The position numbers and the translations under genes were made by a program. The notes beneath the pieces were generated by a model. That model did not search any database, was not told where the DNA came from, and was given only the letters and a program-made list of their open reading frames with translations. From Salpingoeca rosetta (Eukaryota; Protista; Choanoflagellata): DNA of 64,000 nucleotides. Each line of letters opens with the position of its first letter. Positions within the stretch are counted from its first letter, which is position 1. This document shows positions 1 to 64,000 of this stretch, in pieces. The stretch spans positions 1,622,316-1,686,315 of the forward strand of contig JAWQFM010000004.1 of the NCBI GenBank assembly GCA_033442325.1. The letters are read 5' to 3'.

Positions 1-325
1 GGTTTGACTTCACAGTCCTCCTTGCCAGCTTGCTACCCACCAAGAAGCCGCACACACAGTGAAACAACCAGCGCATTCCCCCCTTCCACAAGTTCAACAG
101 AGCGTGACATCAGCGCAACTCCTCCCCAAAACGCCTGAACACCTCCCTCCCACACATCAACAACAACAACACAATAACAACAACAACAACAACACCAACC
201 AACAACTTAAACAACAACTCTACAACTACATCCCCCCCCCCCTTCCCCCACCCCTCCTTCACTTCCCCACCCCTCCTTCACTTCCCCCACCCCTCCTTCA
301 CTTCCACCCACCCCCTCCCTCCACC

Positions 326-3300
326 ATGCACCACCACCACCACGTCCTCCCCTTCCTCTTCTACGTTTTCCTCCTCACGTCTCCTCTCCTAACCCACGCC
401 CAGAGCACTTCGCTGACTGCGCCGACCAGCACGCTGCAAGGCTGCACGTGTGCCGCGCAGTGGACGACGGCAGCGTCTGGCTGCGACACCACCATCCAGA
501 TTGCGGGTTGTGGCCTTGTTGAGCCGTGCGGCGGCCCCACGCCAACTTTTCCCACCGGCTACCCGTACCCTCCAAACACCCACTTCTCCTCTTGGTGCAA
601 GCTTGAAGCTTCGTGCGGCGCATTCGCTTCCTTCGACTACTGCGATCCGAGCAAAGGCGTGGATCTCAGCGCACGCGGCCTCTCAAGTGTCGCCGGGTTT
701 CGTTTTGGACCAAACGTCACGGATATCAACCTGTCAAACAACCCCATCGACGACGCTTCCTTGTGCGACGCCCACTGGCCGCCCATGCTCGCAAGCATCA
801 AGCTCAACAACATTGGGCTGCAGAACCTGAGCTGCCTCGCATCTCTCCCTGCCGGTGTCTCCATCGACATGAGCGACAACGCGCTGGGTGACGAACAGCT
901 CTGTTCTGCCCGCTGGCCGGTTGCCTTGGACGCCGTCACGATTCAAAACGCCGGTCTCACCGCTACCGCCATGGCCTGCCTCGTGCACGCGCCCTTGCCC
1001 AACGACACCCGTGTGCTCAGCCTTGACAACAACGATCTTACCATTGTTGCAGATGCAGCACTGCCATCTCAGTTGCAGGTGTTGTCCCTCCAGAACAACG
1101 CCATCGCAGCCATCTCCCAGAACAAGTGGGTGTTGACGCTTCAGATCCTGCGCCTGAATGGAAACCAGCTCACCTCCATCGCCAATGCGTCGTGGCCCTC
1201 GTCCCTGAAGACGCTCCAGCTCTACGCCAACCTCATCTTGTCCGCCGATGGGCAACAGTGGCCGTCAACCCTCAACATCCTCGACCTCGAGGAAAACCTG
1301 CTCACCACCCTCGACAACCAAGTGTTCCCCACCGCCCTCACATACTTCTACGCTCGATACAACGCCATCACCAGCATCACCAACATCACTTGGTCGCCAC
1401 ACATGGAGCACCTGTGGCTCAGCTACAACCACATCTCCGAAATCGACACGCTTCCAGCGAGTGCCACAAACCTGCGCCTGCAGAACAACACCATCTCCAC
1501 CATCCATGGCGTTGCGTGGCCAGCAAACCTGCAGTATCTTCGCCTGCAGCACAACCACATCTCCTCTCTCGACGCCCAGCAATGGCCAGCTGCCCTGGTC
1601 TACCTCGACATCGAAGGAAACAACGTCACCACACTCAGCAACCAAGTGTTCCCCAGCAGCCTCAACACGCTCTATGCCCGATTCAACGCCATCACCAGCT
1701 TCAACAATATCACATGGCCCTCGCACATGGCCAGCCTGTGGCTCAACTTCAACAGCATCACCTCAATCGACACCTTGCCCGCCAGCGTCTCCCAGCTCCA
1801 GCTCAACAACAACAACATCACAACCCTGGCCGGAGCGCAAATGCCAGTGTCTGCAACAACCATTCTCCTCTACAACAACCGCATTCCCGACATTCCCGTC
1901 AACCTCACGTGGCCCGTCGACCTGGAGGTGCTCTCACTCAACAACAACGACTTGACGTCGCTGGACCAGCAAGCCTGGCCGCCCACACTCCAAACGCTCG
2001 AAGTCAACAACAACCACATCACCACCCTCGCCAATCAAGTGTTCCCGGACACCTTGGTCGCGTTTCTCGCAAGCAACAACAACATCAGCAGCCTCTTCAA
2101 CGTCACCTGGCCGTCACCGCACATGCAGTCCGTCCTCCTCGGCAACAACTCCATTGCACGCATCGACACCCTGCCTGCGAGCGTGGCAAACCTTGACTTG
2201 AGCGGGAACACCATCACGAGCCTCCAAAACGTGTCATGGCCTGCGGACATGATCGAGCTGTCTCTGCGAGATAATTGCCTCACCAGCATCCAAGGCGTGC
2301 AGTGGCCGTCAACACTGACCCTGTTGCTGCTGGATCACAATGACATCAGCGACATATCAGGACAGGCGTGGCCCCCAACACTCCGGGAGCTCGACTTGCA
2401 GGCCAACAACATCAGCAATCTCGACAACCAAACCTGGCCCGAGACCATCACCCGCCTCTGGCTGCGGCACAACCGTATTGCCAGCATTGCGTCTCAGAAG
2501 TGGCCCGCCGCCCTTGAAGTGCTGTACCTCTCCAACAACCGCATCGCCAGCATTTCCACCAACGCGTCATGGCCACCAACGCTCCAGTATCTCTACTTGC
2601 ATGACAACGCCATCACCCACCTTGGCTTGCAGCAGTGGCCCGACACGTTGCGCGACATCTTCCTGGACGAGAACCGCATCTCCACCATCGACAATCAGCG
2701 GTGGCCACCAAACCTGAACCAGCTCCTCCTTGCCAACAACAGCATCACCAGCGTCACGGGGCAGGTCTTCCCTTCGGGGCTCACTGTCCTGTTGCTTAGC
2801 GGAAACAACATCAGTGACATCAGCAACCAGCGGTGGCCACCATCGCTCGTGACGCTTGGCCTTGACCGAAACAACATCACCAGCATTTCCAACCAGACGT
2901 GGCCAGCAGGTCTCACGCTGCTTGGCCTCTCCAACAACACCCTGGGCCCCGACGGCATTGTCGGCCAGACATGGCCACCTGCGCTTGACGCCCTCTTCCT
3001 TGACTACACAGGCATCAGCAACATCTCTGCGCAACAGTGGCCGCGCAACCTGACCATGCTGCGACTCGAGCACAACAGCATCGCCGACATCAGCAGCCAG
3101 TCCTGGCCGCCGGCAGTGAAGGTGCTGCAGCTCTCTGACAACAACATCCAGAACATCACCGCACAGGCGTGGCCAGACACCGTCACCACGCTTGCCTTGA
3201 ACGCCAACAGCATCTCTACGATCGACCAGCAGGCGTGGCCCAAGGCGCTACAAATTCTTCGCCTGCAGCAGAACGCCATCACCTCCATCATCAACCAGCG

Positions 3301-6300
3301 GTGGCCTGAAGGCTTGCGGGAGCTGCAGTTGCACGAGAATGGGATCTCGGCCGTTGGCAAGCAGCAGTGGCCACAGTCTTTGGTGACGCTGTTTCTTCAC
3401 GCCAATCGCATCACAAGGCTGCCTGCTGGGCCCGGCGCATGGCCGCCAAGTCTCATTCGCCTCACCCTCCACAACAACACCATCGGCTCCATCAACGAAC
3501 AGCATTGGCCACAAACCTTGGAAAGCCTCGTGCTCGTGAACAATAGCATCACCTCCTTGCCACAACGGCAGGGCTATTGGCCCAAGCCGCTGCGAAACCT
3601 GCTGCTTGCCTTCAACTCCATCACCAGCATCGACAATCAGGTGTGGCCACGTGGTCTGGAGACGCTCTTCCTGCACCAGAACAACATCACGCAGCTGCCA
3701 GTTGGGCCAGACGTGTGGCCTCCGCGGCTGCGCGCACTGACTCTCGGCTTCAATGCCATTGCCAGCATCCAACATCAGCAGTGGCCACCCACACTTGTTG
3801 ACCTTGAGCTGCAGCGCAACAACATCAGCTCCATCCAAGGCCAAGTCTGGCCACCGCGGTTGACGGACCTGTGGCTGCATAACAATCCGCTCAAGTCAAT
3901 TGAAGGGCAGCTCTGGCCCTCAACCTTGGAGATTCTGCAGCTTGCCGCGACGCAAATCAGCAGCATCGACACCCAGGTCTGGCCGGCAACCCTGAAAGAG
4001 CTGCGCCTGAGCGACAACGCCATTGCACACCTGCCAACCACCACGGGCTACTGGCCACGCGGGCTGGAGGAGCTTGACCTCGGTGACAACGACATCGACA
4101 GCATTGAGGGCCAGCACTGGCCCGGCTCGCTGCGTAGCCTCTCTTTGTCCGGCAATAAAGTCCGGAGCATTGTTGGGCAGGCATGGCCGATGCGCTTGGA
4201 GCACCTGTTCCTGAGCGTCAATTTCATCCCCAGCATTGAGGGGCAGCCGTGGCCGCGCGGTCTGACTCGTCTCTTCTTGTCGTCCAACGCCATCACAAAG
4301 CTGGGCACACAAGTCTGGCCGCCTGGGTTGCTGGAACTCAACTTTAACTCGAACCAGCTGACCTCCGTTGAAGGCCAGTCGTGGCCGACAACCTTGCAGC
4401 GACTAGGCCTGGCAAACAACAATCTGCAGAGGTTCGATGCTGAGGCCCTTCCAAATGGCCTGGAGGACCTCACGCTGTTTTCCAACGACATCAGCGTGCT
4501 CGAAAGCACTCAGTGGCCTTCCAACCTGAAGGAGCTGGGCCTCAGCTCGAACCGTCTGAGCGACGTCAGCTCGCAACAGTGGCCGCCTTTGCTGTCTGTG
4601 CTGAACCTACGTGACAACAAAGTCTCCAGCGTGGATGGCGTGAACTGGCCTCTCGAGCTGCGTCTTCTGCTCCTTGACACCAACCGCATCACCAGCATTG
4701 CACAGCAGACGTGGCCCTCGACTTTGACCCTGCTCACGCTCGGCAGCAATCGATTGACGTCCATCGCCAGCCAAGTCTGGCCGCGAGCTCTGCTCACGCT
4801 GCGGCTGGACAACAACGCCATTTCTTCCGTGGCGAACCAAACCTGGCCACCCTCGCTGAAGACCCTGTACCTTCAGCGCAACGCCATCGCATTTGATGAC
4901 GACCCTGCTGTCAATGCCGCGTTCCACACAGCGTCATCCCTCACGACGCTTGACCTCTCCTTCAACGACATCTCCAGTCTGCAGGGGGTCGTATTCCCGG
5001 ATGCGCTGCAACGGCTTGCCCTGAGAAACAACCGCCTGACCACACTGACGCAGAATGTGCATTGGCCACCACAGCTGACGCGTCTCATTCTCGACGCAAA
5101 CCCATGGGAGGCGCTGATCAAGAACAACATCCACCTACGTGCTGGCGACGCCATTCCTGAGCTCACGCGTGGCCTCCCCTGCACCCTCGAGCAGCTCAGC
5201 ATCGAGCATGGCGTGCAGCCATGGAGCTGCAGCCGCCACACCGTTGCCGCTGACATGTGCGACGATGACATGGTTGGCAGCTGTAGTATTGCAGGCATCG
5301 GCAAGTGCTCGTGGCCTTCCAATAGCAGCGCGGGCGCCACGGCATTGATGGATATGATGTTGGCGAACGGCAGCACCAGCACCAGCACCAGCACCAGCAG
5401 CACCAGCACCAGCAGCACCAGCACCAGCAGCACCAGCACCAGCAGCAGCAGTAGTAGTAGCAGCAGCAGCAGTAGTAGTAGTAGTAGTAGCAGCAGCAGC
5501 AGTCACCGGCAACAACAGCCACAACAGCCACAGCAGCAGCACATCTGGTCGTGTGAACTGACGGAAAGCGGACAGGCGCTCGTGTTGGCGCAAGACGCCA
5601 GCCGTGAGGTGATTGCTGAGAAGCAGGAAGACCAGACAAACGTGTTCTACGGCGTTGTTGGCGGCGCTTTCCTGTTGCTGTTTGTGCTCCTGGTTGCGCT
5701 GCACTCCAGATTCCAAGGTGTGAAGCGCATCGCACTGGTGCTGTTGATTCTCTTTGATGTGGCCACTGACTGGGGTTTCTGGGGCCTGGTGTTGACCACA
5801 GACGACTTCCGAGACAGCTACCAGTGCGAAACATCCTTTCCAGTGTACCGTTGCGAGGGCGCGGGTGCTGGCTTCTCATGCGACAGCTATGGCGACTTGA
5901 AGAGCGTGTGCGGCGGCCTGCCGTTTGCTCCAGCAGATGCAACAAACGAGTGCGAGTGCAACAGCAACACCTGCTTGTCCGGGTTTGTGTCCTTTGAGGA
6001 AACAGGCAGCTTTGTTGTTGTTGAAGATGCGTGTGACTTGTCACTGGACACGGACGACACTGGATTCGTCAAGTTCCAGCTGCAGTCGTGCACGACTTTT
6101 GGGTCTCTGGACAATTTCGCCAACCACACCTGCGGTTACCTAAACGCCAACGACCCGAATGCAACGGGCAGCAGCGAGTGCGAGTGCTATGGCGGGCAGT
6201 GTCGCGTGGTGCCCGGTGCAAGCGGGACGTGCCGCGGGTTTTACGGCGGTAACTACGAGGCGCTGGTGTGGGCGGCGTTTGCCTCCGTCGTTGTCGGCAC

Positions 6301-6853
6301 CGCCATCGCCTTGATTGAGGCGGGTCGCGAATGGCAGAGCCAGCGCCGCGTCCGCGTCCACCTCACGTCCCAGCTCGCTGCCAGAGACGGGGGCCAGCGT
6401 GAGCAAGAGGCGCAAGAGGCACAAAAGGATCAAGTTGAGCAAGATGGGCAAGATTACATGGATGTGGTCGAGGAGGATGGGGGTGGTCAAGACGACAAAG
6501 GTGCATCGTTTGACATCGGAGTCCCGTTTGACGCCTTTGGTCAAGATCGGCAGGCTGGCGACGGTGGGTTGGAGCTGGAGCCTGGTGGGGGTGCTGACGA
6601 TGGAGATGGCGAGGAGGATGGTGGAAACGGGGATGACAAGGGTGACAAGGTCGACAAGGTTGACAGGGTCGACAGGGTTGACATTGTGCTTGGTGTCCTG
6701 AGGCTGTTCCTGGAGGACTTGCCGCAGCTAGGTGTGCAAGTGATCTACCTCACCGTGCTCGGGCAGGAGCACGAGCCCACGGCGATTCTGAGCCTCGTCG
6801 TGACCTGTGTCTCCATTGTGGTGACGACCGTGTGGATGATGAGACAGTTGTAG
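326..6853 (+). CDS. Intronless giant LRR cell-surface protein: signal peptide, Cys-rich FN2/kringle-like cap, ~65 22-aa QxWP-type LRRs, Ser/Thr linker, then 5 TM segments with XK/Xkr-like motifs
   Basis: In-frame ATG at 326 followed by a signal peptide (MHHHHHVLPFLFYVFLLTSPLLTHAQ). Repeat consensus QxWPxxLxxLxLxxNxIxxI. C-terminal hydrophobic helices contain FDVATDW and FLEDLPQLGVQ. Stop TAG at 6851-6853. Confidence 0.85.
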   Translation: MHHHHHVLPFLFYVFLLTSPLLTHAQSTSLTAPTSTLQGCTCAAQWTTAASGCDTTIQIAGCGLVEPCGGPTPTFPTGYPYPPNTHFSSWCKLEASCGAFASFDYCDPSKGVDLSARGLSSVAGFRFGPNVTDINLSNNPIDDASLCDAHWPPMLASIKLNNIGLQNLSCLASLPAGVSIDMSDNALGDEQLCSARWPVALDAVTIQNAGLTATAMACLVHAPLPNDTRVLSLDNNDLTIVADAALPSQLQVLSLQNNAIAAISQNKWVLTLQILRLNGNQLTSIANASWPSSLKTLQLYANLILSADGQQWPSTLNILDLEENLLTTLDNQVFPTALTYFYARYNAITSITNITWSPHMEHLWLSYNHISEIDTLPASATNLRLQNNTISTIHGVAWPANLQYLRLQHNHISSLDAQQWPAALVYLDIEGNNVTTLSNQVFPSSLNTLYARFNAITSFNNITWPSHMASLWLNFNSITSIDTLPASVSQLQLNNNNITTLAGAQMPVSATTILLYNNRIPDIPVNLTWPVDLEVLSLNNNDLTSLDQQAWPPTLQTLEVNNNHITTLANQVFPDTLVAFLASNNNISSLFNVTWPSPHMQSVLLGNNSIARIDTLPASVANLDLSGNTITSLQNVSWPADMIELSLRDNCLTSIQGVQWPSTLTLLLLDHNDISDISGQAWPPTLRELDLQANNISNLDNQTWPETITRLWLRHNRIASIASQKWPAALEVLYLSNNRIASISTNASWPPTLQYLYLHDNAITHLGLQQWPDTLRDIFLDENRISTIDNQRWPPNLNQLLLANNSITSVTGQVFPSGLTVLLLSGNNISDISNQRWPPSLVTLGLDRNNITSISNQTWPAGLTLLGLSNNTLGPDGIVGQTWPPALDALFLDYTGISNISAQQWPRNLTMLRLEHNSIADISSQSWPPAVKVLQLSDNNIQNITAQAWPDTVTTLALNANSISTIDQQAWPKALQILRLQQNAITSIINQRWPEGLRELQLHENGISAVGKQQWPQSLVTLFLHANRITRLPAGPGAWPPSLIRLTLHNNTIGSINEQHWPQTLESLVLVNNSITSLPQRQGYWPKPLRNLLLAFNSITSIDNQVWPRGLETLFLHQNNITQLPVGPDVWPPRLRALTLGFNAIASIQHQQWPPTLVDLELQRNNISSIQGQVWPPRLTDLWLHNNPLKSIEGQLWPSTLEILQLAATQISSIDTQVWPATLKELRLSDNAIAHLPTTTGYWPRGLEELDLGDNDIDSIEGQHWPGSLRSLSLSGNKVRSIVGQAWPMRLEHLFLSVNFIPSIEGQPWPRGLTRLFLSSNAITKLGTQVWPPGLLELNFNSNQLTSVEGQSWPTTLQRLGLANNNLQRFDAEALPNGLEDLTLFSNDISVLESTQWPSNLKELGLSSNRLSDVSSQQWPPLLSVLNLRDNKVSSVDGVNWPLELRLLLLDTNRITSIAQQTWPSTLTLLTLGSNRLTSIASQVWPRALLTLRLDNNAISSVANQTWPPSLKTLYLQRNAIAFDDDPAVNAAFHTASSLTTLDLSFNDISSLQGVVFPDALQRLALRNNRLTTLTQNVHWPPQLTRLILDANPWEALIKNNIHLRAGDAIPELTRGLPCTLEQLSIEHGVQPWSCSRHTVAADMCDDDMVGSCSIAGIGKCSWPSNSSAGATALMDMMLANGSTSTSTSTSSTSTSSTSTSSTSTSSSSSSSSSSSSSSSSSSSSSHRQQQPQQPQQQHIWSCELTESGQALVLAQDASREVIAEKQEDQTNVFYGVVGGAFLLLFVLLVALHSRFQGVKRIALVLLILFDVATDWGFWGLVLTTDDFRDSYQCETSFPVYRCEGAGAGFSCDSYGDLKSVCGGLPFAPADATNECECNSNTCLSGFVSFEETGSFVVVEDACDLSLDTDDTGFVKFQLQSCTTFGSLDNFANHTCGYLNANDPNATGSSECECYGGQCRVVPGASGTCRGFYGGNYEALVWAAFASVVVGTAIALIEAGREWQSQRRVRVHLTSQLAARDGGQREQEAQEAQKDQVEQDGQDYMDVVEEDGGGQDDKGASFDIGVPFDAFGQDRQAGDGGLELEPGGGADDGDGEEDGGNGDDKGDKVDKVDRVDRVDIVLGVLRLFLEDLPQLGVQVIYLTVLGQEHEPTAILSLVVTCVSIVVTTVWMMRQL
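5370..5503 (+). repeat. Coding (AGC/ACC/AGT)n tract encoding a Ser/Thr-rich stalk of the LRR protein
   Basis: agcaccagcacc... then agcagt repeats, translated STSTS...SSSS. Confidence 0.9.
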
Positions 6854-6960
6854 GGGTAAAGGAGGGGGGTGTGGAGAGTGGAAGGGGGGTGTTGGTTTGG
6901 AGTGGAGTGGAAGGTTGTTTGGTTGGTTAGTTGTGTTTTTGGATGTGTGTGTGTGTGTGT

Positions 6961-6991
<31 letters not shown>

Positions 6992-7410
6992 CAGTGACTC
7001 TATTCCTGTCGTGTCTTTGGTGAACTTTTCTCTCAGTCTTCTACTTCTCTATTTTTGTTTCTCCTCAACTTACCCCTCCGGTACTCCTCGGCGACGGAAC
7101 ACTGAGCTGCCGCTTGCCGTTGTCGTAGTGTAGTCGTCGTAGGTTTGGACAACAGTTGTTGTCAAAGCGCGCTCTCCATGAAGAAGGTGCCAATGTATCC
7201 TGAAGTCCTGAAGTCCTTGTGGCAGGCGCTTCTCTGCTTCTCTGCTTCTGCGCTTGTGACTTTGTGAGTTGTGTTGAGGTTTGAAAGGAGTGCGTGACGT
7301 TGACAAGTGGTCGTATCTTCATGTAGTTGTCAAAACCCTCCAAAACAGATCCAGTCAAGACGAAGAGCTTCTGTCATCAGGACGACCCAGACACTCACAC
7401 ACTCACAACG

Positions 7411-8790
7411 ATGTCACGCTTCTTTCTTTTCTTTTTCTGCTTGACCCTCACCCTTCTGATGGTGTCCTCGTATGTACTGCCTCATGTTCTCTGCAGTGCA
7501 CAAGCAGTCATTGAGGAGGATGCACTGGGCTCATTGCACATCAACACGAGTGACCCACAGCAGCAAAGGATTTTCTTGAATGGGATTGACGTTGATGCTA
7601 TGTTGCACGCGCAGCAACGCACCATCAACGCGTACCAGGAGCTGCTTTCCGCTCAGCAGAGCATGATCGAAGCGCAGCGCGACATGTTGCAAAGTCAGCA
7701 GCACACGATTGAAACTGTACAAGCCGAAGGACAAGCGCTGAGCCAACAACTTGCAGCGCAATTGACGACCAACCGAGACCTTGAGAGTAATGATGCTGTG
7801 CTTCGCAGGCGACTGTGCGCCAATGGCGTGGCACCAAAGTCAACCACATTTAAGGTTGGCACTAACGCAAACCCAGAATGGTTTGGAGCTGTTGTCGGTC
7901 CGGATGGCCTCATCTATGGGATCCCGTTTCGATCAACGTCTATTCTTATTGTTGACCCCGTCACCCACACCGCAAAGAAGAGCGGGCACTTCACGGGTGA
8001 CTTGAAGTGGGCGCATGGCGCTGTCGCCAACGGTCTCATCTTCGCGTTCCCATTCAAGTCGTCTGCTGTCCTCATCATCAACCCAAGCAATGGAGCTTTG
8101 ACGACTGACACTTCGAGCATTTCTGGGCTTCCAGGGAACAGCAAATGGTCCGGTGGTGCCTTGGCGCGTAATGGGCTGATTTACGGCACACCATGGAACG
8201 CGGCGTCGGTGCTGATCATCAATCCGAGGACAAGAACAGCAGATACAACCTCGATTTCTGGCCTGGGAGGTGCCGAAAGCAAGTGGCATGGCGGTGTGGT
8301 GGGACCCGATGGTCGCATCTTTTGCGTTCCGTTCAATGCCAAGGCTGTTTTGATCATCAACCCAAAGTCCAATGTGGCCGATACCACCTCGCTTGCTGGT
8401 CTGGGATCCGCCACTTCAAAGTGGTTTGGAGGAGTCCTTGCTCGTAATGACCTCATCTACGGAATTCCTGCAGGCTCACGGTCGGTGCTGATCATAAATC
8501 CCAAGTCGCTGACAACCAACACAGGAACTATCAGCGGGTTACCAAGTCTCGGAAACAAGTGGCACGGCGGGGTGCTTGCCTCCGACGGCCGCATTGTGGC
8601 GATGCCGTTCACCGCACAATCGCAATCCGTTCTCATTATCGATCCTGCCACAAATACCGTTGATATGACTACGTTCACTGGTTACCGCGAAGGCGGCAAA
8701 TGGAAGGAACCTGTTCGAGCAAGCAATGGGTTGATCTACGCTGTTCCCTACTTTTCCAGGAACGTTCTCGTTTTGGATCTTGGCTGCTGA
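7411..8790 (+). CDS. Intronless secreted protein: signal peptide, short beta motif, Gln-rich coiled coil, 7-bladed beta-propeller
   Basis: ATG 7411 starts hydrophobic MSRFFLFFFCLTLTLLMVSS. Heptad Q/L-rich segment. Seven repeats of (K/E)WxGGxxxx(D/N)GxIYxxPxxxxSVLII(D/N)P. Ends LGC-stop. Confidence 0.8.
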   Translation: MSRFFLFFFCLTLTLLMVSSYVLPHVLCSAQAVIEEDALGSLHINTSDPQQQRIFLNGIDVDAMLHAQQRTINAYQELLSAQQSMIEAQRDMLQSQQHTIETVQAEGQALSQQLAAQLTTNRDLESNDAVLRRRLCANGVAPKSTTFKVGTNANPEWFGAVVGPDGLIYGIPFRSTSILIVDPVTHTAKKSGHFTGDLKWAHGAVANGLIFAFPFKSSAVLIINPSNGALTTDTSSISGLPGNSKWSGGALARNGLIYGTPWNAASVLIINPRTRTADTTSISGLGGAESKWHGGVVGPDGRIFCVPFNAKAVLIINPKSNVADTTSLAGLGSATSKWFGGVLARNDLIYGIPAGSRSVLIINPKSLTTNTGTISGLPSLGNKWHGGVLASDGRIVAMPFTAQSQSVLIIDPATNTVDMTTFTGYREGGKWKEPVRASNGLIYAVPYFSRNVLVLDLGC

Positions 8791-8810
8791 AGTGCTGACT
8801 CAACCTGTTA

Positions 8811-8872
<62 letters not shown>

Positions 8873-9230
8873 TGTGAGTGTGTGTGTGAATGAGTGAGTG
8901 AGTGAGTGAGTGAGTGTGTGTGTTTGTGAGAGAGAGTGTGTGTGAATGAGTGAGTGAGTGAGTGTGTGAGTGTTGTCGATTTTGCACCCTTCATGATTGG
9001 CGTCACTTGCACCCGAGACTGAACTGTTCACGCAATGTGACGAGCTTTACTTTCTTCAATCGCAAATCAAGACACAATGGCACTCTTGGCCAGTGACGTG
9101 ATCAAACAAGTGCGGCTGGCTCTCAAGCCATGCCTGGGCCAGACAAACACACATACACGTACGAACACACACACACATACACACACACACCGACAACCAA
9201 CACTGCAAAACATCTCAACAGAACGGCTTG

Positions 9231-13150
<3,920 letters not shown>

Positions 13151-13464
13151 CGTTGCTGCATGTTGAGCATTGCCACCTGCTGCCATCATCACCGTCATCC
13201 TCGTCATCCGCCGCAGTGCAGAAAATCAAGGCAAATCATTCACAACTCTTCCCAAATCCAAATCCCGAACAAGCAAACAGGCAAACAAACAAGAGGGTGT
13301 GTGTTTTTGTTTTGGGTGTGCGTGTGCTTGTGGGTGTTGTCCCCTGCTGTGGTTCCACCTGCATCCAATCGCTGTTGGCGTGTGTGGTGGAAGCAGTGAG
13401 TCTATCGATCACCCCGATCAATCAGCCAGCCAACGGCTGAGCAAGGAAGCCTGTGGCACCAGCC

Positions 13465-19927
<6,463 letters not shown>

Positions 19928-20516
19928 CCGTGTCGCCACGTGCGACAGACTGATACAAGACCCTTGCTTCCCTGATTTTTGTGTGACCGACACTCCGTAC
20001 TTCTTTTTGATTGACCCCTTGTTGCGTTCACTTCCCTTTGCATTAGTTGCATTTGTTACAACCAATCCCTGTGTTCTTCCCCCTCTTCCCGTTGCCTTTT
20101 CATTTGTTTCATTGTTACTTGCCCTCTGTTCTCCTTGCCTTGCGTGGCCGGTTCACGCACCCTTTGCTTCCCAATGCTGGCAGATGGCTGTTGGGGGCGG
20201 GCGGTTGTGAGTCGGACACACAAGTCGTGTGCGACAACAACAACCACCTCCCCAGGCCTCTCGTTCATCACTTTTGCGACACCATGAATTGCCGTTGAAT
20301 AGAATGTTAGCGGTATCAACCGATATTTTTCCACAATCACAGGCAACGCCAACGCCGACAAACCGTGCTGCTGTGATCGTTCGTGAGGTTGTGTGGTTGT
20401 GGTCGCACTCACGTCAACAGAGTCTTCACCTCTCCGAGTGAGACCTTTGATTCGCTCGCTCGTTCAGGACACAGGAACAACAACAGCCAAAAACAACCCA
20501 CTCGACAGCCGTCACG

Positions 20517-20959
20517 ATGGACGACGTCGAGCAGCTCCAGCAGCTCTCGCTGGTGTCTAAAGTCGTCACCGAGCTGGAGAACAACTGCGGCATCTCCGAC
20601 CCTTCACTCGGTGCGTCGTGTGCTGTGCGTGAATGTGTTTGTGCGTGTGCGTGTGGATGTGAATGTGTTTGGGTGTGTGTTTTGTTGTGTGTGTGTGTGT
20701 GTGTATGAGTACATGTGTGTGTGTGTGTGTGTTGTCCCTGTTTCACGTGCTTTTCTCTCAGCGCGGCTGTCCTTTCTCGAACCTTACTTGTATTCACGCT
20801 TGTTCATGCTTCTCCAACTCCAAACAACAGCCGAGTTCCTGATCCATTTGGCCGGTGAACATGACAACGCAGACAGCTTCAGGCAAGCCCTGGACGACAT
20901 GGACGGCGGCCTGGATGTAAGCGCTACTGCACGGTTGAATGTCTCGTGCTTGATGCGAG

Positions 20960-21055
<96 letters not shown>

Positions 21056-24000
21056 CTGCCTCCCCTCACCTGTCTCACCTTTCTCATTCTTTTCACATCC
21101 TGTTTTACCCCTCTCCCCCCTCCCAACTCCCCACCATGTAGGCACCCTTTGCACTCAGTTTGTGGCGACTGATCGACCGCCTCACACCCGACAGCAAGAA
21201 GAAGAAGAAGAAGAAGAAGAAGGCACAAACACAGGCATCGGAGCAGAACGATGGCAGCGCCGACGACAGCGATGGCGCCGCGCATGCCAAGCGTAAGCCA
21301 GATGATGAGAAGGCGGAGAAGCGCCGCAAGGCGTTCCCTGCGTTGGCCATCCCCGACAAGAAGGCGCCAGACCTCAACGACCCAGAGGCAGAAGCCAAGG
21401 ATAAGCAAATCGCGCTGGAAGCCCTGGACCGCCTGGAGTCGTTCCTCTCTTCCTCCAAGACGGCCGGCGCTGATCACGATGCGCCGCCACCAGAGGACGT
21501 GGACGCGGTGCACCCAGAACGCCGCCACCTCACCCAGACACGCGACGCACCCCGCGATCGCAGCCGTGATCGTGGCCGTGATCGTGGCAGTCGTCGCTCG
21601 CGTTCGCGCTCGCGTTCCCCTGGTGGTCGCGGCCGCCATCGCCGCAGCCGTCGGTCCCGTACGCGCTCCCGCTCCCGCACACGCTCGCCCGACCGGGACG
21701 ATCTCGGTCGCCGCCGCCGCCCGCGCCGCAGGCGATGGGACGACTATGACGACGACACCAGAGACACTGACCGCGACCACCGCGATCGCCGGCACCGCAG
21801 GAGCAGGAGCAGGAGCAGGGACCGTGGCCGCCACCACGACCGCGACCACCGTGACCGCCGCGCAGGCGGTGATGAGGACCCGGAGCCCGTGCAGGGGAAG
21901 GTGTACGAGGGCAAGGTGACGGGCATCATGCAGTACGGGTGTTTTGTGTCGCTGCTCGGCGTGCGCGGCAGGCCAGACGGCATGGTGCACGTGAGCAACA
22001 TGAGCCCGACCGGCGCGCACGTGGCAGACCCCAACGACGTGGTGAAGCGCGGGCAGACGGTGTATGTCAAGGTGCAGTCCCGCATCAACAACAAGATCAG
22101 CCTGACGATGAAGGACATTGACCAGTCCACCGGCGAGGACGTTGCCGCCGCTCGCCGAGCACCGCTGCTCCCACAGCCGGGCGGCGCAGCATCAGCATCG
22201 GCATCAGCGCCAGGACCGCAAGCACCACCGGGTGCCGGTGTTGGCGGGGCGATGAACCCGCCCGTTGGTGGGCAGAACCCGGACAAGCCGCGCGGCCACG
22301 AGGTGTTTATTCCCGAGGAGACGGGCCCCGCGCGCGCTAAGAAGCGGCTGACGTCGCCGGAGAAGTGGGAGCTGAAGCAGCTGATTGCGGCGGGTGTGAT
22401 TGACCCGACGGAACACCCTGACTACGACGAGGAGACGGGCCTGCTGCCCCAGGACGACGGCGGTGACGAGGAGCTGGAGATTGAGCTGGTGGAGGAGGAG
22501 CCCGCCTTCCTCTCCGGGCAGACGCGCAACGTCGACCTGTCCCCCGTGCGCATTGTGAAGAACCCTGACGGCTCGCTGCAGCGCGCGGCCCTGACGCAAG
22601 CCGAGCTGGTGCGCGAGCGCCGCGAGCTGCGCAATGCCAAGCGCGAGGCGGAGGAGCAGGCGGACGACCGCGTCATGGACCAGGACTGGCACGACCCGAT
22701 GAAGGCCGGCAACCGCGTGGAGGCGTCGCGCGGGCGGCTGGAGCACCGCGACATGCCCGAGTGGAAGCGGGCAACCATTGGCGGCAAGGCGGTGTCGTTT
22801 GGCAAGAAGACGGACAAGTCGATGGAGGAGCAACGCAGGTCGCTGCCCATCTTCCAGCTCAAGAGCGAGCTCATGCAGGCCGTGCACGACCACCAGGTGC
22901 TGATTGTGATTGGCGAGACGGGCTCTGGCAAGACCACGCAGATGACGCAGTACATCTACGAGATGGGGTACGGCAAGAAGGGCCGCATCGGGTGCACGCA
23001 GCCGCGCCGCGTGGCCGCCATGTCCGTTGCCAAGCGCGTGAGCGAGGAGTTTGGCTGCCGCCTGGGCGCGGAGGTGGGCTACACCATCCGTTTTGAGGAC
23101 TGCACCAGCCCGGAGACGCGCATCAAGTACATGACGGACGGCATGCTGCTGCGCGAGTGCCTGATTGACTCTGCGATGAGCGCGTACTCCGTCATCATCC
23201 TGGACGAGGCGCACGAGCGCACCATCCACACGGACGTGCTGTTTGGCCTGCTGAAGAAGGCGGTGCTGGAACGGCCCAACGACCTCAAGCTCATTGTCAC
23301 CTCCGCCACGCTCGACTCTGAGAAGTTTTCCGAGTACTTTTTCGAAGCGCCCATCTTCACCATCCCCGGGCGCACGTTCCCCGTGACGACGCTGTACACC
23401 AAGGACCCGGAGACGGACTACCTCGACGCCGCGCTCATCACCATCATGCAGATCCACCTGACGGAGCCCCCGGGCGACATTCTGCTGTTCCTCACGGGCC
23501 AGGAGGAGATTGACACGGCGTGCGAGATTCTGTACGAGCGCATGAAGGCGCTTGGCAAGGACATGCCCGAGCTGCTGATCCTGCCCGTGTACTCTGCGCT
23601 GCCGAGCGAGATGCAGACGCGCATCTTCGAGCCGGCGCCGCCGGGCGGCCGTAAGGTCGTCATTGCCACCAACATTGCGGAGACGTCGCTCACCATCGAC
23701 GGCATCTACTACGTGGTGGACCCCGGGTTTGTGAAGCAGAAGGTGTACAACTCCAAGACGGGCATGGACTCGCTGGTGGTGACGCCCATCTCGCAGCAGC
23801 AGGCGAACCAGCGGTCTGGGCGCGCCGGGCGTACGGGTCCCGGAAAGTGCTACCGGCTGTACACGGAGCGCGCGTACCGCGAAGAGATGCTGGAGACGGC
23901 GGTGCCCGAGATTCAGCGCACCAACCTGGCCAACACGGTGCTGTCGCTCAAGGCGATGGGCATCAACGACCTTCTGTCGTTTGACTTCATGGACGCGCCG

Positions 24001-24828
24001 CCCACGGAGACGCTCATCCTGGCCCTGGACAACCTGCACTCGCTCGGGGCGCTGGACGACGAGGGCCTGCTGACGCGGTTGGGCCGGCGCATGGCCGAGT
24101 TCCCGCTGGAGCCGCAGCTGTCGAAGATGCTCATCCAGTCCACGCACCTGGGCTGCAGCGACGAGATTCTGACCATTGTGTCGATGCTGTCCGTGCAGGG
24201 CGTGTTCTACCGCCCGAAGGAGAAGGCTGCGCTGGCCGACCAGCGCAAGGCCAAGTTTCACCAGATGGAGGGCGACCACCTCACGCTGCTGCAGGTGTAC
24301 CGCTCGTGGGAGAACAACAAGTGCTCCAACCCGTGGTGCTACGAGAACTTCATCCACGCGCGGTCGCTGCGTCGCGCGCAGGACGTGCGCAAGCAGATGA
24401 TTGGCATCATGGACCGGCACAAGCTGGACATTGTGTCCTGCGGGCGCAACTTCAAGCGCGTGCAGATGGCCATCACGTCCGGCTTCTTCCGCAACGCCGC
24501 CAAGAAGGACCCGACGGAGGGCTACAAGACGCTTGTTGACCAGCAGCAGGTGTACATCCACCCGAGCAGCTCGCTGTGGAACCGGCAACCGGAGTGGCTG
24601 GTGTACCACGAGGTTGCGGTCACCACCAAGGAGTACATGCGCACCGTGACGACCATCGACCCCAAGTGGCTGGTGGAGTTTGCGCCCGCCTTCTTCAAGG
24701 TTGCCGATCCCACGCGCATGAGCAAGCGCAAGGCCAACGAGCGCATTGAGCCGCTGTACAACAAGTACGAGGAGCCCGACGCCTGGCGCATCTCCAGGAC
24801 CCGCAGGCGCGCAAAGAAGCGCGTCTAG
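20517..24828 (+). CDS. DHX8: Pre-mRNA splicing DEAH helicase Prp22/DHX8 (exons 20517-20610, 20831-20916, 21142-24828)
   Basis: N-terminal [16 protein letters not shown]-rich region, S1 domain ([15 protein letters not shown]), [37 protein letters not shown]-terminal [17 protein letters not shown]. Confidence 0.97.
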
Positions 24829-25243
24829 TGTGTTTACGTGTTTGTGTGTGTGTGTTTGCATGTGTGTGTCATGTGTGTGTCATGTGTGTGTGTGTGTGTG
24901 CATGTGTGTGTGTGTGTGTGTGCATGCGTGTGTGTGTGTGTGTGTGTTGGTTTGTTTTGTGTGGCAGTTTTCGCACTCATCCGCGGTCAAAAAAAGCGAG
25001 TTTGGTTGCCTTGTCTTGTCTTGTCTTGCTTGTGGCATGATTCTATCGATGTTTCATTTGTTAGCGGGGTTCTCAGCGGTAGCCCACATACAACAGCACC
25101 AGGTTCACGTTGACAAACAAAAACAGAGAAGACGGGGCTAGGGAAAAAGAGACGCGTCGTTGGACGCAGGGGAGTATGACGCAAAGAAATATGGCGCGAG
25201 CACATGTGACAAGGGCATGCATGGCACACGCATGTACGCATGT

Positions 25244-25298
<55 letters not shown>

Positions 25299-25338
25299 TA
25301 CACACACACACACACATGTACTTGCACAGCATATGTCA

Positions 25339-29160
<3,822 letters not shown>

Positions 29161-29472
29161 GATGGTGGTGCTGCTGTGTGTTGGTGTGGTGGGGTGCCTC
29201 GTCCACTGTCTCTGTTCGTCTGTTCACCTTCTGGCTTCGTGTGTGTGGATGTGTGCGATTCTCGTTTTTTGGCGCCCAGCAAAAAAAAAAAAAAAGAATT
29301 CTGTGGATTTGCAAATTGCATCGAAGCTGTTGACAATTTGCAACACAGCACTTTGTGATGTCGCCTCCACCTTATCGTTTCGCATGGCGATGACGTCATG
29401 TGGGGCATGCAAAGTGTGCAAATCGTGCGGCATTGCATCAAGATTGTCCTGAATCGGTATGGGTTGGGACAA

Positions 29473-29491
29473 ATTGGCGCGCGTTTCGCGG
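29473..29491. promoter_or_regulatory. Overlapping CCAAT and E2F/SCB-like elements ~310 bp upstream of RBBP4
   Basis: ATTGGCGCGC and TTTCGCGG, each one mismatch from the E2F consensus TTTSSCGC. Confidence 0.35.
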
Positions 29492-31145
29492 TCGCGTAGG
29501 CGAATGTAGGCCCAACGCTGGCTTTTGGGAAAGTTGCAGTTGCAAAGAAAGGAGAAGGCACGAGCAACAACCAAACAAAACAACGCAACAACACACAAAA
29601 CAAAACAAACACAAAAAAGCCACAGCCGTGAAAGCCACACACAAACAAAACAAACGAACACGCACCGCGACGCCACCCACCCACACAAAGTCAAGTGTAA
29701 TCATTCCAAAACCTTCTCGCATCATCGCTCATCACACCCCACCAAGAAGAAAGCAAAGCACAGCAACAAAAAGGCTGGCACAGCAGCGCGCTCACCCACA
29801 CGACAACCAAACCTAACACGCGGCACCCCAGTCACAATCACATCACAAGGCGCGGCGCACGAAAAACACACCACTTTGCACGCGTCTGTGGTTGTTCTGA
29901 CTGCGGCGTCTCGTTTTCACCCGTGTCAGCGCGGCAGCAGCAAGACACAAGCAAGCGACAACCACACCCACACACACACACACCGCGCAGAAGCCGCCCC
30001 ATACACACATCGCGGCAGCGAACGTTTGACACCACCGGAGATCAGCGTTTCAAACACCTGTTGACGCAAGCCAACGAAGCAACACGCAACAACAACAAGG
30101 TGAGCCACTCTCACCGCCCTTGCTTGCGCTATTCATCATTGGCACGCCGCCCCAGTGATATCAAACCCCACCACTAGCCACACCCGTGTTTCGCTTGGGA
30201 TTGGTTTGTTGTGAACACATCATCACAATCACGCGCTTCCCCAACCTGACGTTGAGCACTTGACTCACGTCATTTGCTTTTGATACACCAACCCGCCCAT
30301 TCCAACGTCATTCCCCCCCCCCCTCGTTCTTGTCGTGTGCTTGCTCTCCGCTCGGCGATCGCGTCTTCCTTCCCTTTCTCCTGTCTGCGCACCCTCTCTC
30401 TTCAGTGCCTGCAGGCAATCGACGATCGGGTGTTTCTCAAGCCTCCTTCACAGGTTGGTGACATCAGCATCACCGATCTATCGGCATTTCCTCGCGTGCT
30501 TCCACGAACCTACTTCACTTCCTCCCTCCTGAGGTGCGTGTAGCCAGGTGGCGTGGTGAAGTTCTGGCCATTGTGGCTTGCTGCTTGGTGGTGGCGTGCC
30601 TGCTGTGAACAGCACTTGCGCGTGCATTTCGTCGTGGCGCACATGCCACCCGAGCGCCGTCTCGCGTCATCGAAGCCAACCACCACCACGCCCATGCAAT
30701 TGAGGTTGTGGACGAGACGCGCCAACGTCACGCACGTATCACATCTCATCACGCGCCTCCAACCGCTCCTCCCACCACCTCATTATCGCCTCACTTTGCG
30801 TCTGCTGCTGTTGTTGTTGCGGTACATCATCCTCCTGCCCCTTGAATGTGTTTTACGGCGTGTTTGCGTCCGTGTTCGTGCGTGAGCCAGGTATCAAAAC
30901 CATTTTCCACCTCGCTCCCAGCCTCGCCATTGCTCGACCCCTCGATTACCACCACATTGCGCAGAGCAACACCACATTGCGCAGAGCAGAGCAACACCAC
31001 ATATCGACTCGACCACCTCAACACCTCAACGCCTTCCACACCCCAAGACTTCCACACCTCCCACACCTCCCATACCGCGAACAGCAACAGTCCACCGCAT
31101 CAGCACACGCCTGTCCCGTTGCCCCCATCTTCGTTTTGAGGTGCA

Positions 31146-34392
<3,247 letters not shown>

Positions 34393-35155
34393 GCTGCTGT
34401 GGCCGTGATGGTCGTGGTGCACATGTCACGACGCCGCCACCAACAGTACTACAGTACTGTGTCCTCAACTCCTCCTTCAGTCCTTCCACCTCCCTCTTCC
34501 TCCTTGGCTGCGCGCTTGTTATCTTTGCTGTGTAAAATCGACCTGTACTTTTTTTTTTTTTCGTATCTTGACCTACCTGCGTTGCTTCTGCCGTTGTGCA
34601 CGCGTTTCTGTGCGTGCGTACATGCATATGTGTGCATGTGCATTTGCATGTGTATGCGCACGTCCCCACCGCGGGACATTCGCCAAATGGTTCTCCTCCA
34701 ATTTCCTTTGCTCGCTTGCTCTCTCTCTTTTTGTTCTTCACTTACCCGTCTGTGGCGGACAGGTGTCTGCGTGCTTGCATGCATGCAACGCCTGTGTTGT
34801 AAAGAGAGCGAGTGTTGGAGCCAAGACAACTTAGTGCCACGACTGACAAGGAAGGTGCAGTTTGTTCTCAGTGTAGACGTGTGGGCAATGCTGCTGTTTT
34901 GTTTCTGCCCATCGCATCGTGGTAGACTGAAAATAAACGCCTTCGCTGTCGCAATCGTTTCAATGCAGCTGACCTACAGGGAGAAGGGAGGAAGAGAGGA
35001 GGGGGGGGGGGTGGCAAGAAAGAACAAGGAAAGAAATACAGCACGCAGACAATGGTATGCAGCAGGACTGCTTTTGTTTTGCAGCTGGACTGCTTTTGTT
35101 TTGCAGATGCACACACATGTCCGCACACACACACGTGCAGAAGAAGGGTAAGTTG

Positions 35156-35906
35156 TTATCGCTTGACTAGGAAGGCGCGTACGGCCATGAGGAAGGTATC
35201 AAAGTTCTTTGTGAATATTGTACGGTTCTTGCGGGTATTCTTGCACTGGAGCCCGTTGTCGTGCACGAGCGCATACAGCGCCGACGACAAGCGCTCTTTG
35301 GACTCGGCAGGCTGCAGTGTAGAGCAGTGCGGCAGAGAGATTGTGAGTCAGTGACAGCATTGTATGGACGTGTATGAATGAAGGTGTGTGTGTGTGTGTA
35401 TGTACTCGCGTTTATGTGTATGTGTGTGTGTTTATGTGTATGTGTGTGTGTTTATGTGTGTGTGTGTGTGTTAGCGAAGGAGGGGAAATGACACCCTCGT
35501 GTTTGCAGCGTTGTCAAGCATGAGCTGGTATGTGAGTTCACCTGCGCTGCGATCAGCTCCGTGCACATGGCCTCAAATTGTTGCTGCACAGCAAACACGT
35601 ACAGTACACATGGGTGAGCACAGTCGAGTTCGTAGCAACCTAACATCCACACACACGCGTGCATTCACGACAAGGGACACGTGGTCCACAAGTTGTGCTC
35701 TGCACGGCACAGCACAGCACGGCGCTGCATGCCCCACCATATCACAGCAGATGAGGAAGAAGAGGGTGCCGGACGCCAGGTCCAGTAGATCCATGTCAAA
35801 GGACTGCAGCACGAACCAATCAAACACGAACCGCTGGAAATGCTTCACCACATCCACAAACGCCGGGTTCACAGAGTGCCCGCGCTCCAGCTTGAAGGGA
35901 GAACAG

Positions 35907-35950
<44 letters not shown>

Positions 35951-36245
35951 GTAAGTATGTATGTGTGCGTGTCTTGTGTAGAGCAGTGTCACTCAATGGC
36001 ACATTTATCGTCACACACACACACACACATACACACACACACACACACATACACGCACACACACGCCCACGGGGTGTCGTACGAATTTGAGGTGGACGCT
36101 GGCGAGGTTTTGGAGGATGGCGAGGGAGCAGCGTGCCACGTTCCCACTGAGCGCCTGAACGCCGATGGTCAGCGACTGCACAAACTGCTGCAGCAGCTCA
36201 GCAGACCCGTGATACACCTGCAGGGATGGATGCGTGGATGGATGG

Positions 36246-36281
<36 letters not shown>

Positions 36282-36557
36282 ATGGATGGATGGTGTGAGC
36301 GGTTGGCAGTGCGGTGCTAGCAAAGGTGATCGAAAGTGCACAACAGGCGGCTGATTACAGTCACGATGCACGATGAACGATGAGCGCATGCACCTTCTCG
36401 GGAAATCCTTCGCAGGCCATGTCCAGGAGGGCGTAATATGTCTTGGCAATCAGCGGCTCCTGTGGTGATGTGAAGTTGCGGGAACAGTGCGTCAGCGGCA
36501 TGGGTGTGGTAGCAGGGGGTTATGGCCATGGAAAGAGCAGGAAGGAACGCGGACCTT

Positions 36558-36624
<67 letters not shown>

Positions 36625-36672
36625 CACACACACGCGCGCGCACACAACACACACACACACACACACACACAC

Positions 36673-36708
<36 letters not shown>

Positions 36709-37481
36709 GTCGCGCGCGCACACACACACACCAAAATGACCCTGACCTGGAGCATCTCTGTTGTGAGGAGCGGGACGACGAGGTTGATGCCGAGCAGCGC
36801 GACGTCGCCGGCCTCCGTCTCACCGGGACCCGTCTCGTGCAGGTCAAAGTTCTCAAAGTACTCTGCACCGTGGCCAGCGCGATGATGATGTTGGTGTCGA
36901 TGATGGGAGGACAAGGTGGCATTATGAGATGCAGTGTGACAGCGAAATCAAATTCATTCGAAAAGGACGATCTTGGAAAAACACGTGGAGTTCACACGTA
37001 TGCATGTCAGCGCAAACACACACACGCACGCGTGCACGATGATTGCCTTGCATGGCACACCTGTGCTTGCAAGCTCGTGCAGGACTTGGAGGACGAGCAG
37101 CACTTCGTCGTGTTCTTCATCCTCCTGCAGCGACGAAGACACCTGCGGAACAGTTGCGCGTGTGCGTGTATGTGTGAACTGATGATGTGGAGTTGTTTCA
37201 AACGCAGCTCATTGCAACACGGATACATGCACGCTCGCGACAAACCATGCATTGTTCCATCAAGGCCTCAGTTGTCACCACCACCTTGACCACCACCACC
37301 ACCACATTGCTGTCACCATCCCATCACCTTTGTTTGGTTGGCGCCGGCCCACTCCTGTAGAAAGCGCTGCATGCATGTGTACGTGAAGGCGAGCGCGGCG
37401 TTGTGCTCTCCGCTGCTCAGCGCAGGCGATATCCAATACGACGTCACGTCCTTGAATAACTGCACCACGTGCACCCGCATC

Positions 37482-37570
<89 letters not shown>

Positions 37571-38817
37571 GAGGGAGAGAGAGTGTGTGTGTGTGCATGT
37601 GTACGTGAACACAACAACCAACACAGCACACGCGCGTACCACCGTCTACAGACACGTGCATGGTGTGTGCATATTCACCTTCTGGAAGAGGACTGCGAGC
37701 ATGTGAGCACCGCCCTCGCCCTTGAAGGCGGCGACGAGCGATGCGCTGAGCGGCTGCGAGTAGGACGATTCGTCCAGCAGCAAATATGTGTTGGCCACCC
37801 GCTGGAAGAAGAACATCGTCGACGCAGCAACCTGTCGAGTGGTAGCAACGGCAAGGAATGATAGTCACTGCATGGGTTTTTTTTTTTAAGTCGGAAAGGG
37901 AGTGACGAGCGAAGTACTGCTGCATACGCACACCCGCGCCACTGTCCCTTCTAACCCCACCAATACCGCCACCAATACCGCCACCACCACTGCCGACCTG
38001 CGGGCTGAGGTTGGCGACGGCGCCGGAGTCGAAGCAGCGGTGCTCGTGCTGCATCAGCTCAAACACGTGCCGCACGATAGAAACGGCAGGGTTGGATACG
38101 CCTGATGTACATGCAGAGGGTGAGGCTGACGGCGTGTGTATGAGAAGCAGATTGCGGACATCTGATAGAAGGAAATGTGCACAATGCAACCAAGGACGAA
38201 CCACAAGAGAAACGTTGGCAAACATTGCACCGCGAGCCAAACACGGCTGTCACCACACCGCAACCCAAACCACCCCAACAAAGCGCCACAACCACGTGTA
38301 ACTGCGTACCGGACTGTTCGCACTGCAGGGCGAGGGCGGTGATCTGCTGTGGGATGAGCGGCACTTCGCCCTCGTGCGGATCAGCCAGGACCGCAGCGGA
38401 TATCAGCAGCAGCCAGTGCACCTCCTCATGCGCAACGCACACCGCAGCTGACGTAATTTGAAGAGGGGGAGGGGGGATTGACGTGTGGAATGTCGTGGTG
38501 TGTGCGATGTGAATCGATGTGATGCATCATGACATGAACGTGTGTGTGTGTGTGTGTCATTTGCTGAAGCCTGCAAACAAGAGCCGCGCTTGCAAGCAGT
38601 TGCACTACCAGTACAAGGACAGCGCCACACCTTGGTCCTGGTCCGTTGTCGTCAGCATGGACATGTATGCCGGCACCTTGGTGCTGAGCTGCAGCATCGC
38701 GAATACATGTGTTGGTGGTGATTTCCGTGGATGGAGTGGTAACAGATGGAGCAAAGGTCGAGGGAAACGACACGGAACACCGCCATACACACACACACAC
38801 ACACACACACACGCACG

Positions 38818-38858
<41 letters not shown>

Positions 38859-39598
38859 CACGATCATACCATCTGCAGCAGGGTGCCGAGAGACTGGTCA
38901 GGGAGGACGCGTGCGAGCGTGGCGACACCACAGAGTTGGTCGTGATACAGCACGTCGTCGGCCTCCGTCTCCTCCTCCACCTCCTCGTCAGCCAGCGCAT
39001 CACGCTGCGCCTTCTGCATGCGACTGTCGACATACTGCTGAAACACCTGCTGCAAGTACGGCTGCCACGACGCCTGAACCTGGGACTGGATTGTTGTTTG
39101 CAGGTACAAGTTCGCATGTGCGTATGTGTATGCCATGTGTGAGGGTGTCTCAGCATGTAAACATCACAGACAAACTCGCGCCCCTCATCCACAAGCGAAC
39201 AACAGCGCCACCGCTACCATCCACCCCTCTCCCCCACCTCGTCCTCGGCGATTGCGAGCCACCCGTTGAGACAGGCGTCAAAGGCCTCTGCGTAGCACGG
39301 GTCGTCATCCTCCTCCATCGTCATGCAGTGCAGCGACAGCGCCGTCAGCGCCGTAAACGTGTTCAGCACGCTTTTCTGCTCGCCCTCGTCCAGACCGCTG
39401 AGCGACGTCGCCCTGAATGTGCGCATGACGGAGGACAGCATGCTCGCCTGCGCCAACGTTGTCGACCCTGCAGCAGTGGTGGTGTTGGAGGTGGTGTTGG
39501 TGTAATTGAGATGAGGGGGCTACTTGATGGTGGTTGGGAAGCCTGAAGCAGGAAAGCAACGCAGAATTTTACACACACAAACACACACACACACACAC

Positions 39599-39694
<96 letters not shown>

Positions 39695-39945
39695 GTGACT
39701 GCGGCCATGTTGTGCTGTGCGAGCTGTGTGAGGGACTGGGCAATACCGCCCAGGCCGCGGAGATACGCGCCGAGATATTCCAGCTGCTGCACGACGTCGT
39801 TGAAGGATGTGGTGGCAACGCAGCCCAGCTGTATCAGGCACTGCTGCGTTGGGTGGAGCAGGTCCGGCTCATCGCTCGTCAGCACGTGCAGCTGAACAGG
39901 CGATGGAGGGGATGGTAGAGGGGAACACGTGAGCCCTTATGCACA

Positions 39946-39978
<33 letters not shown>

Positions 39979-40567
39979 ACACACACACACATGACACACA
40001 CACACACACATCACCACCACTATTACACACCAAGCATCCAAACAAAGAGCACCTTGAAAAAGATGTCGCAGAGGTTTGGCACGAGGACGTCTGCCCACTG
40101 CGGTCCCGGTTTGAAGTAGGGGCTCGTCACGTGGTGGAACGACCCGAGCAGCCTGCACGCGCAGTGGTGGTGGTGGTGGTGGTGGTGGCGGTAAGATGTT
40201 GCGGCGTGGTGGTGGTTGTGGTGAATGGCAGTGATGATGGTGGCGTCCAACAGCAAGGGGTCAATGCAGCGATAGCAAATCATCCCGTGAAAACGCAGGC
40301 ACGCCACTCCTCCCGTCACAATCCCATCCACCACCACCGCCATCGCACCTCCTGACGCTGGCCGGACAGAACTGCCAGCGCAGGACGGCCTCTGCGACAC
40401 CCAGTGTCAGCTGGAGCACGTGGTAGTGGCTCGCGTACGACTGCTGCTCCGTAAACACCTGCAGTGAGCGAGGGCGGCGGCAGCGATGAGGAACAATGTG
40501 GCGCGCGCTTGCGCCAAGCGCTCGCTCTTCAAACACACACACATACACACACACACACATACACACA

Positions 40568-40662
<95 letters not shown>

Positions 40663-41365
40663 ACACACACACACACACCCGCAGGACGCGGACGGCGATG
40701 ACGAAGATGCGCTTGAGGGCGTCCTGCTCAAACGAGCGCTTGGCGGTCAGGTGGAACTCCCACGCGAGGCCGACGGCACTCGACTTGGACGACGACGAGA
40801 ACTCATGCAGCATTTGGCGGGAGAGCGACAGGCCAACACTTTGCTGGTAGGTGGAAGAGAGACAGAAGGAGAGGGAGAGAGCAAGTTTGGGGTGAGGTTG
40901 ACGTTGTTCAGCCGATTGTTATCGCAGCGAAGCATACATGGCCACACACAAACACACACACACACAAACACACTCACGCACACGCACACGCACACGCACG
41001 CACACACACACACACACACACGCACACACACACACACACACACACGCACGCACATGCACACAAACATACACACACGCAAACGCACACACACGCGCGCACA
41101 CGCACACACGCACCATGAACGAGTCATCTTGGAAGATGAGGCTCTCGGCTTGCTCGAAGAAGGTGTCTGCGACACCGGCATGCGTCCAGCTCAGCTTGAA
41201 GCAAATGGCCACACACGCCAAGCCCTGCGTCATGGCAAAGCTCGCCAGCCTGTCACACACGCACACACACACGCACATGGACAGCAAGGCAAAGGACGCA
41301 ACAGATGGAAGTTGCAGTGGCAAATGGGTGAGATCGTGCGATTGGGCACATCGTGTTACCTGCCT

Positions 41366-41415
<50 letters not shown>

Positions 41416-41879
41416 CACACACACATGCATGACGCACGGCCTGGCGCCAAACACTACAACTCCTCACCCTTGTCGCCGGGTGATGAAGGAAAGAACGTTG
41501 TCGCGGATGGATGCGATTGCATCAGACTCCAGCACGCTGAACTCGCGAATCACGCCCTCCTTGATGGCCTCGAATGTCTCGAAGATAACATAATCGTTGC
41601 TGGCGGCGTCTGGACGAAGTGACGGCACCATGGCAAAACGGGAAGTTAGGTGTGAGCGGTGCCGACATAAGAAGCGCTGGCAGCACGACCGACACAAGAA
41701 GCGCTGGCAGCACGGCAAACATGTGGCGTTGCTGTTCCCACCACAACCCACTCACCGAGGATCTGAAAACACAGCTCGTATGGCCGTTCCGTGCGCTTAA
41801 AGTCCAGAAACACTTGCTCAGCATGCTTGATGGTTTCTGCAGTTTGGGGCGTCACGCCCTATCATTGACGTGGGATACG

Positions 41880-41937
<58 letters not shown>

Positions 41938-41950
41938 TGTGTGTATGTGT

Positions 41951-41996
<46 letters not shown>

Positions 41997-42256
41997 GTCA
42001 GTGAGAGTGGATTGGCGCTTGTGAATGGATTGGGGCACATGCCGAGTGTATGTGCCGATCGCGCGCCATGCGTGTGTATTCATCACTCGTGCGCCGCTCA
42101 GACTCCATCAGCCACGCAACGCGCCTGCGCTTTTCGCTCGCACCAGTCGTTCTTCCCTTCTCCCCTGTTCCTTACCATCATGCAGTCCGCTGCCTGTGTG
42201 AGCATGCGCAACAGCTCGTCCACGTTGCGATGGCCACCGCTGCCACTGCCGCTCAT
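35156..42256 (-). CDS. XPO4: Exportin-4, more than 20 exons; an internal segment is absent from this sequence
   Basis: [109 protein letters not shown]-terminus [12 protein letters not shown]-stop. Confidence 0.9.
36223..36293. repeat. (GGAT)n microsatellite in an XPO4 intron
   Basis: Seen directly. Confidence 0.9.
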
Positions 42257-42405
42257 CTTCGTTGTTCTGTGCGCGGCTTTGACGTGCGTTGTAGAGGATT
42301 TGTTGAAATGGTCAACTGTTTTTCGGCAACGGTCGCAGCAAAGCGGAAGCTGCTGCGCACTCGTCTAACGACGTCCTCGACAAGCTACCTCCAGCCAGCG
42401 ACCTC

Positions 42406-42711
42406 NNNNNNNNNNNNNNNNNNNNNNNNNNNNNNNNNNNNNNNNNNNNNNNNNNNNNNNNNNNNNNNNNNNNNNNNNNNNNNNNNNNNNNNNNNNNNNN
42501 NNNNNNNNNNNNNNNNNNNNNNNNNNNNNNNNNNNNNNNNNNNNNNNNNNNNNNNNNNNNNNNNNNNNNNNNNNNNNNNNNNNNNNNNNNNNNNNNNNNN
42601 NNNNNNNNNNNNNNNNNNNNNNNNNNNNNNNNNNNNNNNNNNNNNNNNNNNNNNNNNNNNNNNNNNNNNNNNNNNNNNNNNNNNNNNNNNNNNNNNNNNN
42701 NNNNNNNNNNN
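42406..42711. other. Assembly gap (N run); probably hides the 5' exons of the GNAT gene
   Basis: 306 N. Confidence 0.99.
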
Positions 42712-42837
42712 TGTGTGTGTGTGTGTGTGTGTGTGTGTATCGCAGCTGCACCTGAGAACAGATCATCAGACCTTCAGTCAACTCAGCTCCATGCTGATGT
42801 GCAAGTGATTGTCCCTTTGTTCATCATACTACGACAG

Positions 42838-42916
42838 GGTATTGCGACGTTTATGGTCAACTGCTTTCTCGACGCTCGCGCCGCTCCTCGGATTCAAGGC
42901 CGCCATGTTCAACCTG

Positions 42917-43011
<95 letters not shown>

Positions 43012-43241
43012 TTCGTGTACTGTTCGTTTTTCGTTCGCTTTCACAACAACGCTCATCATACATACATCACCGCCGCCTCCAACTGCAGGTATTCACGTGC
43101 AACGTGCCCTCTGTGCGGCTGTGGCAGCGACTTGGCTTCCAGCAAATTGGGCTGCTGCCCAACGCTGGAAACATGAAGGGCGTGGGCATGTCTGACGCAA
43201 TCATCTTCTACAAGGCATTTGAGGAGGACGCCCAGACCTGA
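42838..43241 (+). CDS. 3' exons of an Mpr1-like (L-azetidine-2-carboxylate) GNAT N-acetyltransferase, with an apparent +1 frameshift near 42870
   Basis: Exons 42838-42916 and 43089-43241 give GIATFMVNCFL/TLAPLLGFKAAMFNLVFTCNVPSVRLWQRLGFQQIGLLPNAG...DAIIFYKAF. This matches the recalled Mpr1 signature APLLGFKxxxFNLVFxxNxxSxxxWxxLxFxxIGxxPxAG. Confidence 0.8.
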
Positions 43242-43849
43242 TGCAGTTGTGAGTGGTGTGTGTGATGGTCATAATATGCTCGCGTTGCCTCACCCTCATC
43301 ACACGTGTGCACATGAGGCACAGCGGCACTACTGTCGACACGTGCGTGGTGTGCGTGTGCGTGTTTACGTGCGTCTGCAAGAGCGGAGAGATTCGATAAC
43401 GTGGCAAATGCGAAGCAGCAAGAACGGCAATGACAATGCAAAAGGCAGGGAAGAGTCCCAAGCACACCCACACACCCACACACACACGCACGCTCGCACG
43501 AACGAAGGAAGATCGAACGGAAGGTGGAGGGGAATTGAGGGGAGGGAGGTGTCAGGGCAGGGGCAACAGAACAAACAATGTGCAAGACAGGAACGAGGGG
43601 AGAGGAGGGGGAGAGGAGGAGTGAAGGACGAGGGGAAGAGTTCACAGCACACGCGTGCAAGTCAGCAAAGGGGTGGGTGGAAGAGGGGATGGCACACATA
43701 CACAAAACAAGGGAACTGGTCTGCACAAGGACGAAACGGAGACGAAAAATCAAAGCGAGCAAGAGGGCAAGCTGCTGCACACGCAACAGCAGCGGTAGCG
43801 ATTGCGCCCTGGCGTGATGTTGATACGTGTACTTGTATCTCGGTTGCTT

Positions 43850-43985
43850 CTATTCCATTTCATCCAACCTGGAACGTGTGAACAAAGTAGGTGCATGTGT
43901 GCGTGTGTGTGCGTAAGTTACGAGACGCAGATGTGCGGAAGCACGTCGTGGGTGCAAGCACATATCACACAGACACACACACACA

Positions 43986-44026
<41 letters not shown>

Positions 44027-45155
44027 ACTTTGGCAGTGCGGGGAGGTGCTTGCGGCGCTTTGCGAGCGTTGACTCGGAGATTGGGGCGAGGGAGACGGGG
44101 GATGGCGTGTCCTTGGCGGTGAACATGGCCTCAACTGTCGCCTTCATCTGCGCAACGTGTGTTGGCGACAGCTTCTCGTCCATCTGCCCGGCCGGCGCCG
44201 TCGACGGGCGCTCTCCTGGTGGTGATGGTGATGGTGGTGATGGTGAGGTGGGTGATAATGAGGGGTGAATGATCGGGCACGTGGCGGTAGCAACGGGTGT
44301 TACAAACCCGGACAGGACCTGCACGCGCTGCAGGCAAAGTCCAGTCAAGTCCCCCTCTACACAACAGCTGCACAGCACGGCAGGTGTGGCGACTCACTGA
44401 GCCATGGGTGGAGGAGGGCCTGGTGTGCCGTGATGCGGCGCTCCGGGTCCGTGTGCAGCATGCCCTGGATCAGCCTGATGGCGGTGGTGGTGGTGGTGGG
44501 AAGGAGGGGGCGTACGGGGGACGAGTGAGGATGGGAATGCGTGTGGAGGGGGCAGGACAGGGGACGGGTTGGACCAAGCCAACGGATACACATGTACACG
44601 AGAACAGAAACACACACACGCACGCAAACACACACACTCACACACACACACGCACGCAAACACACACACAAACACACACACACACTCACACACACACACA
44701 CGCGCGCGCGCGCGCAAACCAACTCACTCCTTTGCCGAGTCTGAGACGGCGTGCCAGACGGGATGGCCAAATGGGGCGGCACCAACGGTGATGCGCTTCA
44801 AAATGTCCTCGGATGTGTCTGTGGGCGCCGATGCAAACGGCGGGAAGCCGGCGAGCGTGATGTACAGCAGCACACCCACACTCCACATGTCGCACGCCTT
44901 GTCGTAGCCCTGCTTCTTGAGGACCTCCGGCGCGACGAAGTTGGCGGTGTAGCACGGCGTCATCAGCATCCCGTTCTCCGCAGTCAGCTGGTAGGGGGTG
45001 TGGGGGGGCGTGATGGGTGATGGTGAGTCGAAGAAGGTGGTTGGAATCTTGTGTGTTGCAGCGCCAAGGAAGACCAGTACACACACACACACACACAGAC
45101 ACACACAGACACACACACGCACACGCACACACGCACACACACACACACGCACACA

Positions 45156-45224
<69 letters not shown>

Positions 45225-45937
45225 ACACAGACACACACAGACACACACACGCACACACACGCACACGCGCGCACACCTGCTTTGCAAACCCAAAGTCGGC
45301 AATGCGTATGGACTCTGGCGTGTGTGAGGGGTCGGCGTAGAGGATGTTGCTCGGCTTGAGGTCGCGGTGCACAACCTGATGGTGAGCGTTGGTGGTGTGA
45401 CAGTGGTGTTGGTGAAATGCAATGGTTGGTGGGTGGTGAGTGGATGGAAGAAAGGGTAAGGAAACCAGATTTGGACGGAGAGTGAGGTATGTTAGATGCC
45501 ATTTGTGTATGAGAGTGATGGCAAGGGTACACGCATCAATAGTGTGTGCAGAGCATGGAATGCGTACGTTTTGGCTGTGGAGGTAATCGATGACTTCAAT
45601 GAGCAGCCGGATGATGGGCTGCGCTTCTTGCTCTCTGATGGGCAATTGAAGAAGGGGGAGATGAGAATGTGTGCAAGTGTGAGTACAACATGCGCATGCG
45701 TGGAGGCATGACGAGTGAAGCAGAACGACACAGGAATACATGCTGATGTGCATATGCACGTGTGTCAACGTACGAGAGGCGGCCGTGCTCAAGAATGCGA
45801 TCAAGGAGCTCTCCGCCGCGCAGCAGCTCCGTCACTGCCGATGGCGATGGTGACAGGTGGTGTTGACAGCGCAGGGATCATTAATACGCAGCACGCGTGA
45901 ACACACACACATACACACACCATCACATACACGCACG

Positions 45938-45986
<49 letters not shown>

Positions 45987-47184
45987 ACACACACACCATC
46001 GCATACACGCGCAAGTCTGGCGCACCGAGGTAGCAGCTGTTTCCCTCGTCAAACACCTCGTAGAGGGTGAGGATGTTGGGGTGCCCGCCGTAGCGGAAGA
46101 GAATGTCAATCTCATCCTCAGGGTTGCGCTTGAGTTTGTCGATAATCTTGATGGCAAACTCCTTGCCCGTCGCCTTGTGCACGCCGCGCTTGCACACGCT
46201 GAACGTGCCCGCGCCTGCGCGCCGTGTTGTTGTTGGGGGTGATTGGTTGTGGTGTTGAGGGTGAGTGTGGTTGTGGTTCAGGCGAGTCAAGGACAAGGGT
46301 GGGGGGAGGAGAGGTGAGTGGAAGGAACAGCAGCAAGGCAACAACGCAACAACACAACAAGCGCCATCACCACCACCACCCGCCACCAACCATCACCAGT
46401 TATCACACGCACCGAGAATGTCCTCCTTGATTTCGTATTCGAGGATGATGGGTGTGCGCTTCACCTTCGGGTGCAGATCGGCCTGGTCCCGGCAGTGCGC
46501 AGGATGACGTTGACGACGTTCATGGGGTCGAGTAACAGCGGTGAGGTGACGCGATTGCATGCAAGCATGAAGGGATTAAGTGTGTGTATGTGTATGTGTG
46601 TGTGTATATGTGTATGTATATGTGTGTATGTGTGTATGTGTATGTGTATGTGTGTATGTGTATTTGTGTGTACATGTATATGTGTATGTGTATGTGTTTG
46701 TGTATGTGTGTACATGTGTATATGTGTATGTGTACATGTGTATGTGCATGTGTCACGGGCGACAATTGACAGCAGCTCACCCTGAGCGGCTTTGCGACGG
46801 CCTTGCGAGATTCGTCCGTCTGCACATTGGCACGACGAAACAGAGAGGGGCGAGTGGCGTGAGCGACAAAGATGCTTGCAGGCAAAACAAGACAGAATGC
46901 GAGCTGTGCCAGCCCCAGAATATTATTTTCGGGCGGGCGAAACGCGATAGACAGTCCACAAAACGCATGCTGCCTCCGTCGTACTCACGAGGACGGATGG
47001 GGAGACGTAGCTGAAGTGCTGGAACATGTCAATGTGGCCAGCAGTCGGCGGCGGCGCGGGCGAATCTGCACATACACACATACACATATACACGCACGCG
47101 CGCGCATGCGCAGGTGAGTTACAGTGGAAACATCGTGTCATTGGTGCAACATGCACAAACATCATGTGTGTGCACGTGTGTGTG

Positions 47185-47270
<86 letters not shown>

Positions 47271-47387
47271 ACACACCGNNNNNNNNNNNNNNNNNNNNNN
47301 NNNNNNNNNNNNNNNNNNNNNNNNNNNNNNNNNNNNNNNNNNNNNNNNNNNNNNNNNNNNNNNNNNNNNNNNNNNNNNNNNNNNNNN

Positions 47388-47456
<69 letters not shown>

Positions 47457-48227
47457 GCATCGATGGTTGCACGGACCGAGGCGGGCTGTGGGGACGCGCT
47501 TGAAGAGTTTGCGGAGGAGCGATTGCGCCTGAGGGGACAGGAACTGCGGCATGGACAGCCGCGCCCTGCAGTGGTTATGTGACGTGATGTGACGTGATGT
47601 GACGTGAGGTGGGGCTGCTTGTTGCCGTTGCTACACACACGCACACACAACACACGCAGCACACTGCAGTACACGCTCCAAGTCATCACTACTGCCTTCT
47701 CCCCCCCCCCCAGCACACCAGTCCCTCTAATTCCACCACCACCGCCAGCTCACTTGAGGATCATCTGCATGGTGGTCTTGCGGTTGTCCGATGTGAAGGG
47801 CAGCTCGCCCGTGAGCATCTCGTACATGAGCACGCCAAAGGACCACCAGTCCGCAGACTGGTCGTGGCCCTTCCTGTTGACCACCTCGGGCGCCATGTAC
47901 TCGACAGTCCCGCAGAAGGAGTACGTCTTGCCCTCCGCCGTCTCCGTGTACTCCTTGCACAGCCCAAAGTCCGTCAGGGCAATGTGCCCCGAGTCGTGGA
48001 GGAGAATGTTTTCGGGCTTGAGGTCGCGGTAGATAACGCCAAGACTGTGCACGTGCTCCAGGGCCAGGCACAGCTCGGCCAGGTAGAACTGCACATCCTG
48101 CTCCGTGAACATCACCTGATGGTGGTGGTGGTGGTGAAAAGGTGGATGGTGGTGGTTGAAGTGGGTGAGAGTGTGGGTGGGTGGTTGGAGTGGGTGAGAA
48201 ATTAGTGGATGGCGGGTGAGCACAAGG

Positions 48228-48304
<77 letters not shown>

Positions 48305-48830
48305 AGACCGCTGTGCACGCGACTGCACCTCGTTGCTGAGTCTGGTGAAGAGGTCGCCGCCGCGGAGAAAATCCATGATGATGTACAGCTTTCCCGCCGT
48401 CTGGAACGCTGCTCAGGCGGCGGTGGTGATGATGGTGGTGATGATGGTGGCGGGGGAACATGGTGAGTGCACGTGTGTGTGTATGTGTGTGAATATGTCC
48501 GCAAGTGTGCTTGTGTGTGTGTGTGCTTGTGTGTGTGTGTGTGTGCTTGTGTGTGTGTGTGCTTGTGTGTGTGTGTGTGTTTGTGTGTGTGTGTGACATA
48601 ATAACTTCACAAGAGCGCACGTACACGTGCACATGCAGGGTACAGCAACACGACAGAAGTAATGACAGTGCGGGTGACGGACCGTAGTGCATGTGGACGA
48701 TAAACGGGTGACGGATGGACGCCAGAATGTCGCGCTCCGCTTTCGTGCGGAACCGATCACGCACTGGCACACATGGACAGATGTGGTCGGTCGATGGTGG
48801 AGAGGTATGAGTGGATGATTGAATGGGCCA

Positions 48831-48911
<81 letters not shown>

Positions 48912-49003
48912 AATGGCTGACCTTTGAGAGTAGCCTTCTTGAGCACTTTCATGGCGTAGAGGGTGCCGGCATCCTTGCCCGTCTTCTTCCTTACAAGGAA
49001 CAC
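43850..49003 (-). CDS. RPS6KA: p90 ribosomal S6 kinase (RSK/RPS6KA) with two kinase domains; 5' exons missing, AGC C-tail exon(s) probably in the N-gap
   Basis: N-terminal kinase: [38 protein letters not shown]. Hydrophobic motif FQHFSY. C-terminal kinase: [50 protein letters not shown]-docking LAKRRK. Confidence 0.95.
47279..47387. other. Assembly gap inside RSK
   Basis: N run flanked by GT/CA tracts. Confidence 0.99.
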
Positions 49004-49139
49004 CTGATGCAACAGCAATGACGGCAATGATGGAGCGTGGGAACGTCGCGTGATCGCGTGCGTGCGTGTGTGTGTGTGTCTATAAAAGAGCAGACGGAAC
49101 ACGCATGCATGCATACACACACGCACACACGCACGCACC

Positions 49140-49582
49140 ATGCCAGAGGTACGCATGTGTGTGTGTGTGTGTCTGTGTATATCTGTCTGTGCCTGTGTGT
49201 CTGTGGAGATGTGTGCATTTCTATGTCTGCCAATCCTTGCTGTCTGTGCGTTTCTGGCTCACTGTCTCCCTACCCAAGACTCCTTCCTCTTCCCTCCAAC
49301 TCACAGTTTCCATTACCGCTCACCCCACACATCACACCCCTCTTAATCCCCCCGCCCAAACCACCATCACTCTAATCTCCCAAACACGACCACCGCCGCC
49401 AATCACCACCGCCACAGGGCCAGGTTGACTCGCTGATGCAGGAGGTTGCTGACCAGCACGGGCTTGAGCTCGGCTCCGAGCTGTCCATCCCATCTGGCAG
49501 CGTCTCTGTCGGCACTTCCTCTGCCGCCAACCGCGAGCAGGACGAGCTCTCGGAACGCCTCGCAAAGCTCAGGGGCAACTGA
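49140..49582 (+). CDS. CHMP1: 3' fragment of ESCRT-III CHMP1/Did2: remnant ATG CCA GAG of the penultimate exon plus final exon 49418-49582 (not in the ORF track)
   Basis: The final exon translates GQVDSLMQEVADQHGLELGSELSIPSGSVSVGTSSAANREQDELSERLAKLRGN-stop, closely like the CHMP1B C-terminus with its MIM1 motif (DELSxRLAxLR). Intron 49149-49417 is GT...AG. Confidence 0.9.
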
Positions 49583-49727
49583 GGTGGTGTGATTGTGATT
49601 TATGTGTTGTGTGTGTGTGTGTGATTGTGATGTTGTGATTGTGATTTTTTGCGTTGTGTGTGCGTGTGTGTGTGTGTTTAAGTGTGTGTGTGTGTGTGAT
49701 TGTGTGTGTGTGTGTGTGTTGTGTGTG

Positions 49728-49783
<56 letters not shown>

Positions 49784-50243
49784 CGCGCGCGCGAGATCGA
49801 CTGTACGTTTGCCCGTTTGACTGTGCGTGCAATCGGCTGTACGTCCGCCCGTTCCTCCACCTCTTTGTATTTTTTGTTTTGTGTGTGTGTAGCGCATGTT
49901 CCCCCCTCCCCGATCCAGTCTTTTGTCGCCCATATCCCCTCCCCGTCTCTCCCTCTCCCATCCCTCTCCCATCTCTCGTCATCCGCCCGCCCACCCAAAT
50001 GCTGCTGCTTTGACGCTTCAATTTTCACCTTGTGTATGGTTTCGTTCACTACTAACCGCAAGTTCCCTCTGGAAGTAAACACAACGCCACGTGCGCCAAC
50101 TTGTATAATCAACTCACGATTTGGAACGTAGAACTGGGAACTGAGAACGGGGGATCAAGCCTACAGAGGAAGGGCTTCAGGCATGCGCAAACACGAACAT
50201 AGACGCCTGCGCACACGCAATCACACACACACACACACACCAC

Positions 50244-50293
<50 letters not shown>

Positions 50294-50351
50294 ACACAAC
50301 ACACACACACACACACACACAACACAACACAACACACACACAACACACGTG

Positions 50352-51969
50352 TCATGCTGCCGGGGTGACGTGACCACCGGATACGGCGCCCGTCGATGTC
50401 GATGTCGATGTCGATGTCGACGACTGCGGTGGCGGCGGTGGACTGCCATGACGTGTAATCGGAGCGGATGTGGTGCGGCTGACACGCGACGATGTGGACA
50501 GCGACGAGGGCACGGGGTCTGCGGAGAGAACGGTCGTGTGGTGCACCTCCACCGTGCAGTGTGCAGGCAGGTACGGCTCGAGCAGGTACGCGTCGAGCTG
50601 CGTGTTGATGTCCGACAGCTGCGACGACAGCGAGCGGACCGCCGTGATGGTGTCCTGGGCGCAAGGAGGAACGGTGGGGTGACGCGGGGAGGAGAGGGGG
50701 TTGAGATGGGGAGGAGGGGGTTGAGGTGGGAGTGAGTAAGCCATGCAAAAGGCGCACTGTGGTCACAGTGGACACATTAGAGCACACATACGCGCGCACA
50801 CACACACACACACACATACGCACACACACGCACCTGTGTTGTGTTTTGGGCTTTCGTGAGCTTGGTGGATGTGGCCGTGATGGTGGAGTGAACGCTGCTG
50901 GAGAGAGATGTGCTCAGTTTCGTCACGTGCTGCCGCAGCTGAGCCGTGTGTTTTCCTGCTCATGATAAAAGAAGGAAGTGTGGCGAACGATGGCGATAGG
51001 GTGAACTCATTGGGCGGTACACTTACACGCGTGTGTGCAACACAAGCGAGCGACTGTGTACCATTGCCGGGCAACAACAAGAAGCAGCAAGCGCTTCAAG
51101 CACTCACTGAGGTACGCCTCGCGGACGGGTGATGCGCCAGTTACCCTGTTTGGTGCAATGAACGCGCACACGTTTGCGTGAGCAGAGCAACCAAGCATCA
51201 GGAACGAAACGGATGAAAACACAATTGCGGCAGATTCACAGCCAAGGATTGACACAGACAGGAACCATCAACAACAACACAACCACTCATGATCACACAA
51301 TCACAAGCCACAACAAATCTCACCGCAGCACAATCACAGCCACACCAACCAAAACGCACTCTGTTTGTGGCACGCCGCCTGTGGCCGCTGGGCAGGTGCT
51401 GTCGGATTCTGTGGCGGCAACGGCTTTCTTGCCAGCTTCTGAGTCTGCAACACGTTCCTTCTTGGCCGGTGCACTGTCGCTTGTTGTCTGGCGGTCTGTT
51501 TCGCGTGCACCCTCATCTTCTTCCCTGTCCCCCTTGTCTTCCTCATCGTCGCCTTCGTCTTCTTCTTCGTCTGACTCCGAATCCTCGCCTTGTACAACAC
51601 CCTGCGTTGAGCGATGCAAGGCGCCTTGCATGAGAGGGTGTGTGGCCGAGAAGCCATCTCCAAGGCAAACACACAAGTGCGATGGAGGTGGGCAAGCTCA
51701 AACACGCAAGCATACACGCACAGAGCACGCACACTCATACACAATCATACACACACTCACACACACACACACAGCACACAACCCACCGAAGGCGATGATG
51801 ATTGCTGCCGTGCTTGCTTTGTTGTCTTCTTTGCCCCTTGTACATCCCCCCTCACCTCATTCACCTCATCCACCTGTTCCTGTTCCTCTTCTTCCTCCGT
51901 CTCTGTCTCCGACTCTGTGTCCTCCCCAGCCACAACCACTGCAGCCGCCCTTGCTTCCTCGTCTGCCAT
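50352..51969 (-). CDS. BLOC1S3: BLOC-1 subunit 3 (BLOS3)-like protein, 5 exons (51969-51787, 51601-51360, 51145-51108, 50955-50834, 50654-50352)
   Basis: Two acidic motifs VVAGEDTESETE and VVQGEDSESDEE, like the human V(V/A)xGEAxETDSE pair. Then a helical region YLRKHTAQLRQHV...TKLTKAQNTTQDTITAVRSLSSQLSDINTQLD...YLP. All splice phases are consistent. Confidence 0.7.
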
Positions 51970-52397
51970 CTTCGTCTGCGATGGAGCAGTTGGGACGATT
52001 TATGGAAAACATGCACAAACATTCCACGGGCAGCGCAAACACAAACACAAACACAAAAGCAGCAACGAAAAGAACCCTTGCACCGCGCACACGAGCGTCA
52101 CATCACACCCATGTCAACCATCACACCATCATCACAGCACCACAGCATCACATCAGAGTTATGTCAACAGACATCACCAGCATCAGAGGAACAAGAGGAA
52201 CAAACAGGCAGGCATGCAAGCACGCAGGCAGGCAACGAGGGTTGTATGGAAGAAGTGAAGAAAGCAACATCAACGAGGAGAAGAAGCAGAAGAAGGAGAA
52301 GAAGGAGAAGAAGAAGCAACAGCCATGGGTATCGCACGCACATCGCAGCACGGCACGCACGTTGTGCGCCCACAACGCTGCGACGGCAGCTGCTCAG

Positions 52398-53017
52398 TTA
52401 GTTGCTTGAAAGGGTCTTCTTGGCGTAGTCGTGGGATGCCTCCGCGCCCTTCCTGGCAGATTCGCCAGCGCGGTCCGTGCCTTGCTTGACCTCCTCGCCA
52501 AACTTCTGCCCGGCCTGCTTCATGTCGATGCGCGCGTTGTCTGCGCGGTTCTCCGCCTTCTGCTGCTCGTCCTCGTCCGAGGTCGTCTTGCTCTTGAACG
52601 TGTCCACGACATAGTCCTTGGCGGCCTTGGTCATCTCCGCGGCCTGGTCGTACGCGCTGCTGAGCGTGGACCCGATGGCCGACTCCGTCTCCTTGGCGTG
52701 CTCGCCGGCCTCCTCCTTCTTCGCCTCGCGCTCGCGCTTGGACCACTCCTCGTTCACCTTCTCCTTGGCCTCCCGGGCCTTTTCCTCGGCCGTTTGCTTG
52801 GCTTCCTGCACCTTCTGCTGCGTCGTGTCCTTGGCTTCCTGCGCCTTCTGCTTCAGCTCCTTTCAACGCGGTACGACAACATGGTTTTGCGTACAAGTGT
52901 GTGCGAGCAAGTGTGTGTGAGCTTGGCAACTTGCATGTGATGCGCCCATTGTATGCTGTTATGGATACCGCTACTTTACGCAGACACGCACACGCCCACG
53001 CGCACAAGAACATAACT

Positions 53018-53089
<72 letters not shown>

Positions 53090-53268
53090 TCACACACTCA
53101 CACCCTGCTACGTACCTCGCCGGTGCTCTTGTCAGAGGAGTCTTGCTGCATCCAGTCCTTGGCCTTCTCGTACTTGTCGACGACCGTGTCCTTGGCCTGC
53201 TCATAGTACTGCTTGGCCGCAGACTCAGTCTGCTGCGACTGCCCTTTGATCTCGCCCTTCTGTGGCAT
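52398..53268 (-). CDS. Group-3 LEA-like hydrophilin (exons 53268-53116, 52859-52398)
   Basis: 11-mer repeats KAQEAKDTTQQ / KVQEAKQTAEE / KAREAKEKVNE, plus AKDY motifs. Rich in K/E/A/Q and Cys-free. Confidence 0.75.
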
Positions 53269-53518
53269 GATGGCTTGTGTGCCGTTGGTTGCTTGGTTGT
53301 CTGCTGGCTTGGGACTTGGTTGCGGTTCTCGCGTATTGCTAGCTGCTGTGCTGTTGTCTCGTGCGGTTTCGATCGATTGGAAGTTGTGACGGTTGAGTGA
53401 AAAATGAACCGACACGGTCGGCTTCCGCGCACATGTACTCGCAACCTTTTATTGCCCATGCATCGCGTTGCTTGTGTGTGCGCGGTTGCTGTAGTATCGC
53501 AACTGCTCGCTCTGACAT

Positions 53519-53556
<38 letters not shown>

Positions 53557-53572
53557 GCGTGGTGTTTGTGTT

Positions 53573-53636
53573 GATGTTGCTTGCTTTGTTCGTTGTGTTG
53601 GCTGGATGTTGCTTGCTTTGTTCGTTGTGTTGGCTG
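53573..53636. repeat. Perfect 32-bp tandem duplication upstream of the LEA gene
   Basis: gatgttgcttgctttgttcgttgtgttggctg x2. Confidence 0.9.
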
Positions 53637-54031
53637 GACACACTGCATGCCCCCTTCGATTTGAAGAAACTAAATCAAGATGATGTGCGTGTGTGCATGT
53701 GATCGCGATCACAAGCGTGATGGTGACATCACGCAATTTCAGGCAGTGATGTGTTCGTGAAAGTGAATGGATGGTGATGGTGGGTGATGGTGGATTGCGT
53801 GCTGCATGACCGCATCATTGATCGCATGTAGGCTTTGGGATGCATGATGTGATTGTGTGTGTGTGGGTGTTGCGGTTGCGGTTGCACGTCAGCCCGTCAA
53901 TTCCTTCGTTTATTGCGAAGCAACACACAGTGTCATCAACAAGAAGCAAGACAGTTTAAACACCTACACAAGACCATTTGTGTCGCTCATCCTCGCCACA
54001 ATCAATCGCAACACTGCGTGTTGCTTTCGTC

Positions 54032-54346
54032 TCACTCATCACCACCATCATCATCACCACCACCATCATCACCACCATCATCATCACCATCACCATCACC
54101 TTCGTCCATGGCTTGCCCGAGTCGCATACCAACACCGCCGCGGCCGATGGGAATGCGCGCTGCAATGGGCTCTGTGATGCCGTTGCGGTGCCCAACACCG
54201 CGCCCCTCCCGCCACCCGAGCTTGCGAAGCACTGCAATCGTGATGGCGCCGTGTTTGGGTGGGGTGAGTGGGGTGTACAAGTGGACCGTGTTTGAGTAAA
54301 ACCACGGAGCGTGAAACAGCAGAAGACAGCGCGCTTCCAACACACA

Positions 54347-54386
<40 letters not shown>

Positions 54387-54419
54387 ATCACACACACACA
54401 CCATCACACACACACACCA

Positions 54420-54452
<33 letters not shown>

Positions 54453-55612
54453 ATCACACACACACACACACACACACACACTGANNNNNNNNNNNNNNNN
54501 NNNNNNNNNNNNNNNNNNNNNNNNNNNNNNNNNNNNNNNNNNNNNNNNNNNNNNNNNNNNNNNNNNNNNNNNNNNNNNNNNNNNACACACACACACACAC
54601 ACACTGACGTTGGTAGCCGATGTTGGTGTCGTCGATGGGCTCGGCAGACTGCGCAACCACGTCGCCCTCAAAGTACTCGCTGTCGTACGCGCTGTAGTCG
54701 AGATGATATCCAGATGAGTCGTGCTGCTGCTCCAACTGCCCATCACCTTCATCGTGGCCGTTGCACTGGCCATCATCGTCACCGCCATCGCCTGCGTTTG
54801 CATCATAGTCGTCACCGTAGCCGTAATCACCGTCGTCATCATAGTACTCGCCGCTCTCGTCGTCGTTCTCGCCCCCGCCGCCATAACCATCGTAGCCATC
54901 GCCATCATAGCCGTGGCCATAGTGGTCACCATACTCTTCTTCACCATGTTCATCGTCGTACTGCCCTCCTTCGTACTGCCCTTCTTCATAATACTCTTCC
55001 TCATTCTGCTCTTCGTTCACATCACCACCACCATCATCATCACCACCATCACCACCAGCCTGCTGCTCGCTCTCGTCATGCCCACCCTGGTGCCACCCGC
55101 CAGCCCCGGCCGTTGTCAGGCCGCCAAACACAAACCCTCGCGAGCGCGTGTTGCGCGGAAACGCCCACTCCGCCCCCGACGCAACCCCAATCCGCGCCGC
55201 CGCGTGCTGCCTCGTGTGCACACCCTGATCACCCTCACCCTCGCCCCCACCCTCACCATCACCGTTTGCACCCTCACCATTTGCAGCGGCAGTCAGTAGC
55301 GGCTGTGGGTCGCTCGGGTCGCGCGCACACCCGAGCGCGTCGTACAGCTCGAGGTCGCCGTGCGGGTCGCAGTACGCGCGCGCATACACGCGACGGGCGC
55401 GGGGGAACGCAATGCGAGCGTCGCGAAGAAAGTACGCAAGCTGTGACCGCAGCGTGCGCAGTTTCTGGTACTGCTTGGGGCTCCCATGTACGCGCTTCAC
55501 CTGCACAACAAGCACGTCAAACGCCGCATACGAAGCGTTTTCGTGTTGCCGCTTGCAGCTTTGTTGGCGAGGAGATGCGTTGTTCTTCTGTTGCTTCTTC
55601 TTCGGTGTGTTG

Positions 55613-55671
<59 letters not shown>

Positions 55672-57638
55672 AAGTGAACTGTCAGTGCAGTTGTGATCGC
55701 GACCGCCGTCGTTGCTGCTGCTACCGTTCCTGCTCGTGTTCTCGCTTGCCATATGGCCTGAACTAGTACCGCTTACTCCACCAGCATCACCAGCATCAAT
55801 GTGTCTGTCGTCAACGACTCCTGCTCCTCTGTCACCAGCATCAATGTCTCTGCCATCACCAGCGCCACCGTGTTCCTCCATGCAGGCCACTGACTCCCTG
55901 GTTCCGGTTGCCTCCGTCTTGTCCGCTGGTGTGCTGTTGATGCCGGCCCTGCAGACGGGGCGAATCAGCACCACGTCGCCCTTGCCGTACCCGCGCAGCT
56001 GCTGCACGCCCACGTAGTCGCGTGTCCACATCCTCCACCCACACGTGACAAAGTGCGTCACAACCTTGCGCACGAGCCAGTCGTGTGGCTGCAGGTCCCA
56101 CGTCTTGCCGCGCAAATACGTGTACAGCACCTCGTGCCGATGCAGCAGGGTCGCCACCGTCTTGCACACATCAGCCGCCACGTCGCTGTTCCCTGCCTTT
56201 GCAGTGCTGTCGGCCGCAGTGGTGGCAGTGGTGGCTGTGGGAGGTCCGTCAAGAGGGGCTTCCGTGCTCACTTCCGGTGGGGTATGCACGCGCTCCCGGT
56301 GAGCTGTGTTGGTGCTGTGCTCGAGTGACTGGACGTCTTCTTTGTCTTGCTTGTCTTCTGTGTCTTGCTTGTCTTGCTTGTCTTGCTTGTCGTGCTGGTC
56401 TTGCTTGGGGTCTTCACCCTGTTGCTTCCGTTGTTGTTGCTGTTGCCTGTGCTGTTGCTGGTGTGTGTCGACTGCAGCGCCCCACTTACCCCATCCACTA
56501 CTGGTTCCAACAGCTGCCACGTGCGACACGTCTGGCGCTGGTGCATGTACACCCCACGCGGCCGTGGCGCTGCCTGTCGAGGCTGGTTTCGCTGCCGACG
56601 CTGCACTGTTCGCGGGTGCGGTGGCAGCTGCTTTGGTGGTCGTTACCGCGCCGCTGCTACCCGTGCCTGCCCGTGCGTCCGTCCATGCCAGGTGCACGGG
56701 ATACACCACTCGCGAGCGCTTGGTGGCGGGCCGGCCATCTTCGCTTGCTCGCACCGTCTCTGCTGATGACGCAGATGTTGACGGCGTGGAACGCGCCGTT
56801 GCCGTCGACTCGCCCCAGTTGTTTGCATATGTGCACGGCGCGTCCTTGATGGTGCCCATATCCACCTCGCACTTCTGCCACGCACGCTGCTCCCTGATCA
56901 AGAACAATACAGCGATGGACGCAACCAAAACACGAACCATGCATGTGGAAAAGAGAGTTGCGTTCAATACATGCGGGCACGTGCACTTCACGACACTCAG
57001 AGCAGCAGCAAGATAAGCGGTGAGCCTGTGCCAATACATGGCCTCTCATGCCCTCTCGTGGCCTCGTAACGAACACGCATGCAGTGTCGACAAGCGTGGA
57101 CGCGAGCCTCCACAGAACTCACTGTTCTTCACGGCGAAGCCCAACGTAGATGGACGCCTCCTCCACCACCTGTCGATGAGTTAGGACGCGCAAGGCAGCG
57201 CCGTCGTGCTAGCACAGGTGGAGATGCGGGAGCAATGTGATTTTGAAATGAGGTCTTTGTCGAAAGGAAAACTTGGCAAGGCGAACAAGGGTGCCAAACT
57301 CGGCTCACCAAACAGCGTAGGGGCTGCACACTTGCTCACCGCAAAGCTAGAGGATGCAGCCTGTTCAGCGGCCTCGCGGGAGCTGAACTGAAGCAAGCAC
57401 AACCCTAGGGTAAGGCAGGAGGGAGAGAACGTAGGAAAACGGAATGGAAGACGTGGCAAAAGGCCAGCGCGAGGACATGAGAATGCGGGAGGGGGGGCAG
57501 CAAGAAGAAGGTGTGGAAGGAATTCGTGAACACCCGCGCACGGAAGCGACTGACCTTTGTTGGCGTAGAAGCGAAAGGACCGCCCACGCCACACCACAAA
57601 GATGCGCGCCCCCTTGACGCCAGCGTTCTTCAGCGTGG

Positions 57639-57725
<87 letters not shown>

Positions 57726-58014
57726 GGGGGGGGGTTGTGTTGCGGCGTGTTGTGTTGGGTGGGCATACATTGTGTTTGCACAGAAAGGAAAGCACAGGAA
57801 GTGAGTACAGAGAGGAAGCGCCGGCGCGACAAGTGAGCAAGAAAGCACAGAGGTCACGAAGCAGACATAGACACACACGCATGCTCGCACACGCGCACGC
57901 ACTCGCACTCACATTGATGGTGGAGAGGCGCGGCTGGGGTTCCATGAACCCCGTGAGGATGAGCGAGCGCTCATCCAACTCGGGTCCACAGCCACCACCA
58001 CCACTGCTCGACAT
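54032..58014 (-). CDS. RRM + split PD-(D/E)XK-like domain + Tyr/Gly/acidic tract + C-terminal G-patch protein (6 exons)
   Basis: Spliced RRM: SLILTGF (RNP2-like) ... NKGLCLLQFSSREAAEQA (RNP1-like) ... SIYVG. Large exon 56893-54609. The G-patch spans the last intron: PIDDTNIGYQLLRKLGWREGRGVGHRNGITEPI...GRGGVG. Stop at 54032. Confidence 0.8.
54485..54584. other. Assembly gap (100 N) inside the G-patch intron
   Basis: N run; the exons on either side join in phase. Confidence 0.99.
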
Positions 58015-58435
58015 ATCGTGACAGCAGCGTTCACCAGCGACCACCTGCGCCGAAAATCGACGGAAAATGTCCGCCAATCGCCAACAACCGCAATGGTGGT
58101 GAAACCAATGTGCGTGTACTTCCTCCTCCCTCTATCCCTGCTCGTCATCCTCTCGTCCCGTGTGATGCCTTGCTGCCATGCCTTTAATGTTTCACTTCGC
58201 TTAAGAATGCACCACCTCTCAGCAATTAAGAGAAAGAACCCTCCGCTACACACAGACACACACACACAGACACACACACGCGCACACAAACACATCACGC
58301 ACTCATGCACACACAAATATGCACGCACGCACACGCAACTCATACGTCCAGCAAATCAAAACATCACGACGATAAGAACGCATGACAAACGTACACAAAG
58401 CAGAGATGCAACCCTTTAACCCTTCCAACAGGCTG

Positions 58436-60289
58436 TCAACCGCAAAAGGCTGAGAGCTGGCGCTTGGCGTCAGCTGCTGTTGGGCGCTGGTGAGGGTCTT
58501 GCTGCCAGAACTCGCGAATGCACGCACGTAGCTCCTCCGGGGTATCCTCGAAAGGCAGCCGCTGCCCGCCCAAGACGTACTTCTTGATGGTGACGGCCGA
58601 CTTGCCAAAGTAGGGCTCCTCCTCCTCATACAGCTCCCAGAGCACAACGGAAAAGGAGTAGATGTCGCACGCGCACCAGGCCGCCAGGTCGTCGTCGGTC
58701 ACCTCCTCAGCAAACACCTCCGGCGCAGCGTTGCTCGGGGTTCCCACGAAGATTGCACCGCCCTGCACGGACGTTGTTGTGGAGTGGACTTGATTCTTGA
58801 GCTGGACAAACCCAAAGTCGCACAGCTTCACGGAAACTGACTGCGGGTCCTTGTTGAAGCGCTGCACGAGGAAGTTTCGGGACTTGAGGTCGCGATGAGC
58901 AATGTCGTTGCCGTGCAGGAATGCGATGGCGGAGATCATCTGCATGGTTGCCACGTTCTTGTGCTGCACCGTCAGGCTCTCCCCATCCTCGACGCCGTGC
59001 AGCTGGTCCCACAGGCTGCCACCGGACATGAACTCCATGACGATGCCCATGCGGCTGCGGTCGCGTTCCACATAGCCAAACACGCCGATGATGTTGGGGT
59101 GCTTGAGCCTGTTCAGCGTGGCAAACTCGCGAACAAAAGCCTTCTTTCGCGTCTTGCCTTCCACAGACAACACCTTCACTGCGACGGGCGTGCTGTCGTA
59201 CGTGCCGGCATACACTTCACCAAACGCGCCCGTACCAATCGGCTTGTCCCGCAATGTCACGCGGTCAGCAGGGATCTGCGCTTGCCCTGCTTGGTGCTCA
59301 AGGTCGTCCGCAGACCTGCGCGAGAGCGAGGCAGGCAGGGGCGGTGCTGTTGTTGTTGCTTCTGTCGTAGTTGTTGCTGTGGTCTGCGATGACAAGGTGG
59401 AGTCTTCCATCTCCTGGGCAAACTGCTGACGCTCCAGGGTTTGGCGTTGATACTCGTCGGCCCACTGGTCGCAGGTGTCGAACTGCGGTGGAGTCCTGGG
59501 CCGCAGGTCTTCGTCGCGCTCCCCGCGCTGTGCTCGCTTGAGTGCGTGGTAGAGGGCCAGCCGATCTGGCAGGGGCATGTCACTGCCCTTCATCTCCTTC
59601 TGGAACTCGTTCCACGAGTTGACCTTGCGAGGTTTCGAGGAGGGTGGCTTGAGGCCCGCAACTGCCGCCGACAGCCCCGTTGACGATGCTGCCTGCTCCT
59701 GTGCCCTTTCCTTGCGATACATCACGGACAGCTCGGTTACACTGTGTCCGTCGCCCTTGTGGGCGGCAAGGAATCTGTGCCAGGGGTTCTTGGTAGGCGT
59801 GCTGCTGGAAGCCGGGGAGGTGGTGGATTGCTGCAAACGAGCCGCGCTCGAGGATGCCGCCTTCTCCGCCTGGTACATTGAGGACATCTGTGCCGGGCTG
59901 AGGTGATGGCCCTTGTGCGCCGCGCGAAACTCGTGCCATGCGTTGCCACTGGAGGGGGTGGATGAAGTGGACGGAGTTGACGGAGTGGATGGCGCTTTGT
60001 ACGAGCCGCTCGCTGGCACCGAGGATGAGGAGGATGCCGCCTTCTCCGCCTGGTACATTGAGGACATCTGTGCCGGGCTGAGGTGATGGCCCTTGTGCGC
60101 AGACCGAAACGCGTTCCACGCGTTGCCACTGGAAGGAGTGGATGGCGCACCATACGAGAAGCTGGGCGCGGAGTAGCTCGCGGGCGGTGGGGCTGACGCC
60201 TTTTGCGCCTGGTACATTGAGGACATCTGCGCCGCGCTCAGGCCTTGGCCCTTGTGCGCAGAGCGAAACTCGTTCCAGTTCCTTGGCAT
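58436..60289 (-). CDS. Intronless TKL-group Ser/Thr kinase with five N-terminal ~28-aa W-x-x-F / HKG / Y repeats
   Basis: GTGAFGEV, VAVK, HRDLKSRN, DFG, GTPSNAAPE, DIYSFSVVLWEL, RPT. Repeat consensus NxWxxFxxAHKGxxLSxxQMSxMYxxxK. Confidence 0.9.
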   Translation of the reverse strand: MPRNWNEFRSAHKGQGLSAAQMSSMYQAQKASAPPPASYSAPSFSYGAPSTPSSGNAWNAFRSAHKGHHLSPAQMSSMYQAEKAASSSSSVPASGSYKAPSTPSTPSTSSTPSSGNAWHEFRAAHKGHHLSPAQMSSMYQAEKAASSSAARLQQSTTSPASSSTPTKNPWHRFLAAHKGDGHSVTELSVMYRKERAQEQAASSTGLSAAVAGLKPPSSKPRKVNSWNEFQKEMKGSDMPLPDRLALYHALKRAQRGERDEDLRPRTPPQFDTCDQWADEYQRQTLERQQFAQEMEDSTLSSQTTATTTTEATTTAPPLPASLSRRSADDLEHQAGQAQIPADRVTLRDKPIGTGAFGEVYAGTYDSTPVAVKVLSVEGKTRKKAFVREFATLNRLKHPNIIGVFGYVERDRSRMGIVMEFMSGGSLWDQLHGVEDGESLTVQHKNVATMQMISAIAFLHGNDIAHRDLKSRNFLVQRFNKDPQSVSVKLCDFGFVQLKNQVHSTTTSVQGGAIFVGTPSNAAPEVFAEEVTDDDLAAWCACDIYSFSVVLWELYEEEEPYFGKSAVTIKKYVLGGQRLPFEDTPEELRACIREFWQQDPHQRPTAADAKRQLSAFCG

Positions 60290-61041
60290 GGTTGAGGTGA
60301 GGTGGGTGGGAGCGTGGGTGGTGTGGTTCTGTGGTTTGTGTGTTTGTGGTTTGGTGGTTGATGAAATCTGTGAAATGCACTATTTCGTTCATTTCCCGTG
60401 CAGTGTGCGCTTTCCTTTTCTGCAAGTTGTTTCAGCTGACCAGCTTGCCTCAACTCAAGATGTGCTTGTCTGCCTGTTGTCGTTCATGGGGTTCGTTGAT
60501 TGATGCTGTTGGTGCATGCTCATTGGCGTTCGTGGAGACTTTTGTCAGAGTGGCACAAACAAGAAAGACCCAACCCTCGGAGGCCGGCCGCAGCGCCACC
60601 GATACGGTCGACGGGGAAGGGCCGGGCGGCAGACGCGCCGTCTCGCAGCCGGCGGCAGCGACGTTAGCACCCACCCACTAGTTCGATAGTGGGTACCCCT
60701 CCAGCCGGCCCTAGGGTCGCGACGTGTGACCCACCTATTAATACGAATGCTTCCCCCCACTTCGAAGCGGACTCGGGTCGTGTGCACGTGTGATTTAATT
60801 CGTTTTGTTTGCGTATCGCGCAACGGTGCCGTGGGCTCTGCCGCCGTCTTGTGCTCTTGTGCTTTCAGTGCTTTCTTCTACTTATGCTTTCTGCCTTCTC
60901 CAACTGATCTGGCAACCACGACGTGTCGCTTGCGGGCAACCCCACCACCGGGGCAAGCGACACCATTAAAGTTTACAACAATAAAAAAAAAAAAAAAAAA
61001 GAACAAGGGAACTCAAGATGACACTGAGAGGAGACGAGGGG

Positions 61042-61279
61042 TGTTAGATTCGTGTGTTTTGTTATTCCTTGTGTTCATTGGTGGAAGGGAGTAAACTCAA
61101 GAAGAAGACAAAGAGGAGGAGGTAGCGATAGCGGACTGTCGTCAACATCACGTGGTTGCCATCATAAACGAACAGCTGACTAGACAGGAATGAGCAAGAG
61201 CAAAGTACTCGGGACTAGTATTAGGACAGTGCAGGGCACGACAGCACATGTTGTCCATGTCACCCGCACGTCCCCAACA
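61042..61279 (-). repeat. 3' LTR (238 bp) of the copia element
   Basis: Begins TGTTGG directly after the PPT and ends CTAACA, giving imperfect terminal inverted repeats TG...CA. The adjacent 5 bp (plus-strand AGGGG, 61037-61041) are the predicted TSD. The outer boundary is inferred from the terminal motif only. Confidence 0.75.
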
Positions 61280-61290
61280 CACCCCCTCAA
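61280..61290 (-). promoter_or_regulatory. Polypurine tract
   Basis: TTGAGGGGGTG immediately 5' of TGTTG, the typical copia arrangement. Confidence 0.85.
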
Positions 61291-61345
61291 ACGCCATACA
61301 CAGAGACATGCGCTCGAGACAGAGAAGGCAGCAGGCACAACATGT

Positions 61346-63335
61346 TCACACAGGCACAACCGCCAGCACTTGGTCACGGCAGAGAACAAGTGCGGGCCGT
61401 GGCAGCGGTTTGGTAAGCATGTCAGCCAAGAGGGTGCGCCCTGGTTCATAGGTAAGCTCAATGACATTGTCCTCAACCAGCTCCCGGACAATGTGAAACC
61501 TCAGGCGTATGTGCTTGGTCCTGAGCTTCGTCACGCGGTTGGTGGCGATTGCTATGGCTGGTTGGTTGTCAGTCACAATTGTCGTAGGAGGCAGAGTGTA
61601 GCCAAGCTCATTGAGGAACTGCCTTAGGTATACAGCACTGTGAGAGGCTCTCGCAATTGAGACGTACTCAGTCTCTGCTGTGGACGCTGTAGCCAACGAC
61701 AAACGGCGTGACGACCACGAAATGGGCCCGCCAACCAAAGTAAACAGATGCCCGGCGTGGCCTCGGGACGTTGTTGTATCTGTCAAGTGGCTGGCGTCGG
61801 AGAAACCCCGCAGTTGTAGAGTCGGTGCCGACGTTGCAGAGTATGTGATGCCAAGACCAGAGGTGCCTCGGAGATACTTCATCACATGTTTCGCAGCATG
61901 TTGATGTATGGCGGTTGGTTGTCGCACAGCTCGGGCCAAGGCCGTAGCGGCGTACGCGACGTCTGGCCTTGTGCAACCCGCCAGGTAGAGCAAACTGCCA
62001 ACGATGTGCTGGAACTGCTTAACATCCACTGTCTCGGCTGCTGTGGTTGCATCGAGCTTGAAGTTGGTGGGGAGAGTGGTGTCCTTCGGTCTGCATGTCT
62101 GAAGTCCATGCTGTTGCAGGAGGTGGTGTACGTAGTGCTGTTGTGTAAGGGTCATGGTCCCCGCATCCCGGTCGTAGTTGATGTTGATGTTCAGGTACTG
62201 CTTAGCAGGGCCTAGGTGCTTCAGGTGGTAGTGCGCGCTCAGTGAGGCTGCCACGTGACGGACACGGTCAATGGTGCCGGCTGCGATCAGAAAGTCGTCG
62301 ACGTGGACGCAGAGCATGCAATCCTCGCCTACGAAGACACAGGCATCCGATGCCAGGCGACGAAGGCCACTCTCCTTGATGGTCTGCCAGATCGAGTTGT
62401 ACCACAAACGAGGGGCCTGACGAAGTCCATAAAGACTCTTCTTGAGTCTCAGCAGCGAACCGTCTGGTAGGTTCGCCGCGGACGGCGGACGCACATACAC
62501 CCCCTGGACATCAATCTGCGCGTGCAAGAAGGCGGAAGTAACGTCGTACTGGTGGAGGTGCCACCTCTTGAAGGTGGTCACGGCGAGGAAAGTCCTGACG
62601 GCGTCGATCCTCGTGGTTGGCGCGAACACGTCGTCAAACGTGCCGACATCCTGGCGGTTGCCGCAGCAGACCAGGCGCACCTTGCGTTTGGTCGTACCAT
62701 CCACGAGCTGCTTACTTGTCAGGACAAGTTTGCTCGGAATGGGCTGGGTAGGGATGGATAGTTGTCGGCTGTCCACCACGTCAAACGCTCCAAACTGCAA
62801 CATCTTACCCCACTCCTCCTCAAAGGCGTCAAGCCAACGCTGCCTATCACGACCCTTCATCGCCATCTGCCACGTTCTCGGCGGGTCGTTGGCTGTGGTC
62901 GCAGTCAAGCATAGCTTCTCGACAGGTGTACGGATACGTCCGGACCTTCGAAGCTGTTGAGGCTGTTGTTGGGCGTGCTGTTGATGCTGCTGTTGCGGTT
63001 CGTGTTGCTGGGGCTGCAGGCATATCTCTCGTTCAGCAAGAACTGTCGGGACCAGGTCAGCCGTCGTCTGATCGTGTCCTTGCAGTTGCTGTCGTTGTTG
63101 CCCATCGGGCTGCTGCTGGTGGCCGTGGGCCTGCAGTGCGCCAGTAGGCTGCTGCTGGTGGCCGTGGGCCTGCAGTGCGCCAGTAGGCTGCTGCTGGTGG
63201 CCGTGGGCCTGCAGTGCGCCAGTAGGCTGCTGCTGGTGGCCGTGGGCCTGCAGTGCGCCAGTAGGCTGCTGCTGGTGGCCGTGGGCCTGCAGTGCGCCAG
63301 TAGGCTGCTGCTGGTGGCCGTGGGCCTGCAGTGGG
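61346..63335 (-). CDS. pol: Copia pol: reverse transcriptase and RNase H (intact frame)
   Basis: RRSGRIR, KVRLVCCGNRQ, YDVTSAFLHA, LKKSLYGLRQAPRLW, HVDD, GFSDAS, STAETEY, TDNQPA, TKHIRLRFH, ADMLTKPL. Confidence 0.95.
63107..63333 (-). repeat. 39-bp coding tandem array (GHQQQPTGALQAH), about 6 copies, in the IN-RT linker
   Basis: Unit ggccgtgggcctgcagtgcgccagtaggctgctgctggt. Confidence 0.95.
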
Positions 63336-63640
63336 CTACCGGCCTCTGAGCCCGTAATCAGCCCGGTCCGTAGTCCAAATCGCACTTACTGAGTCCAACC
63401 TTGCGAACTCCAAGACCTCAAGTCGATGACGGACACCTTGAGTTAATCTGAGTGCTTGTGACCTTACGGAGAGGTGCAAAGCCTTGTACGAACACACAAC
63501 GTATCTGACGGGGGTGACAAATGAGCATCAAGCCAACTCGTAGTCGCTAACAACTGTTGGGTCCTAGTTCTTGACCCACTAAACCATAATACTAGTAATT
63601 GGCCGATCACTGGTCCTATGTTGTTCTAGACAAACAACGC

Positions 63641-63871
63641 GGCCTGCAGTGCGCCACGTAGGCTGCTGCTGGTGGCCGTGGGCCTGCAGTGCGCCAGTAG
63701 GCTGCTGCTGGTGGCCGTGGGCCTGCAGTGCGCCAGTAGGCTGCTGCTGGTGGTCGTGGGCCTGCAGTGCGCCAGTAGGCTGCTGCTGGTGGCCGTGGGC
63801 CTGCAGTGCGCCAGTAGGCTGCTGCTGGTGGCCGTGGACCTGCAGTGCGCCAGTAGGCTGCTGCTGGTGGC
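63641..63871 (-). repeat. Second block of the same 39-bp array, about 6 copies
   Basis: Same unit with two point variants and a 1-bp insertion at 63657. Confidence 0.95.
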
Positions 63872-64000
63872 ACTCCACAAAGTCGACATTGATGCCAGAT
63901 CTCGTGCGCTGAGTGCCGCTGACGAATATCTTGTGACCGTTGCAGCGCGGATCATAGCCAATGTAGTGGCCAGCCGCACCTCTCGCCGGAAGTGCACCTT

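Follow-up and report, generated by a model that had tools for sequence, protein, structure and literature searches.

When animal cells die, Xkr proteins bring the phosphatidylserine 'eat-me' signal to the surface; the mechanism by which they move lipids is still debated. We know of no account of their evolutionary origin. The N-terminal repeat of the Xkr fold (ND) carries D26 and D30 on TM1, together with E141 and a PQL kink on TM3 (PMC8298096, PMC12334663). The acidic pair of hXkr8, D26/D30, corresponds to D125/D129 of hXkr4 (PMC12334663).

Leucine-rich repeat (LRR) receptors that lack an enzyme domain, such as plant receptor-like proteins and animal Toll-like receptors, present an extensive LRR solenoid outside the cell, with Cys caps and a stalk, and are anchored in the membrane. 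They are single-pass proteins and signal via TIR domains or partner kinases. The LRRC8 (SWELL1) volume-regulated anion channels join an LRR domain to a four-helix, pannexin-like membrane domain with Cys-containing outer loops; their LRRs, about 17 in number, are C-terminal and cytoplasmic.

The gene described here belongs to the choanoflagellate Salpingoeca rosetta and lies near the start of the window, by which we mean the whole stretch of 64,000 nucleotides that was analysed. It is one uninterrupted open reading frame of 2175 codons on the forward strand (positions 326-6853; translation of 2-6853), and its membrane region, 5642-6850, was translated separately (403 aa). Translation, Pfam and hydropathy give the order signal peptide, LRRs, Ser/Thr stalk, anchor helix and four-helix module (Table 1). 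All the features listed in the first-pass annotation were found, in the order and at the places given there.

Table 1. Features of the S. rosetta gene, in window coordinates
Feature	Window positions	Strand	Residues	Basis and remarks
Start codon and signal peptide, MHHHHHVLPFLFYVFLLTSPLLTHA	326..400	+	1-25	First Met; hydrophobic stretch (KD 1.66); ends THA/QS
Cys-rich N-terminal cap ahead of the LRR array	401..661	+	26-112	Translation; no Pfam family
LRR solenoid, about 60-65 repeats of 22 residues	662..5089	+	113-1588	W-P pair in each repeat
Cys-containing cap behind the LRRs, LDANPWEALI ... CSWPSNSS	5090..5368	+	1589-1681	Translation
Ser/Thr-rich stalk with short poly-Gln stretch	5369..5539	+	1682-1738	Translation
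Juxtamembrane segment W-x-C-x-L-T-x-x-G-E	5540..5641	+	1739-1772	Family-wide conservation in alignment A2
Anchor helix TM0	5642..5707	+	1773-1794	Hydropathy peak 2.61; helix in model
Helix A, RIALVLLILFDVATDWGFWGLVL, with FDVATDW; proposed Xkr TM1 equivalent	5726..5794	+		Motif D-x3-D-W-[AGS]-F
Outer loop domain, 152 aa	5795..6253	+		14 Cys; two NECEC motifs; two N-x-T (N-glycosylation) sites; partly beta
Helix B (YEALVWAAF...); proposed Xkr TM2 equivalent	6254..6328	+	1977-2001	Hydropathy 2.33; model helix from 239
Acidic disordered cytoplasmic loop, about 115 aa	6329..6679	+	2002-2118	pLDDT 40-52
Helix C, LRLFLEDLPQLGVQVIYL, hydrophilic, LEDLPQLGVQ; proposed Xkr TM3 equivalent	6680..6763	+		Pfam XK-related positions 125-175
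Helix D; proposed Xkr TM4 equivalent	6779..6844	+	2152-2173	Hydropathy 2.29; model helix 413-436, pLDDT about 90
Stop codon	6851..6853	+		Translation

A strict LRR pattern matches the ectodomain 57 times at a modal spacing of 22 residues, and double-length gaps raise the total to about 60-65, in agreement with the ~65 repeats first reported. Pfam LRR_8 matches the array with E-values of 1.2e-51 and 2.3e-50, and LRR_4 and LRR_9 also match. The Cys-containing cap behind the repeats also precedes the module in paralogues and in P0001 and P0003. The juxtamembrane segment is helical in the predicted model (helix 9-17/19-54, pLDDT 73-90), and TM0 would take the chain from the outside into the cytoplasm.

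In size the ectodomain is typical of pattern-recognition receptors, as with Toll-like receptors and plant receptor-like proteins; unlike these, the protein has five helices behind the LRRs and neither a TIR nor a kinase domain by Pfam. The direct joining of an LRR array to a small polytopic module, as originally proposed, is evident from the domain order. The accompanying claim that there is no kinase, TIR or GPCR output is right for the S. rosetta protein, in which Pfam finds none of these domains (kinase and TIR have no match at E<=1 over its full length). It fails for the family as a whole, since a relative from Bicosta minor carries two SH2 domains downstream of the module. Full-text literature searches found nothing that links Xkr to choanoflagellates or describes the LRR-plus-module architecture. 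The combination of LRRs and an Xkr-like module is an undescribed receptor design, its kinship to Xkr being likely rather than proven.

In the module, the acidic pair stands in the middle of helix A, with Asp1811 (5756-5758) and Asp1815 (5768-5770) four residues apart and followed by Trp1816. The pattern D-x3-D-W-[AGS]-F is present in 15 family proteins and invariant across four S. rosetta copies, the exception in the family being P0013, which is degenerate by eye. The Cys-rich outer loop, foreseen at ~150 residues, has 152 with 14 Cys. Its Cys and NECEC columns are conserved in the family alignments, its predicted strands have pLDDT 64-90, and 4 of the 19 members searched with Pfam give weak EGF_STAB1-2 matches. 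An acidic inner loop had also been described, and it is found between helices B and C. It varies across the family in sequence and in length, from about 10-20 aa in P0003, P0004 and P0006 to complete absence in P0020. Helix C carries Glu2130 (6713-6715), Asp2131, Pro2133 (6722-6724) and Gln2134. In alignment A4 no variation is seen at E, D and Q, and about half of the family has another residue in place of Pro. Hydropathy calling missed helix C, as it does TM3 of XKR9 (PMC8298096). The protein terminates two residues past helix D, with ...VWMMRQL.

Four further S. rosetta loci carry the module. Three other long ORFs of the genome (1845-3357 aa) have the LRR-plus-module order, and so do proteins derived from the transcriptomes of two more choanoflagellate species. 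An exhaustive search produced only 22 relatives, every named one a choanoflagellate, and word-index searches with P0020 and alignment A3 revealed no relatives beyond the known family. Since the module recurs in four further S. rosetta loci and 22 proteins elsewhere with almost invariant motifs, it is more than a chance arrangement. The conservation of the motifs among paralogues, on which the original proposal depended, was confirmed for D-x3-D-W and E-D-x2-Q, with the Pro retained in only about half of the family. P0020 stands alone as a four-helix core without LRRs, Cys loop or cytoplasmic loop, helices B and C being 5 residues apart; the outer Cys loop is therefore not part of the family core. 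The four-helix bundle is that core, and it also occurs alone without LRRs. Going by the available sequences, the receptor type appears so far only in choanoflagellates. L004, P0001 and P0016 have an extra conserved tail in common. One family gene, C3, is spliced and was read exon by exon.

The first-pass annotation had described the module as a 'half-Xkr'. For the last two helices, Pfam XK-related (PF09815) comes out on top, and no other family recurs. The whole module scores 14.4 bits, the last two helices alone 18.5 bits (E 0.0011), and the best score in the family is that of paralogue L003 (22.5 bits, E 6.4e-5); no member reaches the Pfam gathering threshold of 24.8 bits. The DxxxDW helix alone, taken from ten members, had no Pfam match. 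When we searched PDB sequences by phmmer and profile methods with the module, P0020, A2 and A4, no Xkr chain was recovered and the matches were noise, for example YbbJ, antibodies, PRA1 and TMEM87A. A six-frame search of the S. rosetta genome with PF09815 gave nothing at E<=10, a blank that does not show the absence of a canonical Xkr. In a language-model look-up (Atlas), the minimal member had no named family in its vicinity except XK-related, and the whole module fell near unnamed clusters only (0.76-0.81).

The acidic residues of the Xkr fold have counterparts here. Asp1811/Asp1815 take the place of the acidic pair on TM1, and they would be equivalent to hXkr4 D125/D129 if helix A is aligned gap-free, as judged from the aligned ranges only. 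Helix C is hydrophilic, as is TM3 of Xkr, and Glu2130 stands three residues ahead of Pro2133-Gln-Leu (compare E313/P316 in hXkr4 and E141 in hXkr8). The first-pass annotation had the (E)xxPQLxxQ motif of Xkr proteins entering TM3; in these proteins PQL sits at the kink in the middle of TM3 and not at its entry. Taken together, the module and the ND of hXkr8, rXKR9, hXkr4 and CED-8 have the same helix order and inferred orientation, with a cytoplasmic N-terminus and helix 1 running from inside to outside, and share the Asp pair four residues apart on helix 1 and the Glu three residues before Pro-Gln-Leu in a hydrophilic helix 3. It is this part of the XK-related profile that the sub-threshold Pfam matches cover.

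With two AlphaFold models, the N-terminal repeats of XKR9 and XKR4 rank 2-17 among 48,161 chains, tied with generic helix bundles, and in the structure-based alignment the identity to Xkr is 19-20%, compared with 2-14% in the other rows. The match to Xkr structures anticipated in the first-pass annotation did not appear in Foldseek, where neither model had a hit of any kind in the PDB at E<=0.001, and a shape search of the Atlas returned no Xkr match. The earlier suggestion of a 'half-Xkr' is partly supported, by the sole recurrent Pfam match, the motif spacing, the structural ranks and the language model, and weakened by scores that are all below threshold and by empty reverse searches.

The module also departs from Xkr in several respects. 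Xkr proteins have a second, C-terminal repeat and the re-entrant helices IH1-IH3, whereas the choanoflagellate protein has only an anchor and four helices; P0020 has no room for IH1/IH2 because its helix B-C loop is only 5 residues long. The apoptotic Xkr4, 8 and 9 end in a regulatory tail with a caspase site, which the S. rosetta protein lacks. A Cys-rich domain of 152 aa separates helices 1 and 2, at a place where XKR9 hardly projects beyond the membrane (PMC8298096). Upstream there is an extra anchor helix and an LRR ectodomain of roughly 1750 aa. The Pro of PQL is not kept across the family, and the Pfam cut-off is not reached.

We consider it most likely, if by no means assured, that the protein combines an LRR receptor architecture with a distant homologue of the Xkr ND four-helix repeat. 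Four lines of evidence (Pfam, motif spacing and topology, structure, and the language model) make the relationship likely, none of them decisive; the similarity is weak but convergent, and homology is what we infer from it. As a cell-surface receptor, the protein would have its giant LRR solenoid and mucin-like stalk anchored by one helix, with the four-helix bundle directly behind it. The bundle appears to keep the Xkr topology and a buried acid triad, namely two Asp one turn apart in helix 1 and a Glu in helix 3. By analogy with hXkr4 and hXkr8, this triad may line a polar, cation-attracting vestibule that opens outward and either disturbs the lipid bilayer or serves to bind an ion. Together, the Cys-rich loop domain and the juxtamembrane segment could form a cap over this vestibule and provide its coupling to the LRR ectodomain; gating by a ligand is conceivable.

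The principal alternative, which we regard as rather unlikely, is a lineage-specific four-helix module unrelated to Xkr. DxxxD and EDxPQ would then be convergent, the buried acids would serve assembly with a membrane protein that has basic residues or hold a structural cation, and the signal would be passed on by those cytoplasmic parts that vary: the acidic loop, the SH2 domains, and the conserved tail of some members. Such a module would fit an Xkr similarity that is below threshold throughout and mostly in one helix, reverse profile and Foldseek searches that are empty, structural scores no higher than those of generic bundles, and a family restricted to choanoflagellates; the two SH2 domains in Bicosta minor and the extra tail of L004, P0001 and P0016 suit a scaffold-type receptor. 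It is harder to reconcile with three acids and a Gln at the same spacing, in equivalent helices and with the same inferred topology as in Xkr. Out of some 24,700 families or 48,161 chains, moreover, three different methods single out XK-related, and the 19-20% identity is well above that of the other rows.

Within the Xkr reading, scramblase activity of the module would be an unlikely prediction; the first-pass annotation had suggested a ligand-gated or dimerising lipid scramblase or channel. Still more doubtful is the specific proposal of a surviving 'half-Xkr', either the ancestral unit that was duplicated into the eight-helix animal scramblase fold or a product of fission, which would scramble lipids or thin the membrane, alone or as a dimer, under the control of a ligand-switched LRR and Cys-loop ectodomain. 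A homodimer prediction (two copies of residues 35-437 of A2) scored 0.00, which speaks neither for nor against dimerisation. Were the proposal true, the receptor's direct output would be altered lipid asymmetry of the membrane or altered ion binding, in place of phosphorylation. The module could be used to test whether the N-terminal acid-triad vestibule suffices for membrane thinning or scrambling, as proposed in work on hXkr4, and would also hint at the origin of the two-repeat Xkr fold. Apart from this proposal, its fusion to an LRR array of pattern-recognition size defines a receptor class that is not known from animals or plants. This choanoflagellate, S. rosetta, reacts to bacterial cues and can be genetically manipulated, and the idea may therefore be testable in this organism.

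A four-pass protein of the claudin, tetraspanin, pannexin or LRRC8 type, with a Cys-rich first outer loop serving adhesion or a large-pore channel, is very improbable. Pannexins do occur among the structural matches of the models, with high rmsd (up to 5.8-7.4 A), but identities are 2-10% and these matches are no better than those to Xkr. Claudin/PMP22, tetraspanin, pannexin and innexin have no Pfam match at E<=10 in 19 members, and the stand-alone P0020 lacks the Cys loop. LRRC8 differs further in the placement of its repeats, which here are N-terminal, extracellular and about 60-65 in number, and a sequence match is absent. To our knowledge, none of these families has invariant mid-membrane acids.

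DHHC palmitoyltransferases (Erf2 and ZDHHC9 are among the structural matches) are ruled out because the cytoplasmic loop lacks the DHHC Cys-rich domain.

Least likely of all, the copy would be silent or in decay, or its fusion created by assembly: three raw RNA runs placed zero reads (and amount to no test of expression), contigs from another run, of uncertain type, span 5540-6826 and then switch to a 95% identical paralogue near the 3' end, and dN/dS is 0.68 between the two 95% identical S. rosetta copies, whose changes are too few to be useful, but the 2175-codon frame is intact with signal peptide and stop, the LRR-plus-module order recurs in three other S. rosetta ORFs and two other choanoflagellate species, and dN/dS is 0.17 against the 58%-identical paralogue L003. 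The locus is a real gene under constraint. By region, dN/dS is 0.12 in the outer loop and about 0.9 in the cytoplasmic loop, the latter between two recent S. rosetta copies.

On contig 4 of the 55.4-Mb genome, window positions 2-6853 translate in one frame that is open from codon 3. The first Met at 326 and the stop at 6851-6853 delimit a protein of 2175 aa, with a CT-rich leader upstream of the Met and a hydrophobic signal peptide directly after it. Along residues ~1-1770, Pfam detects LRR families only (LRR_8, E 1e-51 and 2e-50), and a strict LRR pattern finds 57 matches, most often 22 residues apart, or ~60-65 repeats when double spacings are included. The repeat unit (window 662-5089) is regular and unusual, with a W-P pair in nearly all copies (…N-x-I-x-x-I-x-x-Q-x-W-P…); relatives in S. 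infusionum and Bicosta have the same 22-residue W-P type. The LRR array, anchor, motif-bearing helices, Cys loop, acidic loop and final helix listed in the first-pass annotation were all confirmed.

Features C-terminal of the LRR array in the window protein, in order, and motif-bearing exons of a fifth S. rosetta family member on contig 3
Feature	Coordinates	Strand
Cys-containing cap, Ser/Thr-rich stalk, short poly-Gln		
Juxtamembrane segment, conserved (W-x-C-x-L-T-x-x-G-E), leading into the membrane part		
Anchor helix	5642-5707	+
Helix A, carries FDVATDW	5726-5794	+
Outer loop, 152 aa: 14 Cys, two NECEC motifs, two N-glycosylation sites	5795-6253	+
Helix B	6254-6328	+
Acidic loop between helices B and C, ~115 aa		
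Helix C, hydrophilic, carries LEDLPQLGVQ	6680-6763	+
Helix D	6779-6844	+
Fifth gene, exon with …YLFDVATDW…, smaller Cys loop and helix B	G000:C3:1554350-1555123 (L015 ~8351-9124)	-
Fifth gene, second exon with …FLLFEDLPQIIIL… / …FLLFEDLPQIIILIRY…	G000:C3:1553313-1553780 (L015 ~7314-7781)	-

The scramblases XKR9, Xkr8 and Xkr4 are built from two repeats of related structure (N-terminal, ND, and C-terminal, CD), each with four TM helices, plus partly inserted helices; TM3 is hidden from hydropathy methods by its hydrophilicity and kinks at a conserved PQL (PMC8298096). Within the ND, TM1 and TM3 carry an acidic cluster, ‘strongly conserved throughout the family’ (PMC8298096), that comprises D125, D129 and E313 in hXkr4, where P316 breaks TM3, and D26, D30 and E141 in hXkr8 (PMC12334663). 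These acids matter for scrambling and line a vestibule that can open outward, attracts cations and correlates with membrane thinning (PMC12334663). The module formed by helices A-D shares the three acids at equal spacing (D-x3-D; E-x2-P-Q-L), on helices 1 and 3 of four, and its orientation would equal that of Xkr, since the signal peptide and anchor helix upstream put the beginning of helix A on the cytoplasmic side, with the Cys-rich glycosylated loop outside. Unlike XK-related proteins (Pfam PF09815), it has one repeat rather than two, and no re-entrant helices or regulatory tail; for these reasons, and because its score is sub-threshold, it falls outside that family as currently defined.

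The Xkr link is supported by four partly independent methods, which converge on one family, and on one half of it, out of very large libraries. XK-related was the sole membrane family to recur in Pfam scans of members, each time at profile positions 120-177. The window module scored 14.4 bits as a whole and 18.5 bits (E 0.0011) over its last two helices; the 58% paralogue L003 scored 22.5 bits (E 6.4e-5), the S. rosetta copy L002 14.7 bits and the database relative P0022 13.6 bits, and the next-best family in the scan of relatives had an E of 0.029. No member scored reached the 24.8-bit cut-off, members lacking the complete EDxPQLxVQ string had no Pfam match, and the DxxxDW helix on its own had none. 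An exhaustive structural aligner compared 48,161 PDB representatives with two AlphaFold2 models, one of the window module (pLDDT 78; ~90 in the membrane helices) and one of P0020, a stand-alone four-helix member (pLDDT 74). The matched part was the ND in all four alignments to Xkr chains, and the alignment ranges to hXkr4 were 58 to 110 (window model) and 18 to 106 (P0020). Judged from these ranges rather than from a residue-level alignment, both module Asp would fall exactly on hXkr4 D125 and D129, provided that the helix is aligned gap-free. XKR8 chains were absent from the top-50 structural matches listed for either model. In a language-model look-up of P0020, limited to named clusters, XK-related was the only Pfam family (score 0.76, rated a lead only).

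The first-pass description of the module as half an Xkr protein is partly supported, by its ND-like motifs and by Pfam, structural and language-model results that agree while each stays sub-threshold. Searching PDB sequences in reverse with the family profiles (E<=10) retrieved no Xkr chain, Foldseek against the PDB found no match for either model at E<=0.001, and an Atlas shape search gave no Xkr match. D-x3-D-W-[AGS]-F occurs in 15 family proteins and is invariant across the four genome copies; in one relative, P0013, the region is covered yet degenerate (judged by eye). When the last two helices are aligned, E-D-x2-Q shows no variation. The Pro ahead of the Gln is kept in only about half of members and replaced by S, A, T, V or I in others. 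The residues shared by the module and Xkr are the most conserved ones within each family. On balance, we consider it somewhat probable that the module is a distant homologue of the Xkr N-terminal repeat. Convergent, lineage-specific origin seems rather unlikely and would instead make this a new lineage-specific receptor family. Full-text literature searches found no paper tying Xkr proteins to choanoflagellates and none with this LRR-module architecture; if the homology we lean towards is real, the window protein is related to Xkr proteins but has a single repeat and is fused to LRRs.

The nearest relatives found for the window module are choanoflagellate proteins. When 1.84 billion representative proteins were scanned exhaustively (HMMER) with a four-copy profile, only 22 matched at E<=0.001; where a source is named, it is Salpingoeca infusionum or Bicosta minor, species of the two main choanoflagellate orders. 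Two word-index searches found no relatives beyond this family. Most members combine an LRR array with the module. P0020 (212 aa) consists of the four helices only, without LRRs or Cys loop; the bundle is therefore a core that can stand by itself, to which ectodomains were added. Across the family, helices B and C are joined by a cytoplasmic loop of 5 to ~115 residues. Comparing the window copy with its 58%-identical paralogue puts dN/dS at 0.17 overall, with 0.12 for the Cys loop and 0.13 for helices C-D; synonymous sites are close to saturation.

Since the invariant mid-membrane acids persist even in the stand-alone form, the bundle probably has a role in the membrane other than anchoring. 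If hXkr4 is a guide, this would most likely be that of a hydrated, cation-attracting vestibule that opens outward and perturbs the outer leaflet. The conserved juxtamembrane segment and the Cys-rich loop domain are predicted to lie directly above and could connect it with the LRR array. Scramblase activity proper is unlikely. Alternatively, the bundle may serve for assembly with a partner, or as a cation site, within a receptor of the scaffold type, a reading favoured by P0004 of Bicosta minor (1444 aa), which carries two SH2 domains C-terminal of the module (residues ~1200-1400; Pfam SH2 E 4e-18) that tie at least one family member to phosphotyrosine signalling. A four-pass adhesion or channel protein is a further alternative.

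Within the S. rosetta genome, the module recurs in three further very long open frames (95%, 58% and 36-38% identity; 3357, 2505 and 1845 aa). Searching with a profile of helices C-D found a fifth member, the spliced gene on contig 3, apparently without an LRR array; its exons were read one by one, in sequence that turns to N below position 1553086, ahead of the last helix. The 95% paralogue, L002 (G000:C4:1059700-1063905), is also on contig 4, ~0.56 Mb upstream of the window copy, and includes a stretch of 100 N. Compared with window 5642-6850, its DNA is identical across the anchor helix and helix A, and the extreme C-terminus differs (…TWMLKKCCGCCAGERQEL). Contigs from one public run join the window sequence to the L002 C-terminal ending, which suggests gene conversion or chimeric assembly. 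One subgroup, made up of L004 (G000:C6, minus strand) and the relatives P0001 and P0016, has an extra conserved tail past the last helix (FLANR…L-I/L-K/R-H/Y-G-G…GK…), with two more hydrophobic segments, the final one at the very C-terminus.

What the first reader, a model, noticed from the sequence alone, without database searches (positions are those of the whole stretch)
54032..58014. RRM + restriction-endonuclease-fold + G-patch protein: candidate helicase-coupled RNA-binding nuclease
Seen: an N-terminal RRM assembled from four small exons and a C-terminal G-patch split by an intron. Between them lie two globular halves: HDWLVRKVVTHFVTCGWRMWTRDY...GYGKGDVVLIRP (about 56190-55950) and FDVLVVQVKRV...KLRTLRSQLAYF...FP...VYARAY (about 55530-55315), separated by a ~140-aa poly-Q/low-complexity insert. 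Joined, they follow the PD-(D/E)XK pattern: helix, strand, G-D-hhh, hhh-Q-h-K, then a Q-x-x-Y helix. Established: QxK replaces ExK in Mrr-type nucleases, and G-patches activate DEAH helicases (Prp43/DHX15, Prp2). Inference: an RNA-binding nuclease that recruits a DEAH helicase for RNA surveillance, R-loop processing or retroelement defence. I know of no described protein with this architecture, and the insert would hide the nuclease domain from standard searches.
Basis: partly seen in the sequence, partly recalled or inferred. Interest (0 to 1): 0.82.

Follow-up and report, generated by a model that had tools for sequence, protein, structure and literature searches.

The report
G-patch protein with split nuclease-fold domain
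This is one expressed choanoflagellate gene whose protein joins a degenerate RRM-like domain, a Holliday-junction-resolvase-like nuclease fold split by a long disordered insert, and a helicase-activating G-patch. I found this combination nowhere else, and whether the nuclease fold actually cuts is untested.

Summary
RNA evidence supports a six-exon minus-strand gene (58014-54032, 940 aa). It confirms all five introns, corrects one acceptor (57208, not 57169, adding 13 aa) and places the N gap inside intron 5, so the gap does not affect the reading frame. The G-patch passes Pfam's cut-off.

The two middle "halves" are real. Only two relatives turned up among 1.84 billion representative proteins: Barroeca monosierra (full length, same architecture) and a TARA Oceans scaffold. 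Both halves are strongly conserved in them, while the insert shrinks from about 140 aa to about 70 and about 22 aa.

[quoted passage not shown] Its best structural matches are almost all PD-(D/E)xK proteins, led by Hjc at Z 6.8, which is a middling score. H/D, D, Q and K are invariant at the inferred catalytic positions, and QxK occurs in Mrr-like endonuclease families.

Not shown:
- nuclease activity
- helicase binding
- an RRM fold (Pfam is silent; there is only a local profile match)

Verdict: a new, lineage-restricted variant of G-patch helicase cofactors carrying a nuclease-fold module. It may be catalytic or merely nucleic-acid-binding. The scan had not recorded this on other DNA.

The parts
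57913..58014 (-). Exon 1 (ATG at 58014; first strand of the RRM-like domain)
   Evidence: The X4 spliced contig's loose end at 57639 is the reverse complement of the end of exon 1, and it runs 39 nt upstream of the ATG. The start aligns with the start of the Barroeca orthologue.
57555..57639 (-). Exon 2
   Evidence: The joint 57403/57554 and the loose end at 57639 in X4 record 13.
57340..57404 (-). Exon 3 (RNP1-like segment, KGLCLLQF)
   Evidence: Joints 57208/57340 and 57403/57554. Local hhalign match to RRM RNP1-alpha2.
57123..57208 (-). Exon 4, with a corrected acceptor: 57208, not 57169. This adds 13 in-frame residues.
   Evidence: Joints 57208/57340 and 56892/57122 in X4 record 13. The translation stays in frame and aligns without a gap to P0002.
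54609..56893 (-). Exon 5: linkers, the split nuclease-fold domain and the acidic Gly/Asp/Tyr-rich tail
   Evidence: Open frame. RNA read depth runs along it except over the CAG repeat, which the read tool skipped.
54232..54608 (-). Intron 5 (GT...AG), made largely of (GT)n. It contains the assembly gap 54485-54584.
   Evidence: 11 raw RNA reads (X21) and an X4 contig join 54609 directly to 54231. An intron at the same place in the G-patch, also with a GT repeat, is present in the TARA orthologue L009.
54032..54231 (-). Exon 6: the rest of the G-patch (about 54125-54231), an acidic tail and the stop codon
   Evidence: Pfam PF01585, E 5e-6, 26.8 bits, cut-off 22. Own-genome scan: 29.1 bits at window 54125-54232.
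57123..57969 (-). RRM-like N-terminal domain (residues about 16-113, spread over exons 1-4 with their introns)
   Evidence: Conserved with P0002. ESM features point to RRM-clan families at 0.80-0.87, which are leads only. hhalign against 15 RRMs of the same genome: score 20.5, P 0.0026, probability 11.6%, 0 of 150 shuffles reach it. No Pfam hit.
55942..56184 (-). N-half of the nuclease-fold domain (residues 350-430): two helices, strand 1 and strand 2
   Evidence: Conserved in P0001 and P0002. Secondary structure of model m5c025c05d002.
56080..56085 (-). His383-Asp384, invariant, at the N-terminus of the core helix. This is the candidate first metal ligand, at the position of the helix Glu of Hjc (Hjc residue positions are from my own knowledge).
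   Evidence: Invariant in 3 of 3 sequences. The helix starts here in the model. The correspondence to solved nucleases is inferred from the order of elements and from aligned ranges, not from a residue-level superposition.
55975..55977 (-). Asp419, invariant, the first residue of strand 2 (the 'PD' position)
55546..55941 (-). Low-complexity insert (about 130-140 aa, including poly-Gln) in the strand 2 / strand 3 hairpin
   Evidence: Not conserved. About 22 aa in the TARA orthologue and about 70 aa in Barroeca. In other runs of the same organism it carries 26 substitutions plus an in-frame 3-nt insertion at about 55823-55880.
55306..55545 (-). C-half of the nuclease-fold domain (residues 563-642): strand 3, a long helix, strands 4 and 5
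   Evidence: Conserved. Model. Predicted to pack against the N-half: ipSAE 0.57 against 0.00 for the best control.
55495..55503 (-). Gln577-Val-Lys579, invariant Q-x-K on strand 3 (the Mrr-like variant of ExK)
   Evidence: QxK reported for Mrr-like endonuclease families in PMC4926085 and PMC3874165.
55120..55191 (-). Short conserved motif after the domain (S..EW..P.....GFV.G), function unknown
   Evidence: Aligned in all three sequences.

Best explanation
The locus is a single, transcribed, six-exon gene for a 940-aa protein. It is known only from a few choanoflagellates.

**Shown**
- A C-terminal G-patch.
- A basic (pI about 9) middle domain of about 150 aa. [quoted passage not shown] A disordered loop of variable length sits in the hairpin between strands 2 and 3.
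- Invariant His-Asp (helix), Asp (start of strand 2) and Gln-x-Lys (strand 3).
- A conserved N-terminal domain with weak RRM likeness.

**Inferred mechanism**
- The G-patch docks on and switches on a DEAH-box RNA helicase, most likely the DHX15/Prp43 orthologue. This is what characterised G-patch proteins do.
- The nuclease-fold domain, helped by the RRM-like domain, holds a structured RNA or RNA:DNA substrate and probably cuts it with an Mrr-like D...QxK metal site.
- Unwinding and cleavage would then be coupled in one complex.
For: **One gene**
- Spliced RNA contig and raw RNA reads cover all five introns and both ends of the gap-bearing intron.
- There is no in-frame stop.

**Conserved architecture**
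- P0002 from Barroeca monosierra (822 aa) has the same N-domain, middle domain and G-patch (PF01585, 4.6e-6).
- The TARA scaffold L009 has the middle domain followed by a G-patch exon, with the intron in the same place.

**Halves form one domain**
- The insert is 22, 70 or about 140 aa between otherwise collinear conserved halves.
- AlphaFold2 with the three-sequence alignment gives pLDDT 66.8 and pTM 0.67, with elements H32-44, E67-74, E95-106, H110-133, E139-148 and E151-156.
- ESMFold2 on the window's own two halves gives 0.57 against 0.00 for the best control. The tool rates this 'weak support'; the runs share at least 64% of their contacts and the partner's pLDDT is at least 61.

**Fold**
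- An exhaustive alignment against 48,161 PDB representatives puts these on top: Hjc (1ob8 Z 6.8, rmsd 3.6, 96 aligned; 1gef Z 6.7), XisH (Z 6.4), the R2 restriction-like endonuclease (Z 6.0), AF1548 and NucS.
- Further down come Cas4-like, SdaI, PaqCI, VRR-NUC and cap-snatching endonucleases.
- ESM Atlas matches are PDDEXK_9 (TM 0.56), YraN, XisH and Cas4. The best Foldseek match is XisH, probability 0.82.

**Active site**
- H/D, D, Q and K are invariant.
- By strand register, D at the start of strand 2 lies opposite Q-x-K on strand 3 (inference).
- QxK is the motif reported for Mrr-like endonuclease domains, in BisI/Esp638I-type and Type ISP enzymes.

**Helicase partners exist**
- Nine DEAH/RHA OB-fold matches in the genome.
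Against: - No sequence-profile link to any nuclease family: Pfam, PHROGs, PADLOC and PDB sequence searches are all blank.
- Structural scores are middling. Z is at most 6.8, and the tool warns that Z under 8 can be a common arrangement. Foldseek gives no E below 0.001.
- The model rests on three sequences and moderate confidence. Residue-level superposition on a solved active site was not available.
- The canonical Glu of ExK is Gln.
- About 38% of domain columns are invariant, so the invariance of four residues is weak evidence of catalysis.
- Inactive members of this fold also appear in the match list (Prp8 endonuclease-like domain Z 5.1; Sen15 Z 5.6).
- No test of G-patch/helicase binding was run.
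- The RRM is not recognised by Pfam and lacks the RNP aromatic residues.
Confidence: 0.55

Rival explanations
1. Pseudo-nuclease adaptor. The middle domain has the PD-(D/E)xK fold but no longer cuts. It serves as a nucleic-acid- or protein-binding module, like the Prp8 endonuclease-like domain or the structural subunits of tRNA splicing endonuclease. The protein would then be simply a lineage-specific G-patch cofactor that brings a DEAH helicase to a target.
For: - Glu to Gln at the ExK position.
- No sequence relation to any active family.
- Non-catalytic members (Sen15 2gw6 Z 5.6; Prp8 6zym_A Z 5.1) score nearly as well as active ones.
- A 22 to 140-aa disordered loop sits next to the putative site.
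Against: - Invariant H/D, D, Q and K at the canonical positions.
- QxK is the motif reported for Mrr-like endonuclease domains in the BisI/Esp638I-type and Type ISP families.
- The best matches are active resolvases and repair nucleases: Hjc and NucS.
Confidence: 0.3
2. The nuclease-fold assignment is wrong. The conserved halves form a lineage-specific alpha/beta domain of another or new fold, and the matches reflect a common three-layer arrangement plus a chance D...QxK pattern.
For: - Model pLDDT is only 66.8, from a three-sequence alignment.
- The single-sequence model of the window's own piece failed (pLDDT 38.8).
- The best Z of 6.8 is within the range the tool calls 'middling'.
- Foldseek's best E is 0.05.
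Against: - Nearly all of the top rows come from one superfamily, across three different structural searches: PDB exhaustive, PDB via Foldseek, and ESM Atlas.
- A second predictor also packs the halves together.
- The order of elements and the places of the invariant polar residues follow the superfamily's pattern.
Confidence: 0.12
3. The locus is not one gene. The RRM-like exons, the long exon and the G-patch exon would belong to separate transcripts, or the open frame would be an artefact across the assembly gap.
For: Assembled RNA contigs break at the CAG and KQD repeats, so no single contig spans the whole mRNA.
Against: - Every intron is bridged by spliced RNA, including the one holding the gap.
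- Contigs overlap or abut, except over the repeat that the read tool skipped.
- A full-length orthologue has the same order of domains.
Confidence: 0.02

Closest known systems
Archaeal Holliday junction resolvase Hjc and the NucS/EndoMS nuclease domain (PD-(D/E)xK fold)
   Same: - Best structural matches: 1ob8 and 1gef at Z 6.7-6.8, 2vld and 5gkj at Z 6.0-6.2.
- Same order of elements: helix, three strands, helix, strand.
- An acidic residue in the first core helix, Asp at the start of strand 2 and x-K on strand 3.
   Different: - No detectable sequence similarity.
- Gln instead of Glu before the Lys.
- His-Asp instead of Glu in the helix.
- A long disordered loop between strands 2 and 3.
- Embedded in a eukaryotic multidomain RNA-type protein rather than a small stand-alone DNA enzyme.
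Mrr-like PD-QxK endonuclease domains (E. coli Mrr, Type ISP enzymes, BisI/Esp638I-type enzymes)
   Same: D...QxK configuration of the active site (PMC3874165, PMC4926085).
   Different: - These are bacterial DNA restriction enzymes with D-X(10-12)-QxK spacing.
- Here the spacing is 34 to about 157 residues because of the insert.
- There is no Pfam Mrr_cat hit.
G-patch cofactors that couple a DEAH helicase to a nuclease in trans (NKRF with DHX15 and XRN2; yeast Pfa1/Sqs1 with Prp43 and Nob1); from my own knowledge of the literature
   Same: A G-patch protein with nucleic-acid-binding domains bringing together a DEAH helicase and RNA cleavage.
   Different: In those systems the nuclease is a separate polypeptide of another fold. 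Here a nuclease-fold domain is fused to the G-patch.
RRM plus G-patch splicing regulators (RBM5, RBM10, RBM17/SPF45); from my own knowledge
   Same: An RRM-type domain combined with a G-patch in one protein.
   Different: - Those have canonical RRMs or UHMs recognised by Pfam and no nuclease-fold domain.
- No sequence relation was found.
Cap-snatching endonucleases of bunyavirus L and influenza PA (H...PD...(D/E)xK RNA endonucleases)
   Same: - PD-(D/E)xK fold acting on RNA.
- Matches at Z 5.3-6.0 (7oro_A Z 6.0, rmsd 3.0, 90 aligned).
- An invariant His at the start of the core helix could correspond to their metal-binding His. This is inferred from aligned ranges only.
   Different: Viral, with a different surrounding structure and no sequence similarity. 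The residue correspondence was not verified.
Prp8 endonuclease-like domain, Sen15 and Sen54 (non-catalytic members of the fold in RNA machines)
   Same: Same fold class inside eukaryotic RNA-processing machinery (6zym_A Z 5.1; 2gw6 Z 5.6).
   Different: Those have lost the catalytic residues. Here D, Q and K are kept.

Membership tests
PD-(D/E)xK (restriction endonuclease-like) superfamily | [quoted passage not shown] | tested here: met
   AlphaFold2 model m5c025c05d002: H32-44, short strand 47-48, E67-74, E95-106, H110-133, E139-148, E151-156. Confidence is moderate (pLDDT 66.8, pTM 0.67).
PD-(D/E)xK (restriction endonuclease-like) superfamily | Asp at the start of strand 2 and a (D/E)xK motif on strand 3 (QxK in Mrr-like members) | tested here: met
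   Invariant Asp419 is the first residue of strand 2, and invariant Gln577-x-Lys579 lies on strand 3. This is the Mrr-like Q variant, not the canonical E. That the side chains lie close together is inferred from strand register, not measured.
PD-(D/E)xK (restriction endonuclease-like) superfamily | Significant structural similarity to solved members | tested here: inconclusive
   The top matches are almost exclusively members, but Z is only 5.0-6.8. Foldseek's best is E 0.05, probability 0.82. ESM Atlas TM is 0.43-0.56.
PD-(D/E)xK (restriction endonuclease-like) superfamily | Match to a sequence profile of a member family (Pfam clan) | tested here: not met
   No Pfam hit for any of the three sequences, even at E 10. 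PHROGs and PADLOC are blank. PDB sequence and profile searches are blank.
PD-(D/E)xK (restriction endonuclease-like) superfamily | Metal-dependent phosphodiester cleavage | not testable with these tools
   Needs a biochemical assay.
Hjc family (archaeal Holliday junction resolvases) | Sequence membership (family profile) and the E-D-E-K tetrad | tested here: not met
   No Pfam hit, and the residues are H/D-D-Q-K. It resembles Hjc in fold only and is not filed as a member.
G-patch domain (PF01585) | Profile match above the curated cut-off, with the glycine pattern | tested here: met
   - 26.8 bits (cut-off 22) on exon 6 alone.
- 29.1 bits in the genome scan.
- The orthologue's unsplit G-patch scores 26.9 bits.
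- After splicing, the sequence carries all conserved glycines and the aromatic residue after the second Gly.
G-patch domain (PF01585) | Binds and activates a DEAH-box helicase | not tested
DEAH helicases are present in the genome.
RRM (RNA recognition motif clan) | Profile match to an RRM family | tested here: not met
   Pfam finds nothing in P0002:20-150 at E 10.
RRM (RNA recognition motif clan) | RNP1 and RNP2 motifs with aromatic RNA-stacking residues | tested here: not met
   The RNP1-like segment K-G-L-C-L-L-Q-F and the RNP2-like segment L-I-L-T-G-F have Leu/Ile where canonical RRMs have Phe/Tyr. This reading uses my own knowledge of the consensus.
RRM (RNA recognition motif clan) | Beta-alpha-beta-beta-alpha-beta fold, or remote profile similarity | tested here: inconclusive
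   - hhalign against 15 RRMs of the same genome gives a local match over RNP1-alpha2: score 20.5, P 0.0026, probability 11.6%, 0 of 150 shuffles reach it (shuffle maximum 16.1).
- ESM features give RRM-clan clusters at 0.80-0.87.

The most novel reading that the evidence does not exclude
This would be the first G-patch protein that is itself a nuclease: an active Mrr-like (H/D...D...QxK) endonuclease acting on RNA or R-loops, fused to a DEAH-helicase-activating G-patch. One polypeptide would then assemble a self-contained unwind-and-cut machine. It would have been invented in a small clade of choanoflagellates from a nuclease fold with no detectable sequence ancestor.
Probability: 0.3. Interest if true: 0.75.

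Novelty: new variant of a known kind. Interest (0 to 1): 0.55.

Why it matters
G-patch proteins are the known on-switches and address labels of DEAH-box RNA helicases. In the cases I know of, when a nuclease is involved it is a separate protein (XRN2 with NKRF, Nob1 with Pfa1). A G-patch fused to a nuclease-fold domain would show that helicase activation and cleavage can be hard-wired in one chain. It would also give a simple system for studying that coupling in a genetically tractable relative of animals.

The case also shows how a long low-complexity loop and fast divergence can leave a nuclease-fold domain invisible to sequence-family searches. And it shows that lineage-restricted genes can carry old folds.

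If the domain proves inactive, it is still a new example of a nuclease fold reused as a binding module in RNA machinery.

Tried and rejected
**Searches that found nothing**
- Pfam, PHROGs and PADLOC scans of the middle region of all three sequences gave only low-complexity noise.
- PDB sequence and profile searches gave only poly-Q hits or short chance matches.
- Word-index protein searches with the N-half of the window's domain, the Barroeca domain and the Barroeca N-terminus found no further relatives.
- Metagenome and viral contig scans with the domain alignment found none.
- The own-genome search found no paralogue of the domain. All other hits lie in the low-complexity insert.
- Paper searches found no described combination of a G-patch with this fold.

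**Structure work of limited use**
- The single-sequence AlphaFold2 model of the window's own 314-aa piece, with the insert, was useless (pLDDT 38.8) and was not used for fold search.
- Foldseek against BFVD gave weak rows only, though they were enriched in UL24, resolvase and VRR-NUC proteins.
- ESM sequence features for the window piece gave weak leads at 0.81-0.85, including MunI and AHJR-like. I treated these as leads only.
- Complex prediction on the two halves returned 'weak support' (0.57 against 0.00). I report it as such, not as proof.

**Considered and rejected**
- UHM-type RRM: there is no Arg-x-Phe motif.
- Any weight on DHX8 lying in the same window: 29 kb in a eukaryote is not linkage evidence.
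- The 56297/56513 joint in one contig as an intron. It has the wrong strand polarity, its length is not a multiple of three, and it lies in a repeat, so it is probably an assembly collapse.

**Not done**
- Residue-level superposition: the tools return no coordinates or per-residue alignments.


Full report
**1. Gene structure and the gap**

- A spliced contig of run X4 (record 13) joins exon 5 to exon 4 (56892/57122), exon 4 to exon 3 (57208/57340) and exon 3 to exon 2 (57403/57554). All joints have GT..AG ends on the minus strand.
- Its 141-nt loose end beyond 57639 begins with the reverse complement of the end of exon 1 and reaches 39 nt upstream of the ATG at 58014.
- The acceptor of exon 4 is therefore 57208, not 57169. 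This adds 13 in-frame residues, which align without a gap to the orthologue.
- Eleven raw RNA reads of X21 and one X4 contig continue from 54609 straight into the first 30 bases of exon 6 at 54231.
- The assembly gap 54485-54584 thus lies inside a 377-nt intron made largely of (GT)n, and has no bearing on the frame.
- In X20 first mates lie almost all on the + strand; in X21 less cleanly. This fits a minus-strand RNA if the libraries are of the usual stranded type, which is an assumption.

The coding sequence is 2823 nt, 940 aa, with no internal stop. Exons are 58014-57913, 57639-57555, 57404-57340, 57208-57123, 56893-54609 and 54231-54032. RNA contigs break only at the CAG and KQD repeats, which the read tool skips. 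A separate-genes reading is very unlikely.

**2. What standard searches see**

- Pfam finds only the G-patch: 26.8 bits on exon 6 alone against a cut-off of 22, and 29.1 bits in the genome scan.
- After splicing, the G-patch carries all conserved glycines.
- The middle of the protein gets nothing from Pfam, PHROGs, PADLOC or PDB sequences.
- The genome (55.4 Mb, 68 contigs) has no paralogue of the middle domain.

**3. Relatives**

An exhaustive HMMER search of 1.84 billion representative proteins found two relatives.

- P0002 is an 822-aa protein of the choanoflagellate Barroeca monosierra (EukProt).
- P0001 is a 339-aa gene call on a 2.9-kb TARA Oceans metagenome scaffold (L009).
- P0002 has the same layout from end to end: a conserved N-terminal domain, two short conserved linear motifs, the middle domain, another short motif, and a C-terminal G-patch (PF01585, 4.6e-6).
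- L009 has the middle domain, then an intron at the same place in the G-patch (again with a GT repeat), then the G-patch exon.
- Word-index, metagenome and viral scans added nothing.

The family seems confined to a few choanoflagellates. The genome size and the nearest orthologue are compatible with Salpingoeca rosetta, but that name is my inference and no tool gave it.

**4. The two halves are one domain**

- In the three-way alignment both halves are strongly conserved: 63 invariant columns, nearly all within the two halves and almost none in the insert.
- The stretch between the halves is unalignable and measures about 22 aa (TARA), about 70 aa (Barroeca) and about 140 aa (window).
- In other runs of the same organism the insert differs from the assembly by 26 substitutions and an in-frame 3-nt insertion around 55823-55880. 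This is what one expects of an unconstrained loop.
- The domain is basic (pI about 9) inside an otherwise very acidic protein.

AlphaFold2 on the window's own 314-aa piece without an alignment failed (pLDDT 38.8). With the natural short-insert orthologue as target and the three-sequence alignment, it gave pLDDT 66.8 and pTM 0.67. The model has:
- a leading helix and the core helix 32-44
- a short strand
- strand 67-74
- the low-confidence loop
- strand 95-106
- a long helix 110-133
- strands 139-148 and 151-156

As an independent check I gave the window's own N-half and C-half as two separate chains to the complex test (ESMFold2, no alignments). The median ipSAE was 0.57 (runs 0.49, 0.69, 0.57) against 0.00 for all three controls. 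The tool's verdict was 'weak support'. The runs share at least 64% of their contacts and the partner's pLDDT is at least 61. By the tool's calibration, the mark was reached by 51 of 78 solved complexes and by 2 of 108 mismatched pairs, and scores of 0.60 or under are weak. Because the two pieces belong to one protein and co-vary in presence, the prior was already high.

**5. Fold**

- Aligning the model to every one of 48,161 PDB representatives put these on top: Hjc resolvases (1ob8 Z 6.8, rmsd 3.6, 96 aligned; 1gef Z 6.7; 2wcw Z 6.2), XisH (Z 6.4), the restriction-like endonuclease of R2 retrotransposons (Z 6.0), AF1548 (Z 6.0) and NucS (Z 5.7).
- Further down came Sen15 and EndA tRNA-splicing endonuclease subunits, a Cas4-family protein, SdaI, PaqCI, McrC, VRR-NUC, bunyavirus cap-snatching endonucleases and the Prp8 endonuclease-like domain.
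- The second look at Foldseek's list gave the same picture.
- ESM Atlas matches were PDDEXK_9 (TM 0.56), YraN, XisH and Cas4/PDDEXK_1.
- Foldseek's own best was XisH (E 0.05, probability 0.82), with nothing below E 0.001.
- BFVD rows were weak but again enriched in UL24, resolvases and VRR-NUC.

No single score is convincing; the tool itself calls Z under 8 middling. The near-uniformity of the superfamily across three searches is what persuades me, together with the element order. I put the restriction-endonuclease-like fold at about 0.85.

**6. Active site**

- In the model's numbering, the invariant Asp67 is the first residue of strand 2.
- The invariant Gln102-x-Lys104 sits towards the end of strand 3.
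- In an antiparallel hairpin of strands 67-74 and 95-106 these positions face each other. This is inferred from strand register.
- The invariant His31-Asp32 opens the core helix, where Hjc-type enzymes carry their first Glu.
- In window terms these residues are H383/D384 (56085-56080), D419 (55977-55975), Q577 (55503-55501) and K579 (55497-55495).
- QxK in place of ExK is documented for Mrr-like endonuclease domains. The BisI/Esp638I-type enzymes are described with 'E---D-X(12)-QxK similar to E. coli Mrr' (PMC4926085). Type ISP enzymes carry 'PD-QXK instead of PD-EXK' (PMC3874165).
- The La Crosse endonuclease alignment begins at model residue 29 and chain residue 32. This would put the invariant His on that enzyme's metal-binding His, but that is a guess from ranges, not a residue alignment.

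Catalytic competence is therefore plausible but unproven. With about 38% of columns invariant, conservation of four residues proves little, and inactive members of the fold score almost as well. I put activity at about 0.4 to 0.5, given the fold.

**7. N-terminal domain**

- It is conserved with Barroeca and has the beta-alpha-beta-beta-alpha-beta look of an RRM.
- Pfam finds nothing even at E 10.
- The RNP1- and RNP2-like segments carry Leu/Ile at the aromatic positions.
- A profile built from 15 RRMs of the same genome gives a local hhalign match over RNP1 and helix 2: score 20.5, P 0.0026, probability 11.6%.
- None of 150 column-shuffled queries reaches that score (mean 10.6, maximum 16.1).
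- Protein-language-model features give only RRM-clan families among named neighbours, at 0.80-0.87.

I call it RRM-like, at about 0.75. It may be a protein-binding rather than an RNA-binding variant.

**8. Mechanism**

Shown: one expressed protein with a G-patch, a nuclease-fold domain that keeps a Mrr-like motif, and an RRM-like domain.

From established knowledge of the G-patch family (my own knowledge; for example the NKRF G-patch bound to DHX15), the G-patch should dock on a DEAH helicase and stimulate it. The genome has at least nine DEAH/RHA OB-fold matches.

Inferred: the basic nuclease-fold domain holds, and probably cuts, a structured RNA or hybrid while the recruited helicase remodels it. 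The main rival is a non-catalytic binding role for the domain.

**9. Comparison and novelty**

- The protein works like known G-patch cofactors, and the domain looks like Hjc/NucS with a Mrr-like motif.
- It is not a sequence member of any described nuclease family.
- I found no report of a G-patch fused to this fold.
- I file it as a new variant of a known kind: a lineage-restricted G-patch cofactor with a new, divergent PD-(D/E)xK-fold family.

Interest is moderate (0.55). The architecture is new and testable in a tractable organism. But the fold evidence is of middling strength, the activity is unknown and the family is very narrow.

Noticed in passing
window 21160-24828 (+): An intronless 1222-aa open frame is the DHX8/Prp22 orthologue. 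It has S1, DEAD, Helicase_C, HA2 and OB_NTP_bind domains and scores 1554 bits to human DHX8. It is the best DEAH OB-fold match in the whole genome and lies only about 29 kb from the G-patch gene. With about nine such genes in 55 Mb, a neighbour this close is expected roughly 1 time in 100.
   Followed up: partly
window 55823-55880: Contigs of two other runs of the same organism (X1, probably DNA; X4, RNA-derived) differ from the assembly by 26 substitutions and an in-frame 3-nt insertion within about 60 nt of the low-complexity insert. Raw RNA reads end loose at 55829 and 55880. This is either strain or allele variation or a local error in the reference.
   Followed up: partly
window 56297-56513: One RNA contig (X4, depth 8.1) skips 215 nt within the KQD/CAAGAC repeat, with GT..AG ends on the plus strand. 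That is the wrong polarity for this gene, and the length is not a multiple of three. It is probably a repeat collapse in the assembly of that run. Reads with antisense orientation and foreign loose ends pile up at 56329-56430, probably from similar repeats elsewhere.
   Followed up: no
window 57640-57720 and 54232-54608; L009 about 1050-1180: Introns 1 and 5 are filled with long (CA)n/(GT)n microsatellites. The orthologous G-patch intron of the TARA scaffold sits at the same codon and also holds a GT repeat.
   Followed up: no
window 55120-55191, about 56796-56834 and about 56692-56724: Three short linear motifs outside the domains are conserved with the Barroeca orthologue: S..EW..P.....GFV.G, PCTY..WGEST and KR.R..P.H.AW. 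Their function is unknown; they could be docking motifs.
   Followed up: no
window 58436-60289 (-): The gene just upstream encodes a 617-aa protein with repeated 'W..F...HKG...S..E.S.MY' units and a C-terminal protein kinase domain. It is the subject of another first-stage note (s1-440433).
   Followed up: no
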